This document shows, piece after piece, positions 1-24,000 of a stretch of 24,000 bases of DNA. Source of the stretch: Pyrinomonadaceae bacterium (lineage in GTDB: Bacteria > Acidobacteriota > Blastocatellia > Pyrinomonadales > Pyrinomonadaceae). A program made the translations under genes and the position numbers. The stretch spans positions 1 through 24,000 of the forward strand of contig DASUNL010000304.1 in NCBI GenBank assembly GCA_036277175.1. The letters run 5' to 3'. Under the pieces are notes generated by a model. The model searched no databases. It was given only the letters and a program-made list of their open reading frames with translations, and was not told where the DNA came from. Each line of letters starts with the position of its first letter. Position 1 is the stretch's first letter.

Positions 1-1
1 C

Positions 2-511
2 GCGCCGCGTCTGCAACAAAGCTTAGAGCCGAAGGTGACGGGCTGGATGGCGCACGCCTCGCCCTTCTCGTTCGAGGACGCGCCGATTCGCTACGCCGAA
101 GGCATCGCGCGCTTCCTCCACGGCTCGCCCGCCATCCCCGCGCTCTACGCCGCCGAGTCGGGCTACCGGGTCATCAACGAAATCGGCGTCGAGCGCATCC
201 GCCGGAAAAGCACGCGACAGACCGAGCGCCTCATCGCGCTGGCCGACGAGGCGGGACTAAAGGTCACAAGCCCGCGCGACCCCGCGCGTCGCGGCGGGAC
301 GATTACGCTCGCCGTCGAGCACGCCGCCGCAGTCACCAGCGAGTTGATTCGCCGCGAGTTCATCGTCGACTACCGCCCCGGCGCGGGCATCCGCGTCTCG
401 CCACACTTCTACACTAAAGACGAAGAACTCGACGCCGTCATCCGCGAGACGCGCACCATCATCGACACGCGCGCCTACGCCCAACACGAGACGGCGGGCG
501 CGGCCTTCTAA
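2..511 (+). CDS. kynU: Kynureninase, C-terminal part (5' end lies outside the window)
   Basis: The frame is open from base 2, so the listed M at 35 is internal. 'TGWMAH..PFSF', 'RFLHGSPAIPAL', 'IRRKSTRQTERL', 'SPRDPARRGG' and 'IVDYRPGAGIRVSPHFYTKDEELD' match the conserved C-terminal blocks of PLP-dependent kynureninases. kynA lies 5 kb downstream. Confidence 0.8.
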   Translation, partial: APRLQQSLEPKVTGWMAHASPFSFEDAPIRYAEGIARFLHGSPAIPALYAAESGYRVINEIGVERIRRKSTRQTERLIALADEAGLKVTSPRDPARRGGTITLAVEHAAAVTSELIRREFIVDYRPGAGIRVSPHFYTKDEELDAVIRETRTIIDTRAYAQHETAGAAF

Positions 512-564
512 AGCATCTCCGGGCACGTCCGATTGAATGAGTTGTGAGGCGCGGCGTGGAATCG

Positions 565-588
565 TTTCAACGTCGCCCGACGTTGAAA
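565..588. terminator. Stem-loop between convergent genes (putative bidirectional terminator)
   Basis: TTTCAACGTCG-cc-CGACGTTGAAA is a perfect inverted repeat (about 10 bp stem, 4 nt loop) with flanking A/T. It sits between the kynU stop (511) and the minus-strand stop at 625. Confidence 0.5.
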
Positions 589-624
589 TTCGTGACAAGC
601 ACTTCTCTAACGAATCACCGCCGC

Positions 625-1029
625 TCAGCAAATAGGATCATCGTGACACCCGATTGCGTACAAGAGCGCCAGCCCGCCCGCAGCGATTCCTAACCCGATG
701 CCGATTTTCGCGGTCAGTGAAAGGCCGCCCTGCTTTTTGACCTCAGTCACCTCTCGATAAGTCAGCGTTCTGGTTTGCCCGGTCTTGGAATCCGTCAGGG
801 TGAAGGAATCTTCTTCGGCCTGACTGATGTAGCCTTTCAGCTTCGACCCGTCTTGTAGCTTGACCTTCACGCGGGCTTTCTTACCCGTGCCGCGCTTGGC
901 GACGTCGGCTTTAACTTTCTCGACAGGCGGCGGCCTTTGATCTGCTCGGGCGAAGGCCAAGATGGGCATCGAATCAGCAGCATGAAGCAGCAGAGCCACT
1001 AAGCCGCACGACAAAAGTCTCTTCAGCAT
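625..1029 (-). CDS. Hypothetical small secreted / C-terminally membrane-anchored protein (134 aa)
   Basis: Internal ATG at 1029 is preceded by GAGGAGAAG (reverse strand). N-terminal signal-like 'MLKRLLSCGLVALLLHA', Lys-rich beta-type middle, C-terminal hydrophobic 'IGIGLGIAAGGLALLYAI'. The 65-aa upstream extension of the listed ORF overlaps the panE 3' end and looks non-coding. Confidence 0.6.
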   Translation of the reverse strand: MLKRLLSCGLVALLLHAADSMPILAFARADQRPPPVEKVKADVAKRGTGKKARVKVKLQDGSKLKGYISQAEEDSFTLTDSKTGQTRTLTYREVTEVKKQGGLSLTAKIGIGLGIAAGGLALLYAIGCHDDPIC

Positions 1030-1109
1030 TATCTTCTCCTCAGGAGTTGAAACGGGACTGCGCGAGGAGTCGGGATGATAGCAAAAAAAGCCGGTGCGGC
1101 ACGCCCCGT

Positions 1110-2036
1110 TTAGACCGTGCCGCGCGCGCGCAACTCCGAGGGCAGCAGACAGTGATAGATGAACTCGTGCAGGGGCGTCGGCACTTCCTTCTCGCGGCCC
1201 AGACGCACGACCGCGCCGTTCCAAGCCTCAAGCTCCGAGGGGCGGCCCGCGACGATGTCTCTGTGAAGTGACGTCGTTGAGTCGTGGGCGAGCGCGTCTA
1301 TCAGCCGCAAAGACTTCTCGACTATTCCCTCCCCCAACGAAACCCGGTGCGCGCGCGCGACCTCTAAAATCTCGCGCATGCCGCGCTCAATCAACCGGCG
1401 AGTTTCGGGCAGCGCGCGCAGGACGCCGACCGTCGCGCGTGCGAGCGCGCCCACTCCCCCGTAGGGCGCGACGAAGATGAATTTCTCCCACACGGCCGCG
1501 CGGATGTCGGGCGGGATTTCGGCTCTCACCCCCGCGCGCTCGAACACTCGTCGCAGACGCTCCGCGCGCTCGCTCGGCCTGCTATCCAGCTCGCCGAACT
1601 TGATGAAGTTGGTCTCGCCGATGCTGAGAATGTTTCCCGGACTGACGACGCGACTGATAGTCCCGCACAGGCCGTCCAAGACGTGACGCGCGCCCAACTC
1701 CGCGACCAGATGCCCCGCCGCCTCGACCCCGTTCTGCAAAGGCACGACGAGCGTCTCAGGTGTCATCATCGGGCGCATCGCGCGCGCCGCGTCCGCGATC
1801 TGCCACGTCTTGACGCCGAGGAGCACCACGTCGGCCGCGCCCGCCCGCGCCGGGTCGTCGGTCGCCTCCGCGCGAACGATGAACTCGCCTCCGGCCGTCT
1901 CGACGCGCAGGCCGCGCTCCTGAATCGCTCGGAGATGCTCGCCGCGCGCGATGAAGACCACTTCCTCACCGGCCCGCGCCAGACGCGCGCCGAAGTAGCC
2001 GCCCGCGCCGCCCGTGCCGTAGACCGCGATGCGCAT
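1110..2036 (-). CDS. panE: 2-dehydropantoate 2-reductase (ketopantoate reductase, ApbA/PanE family)
   Basis: Start 'MRIAVYGTGGAGGYFGARLARAG' is an N-terminal Rossmann GxGxxG motif typical of PanE. ATG at 2036 is preceded by GAGAGGAGAAG. About 309 aa, the usual family length. Confidence 0.8.
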   Translation of the reverse strand: MRIAVYGTGGAGGYFGARLARAGEEVVFIARGEHLRAIQERGLRVETAGGEFIVRAEATDDPARAGAADVVLLGVKTWQIADAARAMRPMMTPETLVVPLQNGVEAAGHLVAELGARHVLDGLCGTISRVVSPGNILSIGETNFIKFGELDSRPSERAERLRRVFERAGVRAEIPPDIRAAVWEKFIFVAPYGGVGALARATVGVLRALPETRRLIERGMREILEVARAHRVSLGEGIVEKSLRLIDALAHDSTTSLHRDIVAGRPSELEAWNGAVVRLGREKEVPTPLHEFIYHCLLPSELRARGTV

Positions 2037-2120
2037 CAACACTTCTCCTCTCGTGCAGGCCCGTCGCCGGCCGCGAACCAAGTGTTTGGAAATCGTGTGA
2101 ACTCTCTTAAGATTGTACAG

Positions 2121-3926
2121 ATGAGCATCTGGCAAATCATCCGTCGGCTAGTGCCGTTCGTGAAGCCTTACCGCCGATGGGTCGTCTTCTCTCTTGGCCT
2201 CACGCTTCTCGGCGCGTTCGCGGCGCAGGTCAACCCGATTGTTTTGCGCTACACGGTCGACACCATCGAGGGGCTTTTGCGCGAGGGCAAGAGCGCGTCC
2301 GAAGGTGCTTCGCTGCTCGTGCTCATCAGCGTGATTCTCTTCAGCAAGGAGATTCTCAACACGGGGTTGAAGTACGGGCAGAACCTCTTCGGGGAGAAGA
2401 TTCGCGTCAACGTTTCGAGCCGTCTCTCCCAGTTCGCCGTCGAGAAGATACTCACCTACCAGCTCGCCTTCTACAGCGACTCGGACAACCAGACCGGCAT
2501 CCTCCAGACGCGCATCGACCGCGGGGCCGAGAGCCTGACGAAGCTCGTGCAGAGCGCCTTCATCGACATCCTGCCTCTCTTCGCCAACGCCATCATGGCG
2601 CTCATCGTCATGTTCTACGCCAACGTCTACGTCGGCCTCGTGGCCTCGGCAATCCTGCCCGTCTACTTTTTGTTGAGCCACCGTCAGGCCTCGATGCTCA
2701 AGGGCGCGCGCAGGGGCTTGCGCGCACTGCGCGAGGCCAAGAATAACGGCCTTCATAACATCATCCAATCCATCGTCGTCATCAAGTCGTTCGTCCGCGA
2801 GGAGTACGAGAAGGAGAAACAACTACGTCTTCAGCAAAACCTCGTCACCGCGCAACTGAAACAGCGGCAGACCAACTTCATCTTTGACGGCCTGAAGACC
2901 TTCATCGAACAAATCGGCGTCGTGCTCATCATCATCCTCACCGCGTACCTCGTCCTCAACGCGCAGATGTCAATCGGCGCGATCATGTTCCACATCATGC
3001 TGTTCGGTAACGTCTCCGCGCCGATTCGACAACTGCACCGCATCTACGACGAGATGAACGACGCGCTGACTTACGCCGAGGGCTACTTCCAAATCCTCGA
3101 CGCCGACGAACAGACCGAGGCGAGCGGCGAGCTTGGCATGTCGCACCTCGAAGGCAGCTTCGAGTTAATCGACGTGAGCTTCACCTACCCGAACGGCACG
3201 CGGGCGCTCTTTAACGTCAACATGAAAATACCTTCGGGGAAGACCGTCGCGTTCGTCGGCCTTTCGGGGGCGGGAAAGTCGACGCTCCTCAATCTCCTGA
3301 CGCGCTTCTACACGCCGACGAGCGGGAAGATTCTTCTCGACGGCGTGGAGCTCGCCCGTTACGAGACCGATTTGCTGCGCCGCAAAATCGGCCTCGTCCT
3401 ACAGAAGAATCACATCTTCAAAGGCACGATTGAAGAGAACATCCGCTACGGGAACGTCAAGGCGTCTTTCCCCGAAATCGAAGAGGCGGCGCGCAAAGCC
3501 TTCCTTCACGAGCAGATCGAGAGGCTGCCGCAGAAGTACGAGACCGACGCGCAGATGCTCTCCGGCGGGCAGCAACAACGCATCGCCATCGCGCGCCTCT
3601 TCCTGAAAGACCCGCCCATCATCTTCCTCGACGAGCCGACGGCCAGCCTCGACGCCGTCGCCACCGAGCAGATTAAGAACAGCCTCGACGCGATTAAAGA
3701 GGAGCGCACCGTCGTCGTGATTTCGCACAGCATCTCGCAAATCATCGACGCCGACGTCATCTACGTGTTGAAGGAGGGCCGCGCCGTCGAACACGGCACG
3801 CACGAAGAGCTTTACGACCGGAACGGGACGTACCGCGAGATTTTCGACGCCTCGGCCCGCAGCCTCAACATCGACAAGATTTCGAGGACGCTCGACGTGG
3901 AATTCGCGCCCGACGCGGCCCAGTGA
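2121..3926 (+). CDS. ABC exporter, fused permease/ATPase (MsbA-like type I exporter family)
   Basis: Six-TM N-terminal domain. Walker A 'GLSGAGKST', signature 'LSGGQQQRIAIAR', Walker B 'IIFLDEPT', H-loop 'VVISHS'. The true start is taken as 'MSIWQIIRRL' at 2121. The 146-aa upstream extension of the listed ORF is antisense to panE and Arg-rich. Confidence 0.9.
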   Translation: MSIWQIIRRLVPFVKPYRRWVVFSLGLTLLGAFAAQVNPIVLRYTVDTIEGLLREGKSASEGASLLVLISVILFSKEILNTGLKYGQNLFGEKIRVNVSSRLSQFAVEKILTYQLAFYSDSDNQTGILQTRIDRGAESLTKLVQSAFIDILPLFANAIMALIVMFYANVYVGLVASAILPVYFLLSHRQASMLKGARRGLRALREAKNNGLHNIIQSIVVIKSFVREEYEKEKQLRLQQNLVTAQLKQRQTNFIFDGLKTFIEQIGVVLIIILTAYLVLNAQMSIGAIMFHIMLFGNVSAPIRQLHRIYDEMNDALTYAEGYFQILDADEQTEASGELGMSHLEGSFELIDVSFTYPNGTRALFNVNMKIPSGKTVAFVGLSGAGKSTLLNLLTRFYTPTSGKILLDGVELARYETDLLRRKIGLVLQKNHIFKGTIEENIRYGNVKASFPEIEEAARKAFLHEQIERLPQKYETDAQMLSGGQQQRIAIARLFLKDPPIIFLDEPTASLDAVATEQIKNSLDAIKEERTVVVISHSISQIIDADVIYVLKEGRAVEHGTHEELYDRNGTYREIFDASARSLNIDKISRTLDVEFAPDAAQ

Positions 3927-3981
3927 ATCGAGCGACCGCTGGTCGGGCCGCCGCGATGAAGTGGTGCGGGCCGAACGGCCT

Positions 3982-4800
3982 TTAGCTTCTCGTCGCGACG
4001 ACTTCGAGGTACTCGCCCTCGACGCGCGTCGCGCCCTCGGCCGCCTGATTGTGCTCGGCCCACAGGCGTTCAAGGTCACCGCGCAGAGCGGCCTGCCCCG
4101 CCTCGTCGAGCGCCGCGAACGCGCGCTGCGTCGGGCCGTAGAAGTTGCGGAAGAACTCGACGACCTCGGCGGGCGTGAACGAATATTCAAACAGGCACAT
4201 CCGACGCGCGAGTCGCAAGTCCGCGACGCCCGCGCGCAGACGCTCGCGCACCGTCTCTTCGTCGCCCCACTTGACGGGCGAAGGCATGTCGGGCGGCGGC
4301 GCGACGTGTCGGCCCGTGATTTTGAACATCTGGCCGACGAACCCTTCGGGCGTCCAGTTCGCCATCGCGACGCGCCCGCCCCGACGGCAGACGCGCAAAA
4401 GCTCGGACGCGACCAGCTCTGGACGCGGCGCGAACATCGCCCCGAACATGCTCACGACCACGTCGAACGTCGCGTCCGCGTAAGGCAGACTCTCGGCGTC
4501 GCCCTCGTCGAACTGAATCGTCAAGCCTTCCGCCTCGGCGCGCTGTCGCGCCTGTTCGAGCAGGTTCGCGGCGATGTCGACGCCCGTGACCTGTGCGCCC
4601 GCGCGCGCCGCGTGAATTGCGAGGTTGCCGCTGCCGCAGGCCACGTCGAGGACTCTCATGCCCGGCCGAAGTTCGAGGCGTTCGATGAACTCCCGCGCGC
4701 CCGTCTCGATGTGTTTCGCGACCTGACCGTAATCGCCCGCCATCCACATCGCTTTGAGTCTCGTCTTCAAAGCACCCATTTCGGAATTAAGTTCGCTCAC
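3982..4800 (-). CDS. Class I SAM-dependent methyltransferase (Methyltransf_11-like)
   Basis: Motif I '[12 protein letters not shown]', followed by 'VTGVDIA' and 'FDVVVSMFG'. 272 aa. Lies immediately downstream of the GNAT gene on the same strand. Confidence 0.85.
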
Positions 4801-4831
4801 GGCTCGACTCCTTTCAAAAGCGCCCGAAGGC

Positions 4832-5287
4832 TCAAAGCTCTTTCGTCATGAAGACGCTGTGAGGGTCTTCGACGTAGTCCGCGAACGGCCCGCAGTAGGT
4901 GAAGCCGAAATTGGCGTACAGCTCGCGCGCAGGCTCGAAGGCCGCCGCCGACCCGGTCTCCAAACTCAGACGCGCGTAGCCGCGCCGCCCGGCCTCTTCG
5001 AGTATGTAACGGAGAAGATTCCGCGCGACGCCCTTCCTGAGATGGCGCTCGGACGTCCGCATCGATTTGATTTCGGCGTGTCGCGAGTCGAGTGCCTTGA
5101 GCGCCCCGCAGCCGAGCAGCTCGCCCTCTTCCCACACCGTCCAGAACGTGATGTCAGGGCCGCGCAGTTCCTCGACGTCGAGCGCGTGGACACTTTCGGG
5201 CGGCGAGTGCAGGAACATACTACGCAGGTGCTCCCGCAACAGCTCATGCACTTCGGGGCCGCTCAGGTCGTCGATTTTAATCTCCAT
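4832..5287 (-). CDS. GNAT family N-acetyltransferase
   Basis: 151 aa. Acetyl-CoA binding block '[29 protein letters not shown]' (R/Q-x-x-G-x-A/G type) and the C-terminal 'LYANFGF' motif typical of GNATs. Confidence 0.85.
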
Positions 5288-5423
5288 CCGCCCACCGTTA
5301 TTTTTGATTCGCGCAAGACCGTGCGAGCGCGTCCGACGGACGCATATTAGACGCGACGCTTGGCGGCAGTAAAGATGCGGGGTTCGTCGGCGAGGTCGAG
5401 TTGAGTTGACACGTCGGGGCTGC

Positions 5424-5452
5424 TGGCAAGCGGGAGTGCGGGCCTTTATAAT
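5424..5452 (+). promoter_or_regulatory. Putative sigma70-type promoter of kynA
   Basis: Perfect -10 TATAAT at 5447-5452. Weak -35 TGGCAA at 5424-5429 with a 17-bp spacer. About 50 nt upstream of the kynA GTG. Confidence 0.35.
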
Positions 5453-5503
5453 CGTCCGAGTAAGTTATCAATCATTCGTTCCGTCAACACAGAGGGTTTA
5501 ATT

Positions 5504-6349
5504 GTGACCGAGCCTTTATCCTATAACAAGTACCTGCGCGTGCGTGACCTCATCGCCCTGCAAGACTGCCTGTCCGACCCGGCGCATCACGACGAGCTGC
5601 TCTTCATCACCATCCACCAAGCCTACGAGCTTTGGTTTAAGCAAATCCTGCACGAGCTGGACGCGGCCGTCGCGTCGATGAACGAAGACCGCGCGTTCGC
5701 CGCGACGCGGGCCGTCTTGCGCGTCGTCGAAATCGAGAAGCTGCTCGTCACGCAGATACACATCCTTGAGACGATGACGCCGATTAGCTTCCTCGGCTTC
5801 CGCGACGAGCTGAACCCGGCGAGCGGATTCCAGTCGATGCAGTTCCGCGAAATCGAGTTCTCGTCCGGCCTCAAGGACGAGCGCGTCATGCGCGCCTTCG
5901 ACGACGACGAGTTCGCCGCCCCGCGCCTCGGCGCGCGCATGAGCGCACCCTCGCTCGCCGACGCCTTCTACTCGTACCTGCGCCGTCGAGGCTTCGACGC
6001 GCCCGACGACCCGGCCGACTCGACCGACGAAGAGCGCCGCCGCGCCTACGGCCGCCGCACGCGCGCCGCGCTCGAAGTCCTGACCCACTTCGAGGAGCGC
6101 CCCGCCGAGTTTCAACTGTCGGAGGCGCTGCTCGCGCACGACGAATACTTCTCGCTCTGGCGCTCGCACCACATCAAGATGGTCGAGCGCATGGTCGGGA
6201 CGAAACGCGGCACGGGCGGGAGCGAAGGCGTCGGCTACCTGCGCACCACCCTCGACAAAAAGTTCTTCCCCGAACTCTGGGAGGCCCGCACCTACCTCGA
6301 CTCCAAACACGGCCGCGACGCGGGCTGCCCCTTCGCCGTTAAAACTTAA
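5504..6349 (+). CDS. kynA: Tryptophan 2,3-dioxygenase
   Basis: 'YNKYLRVRDLIALQ', 'HDELLFITIHQAYELWFKQILHELD', 'FLGFRDELNPASGFQSMQFREIEF' and 'GTGGSEGVGYLR' are the conserved TDO blocks, including the haem-ligand region. GTG start with AGAGGG upstream. Confidence 0.9.
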   Translation: MTEPLSYNKYLRVRDLIALQDCLSDPAHHDELLFITIHQAYELWFKQILHELDAAVASMNEDRAFAATRAVLRVVEIEKLLVTQIHILETMTPISFLGFRDELNPASGFQSMQFREIEFSSGLKDERVMRAFDDDEFAAPRLGARMSAPSLADAFYSYLRRRGFDAPDDPADSTDEERRRAYGRRTRAALEVLTHFEERPAEFQLSEALLAHDEYFSLWRSHHIKMVERMVGTKRGTGGSEGVGYLRTTLDKKFFPELWEARTYLDSKHGRDAGCPFAVKT

Positions 6350-6386
6350 ACCGAGCGCCGCCGCGCGCGGCGCGACCCGACCGACC

Positions 6387-7937
6387 ATGAACATCGAATT
6401 CCCCGAACGCTTCAACATGGCCGACTACTTCCTCTATCACAACGTGGAGGAGGGTCGGGAGAATAAGACGTGTCTGTATTACGGCGACGAGTCGTACACC
6501 TACGGCGAGGCGGCGCGGCTCTCGAACCGCGCGGGCAATGCTCTGCGCGAGGCGGGCCTCGAAGTCGAAGACCGCGTGCTCATCGTCCTGCCCGACTGCC
6601 CGGAGTTCGCTTGGGTCTGGTTCGGGGCGGCGCGCGTCGGCGGCGTCATCACGATGGTCAACCCGCTGCTTCCGGCCGAAGACTACCGCTACTATCTCGA
6701 ATACACGCGCGCCCGCGTCGCCGTCATACACGAGTCGATGCTTGAGACTTTCGCGGACGCGGCGCGCGGCGCACGATACTTAAAGAGCGTCCTCGTCGTC
6801 GGCGCGGAGAGCGGAGACTTCACTCCGCTTGCCGAGGCTCTCGACGCGCAAGGCGATGAGTGTCAGCCCGCCGACACGTCGCGCGACGACGTCGCCATCT
6901 GGCTCTTCACCTCCGGCTCGACCGGCCACCCGAAGGGCGCGGTTCACCTCCAACACGACCTCCCCTACAACACCGAGTGCTACGCCAAGCGCGTGCTCGG
7001 AGTCCGCGAGGACGACCTGACCGTCTCCGTCCCGAAACTCTTCTTCGGCTACGCGACGGGCACTAACCTCCTCTTCCCCTTCGCCGTCGGAGGCGCGACC
7101 GCGCTCTTCTCCGAACGCTCGACGCCCGAAAAGATTTTCGAGATGGTCGAGCGTCACCGCCCGACGATTCTCACGAGCGTCCCGACGATGATAGGCGCGA
7201 TGCTCAACCTCGAAGGCGCGCGCACGCGCGACCTCTCAAGTTTGCGCATGTGCCTGTCGGCGGGCGAGGCTCTGCCCGTCGAACTTTACAACCGTTGGAT
7301 GGAGGCGTTCGGCGTCGAGATACTCGACGGCATCGGCTCGGCCGAGATGTTCCACATCTACATCACGAACCGTCCGGGCGACGTGCGGCCGGGGAGTTTG
7401 GGTCGCGTCGTCGAGGGCTACGAGGCGCAAATCGTCGACGCCTCGGGGCAGCCCGTCCGTGTCGGCGAGATGGGGACGCTGAGGATTAAGGGCGACTCGG
7501 CCGCGCTCTGCTACTGGCAGGCGCACGAGAAGTCGAAGGCGACGTTCGCGGGCGACTGGTGTACGACCGGCGACCAGTTCCACGCCGACGACGAAGGCTA
7601 CTTCTGGTATCACGGTCGCACCGACGACATGCTCAAGGTGTCGGGCATCTTCGTTGCCCCGGCCGAGATTGAGAACTGCGTCCTTCAGCATCAGGCCGTC
7701 GCCGAGTGCGCCGTCGTCGGCCACGACGCGGGCGACGGGTTGGTGAAGCCGAAGGCGTTCGTCGTCCTGCGCGAGGGCCGCGCGCCCGACCGCGCGATGG
7801 AAGAGGACATCAAGTCATTCGTCAAATCCAAGCTCGCGCTCTACAAGTACCCGCGCTGGGTCGAGTTCGTCCCCTCGCTCCCCAAGAACGACCGCGGCAA
7901 GATTGACCGCAAGCAACTCAAAAGCGGTGACAAGTGA
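6387..7937 (+). CDS. Aryl-CoA ligase of the benzoate-CoA ligase family (AMP-forming); substrate unknown, anthranilate plausible
   Basis: N-terminus 'FPERFNMADYFL..N...GRENKTCLYY' is typical of benzoate / 4-hydroxybenzoate / 2-aminobenzoate-CoA ligases. AMP motif 'FTSGSTGHPKGAVH'. 'YHGRTDDMLKVSG' and a C-terminal 'DRGKIDRKQL' are also present. Confidence 0.85.
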   Translation: MNIEFPERFNMADYFLYHNVEEGRENKTCLYYGDESYTYGEAARLSNRAGNALREAGLEVEDRVLIVLPDCPEFAWVWFGAARVGGVITMVNPLLPAEDYRYYLEYTRARVAVIHESMLETFADAARGARYLKSVLVVGAESGDFTPLAEALDAQGDECQPADTSRDDVAIWLFTSGSTGHPKGAVHLQHDLPYNTECYAKRVLGVREDDLTVSVPKLFFGYATGTNLLFPFAVGGATALFSERSTPEKIFEMVERHRPTILTSVPTMIGAMLNLEGARTRDLSSLRMCLSAGEALPVELYNRWMEAFGVEILDGIGSAEMFHIYITNRPGDVRPGSLGRVVEGYEAQIVDASGQPVRVGEMGTLRIKGDSAALCYWQAHEKSKATFAGDWCTTGDQFHADDEGYFWYHGRTDDMLKVSGIFVAPAEIENCVLQHQAVAECAVVGHDAGDGLVKPKAFVVLREGRAPDRAMEEDIKSFVKSKLALYKYPRWVEFVPSLPKNDRGKIDRKQLKSGDK

Positions 7938-7943
7938 CGAGGA

Positions 7944-8073
7944 AGCTTTCAGGAGTCAGCTTTCAGCAGTCAGCTCACGGCCGTCCGCCGCACTTCGGAC
8001 GGCCGCCGCGATTGAACACAACCTCTCGCCCGCTCTATCAAAGCTGAGTGCTGAGTGCTGACTGCTGAAAGCT
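7944..8073. repeat. Intergenic composite inverted repeat with 7-nt periodic arms around a GC hairpin
   Basis: Left arm: AGCTTTC AGGAGTC AGCTTTC AGCAGTC AGCTCAC (7944-7978). Right arm: GCTGAGT GCTGAGT GCTGACT GCTGAAA GCT (8043-8073). 7958-7974 is a perfect 17-nt reverse complement of 8057-8073. Inner hairpin GGCCGTCCG-N8-CGGACGGCC at 7979-8004. Confidence 0.6.
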
Positions 8074-8090
8074 ATCTCTCCATTCGCTTC

Positions 8091-8504
8091 ATGCCCTTCT
8101 CGACAACTATCACCGTGCGCTTCGCCGACGTGGACGCGGCGGGGCTGGTCTATTACCCGGTGCTCTTTCATTACTGCCACGTGGCGATGGAGGAGTTCTT
8201 CGCGGCGCGGTGCGGCGTGACGTATGAGCGTCTGATGGCCGTCGAGCGCGTCGGCTTTCCGACGGTCAACGCGCGGGCCGAGTTCTTCGCGCCGCTCCTC
8301 TACGGCGAGACGGCAGAGGTGGAGGTCACGGTCTCGCGCGTCGGCATGAAGTCTGCGACCTTCGAGTATCGCATCCGTCGCGCGTCCGACGGGGTGTTGT
8401 GCGCGTCCGCCACACTCGTTCAGGCGTCGATGAATCTCGACACGCGCCGCGCCGTCCCTGTCCCCGAACCCTTGCGCCGCGCCTTCGCCGAGAGCGTTGC
8501 GTGA
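8091..8504 (+). CDS. 4HBT/YbgC-type hotdog-fold acyl-CoA thioesterase
   Basis: 'TVRFADVDAAGLVYYPVLFHYCHVAMEEFF' is the canonical N-terminal 4HBT block with a catalytic Asp. About 137 aa. ATG 8091 is preferred over 8055, which lies inside the repeat element. Confidence 0.8.
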   Translation: MPFSTTITVRFADVDAAGLVYYPVLFHYCHVAMEEFFAARCGVTYERLMAVERVGFPTVNARAEFFAPLLYGETAEVEVTVSRVGMKSATFEYRIRRASDGVLCASATLVQASMNLDTRRAVPVPEPLRRAFAESVA

Positions 8505-8632
8505 CCCACTAAAAAATCGGTTTTCCCGGCCGTTTTTCTGGAATTCGCGCTCGATTTGTTTCTGAAACCGTCGCGCGATTGCGCGTATCCTGTGGGGGCA
8601 GACCGAATAAAGTCTCCCGGAGGTTGCTCCCC

Positions 8633-9325
8633 GTGAAGAAGCTCTTGGTGTCTCTTGCCGCGCTCTTCGTGCTCTCAATCCCGGCCGCCGTCAAGGCCGA
8701 CACGCTGACGTTTACGCCTTCGCCGTCAGACCTCGGCGACCTCGATCACCACCGCGTCTATGCGTGGCGCATCGGCGGCGTCAACCTCAACGGCCAAGTC
8801 ATCACCGGCGCGCGTATCACGTTTAAGAACATACGCAACTGGGACAACCGCGCCAACACGCTCTTCGTCCACCTGCTCGACACGGCGAAGGTTTCGGGCG
8901 TCTCCTCGTTCATCGACGACACGCGCGACCGCGCGCAGCTTACCGACGCGCAGCTCCAAGCGTCGATGATCGACGACTTCGCCAACACGCGCTTTCACAA
9001 CCAGAGCAGCTGGCTCCTGAACTCCGGCACGGCCGACACGTTTCTCTTCTCGCGCTCGTTCCCGACGACGGGGCAGAACTTCGTCTACAACTTCACGGCC
9101 GGGCAGCTCCAAGCCCTGATGGCTTACATCGCCAACGACGGCCGCTTCGCCCTCGGCTTCGACCCCGACTGCCACTTCTTCAACGACGGCATCGTGCTCG
9201 AAATCTTCACGGCGAGCGCGCCCGTGCCCGAGCCGGCGACGATGGCCCTCTTGAGCACCGGCCTCGCCGGACTCTACTACCGGCGTCGCCGCCAGCGTCG
9301 GCGCGAATCGAACCTAGAGGCTTAA
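8633..9325 (+). CDS. PEP-CTERM sorting-domain secreted protein, N-terminal domain of unknown function
   Basis: C-terminus 'VPEPATMALLSTGLAGLYYRRRRQRRR' has the PEP motif, a TM helix and an Arg cluster. N-terminal signal peptide 'VKKLLVSLAALFVLSIPAAVKA'. GTG 8633 is preceded by GGAGG at 8619-8623. Confidence 0.8.
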   Translation: MKKLLVSLAALFVLSIPAAVKADTLTFTPSPSDLGDLDHHRVYAWRIGGVNLNGQVITGARITFKNIRNWDNRANTLFVHLLDTAKVSGVSSFIDDTRDRAQLTDAQLQASMIDDFANTRFHNQSSWLLNSGTADTFLFSRSFPTTGQNFVYNFTAGQLQALMAYIANDGRFALGFDPDCHFFNDGIVLEIFTASAPVPEPATMALLSTGLAGLYYRRRRQRRRESNLEA

Positions 9326-9356
9326 AAAGTTTTTTCGTCGGTGGGACGATGAGAAC

Positions 9357-9395
9357 GACGCGGGCGGGGCGCTCCTCCCCCCCGCGTCTTTTTTT
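9357..9395 (+). terminator. Rho-independent terminator after the PEP-CTERM gene
   Basis: GACGCGGG...CCCGCGTC stem with inner GGGG/CCCC pairing, followed by a T7 run at 9389-9395. Confidence 0.7.
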
Positions 9396-9422
9396 GTCTC
9401 GCGCGAGGTGCGGCGCGCGCGG

Positions 9423-10484
9423 TCAGGACTTCTCTTCGAGGCGCGCTCGCAGCTCGGCGACTTGTCGTCGCAACTCGGTCAGCTCTTCGCGCATCTGCGG
9501 GAGCCGACCGAAGTGCGCGTTCAGACGCTTGTACTCGTCGAGCGGGCGGACGGGCACGCCCCACACGACCGCGCCGGGGCGAACTATCTTGCCCGGAAGT
9601 ATCCCCGCCTTCGAGCCGACAATCGCGCCACGCGAGACGCGCGCGTGGTCGCCCATCCCGACCTGTCCTCCGATGATTGCGTCCGACTCGATGACGGTGC
9701 TCCCCGAGATTCCCGTCTGCGCGGCGATGACGACGCGCTCGCCTATCGAGACGTTGTGCCCGACCTGCACGAGGTTGTCGAGCTTCGTCCCGCGCCCGAT
9801 GCGCGTCTCGCCCAGAGCGCCGCGATCTACGCAACTGCCCGCGCCAATCTCGACGTCCGACTCGATGACGACCGTCCCGATTTGCGGGAACTTGTGATAC
9901 AGCCCTTCAGCGTCGCGCACGTAGCCGAACCCGTCCGCGCCGACGTGTACGCCCGCGTGCAGAATCACGCGGTCGCCCAAGGTCACGTTCTCATAAAGCA
10001 CGACGTTCGGGTGGAGCACGCAGTCCGCGCCGACGCGCGCATTCTCGCCGACCGAAGCGCCCGCGAGAATCTGCGTCCCCGCGCCGACGCGCGCGCCCTC
10101 CGAGACGACGGCGCAAGGGCCGACGTGGACGCCCTCGCCCAACTCCGCGCTCCCGGCGACGCTCGCCGAGGGATGAATTCCGGCCGCGCGCTTGCGCGGA
10201 GGGTGCAGCGCCCCGGCGACGAGCGCGAAGGCGAGCTTCGGCCGCGCCGCCTCGATGGCGCAACGGCCCGCAACGTCCGCGCCTTCGGGGACGATTAAAC
10301 ACGAAGCGCCGCTCGCTCGCGCGCGCTCGAAGAGCTTCGCGTCCTCGACGAACGCGACGTCGCCCTCGCCCGCACCGTCGAGGCTCGCCACACTTCGGAC
10401 GCGCACGTCGCCGTCTCCAACGACGCGCCCGCCGCAAAGTGCGGCCAGCTCGGCGACCGTCATCCCGTTCGTTTGTCTGCTCAT
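9423..10484 (-). CDS. lpxD: UDP-3-O-acylglucosamine N-acyltransferase
   Basis: N-terminal 'TVAELAALCGGRVVGDGDVRVRSVASL'. Hexapeptide left-handed beta-helix repeats. 'GADGFGY', 'KFPQIGTVVIESDVEIGAGSCVDRGALGETRIG' and 'DNLVQVGHNV' match LpxD. C-terminal coiled-coil tail. Confidence 0.9.
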   Translation of the reverse strand: MSRQTNGMTVAELAALCGGRVVGDGDVRVRSVASLDGAGEGDVAFVEDAKLFERARASGASCLIVPEGADVAGRCAIEAARPKLAFALVAGALHPPRKRAAGIHPSASVAGSAELGEGVHVGPCAVVSEGARVGAGTQILAGASVGENARVGADCVLHPNVVLYENVTLGDRVILHAGVHVGADGFGYVRDAEGLYHKFPQIGTVVIESDVEIGAGSCVDRGALGETRIGRGTKLDNLVQVGHNVSIGERVVIAAQTGISGSTVIESDAIIGGQVGMGDHARVSRGAIVGSKAGILPGKIVRPGAVVWGVPVRPLDEYKRLNAHFGRLPQMREELTELRRQVAELRARLEEKS

Positions 10485-10494
10485 CTTTCGCGGC

Positions 10495-10647
10495 TCAGTC
10501 GTCTTCGCGCCGGGCCATAATCTTTCGCACCGAGTGCCACTGTTCTTGGCTGCCGCCGAGTTCCTTCCTGTGCCAGCGCCGGATGAAGAGGGCGAAGCAC
10601 ACGACGACGACCAAGACCATCAGCCCGAAGACGGCCGACAGAAACAT
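10495..10647 (-). CDS. Putative 50-aa single-pass membrane micro-protein between lpxA and lpxD
   Basis: ATG at 10647 lies 8 nt after the lpxA stop, and the stop at 10495 lies 10 nt before the lpxD ATG. 'MFLSAVFGLMVLVVVVCFALFIRRWHRK...' is one TM helix plus a basic tail. GGAGGA lies about 16 nt upstream inside the lpxA 3' end. The rest of the listed 293-aa ORF is an Arg-rich shadow. Confidence 0.45.
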   Translation of the reverse strand: MFLSAVFGLMVLVVVVCFALFIRRWHRKELGGSQEQWHSVRKIMARREDD

Positions 10648-10655
10648 CGAGGCGA

Positions 10656-11483
10656 TCACGTCTCCTCCCCCTCGTCGTTCGCGGCGTCCGCGCTCGGCGC
10701 GTCGCCGGCCCGGCGCTCTACTCCCGTGAAACCGCGTCGTGAGCCGCGTATGAATTCGACGAGGTTCGTGACGTTTTCGTCTTCGAGCGCGAGCAAAGCC
10801 GCGAGCGCGTCGGCGAGCGGCAGTCGTTCGCGGAACAGGAGACCGTAGGCGCGTCGGAGCGCGAGTCGCGCGTCCGGAGAGAAGCCACCGCGCCGGAGTC
10901 CGACGGTGTTGAGTCCGCGCACGCGCGCGGGGTTTCCGTCCGTCGTGAAGAACGGCAAAACGTCCTGCACGATTTTGGACTTGCCGCCGACCATCGCGAA
11001 CCGCCCGAAGCGCGTGAACTGATGCGCGCCGACGTTCGACGCGAGGAAGACGTGGTCGGCGACGCGGACGTGCCCGGCGAGCGCGACGCCGTTGGCGAAG
11101 ACGTTGTCGTCGCCCACCTCGCAGTTGTGCGCGATGTGCGTCGAGACCATCAAGAAGTTTCGGCTCCCGACGCGCGTCACCTCGCCCTCGCCGCGCGCGC
11201 GGTGCAGGGTCGCGTACTCGCGTATCAGGTTGTCGTCGCCTAAGACGAGCGCGCTCGGCTCGCCACGAAACTTCCAGTCCTGCGGCTCGCCGCCCAGACA
11301 GGCGTGCTCGAAGACGCGGTTGCGTCGGCCCAAGGTGGTGAAGCGTTTGACGACGGCGTGCGCTCCTATCTCGCACTCGTCGCCCAACGTCGCGCCCTCT
11401 TCGACGACCGCGTAGGGGCCGACGCGCACGCCGCGTCCGAGCGACGCGCGAGGGTGGACGGCGGCTGTCGGGTGAATCTCCAT
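10656..11483 (-). CDS. lpxA: Acyl-ACP--UDP-N-acetylglucosamine O-acyltransferase
   Basis: 'IHPTAAVHP', 'LGGEPQDWKFRGEPS', 'IREYATLHRA', 'THIAHNCEVGD', 'LAGHV', 'AHQFTRFG', 'GLNTVGLRRGGFS' and 'LRRAY' align block for block with E. coli LpxA. Start at 11483 ('MEIHPTA') is preferred; 11537 is the alternative. Confidence 0.9.
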   Translation of the reverse strand: MEIHPTAAVHPRASLGRGVRVGPYAVVEEGATLGDECEIGAHAVVKRFTTLGRRNRVFEHACLGGEPQDWKFRGEPSALVLGDDNLIREYATLHRARGEGEVTRVGSRNFLMVSTHIAHNCEVGDDNVFANGVALAGHVRVADHVFLASNVGAHQFTRFGRFAMVGGKSKIVQDVLPFFTTDGNPARVRGLNTVGLRRGGFSPDARLALRRAYGLLFRERLPLADALAALLALEDENVTNLVEFIRGSRRGFTGVERRAGDAPSADAANDEGEET

Positions 11484-11625
11484 CTCTCTCAAGACCGCGA
11501 CGGATGGTACATCCTCGGCCGAGGCGGCCGCAAACATTTAGCCATCCGGCCGCGAAGTTGTAGAATCACGGCGTCCCCTTAAAACGAGAATCCGATTTAA
11601 CGTAAACGAGGAGGCTTGGAGGCCG

Positions 11626-11778
11626 ATGGCGGACGAAGCTAAAGAGAGGAAGTGCGCGCACCAGAAGTGTCGCTGCATGGTTGAGGAGCCGAGGCGCTAT
11701 TGCAGCGACCGTTGCGAAGACGAAGCGGACTCAGACCCGACGAGCGACTGCACCTGCGGCCACGCCGGCTGCAAGTAA
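11626..11778 (+). CDS. Bacterial metallothionein, SmtA/BmtA family (50 aa; not in the supplied ORF track)
   Basis: Hand translation: MADEAKERKCAHQKCRCMVEEPRRYCSDRCEDEADSDPTSDCTCGHAGCK. It has 8 Cys and 2 His. The pattern KCA-x3-C-x-C-x-V...YCS-x2-C...C-x-CGH-x-GC parallels Synechococcus SmtA (KCACEPCLCNV...YYCSEAC...GCGHTGC). GAGGAGG (11608-11614) and GGAGG (11618-11622) precede the ATG. Confidence 0.7.
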   Translation: MADEAKERKCAHQKCRCMVEEPRRYCSDRCEDEADSDPTSDCTCGHAGCK

Positions 11779-11872
11779 ACGACCGCGCGCCGGACGCAAA
11801 TCCATCGCGGAGTTTTCCCGCCCGCGCGCCTGCAACCTCTGGACGCGGGGCGGCGTCTTATGCCTTTATCTC

Positions 11873-11901
11873 TTGCATCTGCAAGGGTATGCCTTTATCA
11901 T
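11873..11901 (+). promoter_or_regulatory. Near-consensus sigma70 promoter upstream of the radical SAM gene
   Basis: -35 TTGCAT (11873-11878), exactly 17-bp spacer, -10 TATCAT (11896-11901). Located in an AT-enriched 250-bp gap. Flanked and overlapped by the direct repeat TATGCCTTTATC (11859-11870 and 11888-11899) and the palindrome TTGCAtcTGCAA. Confidence 0.55.
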
Positions 11902-12028
11902 GTCGCGTTGCCGGCAATCCTCATCCGGCTTTTCGACAAGGCTTAAGCAGGCGAGCTTTTTCAACGGTTTGCGGGCAAAAACGCAACGGTCGCTCGTCCC
12001 GCGCGTTTCTTTAAGGAGAACCTTTAAC

Positions 12029-13999
12029 TTGTTCAGCGATCAATTCCGCCGGGGCGAGACCGAGCGCGCGCGTTTCAGCGGCGTCAAGACCTCGCGCCTC
12101 ATCTCGAACCTTTCGGACGTGGCGTGGAAGGCTTTTCAGTCCGTCAACAAGCGCCTGCCCGAAGGCGAGGCCATCCGCCCGAAGTGGGCGCCGGGGCCGC
12201 TGCTCAAGTCCTACGAACGCACCGCGCCGCCGCTCGGCTTCCCGCGCGAGACCGACAGTCTGTGCCCGCGCTGCGTCAAGGAAGTCCGCAACGCCGTCAT
12301 CTCCGGCGACGTCTCGCTCGAAACCCTGATGCACACGCATCCGGGCGAAATCAAGGCGCAGATTATTGAGGAAGACGGCAAGGTCTACATGACGAAGACC
12401 TGCCCCGTCCACGGCGAGTTCAAAGACCTGATGGCGACCGACGCGCGCTTTCTTGAGCGCATCGAGTCGCTCTTCTTCGGACGCGACTTCCGCGCCGCCG
12501 AGGACGCGCACATCCACCGCCACGGGACTTCCAACATCAAGTTCGGGCGCGGGGCAGTGTTGACGGTCGACCTCACCAACCGCTGCAACATGATGTGCAA
12601 CCCGTGCTTCATGGACGCCAATCAGGTCGGCTACGTGCATGAGCCGACGTTCGAGGACACGAAGGCGATTCTCGACCGCGCCATCAGCTTCAAGCCGCGA
12701 CGCCAGATAATCATCCTCTTCTCGGGCGGCGAGCCGACGCTGTCGCCCCACTTCCTCGAATCGGTCGCCTACGCGCGCAAGGTCGGCTTCTACCGCATCC
12801 TCGCCGCCACCAACGGCATCCGCTACGCCGAGGACATCGAGTTCTGCAAGGCCGCGAAAGAGGCGGGTCAGCACGGCGTCTATCTTCAGTTCGACGGCGT
12901 GTCTGAAGAGAAGAACAAGCACCGAGGCGTCGGCAACCTCTTCGACGTGAAGCTGCGCGCGATTGAAAACCTCGCCTCGGTCGGCATCAAGGTGACGCTC
13001 GTCACGACCATCGTCAACACCATCAACAACGACGCCATCGGCCAGATAGTCGAGTTCGCCGCGAAGAACATCGACAAGGTTCAGACCATCGCCTTCCAGC
13101 CCGTCTCCTTCACCGGCCGCGACGAGGACGTCGAAGACGACGTGCGCTTGCAGCAGCGTTACACCTTGGCGGGCATGGCCGGCGACCTAGAGTCGCAGTT
13201 GGGCGGACGCATCCGCGCCCTGCGCGACTGGTTCCCGCTCTCGTCCTACTCGGCCTTCACGTCCGTCATGGACATGCTGCAAGGCGCGGACGCGCCGTGG
13301 GGCTGGTCTTCGTGTAACTGCCACCCGAACTGCGGCATCTTCACGCTCTTGGTGACGAATCGCAAAACGGGCGAGTTCCGTTCGCTCTTCGAGTTCTTCG
13401 ACTACGAGCAGTTCATGAAGGACGTCTACGTCATCACCGACTCGGCGCGCGGGCGGAAACTCACGATGGCGCAGCTCGCGATGGCCATCATGCGCAACTT
13501 CGACGCCGAGCGAGCGCCCGAGGGCTTCCCCGTCTCGCAAATCATCAACCTCTTCAAGCCTTCGTCGGCCGACTCGAACTCAGACCGCAACGACCGCATG
13601 AAGGCGCAGGTCGCGGACGACTCGTCGGACTTGTGGCGCGTGCTGTGCGTCGAGGGGATGTGGTTCCAAGACCTCTTCAACTACGACTTCCGCCGCACCG
13701 AGATGTGCGTCATCCCTTACGGGACGCAAGAAGGCGAGATAAGTTTCTGCGCCTACAACACGGGCGTCGGCTGGCGGCAGATTATCGAGGAGATGCACAA
13801 GACGGCGAACCTCGCCGACTGGTACAAGGAGCACGGACGCCACGCCGTCTACGCGAAGGGCCGCGCCGTCCCCGGCATCGAGAAGGCGCGCTCGCTCTCG
13901 CTCCCCATCGTCCAACAGATTCTCGCCGCCGACGACGACACGCCGAAAGTCTCTCCCTACCTCGTCGAAGAGGCCGAGGAAGAGTTAACGGTTCGATAG
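12029..13999 (+). CDS. Large multi-cluster radical SAM enzyme, COG1964 / Tes (GDGT-MAS)-like
   Basis: TTG start at 12029 lies 10 nt after AAGGAG (12013-12018). N-terminal zinc-ribbon/rubredoxin-like 'LCPRC...(EEDGKVYMTKT)CPVHGEF'. Radical SAM 'CNMMCNPC' (CxxxCxxC). SAM-binding 'FSGGEPTL'. C-terminal Cys clusters 'SSCNCHPNCG' and 'MCVIPYG...ISFCAYN'. 656 aa. The listed 772-aa ORF is over-extended across the promoter and the metallothionein gene. Confidence 0.85.
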   Translation: MFSDQFRRGETERARFSGVKTSRLISNLSDVAWKAFQSVNKRLPEGEAIRPKWAPGPLLKSYERTAPPLGFPRETDSLCPRCVKEVRNAVISGDVSLETLMHTHPGEIKAQIIEEDGKVYMTKTCPVHGEFKDLMATDARFLERIESLFFGRDFRAAEDAHIHRHGTSNIKFGRGAVLTVDLTNRCNMMCNPCFMDANQVGYVHEPTFEDTKAILDRAISFKPRRQIIILFSGGEPTLSPHFLESVAYARKVGFYRILAATNGIRYAEDIEFCKAAKEAGQHGVYLQFDGVSEEKNKHRGVGNLFDVKLRAIENLASVGIKVTLVTTIVNTINNDAIGQIVEFAAKNIDKVQTIAFQPVSFTGRDEDVEDDVRLQQRYTLAGMAGDLESQLGGRIRALRDWFPLSSYSAFTSVMDMLQGADAPWGWSSCNCHPNCGIFTLLVTNRKTGEFRSLFEFFDYEQFMKDVYVITDSARGRKLTMAQLAMAIMRNFDAERAPEGFPVSQIINLFKPSSADSNSDRNDRMKAQVADDSSDLWRVLCVEGMWFQDLFNYDFRRTEMCVIPYGTQEGEISFCAYNTGVGWRQIIEEMHKTANLADWYKEHGRHAVYAKGRAVPGIEKARSLSLPIVQQILAADDDTPKVSPYLVEEAEEELTVR

Positions 14000-14000
14000 A

Positions 14001-14043
14001 CGTCGCGGCCGGTCGCCACGCGCTTAGGCGACCGGCCGCGACG
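14001..14043 (+). terminator. Strong stem-loop immediately after the radical SAM stop codon
   Basis: CGTCGCGGCCGGTCGCC-N9-GGCGACCGGCCGCGACG is a 17-bp perfect stem starting 2 nt after the TAG. The downstream sequence is only weakly T-rich (GCTTTTG at about 14053). Confidence 0.65.
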
Positions 14044-14180
14044 CTACTCGTCGCTTTTGAAAACGGCGGGGCCGAGCGCCCGCGCCGCCTCCTTTTTCCA
14101 GCGCGCCCGACCGCGCGACCGTCCCGAAGAAGCTTCAAGACGGCCCCACCAACCCCCACCTAAACAGTAAGGAGCACTTA

Positions 14181-14717
14181 ATGAAGAGACTCAAGCAGAC
14201 GATTCTGCTCGCCGCGCTGGCTGCGCTCTCGATGGCCGCGAGCGCCTCCGCGCAGGAGAATAAAACGGCCGTCGCCCCCGACGCCGAGAAGAACAAGTAT
14301 CAGAACGTCGAGGTCGTGCCCTTCACCGCGCAGGAAGAAGTCAACCTGACGGCGGATGAACTGAAGGTCATCACCGAGACGGTCGTCAAAGAGCTGCGCG
14401 ACATCAAGAAGTTCAAGCAGGTCTTGCGCGAGGGCGAGACGGCGACCGAGGCGGGCGCGCCGACGCTCAAGGTCACCGGCACGGTCGTCAAGTTTAAGAA
14501 GGGCAGCCGCGCCAAGCGTTACTTCGTCGGCTTCGGCGCGGGCAAGACCAAGATGATCGCCAACGTCAAGTTCATCGACGGCGAGAGCGGGCAGGTGCTC
14601 TACGAATACGTGGCCGACGGCGACGTGCACATGGGCATCTTCGGCGGCGACTCGGGCGGCGCGAAGTCGGAGATGGCCGAGCAGGTCGCCAAGTACGCCA
14701 AGAAGAAATTCTTCTAA
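14181..14717 (+). CDS. Secreted Lys-rich protein of unknown function (possibly DUF4410-like)
   Basis: AAGGAG lies 7 nt upstream of the ATG. Signal peptide 'MKRLKQTILLAALAALSMAASASA/QE'. Block 'KFKKGSRAKRYFVGFGAGKTKM...DGESGQVL' is present. 178 aa. The family assignment is from memory only. Confidence 0.75.
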   Translation: MKRLKQTILLAALAALSMAASASAQENKTAVAPDAEKNKYQNVEVVPFTAQEEVNLTADELKVITETVVKELRDIKKFKQVLREGETATEAGAPTLKVTGTVVKFKKGSRAKRYFVGFGAGKTKMIANVKFIDGESGQVLYEYVADGDVHMGIFGGDSGGAKSEMAEQVAKYAKKKFF

Positions 14718-14766
14718 GAAGAACTCTCCCAAACGGGCCGCCGCACTGGACGCGGACGGAAGACAA

Positions 14767-14800
14767 AACGGGCGCGGCAAACTTACTTGCCGCGCCCGTT
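14767..14800. terminator. Bidirectional intrinsic terminator between convergent genes
   Basis: AACGGGCGCGGCAA-acttac-TTGCCGCGCCCGTT is a perfect 14-bp stem. AAAA precedes it on the plus strand, which gives a T-run on the minus strand for the HisKA gene. Confidence 0.7.
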
Positions 14801-14834
14801 ATTCGTCCCCTCGTTTTCCGTTCCTCGCGCGCGT

Positions 14835-15215
14835 TTAGTGGCGCGGCGGGTCGCCCGCTTGTTCGTCGTCGGTCTGTGTGTGTTCGGACGTGTGGAGGGT
14901 CGTCGGCGCGGCGTCCGCGCCCGCGTGGTTGGCGTGTTGGACGACGCGCAGCTCGGCGACCTGATCGCGTATGCGCGCGGCGAGTTGCTCGATGGTCTGG
15001 ACGCGCCGTCGCGCCGAGTCATTCAGAGTCGCGTCGCGCAGGAGCAGTTGCGCCTGACCGATGAGGCCCGTCAGAGGGTTGTTGATCTCGTGGCGGATGC
15101 GCGCGGCGAGGTCGGCGACCTCTTCGAGCCGCGCCTCGTAAGACGCGACCATGCGCCGCAACTCCGCCTCGCCCTCGCGCGCCGTGCCCGCGCCCAAAGT
15201 CTCCTCGCTCATCAT
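14835..15215 (-). CDS. Standalone HisKA (DHp) domain protein with no ATPase domain
   Basis: H-box 'ARIRHEINNPLTGLIGQAQLLL' is flanked by predicted coiled-coil helices. About 126 aa, with no HATPase_c motifs (N, G1, G2). The start is uncertain: ATG-ATG at 15215/15212 directly after GGGAGGG, or GTG at 15242. Confidence 0.65.
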   Translation of the reverse strand: MMSEETLGAGTAREGEAELRRMVASYEARLEEVADLAARIRHEINNPLTGLIGQAQLLLRDATLNDSARRRVQTIEQLAARIRDQVAELRVVQHANHAGADAAPTTLHTSEHTQTDDEQAGDPPRH

Positions 15216-15332
15216 CCCTCCCGCGCCGCCGCCGCCCCGCACACGCCGCCGCCCTTACACGACGACGGCCGCCCCTCACGCAAGTCTCCGTATATTGCGA
15301 CGACGCGCCGTCGCGGGGCAAGAGCCGCGCGG

Positions 15333-15362
15333 TTGACAACCCCCCGCCCACTTACGTAAATT
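15333..15362 (+). promoter_or_regulatory. Putative promoter of tRNA-Gln
   Basis: Consensus -35 TTGACA (15333-15338), 18-bp spacer, -10 TAAATT (15357-15362). The tRNA 5' end lies 18 nt downstream. Confidence 0.5.
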
Positions 15363-15379
15363 TTCTGACACGCACTTCA

Positions 15380-15450
15380 TTGGGAGGTCGTCTAACGGTA
15401 AGACTGCGGACTCTGGATCCGCCTATCGGGGTTCGAATCCCTGCCTCCCA
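15380..15450 (+). tRNA. tRNA-Gln (anticodon CUG)
   Basis: Hand-folded cloverleaf. Acceptor stem TGGGAGG/CCTCCCA with the U1-A72 pair typical of bacterial tRNA-Gln. Anticodon stem GCGGA/TCCGC with loop CT-CTG-GA. T-arm with GGTTCGAATCC. Discriminator G. CCA is not encoded. Confidence 0.9.
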
Positions 15451-15470
15451 GTTCACCCACTTAATTAAGT

Positions 15471-15497
15471 TAAGGGCGACCTTCGGGCCGCCCTTTC
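15471..15497 (+). terminator. Terminator hairpin after tRNA-Gln
   Basis: AAGGGCGACC-TTCG-GGCCGCCCTT (one mismatch, TTCG tetraloop) followed by TCTT. Confidence 0.6.
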
Positions 15498-15551
15498 TTA
15501 CTTCGTGTGCTTGGAGTGTGCCCGCCGTCGAGTGGATAAACTCGCGCGTCC

Positions 15552-16586
15552 CTAATGCTTCGCGCTCGCGAACGCGCCGGGGCTATGTCCTGTCCAGCGT
15601 TTGAAGGCGCGCGAGAAGGCGGCCGGGTCGGAGAAGCCGACGAGGTATGCGGTCTCGTTCACCGAAACCTTCCGGCCGCGCAGGTAGTCGAGCGCCATCG
15701 TGCGGCGCAGTTCGTCGAGCACCTTCTCGAAGGTCACGCCCTCCGCTTTCAACTTGCGAAACAGAGTCTGTCGGCTGACCCCGAGCTTGCGCGCAATGGT
15801 CAACATGTCCGCGTCGCCCGTGTGCATGATGGGCATCAACAAACTCTCGACGCGGCCCCGCGTGGTCTTCGACCGCTCAAGGCGTTCGAGCAGCTCCTCC
15901 GCGTGCGCGCTCAGGATGCCGAACACGTAACGCGAGGCGTGCGGGTTTCGGTGGGTCAGCCAAGCGTCGTCGGTGAGCAGCGCGTTCCGGTCGCTCTCGA
16001 ACACGACGGGCACGCGGAACACGCGCTCGTACTCGGCGCGGTACTCCGGCGGCGCGTGTGTAAAGTGGACGGCTTTGATGAACTGTGATTCGGGGAACCA
16101 GCGGCGCGACGTGCAGACCATCCGCGCGAAGGACGTCTCGGCGAACTCAGGAAAGTCGTCCGCGTTTTGGAGCGTGTCAACCACCCAGAGCTGCCCCGCG
16201 CTGCGCTTGAGGACGAAGCGGTCGCGTCCCTTGCCGTCGTCAACGACCAGCCGCGCGTAACGGTTGAACTGCGCGAAGCCGTCCGCCATCGTTTCGGACG
16301 CGCGGCCAATTAAGCCGACGACCGAAACTTCCGCGAAATCGACGGCCTCGCCGTAGTGCAAGGCGAGCGCGGGGTCTCGGCACAACTCCTTGCCCGCCCG
16401 CATGAGCGCGACGTACTTCGCGAAGGGGATGCGTCTGTCTTGGTCTTGCAACTCCGCCGGGTCGAGCCCGGAGCGCGCGGCCAAGACCTCGCGGCTGGCC
16501 CCCTTCGCCACCGCCAGCTCCATCAACGCGCGCGCGTTACCGGCCGCGATGGTCGGCTCAGTCATCCCTTCGTCGTTCCCTGTCAC
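15552..16586 (-). CDS. AraC/XylS family transcriptional regulator with AraC-type ligand-binding N-terminal domain
   Basis: C-terminal double HTH: 'MLTIARKLGVSRQTLFRKLKAEG', then 'VNETAYLVGFSDPAAFSRAFKRWTG.SP'. The N-terminal roughly 230 aa resemble the OruR/VirS-type Arabinose_bd-like domain. Confidence 0.85.
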   Translation of the reverse strand: MTGNDEGMTEPTIAAGNARALMELAVAKGASREVLAARSGLDPAELQDQDRRIPFAKYVALMRAGKELCRDPALALHYGEAVDFAEVSVVGLIGRASETMADGFAQFNRYARLVVDDGKGRDRFVLKRSAGQLWVVDTLQNADDFPEFAETSFARMVCTSRRWFPESQFIKAVHFTHAPPEYRAEYERVFRVPVVFESDRNALLTDDAWLTHRNPHASRYVFGILSAHAEELLERLERSKTTRGRVESLLMPIMHTGDADMLTIARKLGVSRQTLFRKLKAEGVTFEKVLDELRRTMALDYLRGRKVSVNETAYLVGFSDPAAFSRAFKRWTGHSPGAFASAKH

Positions 16587-16767
16587 CTGCGGTCATGCTT
16601 TTGGTACGTGGCATCATGTACAGTGCCGCCGCCGTGCGTATGCTACACCAGCGGAATACGCGCGAAGTGGTCGGCCGGTTTCGGCGCGACCCGGCGGCGG
16701 TCTGCTATCACAATCGAGCGTCGAGTTAAACTTCATGTGAACCCGCTCCCTTTACCGGAGGACTCTA

Positions 16768-17259
16768 ATGTTGAAACGACTTCTTCCCTCGCACATCGAC
16801 AACACGTATCAAGGTCACAAGGCCGCGCTCTGGCTCTTCGCGCTACTCGTCTTGATGAAGAGCGTCATCAGCCTCAACTCCATCTTCGACGGCTACGACG
16901 TTGCCACCAGCGCCGACGGTATCCCGCTCGACACGTTCACGCCGGCCGGCGCGCAAGCCGTGGTCTCCGCGTTCGCGGCGTGGGGACTGGCGCAGCTCGT
17001 CATCTGCCTGCTGTGTCTTTTGGTCTTAGTTCGGTATCGCTCCGTGCTGCCCTTCATGTTCGCGCTACTCCTGCTCGAACACCTGTGCCGGAGGCTTCTT
17101 TTCTGGTTCATGCCCATCGTCAGGACTGGTGCGCCGCCCGGCTTCTACGTGAATCTCATACTCACCGCTCTGATGGTCGTCGGCGTCGCGCTGTCGCTGT
17201 GGAGACGCGGCGGCGGCCGGGCGCGGGCTGTTGAGAAGGGCGACTCGTCGCCGACGTAA
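16768..17259 (+). CDS. Hypothetical integral membrane protein (about 4 TM helices)
   Basis: GGAGG lies 7 nt upstream of the ATG. It has four hydrophobic segments. Divergent from the AraC gene across a 181-bp AT-richer gap. No recognisable family motif. Confidence 0.7.
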   Translation: MLKRLLPSHIDNTYQGHKAALWLFALLVLMKSVISLNSIFDGYDVATSADGIPLDTFTPAGAQAVVSAFAAWGLAQLVICLLCLLVLVRYRSVLPFMFALLLLEHLCRRLLFWFMPIVRTGAPPGFYVNLILTALMVVGVALSLWRRGGGRARAVEKGDSSPT

Positions 17260-17387
17260 CTCGCTTCGGGAAGTCCAAAATGATGGACTCAAATCCAGTG
17301 TGACGAAACATCTCGCGAAACTCATCCGTATCAGTGGAGGGCGGCGCTACCCGGAAGCAATTCCAACAGTCAGCTAAGGAGTAGACA

Positions 17388-18689
17388 ATGAAGTCACGAT
17401 TGCTCACTACGATGGCATCGCTCTGCCTGTGCGTCTCGGCCCTGTCGGTTACAGCGCCCGCCAGCATGACCGCTTCGGCCGCCGACTGGCCCCAGTGGCG
17501 AGGCCCGGAGCGCGACGGGATATCGAAAGACAGCGGCCTTCTCAAACAATGGCCGGCGGGCGGGCCGAAGCTGCTCTGGCAGGTCAACGACATCGGCGAC
17601 GGCTATTCGACGCCGGTGGTCGTCGGCTCGCGCATCTACGTGATGAGCAATCGCGGCATGGAGAACGAGTTCGTTCAGGCGCTCTCGACTCAGGACGGAA
17701 AACCCATCTGGACGACGCGCGTCGGCAACGTCGGCAACCCGAATCAGAATCCTCCTTATGCGAAGGCTCGTTCCACTCCGACCGTCGACGGAGACTTCGT
17801 CTACGCGCTCGGCTCGGACGGCGACCTCGTCTGCCTCGAAGCCAAGAGCGGCAAGATTCGTTGGCAGAAGAACATCCGTCAAGAGTTCGGCGGCCAGCCG
17901 GGCGAGTGGGCCTACGCGGAGTCGCCGCTGGTTGATGGTGACGTCGTCGTCGTCACCCCCGGCGGCGCGCAGGCCACGCTGGCGGCGGTTAACAAAAAGA
18001 CGGGCGCGACGATTTGGAAATCGGCCGTGCCGGGCGGCGACGCGGCCGGGTATGCGTCGGCGGTTGTCGCGCAAGGCGGCGGGCGCAAACAGTACGTGCA
18101 GTTGTTGCCTAAAGGTATCGTCGGCGTCGACGCGAAGACGGGCCAGTTCCTCTGGCGTTACGCGGAGGCGGCCAAAGGCCCTGCGCAGTACATCACGCCG
18201 ATTGCGCACGGCGGTTACGTCTACGGCGGCGCGCTCGGCGTCGGCGGCGGACTCGTCCGCTTAAAGCCGGAGGGCGGCGGAGTCGCGGCCGAGCAAGTCT
18301 ACTTCGTGCGCGGACTCCCGAACGGCATCGGCGGGGCGGTGCTCGTCGGCGAACACCTCTACGGCACGGAGGCGGGACAGAAGCTGGTCGCGGCCGAGTT
18401 CATGACGGGGAAGGTGAAGTGGCAGGCCGACACCATCGGGTGGTCGTCGATAGCCTACGCCGACGGGCATCTATACCTGCACGGCATCGACGGAAGTTTA
18501 GCCTTGGTCGAAGCGACGCCCGAAGGGTATCGAGAGAAGGGACGATTCAAGCCGACGAATCTGCCGACGAGGAAAAAGGTCGGGCCGTTTCCGGAGGCCG
18601 CGTTCACGTACCCCGTCATCGCCAACGGGAGGCTCTACATACGCGACCTCGGGACGCTTTGGGCCTACGACATCAAGGCCGGGCGCTAG
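17388..18689 (+). CDS. Secreted PQQ-like (BamB-type) beta-propeller repeat protein
   Basis: AAGGAG-type RBS. Signal peptide ending 'ASA/ADWPQWRGPERDG', a hallmark N-terminus of this family. Repeated 'G.(I/V)Y..(S/G)..G.L.(A/C)(L/V)(D/E)...GK..W' blades are present. Confidence 0.85.
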   Translation: MKSRLLTTMASLCLCVSALSVTAPASMTASAADWPQWRGPERDGISKDSGLLKQWPAGGPKLLWQVNDIGDGYSTPVVVGSRIYVMSNRGMENEFVQALSTQDGKPIWTTRVGNVGNPNQNPPYAKARSTPTVDGDFVYALGSDGDLVCLEAKSGKIRWQKNIRQEFGGQPGEWAYAESPLVDGDVVVVTPGGAQATLAAVNKKTGATIWKSAVPGGDAAGYASAVVAQGGGRKQYVQLLPKGIVGVDAKTGQFLWRYAEAAKGPAQYITPIAHGGYVYGGALGVGGGLVRLKPEGGGVAAEQVYFVRGLPNGIGGAVLVGEHLYGTEAGQKLVAAEFMTGKVKWQADTIGWSSIAYADGHLYLHGIDGSLALVEATPEGYREKGRFKPTNLPTRKKVGPFPEAAFTYPVIANGRLYIRDLGTLWAYDIKAGR

Positions 18690-18784
18690 GCGCTGACGCC
18701 GTTAGGAATTGAAACCCGACGTCGGGTCTTTCCGCACGTCGCCGCGTCTCCCGGTTCTAAAAGGTCGCGGCATGAAGGGCAGCC

Positions 18785-18811
18785 GAAGGGCTGCCCTTTT
18801 TGCTTGTTCGA
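18785..18811 (+). terminator. Rho-independent terminator
   Basis: AAGGGCAGCC-GAAG-GGCTGCCCTT stem-loop followed by a T5 run, about 100 nt after the beta-propeller stop. Confidence 0.75.
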
Positions 18812-18902
18812 CGGCGGGCGCGTGTGCATCGTCGTACTCGACGCGGGCGGGGCGTTAAGACTCTCGGCCGGGTGGGTGTTAAGATGCCGCCCGCGAAACG
18901 TC

Positions 18903-19676
18903 ATGCTCGATATCGCAGAAATCGCCGCGCGCTATGACACGGACAAGGCCGTCCACACGCACTACCTGCGCAACTACGAGGAGTACTTCGGCCCCTTGCG
19001 CGGGGAGGCGGTGCGTCTCTTTGAGCTGGGCATCAAGGAGGGCGGGTCGCTCCTTCTGTGGCGCGACTACTTCGAGCGCGGCCTCGTCGTCGGCCTCGAC
19101 ATCGAACCCGCGCGGCTCGAAGACGCGACCGGCCGCATACGCACCTATCAGGGCATGCAGCAGGACACGAAGCTACTCGACCGCATCGCGCGCGAGTGCG
19201 CGCCCGAGGGCTTCGACATCATCATCGACGACTGCTCGCACATCGGCGCGCTCACGCGCCTGAGCTTCTGGCACCTCTTCGACCGTCACTTGAAACCCGG
19301 CGGCGTCTACGTCATCGAGGACTGGGGCACGGGCTACTGGGACTCTTGGCTCGACGGCGTCGGCTATCGTCGCGACGCGCAACTCTTCCACCCCAAGCTC
19401 TACCGTCTGACGCGCGCCTTCGCGCGACTCCAACAGAGCGCGGCGCTTCGGCGCGTGCCGCTCGCGGGCCGACTCCTCGCGCGGGCCAAGCGTGCGGTCG
19501 TCGGCCGCCAGTATCGCAGCCACGACTTCGGCATGGTCGGGTTCGTCAAAGAGCTCGTTGACGAGCTCGGCGCGCGCGACATCACGCACCCCCTGCACGG
19601 CGCGCCGCCGCAGCGTTCGTCGAAGTTCCGCGAGCTTCGCGTCTCGCCGAGCCACCTGTTCGTCGTCAAAGCCTAA
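18903..19676 (+). CDS. Class I SAM-dependent methyltransferase ('(G/D)TDK...H-x-Y' family)
   Basis: 'YDTDKAVHTHYLRNYEEYF', 'LFELGIKEGGSLLLWRDYF..GLVVGLDIEP', 'FDIIIDDCSH' and 'LKPGGVYVIED' form the Rossmann methyltransferase motif series. ATG 18903 is preferred over 18804. Confidence 0.7.
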   Translation: MLDIAEIAARYDTDKAVHTHYLRNYEEYFGPLRGEAVRLFELGIKEGGSLLLWRDYFERGLVVGLDIEPARLEDATGRIRTYQGMQQDTKLLDRIARECAPEGFDIIIDDCSHIGALTRLSFWHLFDRHLKPGGVYVIEDWGTGYWDSWLDGVGYRRDAQLFHPKLYRLTRAFARLQQSAALRRVPLAGRLLARAKRAVVGRQYRSHDFGMVGFVKELVDELGARDITHPLHGAPPQRSSKFRELRVSPSHLFVVKA

Positions 19677-22600
19677 GCCGAGTGCGCGGCGGGCTCGGTG
19701 CGCTCAAGCTCCCTGCGCATCCCCAGACGCGCGAAGATTTCCCGCGCCTCGGTGAGCATCTCGCGCCCGCGCTCGGCGTCGCCGCGCCGAAGCTCCGAGC
19801 GCGCCCAGTCGCGCAAGGTGCGCGCGCGCTCGGCCTCCGCGCCCATCAACGTGAAGACGCGCAGGCTCTCGGCGAAACACTCGCGCGCCGTGTAGTCGCG
19901 GCCCTCGACCGTCACCGACGCGCGCCCCAGTCCCGACGCGACGAGGCCGAGCGCGCGCCACGCGCTCGCGATGTAGTCCTGATTCTCGGCCCTCTGTCCC
20001 AAGCTCAATGCGACGAGCGCAGTCTCGCGCGCCTCTTCCACCTTCCCCTGCCCGCGAAAACTCTCTGCCAAGTAACAGTAGATCATCGAGAGCGCGAAGT
20101 GCGCGCCCTCGCCCGCCAGCGTCACGGCCTCGCGCAGATTCGACTCGGCCGCCGCGTACTCTTCGAGTCCTATCTGCGCGCCCGCGAGGTTTCCCAAGCC
20201 GGGCAGCTCGCACGTCCGCTCACCCACCTCGCGAAAGATTGAAAGCGCCTCGGTGTAACGCTCGACCGCGCGCTCGTAGTCGCCCTGCAGGTGCGAGATG
20301 ACGCCGAGGTTGTTGAGCATGAAGCCGATGTTGCGGCGGTCGCCCGACTGGCGCAGTAAATCCAACGACTGCGCGAAGCATTCCTCGGCCTCCTTGAAAC
20401 GCCCCTGCGTCTCGTGCGCCACGCCGAGCAGGCGCAGACCGTTGGCGCGCGCGTGCCGACGGCCTTCGGCCATCGTGTCGCTTAGGTCGAGCAGACGACG
20501 ACCCAAACCCTCGACGCTCGCGGCGTCGCCGAGACGGTGCGAGGCCAGCCCGTGACGGTTGAGCGCGACGGCCTCCTCGGCCTTCGCCGCCGCGTCGTCT
20601 CCGCCCGCGCGCGCAAGTCCTTCGGCCCGCCGCGCGCTCTCAAGGGCCGCGCGGTTGTCGCCCCGATACTCCTGCACGGCCGTCAGCCCGTTCCACGCGC
20701 GCGCCTGCGCGACCACATCGCCCGCCGCCTCGGCACGCTCCAACATCCGCGCGAACGCCTCGACCGCCTCGCCGTAGCGCGCCTGCATCGTCAAGACTTC
20801 GCCGAGTCCGCCGCACCACTTAATCGCCGCCGCCTCGCTCGCGCGGCCGTCGCCTTTAGCCTCCGCGTCGCTCAGGAATTCGAGCGCCTTGCGGTAGAAG
20901 CCGATGGCTGCCTCGGGCGCGTAAGAGGCGCGCGCCTGCGCGCCCGCGCGCCCGTACCACTCCATCGCGCGCGCCGCGTCGCGCGCGCGCTCGTAGTGCT
21001 CGGCGATGACGGCGGCGTACTCCTCTACGCGCCCGCCGCTACGCGCGATGAGCCACCGCGCAGTCTCGCCGTGCAACCGCCGACGCTCGCGCTTCAAAAC
21101 GTTCTCGTAAGCGACGCCGCGCAAAATCGCGTGCTTGAAGATGTACTCGCGCGTCCCCGTAAAGGCCGACGACTCGCGCCGGTAGACGAGCTCCCTCCTT
21201 CGCAAGACTTCGAGCGCCTCGGCCGTGTCGCCCTCCTCGTCGCCCTGACCGCGCTCGGACGAAGCGCGCGAGAACTGTTCGAGCGCGTCCTCCCAGAACT
21301 CGCGCCCGATGACCGACGCGCGTTGAAGAACGACGCGCTCCCAAGGCGTCAGCACGTCGAGACGCGCTTGCAGCACGCCCGTCAAAGTCTGAGGCACGCG
21401 GACTTCGACCAGACGGCTCGCGTCCACGCGCCAGCGGTCGGCCGAAGGCAAAATCACGCGCTGGTCGATGAGCATCTTAATCAACTCCTCGACGTAAAAA
21501 GGATTCCCCTCGGCGGCGCTCACGACCAACTCGCGCAAGGCGTGCGGAATCGACTGCGCGTTACGCAAAATCTCCTCGACAAGCTGCCTGCTCTCGCGCC
21601 GCGTGAGCGGCTGCAAAGTGAGCCGCGCGTGATTCGCCAACCCTTCGCCCCACGCTGGACGACGCTCCAAAAGGTCTGTCCGCGCGAATCCCAAGATGAG
21701 CAGCGGCGCGTCGGCGCAGTCGCGCGCGAGCTGCGCGACGAAGTCGAGCGAGCCGTCGTCGGCCCAATGCAAGTCGTCGAGATAGACGACGGCCGGCGCG
21801 GCGCGCGCGACCTCGCGGAAGAACTGCGCGGCGTAGTGGAAGGCGCGGCCGCGCACCTGCTTGACGTCGTCGAGGATGCCCGCGAGATAAGGGCTCGCCG
21901 AGAAGTCGAGGCCGATGAGGTGGCCGACGAAGTGCGCGCGCGTCAGAGACTCTTCCGACGCGCCGAACAGCTCCGCCATGCCGCGCTCCATCTTCGCGCG
22001 CGCGACGTCCGCCGCGTCGCTCTCCTGCACGCCGAAGCGCGACGAGAAGAGGTCGCGCACGAGCGAATATGGCAGCCCGCGCGTCCACTGGCTCGCGCGC
22101 CCCTGAAAGATGGAGACGCGGTGCGGCAGGAGCTCGACCTCGTTGCTGAACTCGTAAAGCAGACGCGACTTGCCGAGTCCGGCGTCGCCGATGACGGTCA
22201 CGGCCTGAAGCTCCCGGTCTTCGACGACCGTCTCCAGCGCGTCTCTCATCCGCGCGAGCTCGGCCTCGCGTCCGACCATGCGCGTCTCGACGCCCTCGAC
22301 GCCGCGCGTGCGTACGCGGAAGGCGCGCGGCTTGGCGCGCTCGACCGAGTAGGTGCGCACAGGCTCGGCCCGCCCCTTCGCGCCCGGAAGCTCCATCTCG
22401 CGCACGTCGAAGATGCCGCGCACGTGTCGGTAGGTGTCGTGCGAGATGAGAATCGCGCCGACGGGCGCGGCCTGTTCCAGACGGTGCGCGACGTTGACGG
22501 CCGCGCCCGTCGCCGTCAACTCGCCGCGCGCCCCGTCCGCGCTCAGAAGCACCGCGCCCGTGTTGATGCCGACTCGCATTAAAGGCGCGGCGTCACGTTC

Positions 22601-23995
22601 AGGCACGGCCCTCTGCCCTTCGCCGTGCTCTTCTTCGCCCAAGTGCTCGCGTATGAACTCGGCGACCTCGCGCTGCATCCGTAGCGCGGCGCGCACCGCG
22701 TGCTCGGGGTCGTCCTCGCTCGCGCGCAGCGCGCCCCACAACGCCATCACCTCGTTGCCCATGTGGCGGTCGACCGTCCCGCCGAAGTCCATCACGGCCG
22801 CGTCCACGCGATTCCAAAGCCCGCGCATCACTTCGCTAACCTCCTCGGCGTCGAGCGTCTCGGTGAGCGCCGAAAGGCCGTAGAAATCCGCGAATAGCAC
22901 CGTGACCTGTTTGAGCTGTTCGCCCGAAAGTCGCGACGGCGCGCGCGCCTCGCGCGACGATGCGTCCGACTCGCGCATCCGACTCGGCGCGAACGCCGAA
23001 GCCCCCATCCTCTCGCCGCTCGCGTCGCCTTCGCGTCCGCGCGCGCGCCGCAGCTCCGTCTCGAACTCGACGCGCTGCTTGAGCCGTCGCAGGTCAATCC
23101 CCAAGTCCTTGACCGTTTGATAACGCTCCTCGCGGTCTTTGGCGAGCGCCTTCATCACGATGCGCTCAAGCTCGGCGGGCACGTCGGCCGAAGCTTGCGC
23201 GAGCGGCACGGGGTCGCGTTGGAGGACGGCGGCCATCACGTCGCTTGCGGTCGGCCCGTCGAACGGCGCGCGTCCCGCCGTCATCTCGTAGAGGACGACG
23301 CCGAGCGACCAGATGTCGGTGCGCTCGTCCACTTCGAGTCCGCGCGTCTGCTCCGGCGACATGTAGCCGCACGTGCCCATCACCATGCCGGGCCGCGTGT
23401 TGACGAGCGCGCGCGCGAGCGAATCGCTGTCGGACGTGACTCCGCCGTCGCCGCCGTCGCCCTTGGGCTTCGCGAGTCCGAAGTCCAAAACCTTGACGTA
23501 GCCGTCGGGCCTGACCATCAGGTTCTCAGGCTTCACGTCGCGGTGGACGACGCGCGCCGCGTGCGCGGCGGCGAGCGCGGCCGCCGTCTGGATGCCGAGG
23601 TCGAGCACCTCGGACGCGGGGCGCGGGCCTTGTTGCAGACGCTCGCGCAAAGTCTCGCCCTCGACGAACTCCGTGGCGATAAAACGCAAGGGGCCGTCCG
23701 CGCCAATCTCGTAGATGGTCAGGATGTTCGGGTGGTTTAAGGCGGAGGCGGCGCGCGCCTCCTGCTCGAAGCGTTGGACGCGCTCGGCGTCGGTGGTGAA
23801 CGAGGCGGGCAGGAGCTTGAGCGCGACCTTGCGTCCGAGCAAAGTGTCCTGCGCGAGATAGACCTTGCCCATCCCGCCCTCGCCGAGCGTCGAGACGATG
23901 CGGTAAGAGCCGACCGTCTGCCCCGCTTCGAGCGACGACCCGCCGTCGTCGGCCAGCATCATCCGTGCGGCCATCTGCGCGGCCGGGGCGGACAA
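19673..23995 (-). CDS. Multidomain sensor: Ser/Thr protein kinase, class III nucleotidyl cyclase-like domain, AAA_16 (STAND-like) ATPase and TPR array
   Basis: Kinase: 'GEGGMGKVY', 'VALK', 'HRDVKPEN', 'DFG', 'SPE'. Cyclase: 'VTVLFADFYGLS', 'GINTG', 'VNVAHRLE'. Walker A 'GDAGLGKS' (22166-22189), Walker B 'VVYLDDLHWAD'. The C-terminal roughly 450 aa are TPR-like repeats. The listed start is a TTG 5 nt from the window edge; ATG 23974 or a start beyond the window is also possible. Confidence 0.9.
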   Translation of the reverse strand: MSAPAAQMAARMMLADDGGSSLEAGQTVGSYRIVSTLGEGGMGKVYLAQDTLLGRKVALKLLPASFTTDAERVQRFEQEARAASALNHPNILTIYEIGADGPLRFIATEFVEGETLRERLQQGPRPASEVLDLGIQTAAALAAAHAARVVHRDVKPENLMVRPDGYVKVLDFGLAKPKGDGGDGGVTSDSDSLARALVNTRPGMVMGTCGYMSPEQTRGLEVDERTDIWSLGVVLYEMTAGRAPFDGPTASDVMAAVLQRDPVPLAQASADVPAELERIVMKALAKDREERYQTVKDLGIDLRRLKQRVEFETELRRARGREGDASGERMGASAFAPSRMRESDASSREARAPSRLSGEQLKQVTVLFADFYGLSALTETLDAEEVSEVMRGLWNRVDAAVMDFGGTVDRHMGNEVMALWGALRASEDDPEHAVRAALRMQREVAEFIREHLGEEEHGEGQRAVPERDAAPLMRVGINTGAVLLSADGARGELTATGAAVNVAHRLEQAAPVGAILISHDTYRHVRGIFDVREMELPGAKGRAEPVRTYSVERAKPRAFRVRTRGVEGVETRMVGREAELARMRDALETVVEDRELQAVTVIGDAGLGKSRLLYEFSNEVELLPHRVSIFQGRASQWTRGLPYSLVRDLFSSRFGVQESDAADVARAKMERGMAELFGASEESLTRAHFVGHLIGLDFSASPYLAGILDDVKQVRGRAFHYAAQFFREVARAAPAVVYLDDLHWADDGSLDFVAQLARDCADAPLLILGFARTDLLERRPAWGEGLANHARLTLQPLTRRESRQLVEEILRNAQSIPHALRELVVSAAEGNPFYVEELIKMLIDQRVILPSADRWRVDASRLVEVRVPQTLTGVLQARLDVLTPWERVVLQRASVIGREFWEDALEQFSRASSERGQGDEEGDTAEALEVLRRRELVYRRESSAFTGTREYIFKHAILRGVAYENVLKRERRRLHGETARWLIARSGGRVEEYAAVIAEHYERARDAARAMEWYGRAGAQARASYAPEAAIGFYRKALEFLSDAEAKGDGRASEAAAIKWCGGLGEVLTMQARYGEAVEAFARMLERAEAAGDVVAQARAWNGLTAVQEYRGDNRAALESARRAEGLARAGGDDAAAKAEEAVALNRHGLASHRLGDAASVEGLGRRLLDLSDTMAEGRRHARANGLRLLGVAHETQGRFKEAEECFAQSLDLLRQSGDRRNIGFMLNNLGVISHLQGDYERAVERYTEALSIFREVGERTCELPGLGNLAGAQIGLEEYAAAESNLREAVTLAGEGAHFALSMIYCYLAESFRGQGKVEEARETALVALSLGQRAENQDYIASAWRALGLVASGLGRASVTVEGRDYTARECFAESLRVFTLMGAEAERARTLRDWARSELRRGDAERGREMLTEAREIFARLGMRRELERTEPAAHSA

Positions 23996-24000
23996 GAACT

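What the first reader, a model, noticed from the sequence alone, without database searches (positions are those of the whole stretch)
12029..13999. Tes/GDGT-MAS-like radical SAM enzyme in a diderm bacterium: candidate membrane-spanning (brGDGT-type) lipid synthase
Seen in the sequence:
- A 656-aa protein with an N-terminal C-P-x-C ... C-P-x-H metal-ribbon ('LCPRC' ... 'EEDGKVYMTKTCPVHGEF').
- A canonical radical SAM CxxxCxxC motif ('CNMMCNPC') and a GGE SAM-binding motif ('SGGEPTL').
- A long C-terminal domain with two further Cys clusters ('SSCNCHPNCG' and 'CVIPYG..FCAYN'), consistent with auxiliary Fe-S clusters.

Established knowledge: this layout is that of the COG1964 radical SAM family. 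That family includes the archaeal tetraether lipid synthase Tes / GDGT-MAS (M. acetivorans MA_1486, M. jannaschii MJ0619), which makes C-C bonds between lipid tails. Bacterial Tes homologues have been proposed, but to my knowledge not demonstrated, as the missing enzyme for bacterial branched GDGT or diabolic-acid-type membrane-spanning lipids.

Inference:
- This gene is such a bacterial homologue.
- It lies 0.5 kb from the lipid A acyltransferase operon (lpxA/lpxD).
- It has its own strong promoter, a long leader, a strong terminator and an upstream metallothionein gene.

The family assignment is from motif memory, not a search.
Basis: partly seen in the sequence, partly recalled or inferred. 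Interest (0 to 1): 0.8.

Follow-up and report, generated by a model that had tools for sequence, protein, structure and literature searches.

The report
Acidobacterial Tes-like lipid radical SAM enzyme
This gene from a soil acidobacterium (family Pyrinomonadaceae) encodes a real but divergent relative of the archaeal enzyme that welds two lipid tails together. It is a reasonable, already published and still unproven candidate for making the bacterium's membrane-spanning iso-diabolic-acid lipids.

Summary

The family call is right at the homology level:
- The best solved structure is GDGT-MAS/Tes (7TOL, E 1e-69).
- An AlphaFold model superposes on it over its full length (TM 0.86-0.87).
- The best NCBIfam model is Tes, but at 320 bits it falls below the 450-bit equivalog cutoff.

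It is not a strict Tes. It belongs to an Acidobacteria-wide clade that I call type B, found in Pyrinomonadaceae, Vicinamibacterales and Bryobacteraceae. Type B keeps the rubredoxin-like site, the radical SAM cluster and the catalytic C-terminal [4Fe-4S] site (3 Cys, Met, Tyr). [quoted passage not shown] It has gained a ribbon insertion and N- and C-terminal extensions.

The most likely function is tail-to-tail coupling of iso-C15 chains, giving iso-diabolic-acid lipids. Pyrinomonadaceae make these lipids; brGDGTs themselves were not detected in subdivision 4 cultures.

The hypothesis was published in 2022 and I found no enzymatic proof. The lpxA/lpxD adjacency is confined to this family. The 'metallothionein' ORF is only a weak match and is not conserved in related loci. 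Interest is moderate.

The parts
12029..13999 (+). Gene for the 656-aa Tes-like radical SAM protein ('type B'); TTG start, TAG stop
12029..12259 (+). N-terminal extension (aa 1-77), absent from MJ0619. It holds an amphipathic helix (aa 19-42) and the conserved motif W33...P51-x-W53...PLLKSYE..PPLGFPRETDS.
   Evidence: (W33, P51, W53, L58, R64, G70, P72, R73 at least 90% conserved)
12260..12421 (+). Rubredoxin-like metal ribbon C79-x2-C82-x42-C125-x2-H128. It carries an insertion of about 22 aa relative to C9x2C12x20C33x2H36 of GDGT-MAS.
   Evidence: PMC9433317
12476..12556 (+). Segment (aa 150-176) that replaces the [4Fe-4S]N domain. The C73/C77/C80/His positions of MJ0619 are H161/H165/S168/K171 here (sequence AHIHRHGTSNIK).
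   Evidence: H165 conserved in 244 of 249 type B proteins
12557..13153 (+). Radical SAM core. It contains C186-x3-C190-x2-C193, the GGE motif at 233-235, and the active-site loop FQPVSFTGR (356-364), which is identical to that of MJ0619.
13211..13834 (+). C-terminal auxiliary-cluster and lipid-pocket domain. C435, C560, C574, M544 (MJ Met439) and Y564 (MJ Tyr459) are retained. C429 and C431 are additional clade-conserved Cys.
   Evidence: PMC9433317
13835..13996 (+). C-terminal extension (aa 603-656). The conserved stretch HGRHAVYAxGxxVP is followed by a low-confidence acidic tail.
11873..11901 (+). Promoter-like site TTGCAT-17 nt-TATCAT. It is conserved as CTTGCCTTT...TATCATG in related Pyrinomonadaceae loci.
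   Evidence: The consensus scan did not call it (8 of 12 matches).
11908..12028 (+). Inferred 5' leader of about 120 nt, with a GC-rich hairpin and the SD AAGGAGA at 12013-12019. No Rfam family matches and no consensus structure was found.
14001..14097 (+). Terminator region. A perfect 17-bp GC hairpin lies at 14001-14043. A second hairpin at 14065-14089 is followed by T5 at 14093-14097.
   Evidence: z = -4.85. The pattern scan listed no + strand terminator here.
10656..11537 (-). lpxA, divergent neighbour (context only)
   Evidence: 315 bits, cutoff 226; synteny in 66 of 80 loci
9423..10484 (-). lpxD (context only)
   Evidence: 308 bits, cutoff 242.5; synteny in 64 of 80 loci
11626..11778 (+). 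50-aa ORF with 8 Cys. It is weakly like a prokaryotic metallothionein and is not a conserved neighbour.

Best explanation
The gene encodes a cytoplasmic, peripherally membrane-associated radical SAM enzyme of the Tes/GDGT-MAS fold. I propose that it joins the terminal (omega) methyl carbons of two iso-branched C15 chains that are already bound to glycerolipids. The product would be the 13,16-dimethyl-C28 (iso-diabolic) chain of this family's membrane-spanning lipids.

Inferred mechanism, by homology to GDGT-MAS:
1. The CxxxCxxC cluster cleaves SAM to give 5'-deoxyadenosyl radical, which abstracts an H atom from a terminal methyl.
2. The lipid radical is parked as a C-S bond on the C-terminal [4Fe-4S] cluster (ligands C435, C560, C574 and labile M544, with Y564 nearby).
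3. A second SAM activates the second tail, which attacks that carbon and forms the C-C bond.

The N-terminal auxiliary [4Fe-4S] cluster of the archaeal enzyme is absent. Electron delivery would therefore run through the enlarged rubredoxin-like site, or directly from a partner protein. Ether bonds, where present, would be made by other enzymes.

What is shown: homology, retained catalytic ligands, predicted fold and phyletic distribution. What is inferred: the substrate, the product and each chemical step.
For: **Homology and fold**
- PDB search: 7TOL GDGT-MAS at E 1e-69 over query residues 108-602. The next hit, SkfB, is at 4e-8 and covers the core only.
- The best NCBIfam model is Tes at 320 bits, ahead of TrsS at 210.
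- The AF2 model has pLDDT 84.8 and pTM 0.87.
- It matches 7TOM/7TOL at E 4e-39 with target TM 0.86-0.87. The next hit, MoaA, is at 1.6e-9.

**Catalytic residues retained**
- The RS triad, the three [4Fe-4S]C Cys, Met439 and Tyr459 equivalents are all present. The last two are reported as fully conserved in 1000 archaeal homologues (PMC9433317).
- M544 and Y564 are conserved in 249 of 249 type B proteins.
- The loop FQPVSFTGR, which closes over 5'-dA in MJ0619, is identical.

**Substrate logic (literature).** Iso-C15 tails end in the same isopropyl group as phytanyl tails (Zeng 2022). GDGT-MAS also binds ester-linked E. coli phospholipids (PMC13274423).

**Phyletic fit**
- Type B occurs in Pyrinomonadaceae (SD4; at least 572 species-level genome hits), Vicinamibacterales (SD6) and Bryobacteraceae (SD3).
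- Iso-diabolic acid is reported in SD1, 3, 4 and 6.
- The Pyrinomonadaceae type strain has 40.8% iso-C15:0, plus iso-diabolic acid and its ethers.
- No homologue of Mss, the other known coupling enzyme, was found in Acidobacteria.

**Signs of an expressed, selected gene.** Protein identity is 82-95% across 80 species-level loci, and the promoter, SD and start codon are conserved.
Against: - No experiment on any bacterial Tes homologue was found. One distant homologue from T. ethanolicus (24% identity) made no membrane-spanning lipid in E. coli.
- Sahonero-Canavesi et al. found Tes homologues in only 3 of 14 iso-diabolic-acid-producing acidobacteria, and concluded that an alternative pathway may exist.
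- My own search agrees for subdivision 1. Relatives of the Terriglobus roseus copy were few (793 hits). Of the few hits that carried an organism name, the only cultured strain was T. roseus itself.
- Those relatives have lost the C-terminal cluster ligands (type C). The T. roseus copy sits in a conjugative element.
- The query scores below the Tes equivalog cutoff and lacks one of the four metallocofactors.
- No lipid-biosynthesis gene is a conserved neighbour outside the family.
- The hosts are obligate aerobes. This is not disqualifying for radical SAM enzymes, but the proven bacterial coupling enzyme Mss worked only anaerobically.
Confidence: 0.5

Rival explanations
1. It is a Tes-fold radical SAM enzyme that performs related radical chemistry on a different hydrophobic substrate. 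Examples would be cross-linking, cyclising or otherwise modifying alkyl chains of other envelope lipids (lipid A acyl chains, hopanoid or carotenoid side chains, ornithine or other aminolipids). On this view it is not the iso-diabolic-acid synthase.
For: - It falls below the Tes equivalog cutoff.
- It has a different cofactor set and clade-specific N- and C-terminal extensions.
- Divergent lpxA-lpxD adjacency is conserved in 66 of 80 Pyrinomonadaceae loci.
- Many iso-diabolic-acid producers reportedly lack Tes homologues.
- The family contains derived members with no catalytic auxiliary cluster (type C), so functions within it have shifted.
Against: - All residues tied to the C-C coupling chemistry are kept and are 100% conserved in type B.
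- The lpxA/lpxD adjacency vanishes in other orders.
- No alternative substrate is suggested by any conserved neighbour.
Confidence: 0.28
2. This is the reader's strong version: the enzyme is the brGDGT synthase proper, condensing two iso-C15 diether lipids into branched tetraethers, as archaeal Tes does with archaeol.
For: - The diether-condensation pathway was proposed for S. usitatus, which has two Tes homologues.
- The 714-aa, 30%-identity copy (Acid_2410) is probably type B. I infer this from its length and from Bryobacteraceae relatives.
- Tes acts on ether lipids.
Against: - brGDGTs were not detected in SD4 cultures, although iso-diabolic acid and its monoether are abundant.
- S. usitatus also has an archaeal-like type A copy (545 aa, 40% identity) that could be the tetraether enzyme.
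- As cited in PMC13023045, K. versatilis with a Tes homologue alone makes tetraesters, not tetraethers.
Confidence: 0.1
3. It is a non-lipid radical SAM maturase (peptide or cofactor), or the '7,8-dihydro-6-hydroxymethylpterin dimethyltransferase' that many JGI records call it.
For: - JGI annotations of homologues use that name.
- The RS core gives weak hits to NirJ, AhbC, PqqE and SkfB models.
Against: - The pterin methyltransferase assignment of MJ0619 could not be reproduced, and was replaced by the lipid synthase function (PMC9433317).
- The SPASM-type hits cover only residues 176-378, whereas the Tes match covers the whole protein.
- No precursor peptide or cofactor genes are conserved nearby.
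Confidence: 0.04

Closest known systems
Archaeal tetraether synthase Tes / GDGT-MAS (MJ0619, PDB 7TOL/7TOM; MA_1486)
   Same: - Same domain order and predicted fold (TM 0.86-0.87, 30% identity).
- Rubredoxin-like C-C-C-H site.
- CxxxCxxC radical SAM cluster.
- C-terminal [4Fe-4S] ligands plus the Met439 and Tyr459 equivalents.
- Identical FQPVSFTGR active-site loop.
   Different: - No C73/C77/C80 triad, so no [4Fe-4S]N cluster.
- A ~22-aa insertion in the ribbon.
- A 77-aa N-terminal and a ~55-aa C-terminal extension.
- An extra conserved Cys (C429).
- 320 bits against the 450-bit equivalog cutoff.
- The host is a bacterium with ester-linked iso-fatty-acid lipids, not isoprenoid ethers.
Archaeal-like ('type A') bacterial Tes homologues, e.g. 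S. usitatus Acid_5929 (545 aa, 40% identity to MA_1486) and the K. versatilis homologue
   Same: Same family and the same proposed role in bacterial membrane-spanning lipids.
   Different: - Type A representatives keep the CPxxCGxC...H motif and the short ribbon.
- They group with MJ0619 in the NJ tree, apart from the query's clade.
- Assigning the named S. usitatus and K. versatilis proteins to type A is my inference from their length and identity. I did not have their sequences.
Type C acidobacterial relatives (e.g. Terriglobus roseus WP_014786616.1)
   Same: Sister or nested lineage at 41-48% identity. They share the N-terminal extension, the ribbon insertion and the loss of [4Fe-4S]N.
   Different: - Type C has also lost the C-terminal cluster Cys, and Tyr is replaced by Val.
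- The T. roseus copy lies between a relaxase, a coupling protein and integrases.
- These proteins probably cannot carry out Tes chemistry.
Bacterial membrane-spanning lipid synthase Mss (Thermotoga maritima, Thermoanaerobacter ethanolicus)
   Same: A radical SAM enzyme shown to couple two fatty-acyl tails into diabolic or iso-diabolic acids. This is the same reaction class that I propose here.
   Different: - It is a different radical SAM family and works only under anaerobic conditions.
- No homologues were detected in Acidobacteria.
- I could not compare sequences directly, because no Mss sequence was available to the tools.

Membership tests
Tes / GDGT-MAS (NCBIfam NF045702 equivalog; PDB 7TOL) | Whole-protein score at or above the curated equivalog cutoff (450 bits) | tested here: not met
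   320.2 bits over residues 75-591. It is the best family but falls below the cutoff.
Tes / GDGT-MAS | Full-length fold: rubredoxin domain, RS core and C-terminal cluster/lipid domain | tested here: met
   The AF2 model (pLDDT 84.8) matches 7TOM/7TOL at E 4e-39 with target TM 0.86-0.87. phmmer gives 1e-69 over residues 108-602.
Tes / GDGT-MAS | Mononuclear rubredoxin-like site Cx2C...Cx2H | tested here: met
   C79, C82, C125 and H128 are present, and Pfam Zn_ribbon_HMPTM scores 6e-17. The spacer is 42 residues rather than 20.
Tes / GDGT-MAS | N-terminal auxiliary [4Fe-4S] cluster ligated by C73, C77, C80 and a His | tested here: not met
   The aligned positions are H161, H165, S168 and K171, and no Cys lies between residues 126 and 185. 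The same is true in all 249 type B proteins.
Tes / GDGT-MAS | Radical SAM CxxxCxxC cluster and SAM-binding motifs | tested here: met
   C186/C190/C193, GGE at 233-235, and Radical_SAM at 2e-22.
Tes / GDGT-MAS | C-terminal [4Fe-4S] cluster with three Cys, the labile Met439 and the conserved Tyr459 | tested here: met
   C435, C560, C574, M544 and Y564 align to the MJ0619 residues. Met and Tyr are conserved in 249 of 249 type B proteins (PMC9433317). The spatial clustering of these residues was not checked, because no model coordinates were available.
Tes / GDGT-MAS | Catalyses Csp3-Csp3 coupling of two lipid tail termini | not testable with these tools
   This needs enzymology or genetics. No such data for a bacterial homologue were found in the literature library.
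Mss (bacterial membrane-spanning lipid synthase) | Sequence homology to the T. maritima or T. ethanolicus Mss | not tested
   No Mss sequence was obtainable. The literature reports no mss homologues in Acidobacteria.
TrsS radical SAM (seleno)protein (NF045646) | Score at or above 490 bits | tested here: not met
   210 bits in two stretches, second to Tes.
Prokaryotic metallothionein (PF02069), for the upstream 50-aa ORF | Pfam gathering score of 33 bits | tested here: not met
   16.2 bits, E 0.012, although the match covers profile positions 3-50 of 51. The ORF is 35% identical to an SmtA sequence that I recalled from memory.

The most novel reading that the evidence does not exclude
Type B is the long-sought oxygen-compatible tail-coupling enzyme of Acidobacteria. 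It would be a streamlined Tes that works without the N-terminal auxiliary cluster and makes iso-diabolic-acid lipids in subdivisions 3, 4 and 6. Its sequence signature (xHxHG in place of CPxxCGxC, plus CxCHPxCG) could then serve as a marker gene. That marker would separate iso-diabolic-acid/brGDGT-precursor producers from carriers of archaeal-like type A and of the inactive-looking type C.
Probability: 0.4. Interest if true: 0.7.

Novelty: new variant of a known kind. Interest (0 to 1): 0.4.

Why it matters
brGDGTs and iso-diabolic-acid lipids underpin widely used palaeotemperature and pH proxies. The enzymes and source organisms behind them are still unsettled.

This window does not open that question. 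Acidobacterial Tes homologues have been candidates since 2022.

The comparison does sharpen it, because 'bacterial Tes homologue' turns out to cover three architectures:
- type A, archaeal-like;
- type B, which lacks the N-terminal cluster;
- type C, which lacks both auxiliary clusters.

Metagenomic surveys that count every Tes hit as brGDGT potential are probably mixing active, differently active and inactive enzymes. Testing one type B enzyme would show whether Blastocatellia, Vicinamibacteria and Bryobacteraceae belong among the sources of these lipids.

Tried and rejected
- **Longer reading frame.** The 772-aa frame from 11681 was rejected. The TTG start, M-F-S and the SD are conserved in 78 loci.
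- **Riboswitch or structured leader.** Rfam gave only a meaningless miRNA hit. RNAalifold on 25 leaders found no consensus pairs. Individual GC hairpins exist, but I could not show covariation.
- **lpxA/lpxD as a functional link.** The adjacency is conserved only within the family. It is absent in L086, L088, L089 and L090.
- **Conserved operon partner.** Downstream genes vary. The window has a DUF4410 protein (found in 3 of 80 loci). At least 45 related loci instead carry a secreted protein of about 290 aa, and 10 carry a second radical SAM protein.
- **Metallothionein as partner.** It is not present in any of the 80 loci.
- **AlphaFold-database fold search.** I wanted it for an organism census, but the library was unavailable.
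- **Supplementary tables listing which acidobacteria carry Tes.** These were not held for Sahonero-Canavesi 2022 and were uninformative for Zeng 2022.
- **Lipid papers.** The original subdivision 1/3 and subdivision 4 lipid papers are not held.
- **Direct comparison with Mss, MA_1486, Acid_2410 or the Koribacter protein.** No route to those sequences was available.
- **Pterin methyltransferase annotation.** Rejected on the literature.
Full report
**1. Observation**

Window 12029-13999 (+) is a genuine gene. It has a TTG start and an AAGGAGA Shine-Dalgarno sequence ending 9 nt upstream, and it encodes 656 aa. GC3 is 0.89, against 0.58 for the overlapping antisense ORF. The start codon, the first residues M-F-S and the SD are conserved in 78 related loci. 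The mechanically longer 772-aa frame is therefore not used.

Pfam finds the HMPTM/Tes N-terminal zinc ribbon (6e-17) and a radical SAM domain (2e-22).

**2. Organism and neighbours**

All close homologues (82-95% identity) come from Pyrinomonadaceae/Blastocatellia metagenome-assembled genomes, that is, Acidobacteriota subdivision 4. More than 572 species-level genomes gave a confirmed hit.

The neighbours are:
- a kynurenine-pathway set, an ABC exporter, a benzoate-CoA-ligase-family enzyme and a PEP-CTERM protein;
- lpxD and lpxA on the opposite strand, both above NCBIfam cutoffs;
- a 50-aa Cys-rich ORF;
- the gene itself;
- a DUF4410 lipoprotein-like ORF;
- a HisKA-only ORF and an AraC regulator.

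**3. Family assignment**

- The best NCBIfam model is tetraether lipid synthase Tes: 320 bits over residues 75-591. This is below the 450-bit equivalog cutoff. TrsS is second at 210 bits.
- The best solved structure is GDGT-MAS (MJ0619, 7TOL) at E 1e-69 over residues 108-602. The next hits (SkfB, PqqE) cover only the radical SAM core.
- An AlphaFold2 model built on 141 sequences has pLDDT 84.8 and pTM 0.87.
- The model matches 7TOM/7TOL at E 4e-39 with target-normalised TM 0.86-0.87. The next best hit is MoaA at 1.6e-9.

That condition is not met, so the homology claim stands.

**4. How it differs from Tes**

According to the GDGT-MAS paper (PMC9433317), that enzyme has four metal sites:
- a rubredoxin-like iron (C9x2C12x20C33x2H36);
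- an N-terminal [4Fe-4S] cluster (C73, C77, C80 and a His);
- the radical SAM cluster;
- a C-terminal [4Fe-4S] cluster with labile Met439. This cluster carries the C-S intermediate. Met439 and Tyr459 are fully conserved in 1000 archaeal homologues.

In the query:
- The rubredoxin site is kept (C79, C82, C125, H128), but with a 42-residue spacer.
- The radical SAM triad is kept (C186, C190, C193).
- The C-terminal site is kept (C435, C560, C574, M544, Y564).
- The active-site loop FQPVSFTGR is identical to that of MJ0619.
- The N-terminal cluster triad is gone. The aligned residues are H161, H165, S168 and K171, and there is no Cys at all between residues 126 and 185.
- There is a 77-residue N-terminal extension with an amphipathic helix (19-42) and a conserved motif.
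- There is a C-terminal extension of about 55 residues.
- C429 is an extra conserved Cys.
- No transmembrane helix is predicted.

By homology they form one.

**5. Three architectures within the family**

I classified 413 full-length homologues from three searches by these ligand columns.

| Type | Number | Architecture | Where found |
|---|---|---|---|
| A | 31 | All four metal sites | Includes MJ0619 |
| B | 249 | Query architecture: no N-terminal cluster | All Pyrinomonadaceae sequences; a very large lineage at about 49% identity |
| C | 129 | Also lacks the C-terminal cluster Cys; Tyr replaced by Val | Terriglobus roseus and subdivision 1 MAGs |

- In type B, M544 and Y564 are conserved in 249 of 249 sequences and H165 in 244 of 249.
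- The named members of the ~49% type B lineage are Vicinamibacterales (SD6), Bryobacteraceae (SD3) and unclassified Acidobacteriota.
- In a neighbour-joining tree, B and C together form one clade apart from A, with C derived inside it.
- The T. roseus copy sits between a TrwC relaxase, a TraG-type coupling protein and two integrases, so it is cargo of a mobile element.

S. usitatus is the best brGDGT producer in culture. It has two homologues: Acid_5929 (545 aa, 40.2% identity to MA_1486) and Acid_2410 (714 aa, 30.1%) (Halamka supplement). From length and identity I infer that these are type A and type B respectively. I could not fetch the sequences to check this.

**6. Gene context**

- Divergent lpxA-lpxD lies immediately upstream in 66 of 80 Pyrinomonadaceae loci. 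A HisKA-only ORF lies downstream in 60 of 80.
- Type B genes in other lineages have unrelated neighbours and no lpx genes (L086, L088, L089, L090).
- The gene behaves as a single-gene transcription unit. A promoter-like CTTGCCTTT...TATCATG is conserved upstream, with TATCAT/TATAAT found in 67 of 78 loci. The leader has a median length of 122 nt.
- In the window, two strong hairpins follow the stop codon.
- The leader has no Rfam match and no detectable consensus structure.
- The upstream Cys-rich ORF gives only a sub-threshold match to prokaryotic metallothionein. It is absent from all 80 related loci.

**7. Function**

The most economical reading is Tes-type tail-to-tail coupling of iso-C15 chains, giving iso-diabolic-acid lipids.

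For:
- The catalytic apparatus for that chemistry is intact and under strict conservation.
- An iso-C15 tail ends like a phytanyl tail.
- GDGT-MAS also binds ester phospholipids.
- Pyrinomonas methylaliphatogenes has 40.8% iso-C15:0, and more than 40% of its lipids are membrane-spanning or ether lipids, including iso-diabolic acid.
- Type B occurs in three of the four subdivisions that make iso-diabolic acid.
- Acidobacteria lack Mss.

Against:
- No bacterial Tes homologue has been shown to work.
- One distant homologue failed in E. coli.
- Only 3 of 14 iso-diabolic-acid-producing acidobacteria had a Tes homologue under stringent criteria.
- Subdivision 1 carries mostly the crippled type C, and only sporadically.
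- The enzyme lacks one cofactor of the archaeal prototype.

brGDGTs themselves were not detected in subdivision 4 cultures. 'brGDGT synthase' therefore overstates the case. Ether formation would need separate enzymes.

I put the iso-diabolic-acid coupling function at about 0.5 and a different lipid substrate at about 0.28. Direct tetraether synthesis gets about 0.1 and non-lipid functions about 0.04.

**8. Novelty and score**

Tes homologues in Acidobacteria, and their proposed role in branched membrane-spanning lipids, were published in 2022 and have been reused since. The finding is therefore not a discovery.

What I did not find described in the papers I could read is the split into three cofactor architectures, with the query in a well-conserved clade that lacks the N-terminal cluster. 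It fails two tested membership criteria for Tes proper (the equivalog score and the [4Fe-4S]N ligands). I therefore file it as a variant of a known kind rather than a member.

Interest is 0.4. It is useful for an active open question but not surprising to a specialist, and the window itself adds no new route to a test.

Noticed in passing
L081/L082 8001-9875 (Terriglobus roseus WP_014786616.1 and flanks): The T. roseus Tes-like gene (type C, with the C-terminal cluster Cys lost) lies between a TrwC relaxase, a TraG/TrwB coupling protein, a NikA-like protein and two tyrosine integrases. It is therefore cargo of an integrative conjugative element.
   Followed up: partly
L085 13356-14357; also L029, L031, L032, L037, L045, L046, L049, L053, L080: A second, uncharacterised 333-aa radical SAM protein lies just downstream of the Tes-like gene in about 10 of 80 Pyrinomonadaceae loci. 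It carries CNLRCEHC and a C-terminal CxxCxC motif, and no family model reaches its cutoff. It is absent from the window.
   Followed up: partly
L085 12324-13196 and at least 45 other loci, immediately downstream of the Tes-like gene: A secreted protein of about 290 aa with a signal peptide and no Pfam or NCBIfam family commonly follows the gene. The window carries a 178-aa DUF4410 protein (14181-14717) at this position instead.
   Followed up: partly
window 14835-15242 (-): A 135-aa ORF consisting only of a HisKA (DHp) phospho-acceptor domain, with no ATPase domain. It is conserved convergently downstream of the Tes-like gene in 60 of 80 loci.
   Followed up: no
window 11626-11778 (+): A 50-aa ORF with 8 Cys and 2 His and its own GGAGG SD. 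It has a sub-threshold but nearly full-length match to prokaryotic metallothionein PF02069 (E 0.012). It looks like an insertion specific to this genome, widening the lpxA-tes gap to 491 bp against the usual 165-370 bp.
   Followed up: yes
window 11908-12028 and the equivalent leaders of L001-L080: The ~120-nt leader usually holds a GC-rich hairpin just 5' of the SD (for example GCGCGCGCC...GCGCGC). Its sequence varies between loci. RNAalifold found no consensus because the alignment is poor, so covariation is untested.
   Followed up: partly
window 9423-11537 (-): lpxA is followed directly by lpxD, with no fabZ between them and a 171-nt gap. LpxA has an N-terminal extension of about 17 residues relative to the model.
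   Followed up: no
P0122 (561 aa, 61% identical): A close relative in which the CxxxCxxC motif is destroyed and the C-terminus is truncated. It is probably a pseudogene or an assembly frameshift.
   Followed up: no
L085 1-939, 16882-18012 and 19085-19993: In a 5.19-Mb Pyrinomonadaceae contig, the wider neighbourhood also holds lpxB, an MGDG-synthase-type glycosyltransferase and a DAGK_cat lipid kinase. This is a loose clustering of envelope-lipid genes and was not seen in the window.
   Followed up: no
window 19673-23995 (-): A very large ORF (more than 1440 aa, running off the window end) combines a Ser/Thr kinase, an adenylate/guanylate cyclase, an AAA_16 ATPase and TPR domains.
   Followed up: no
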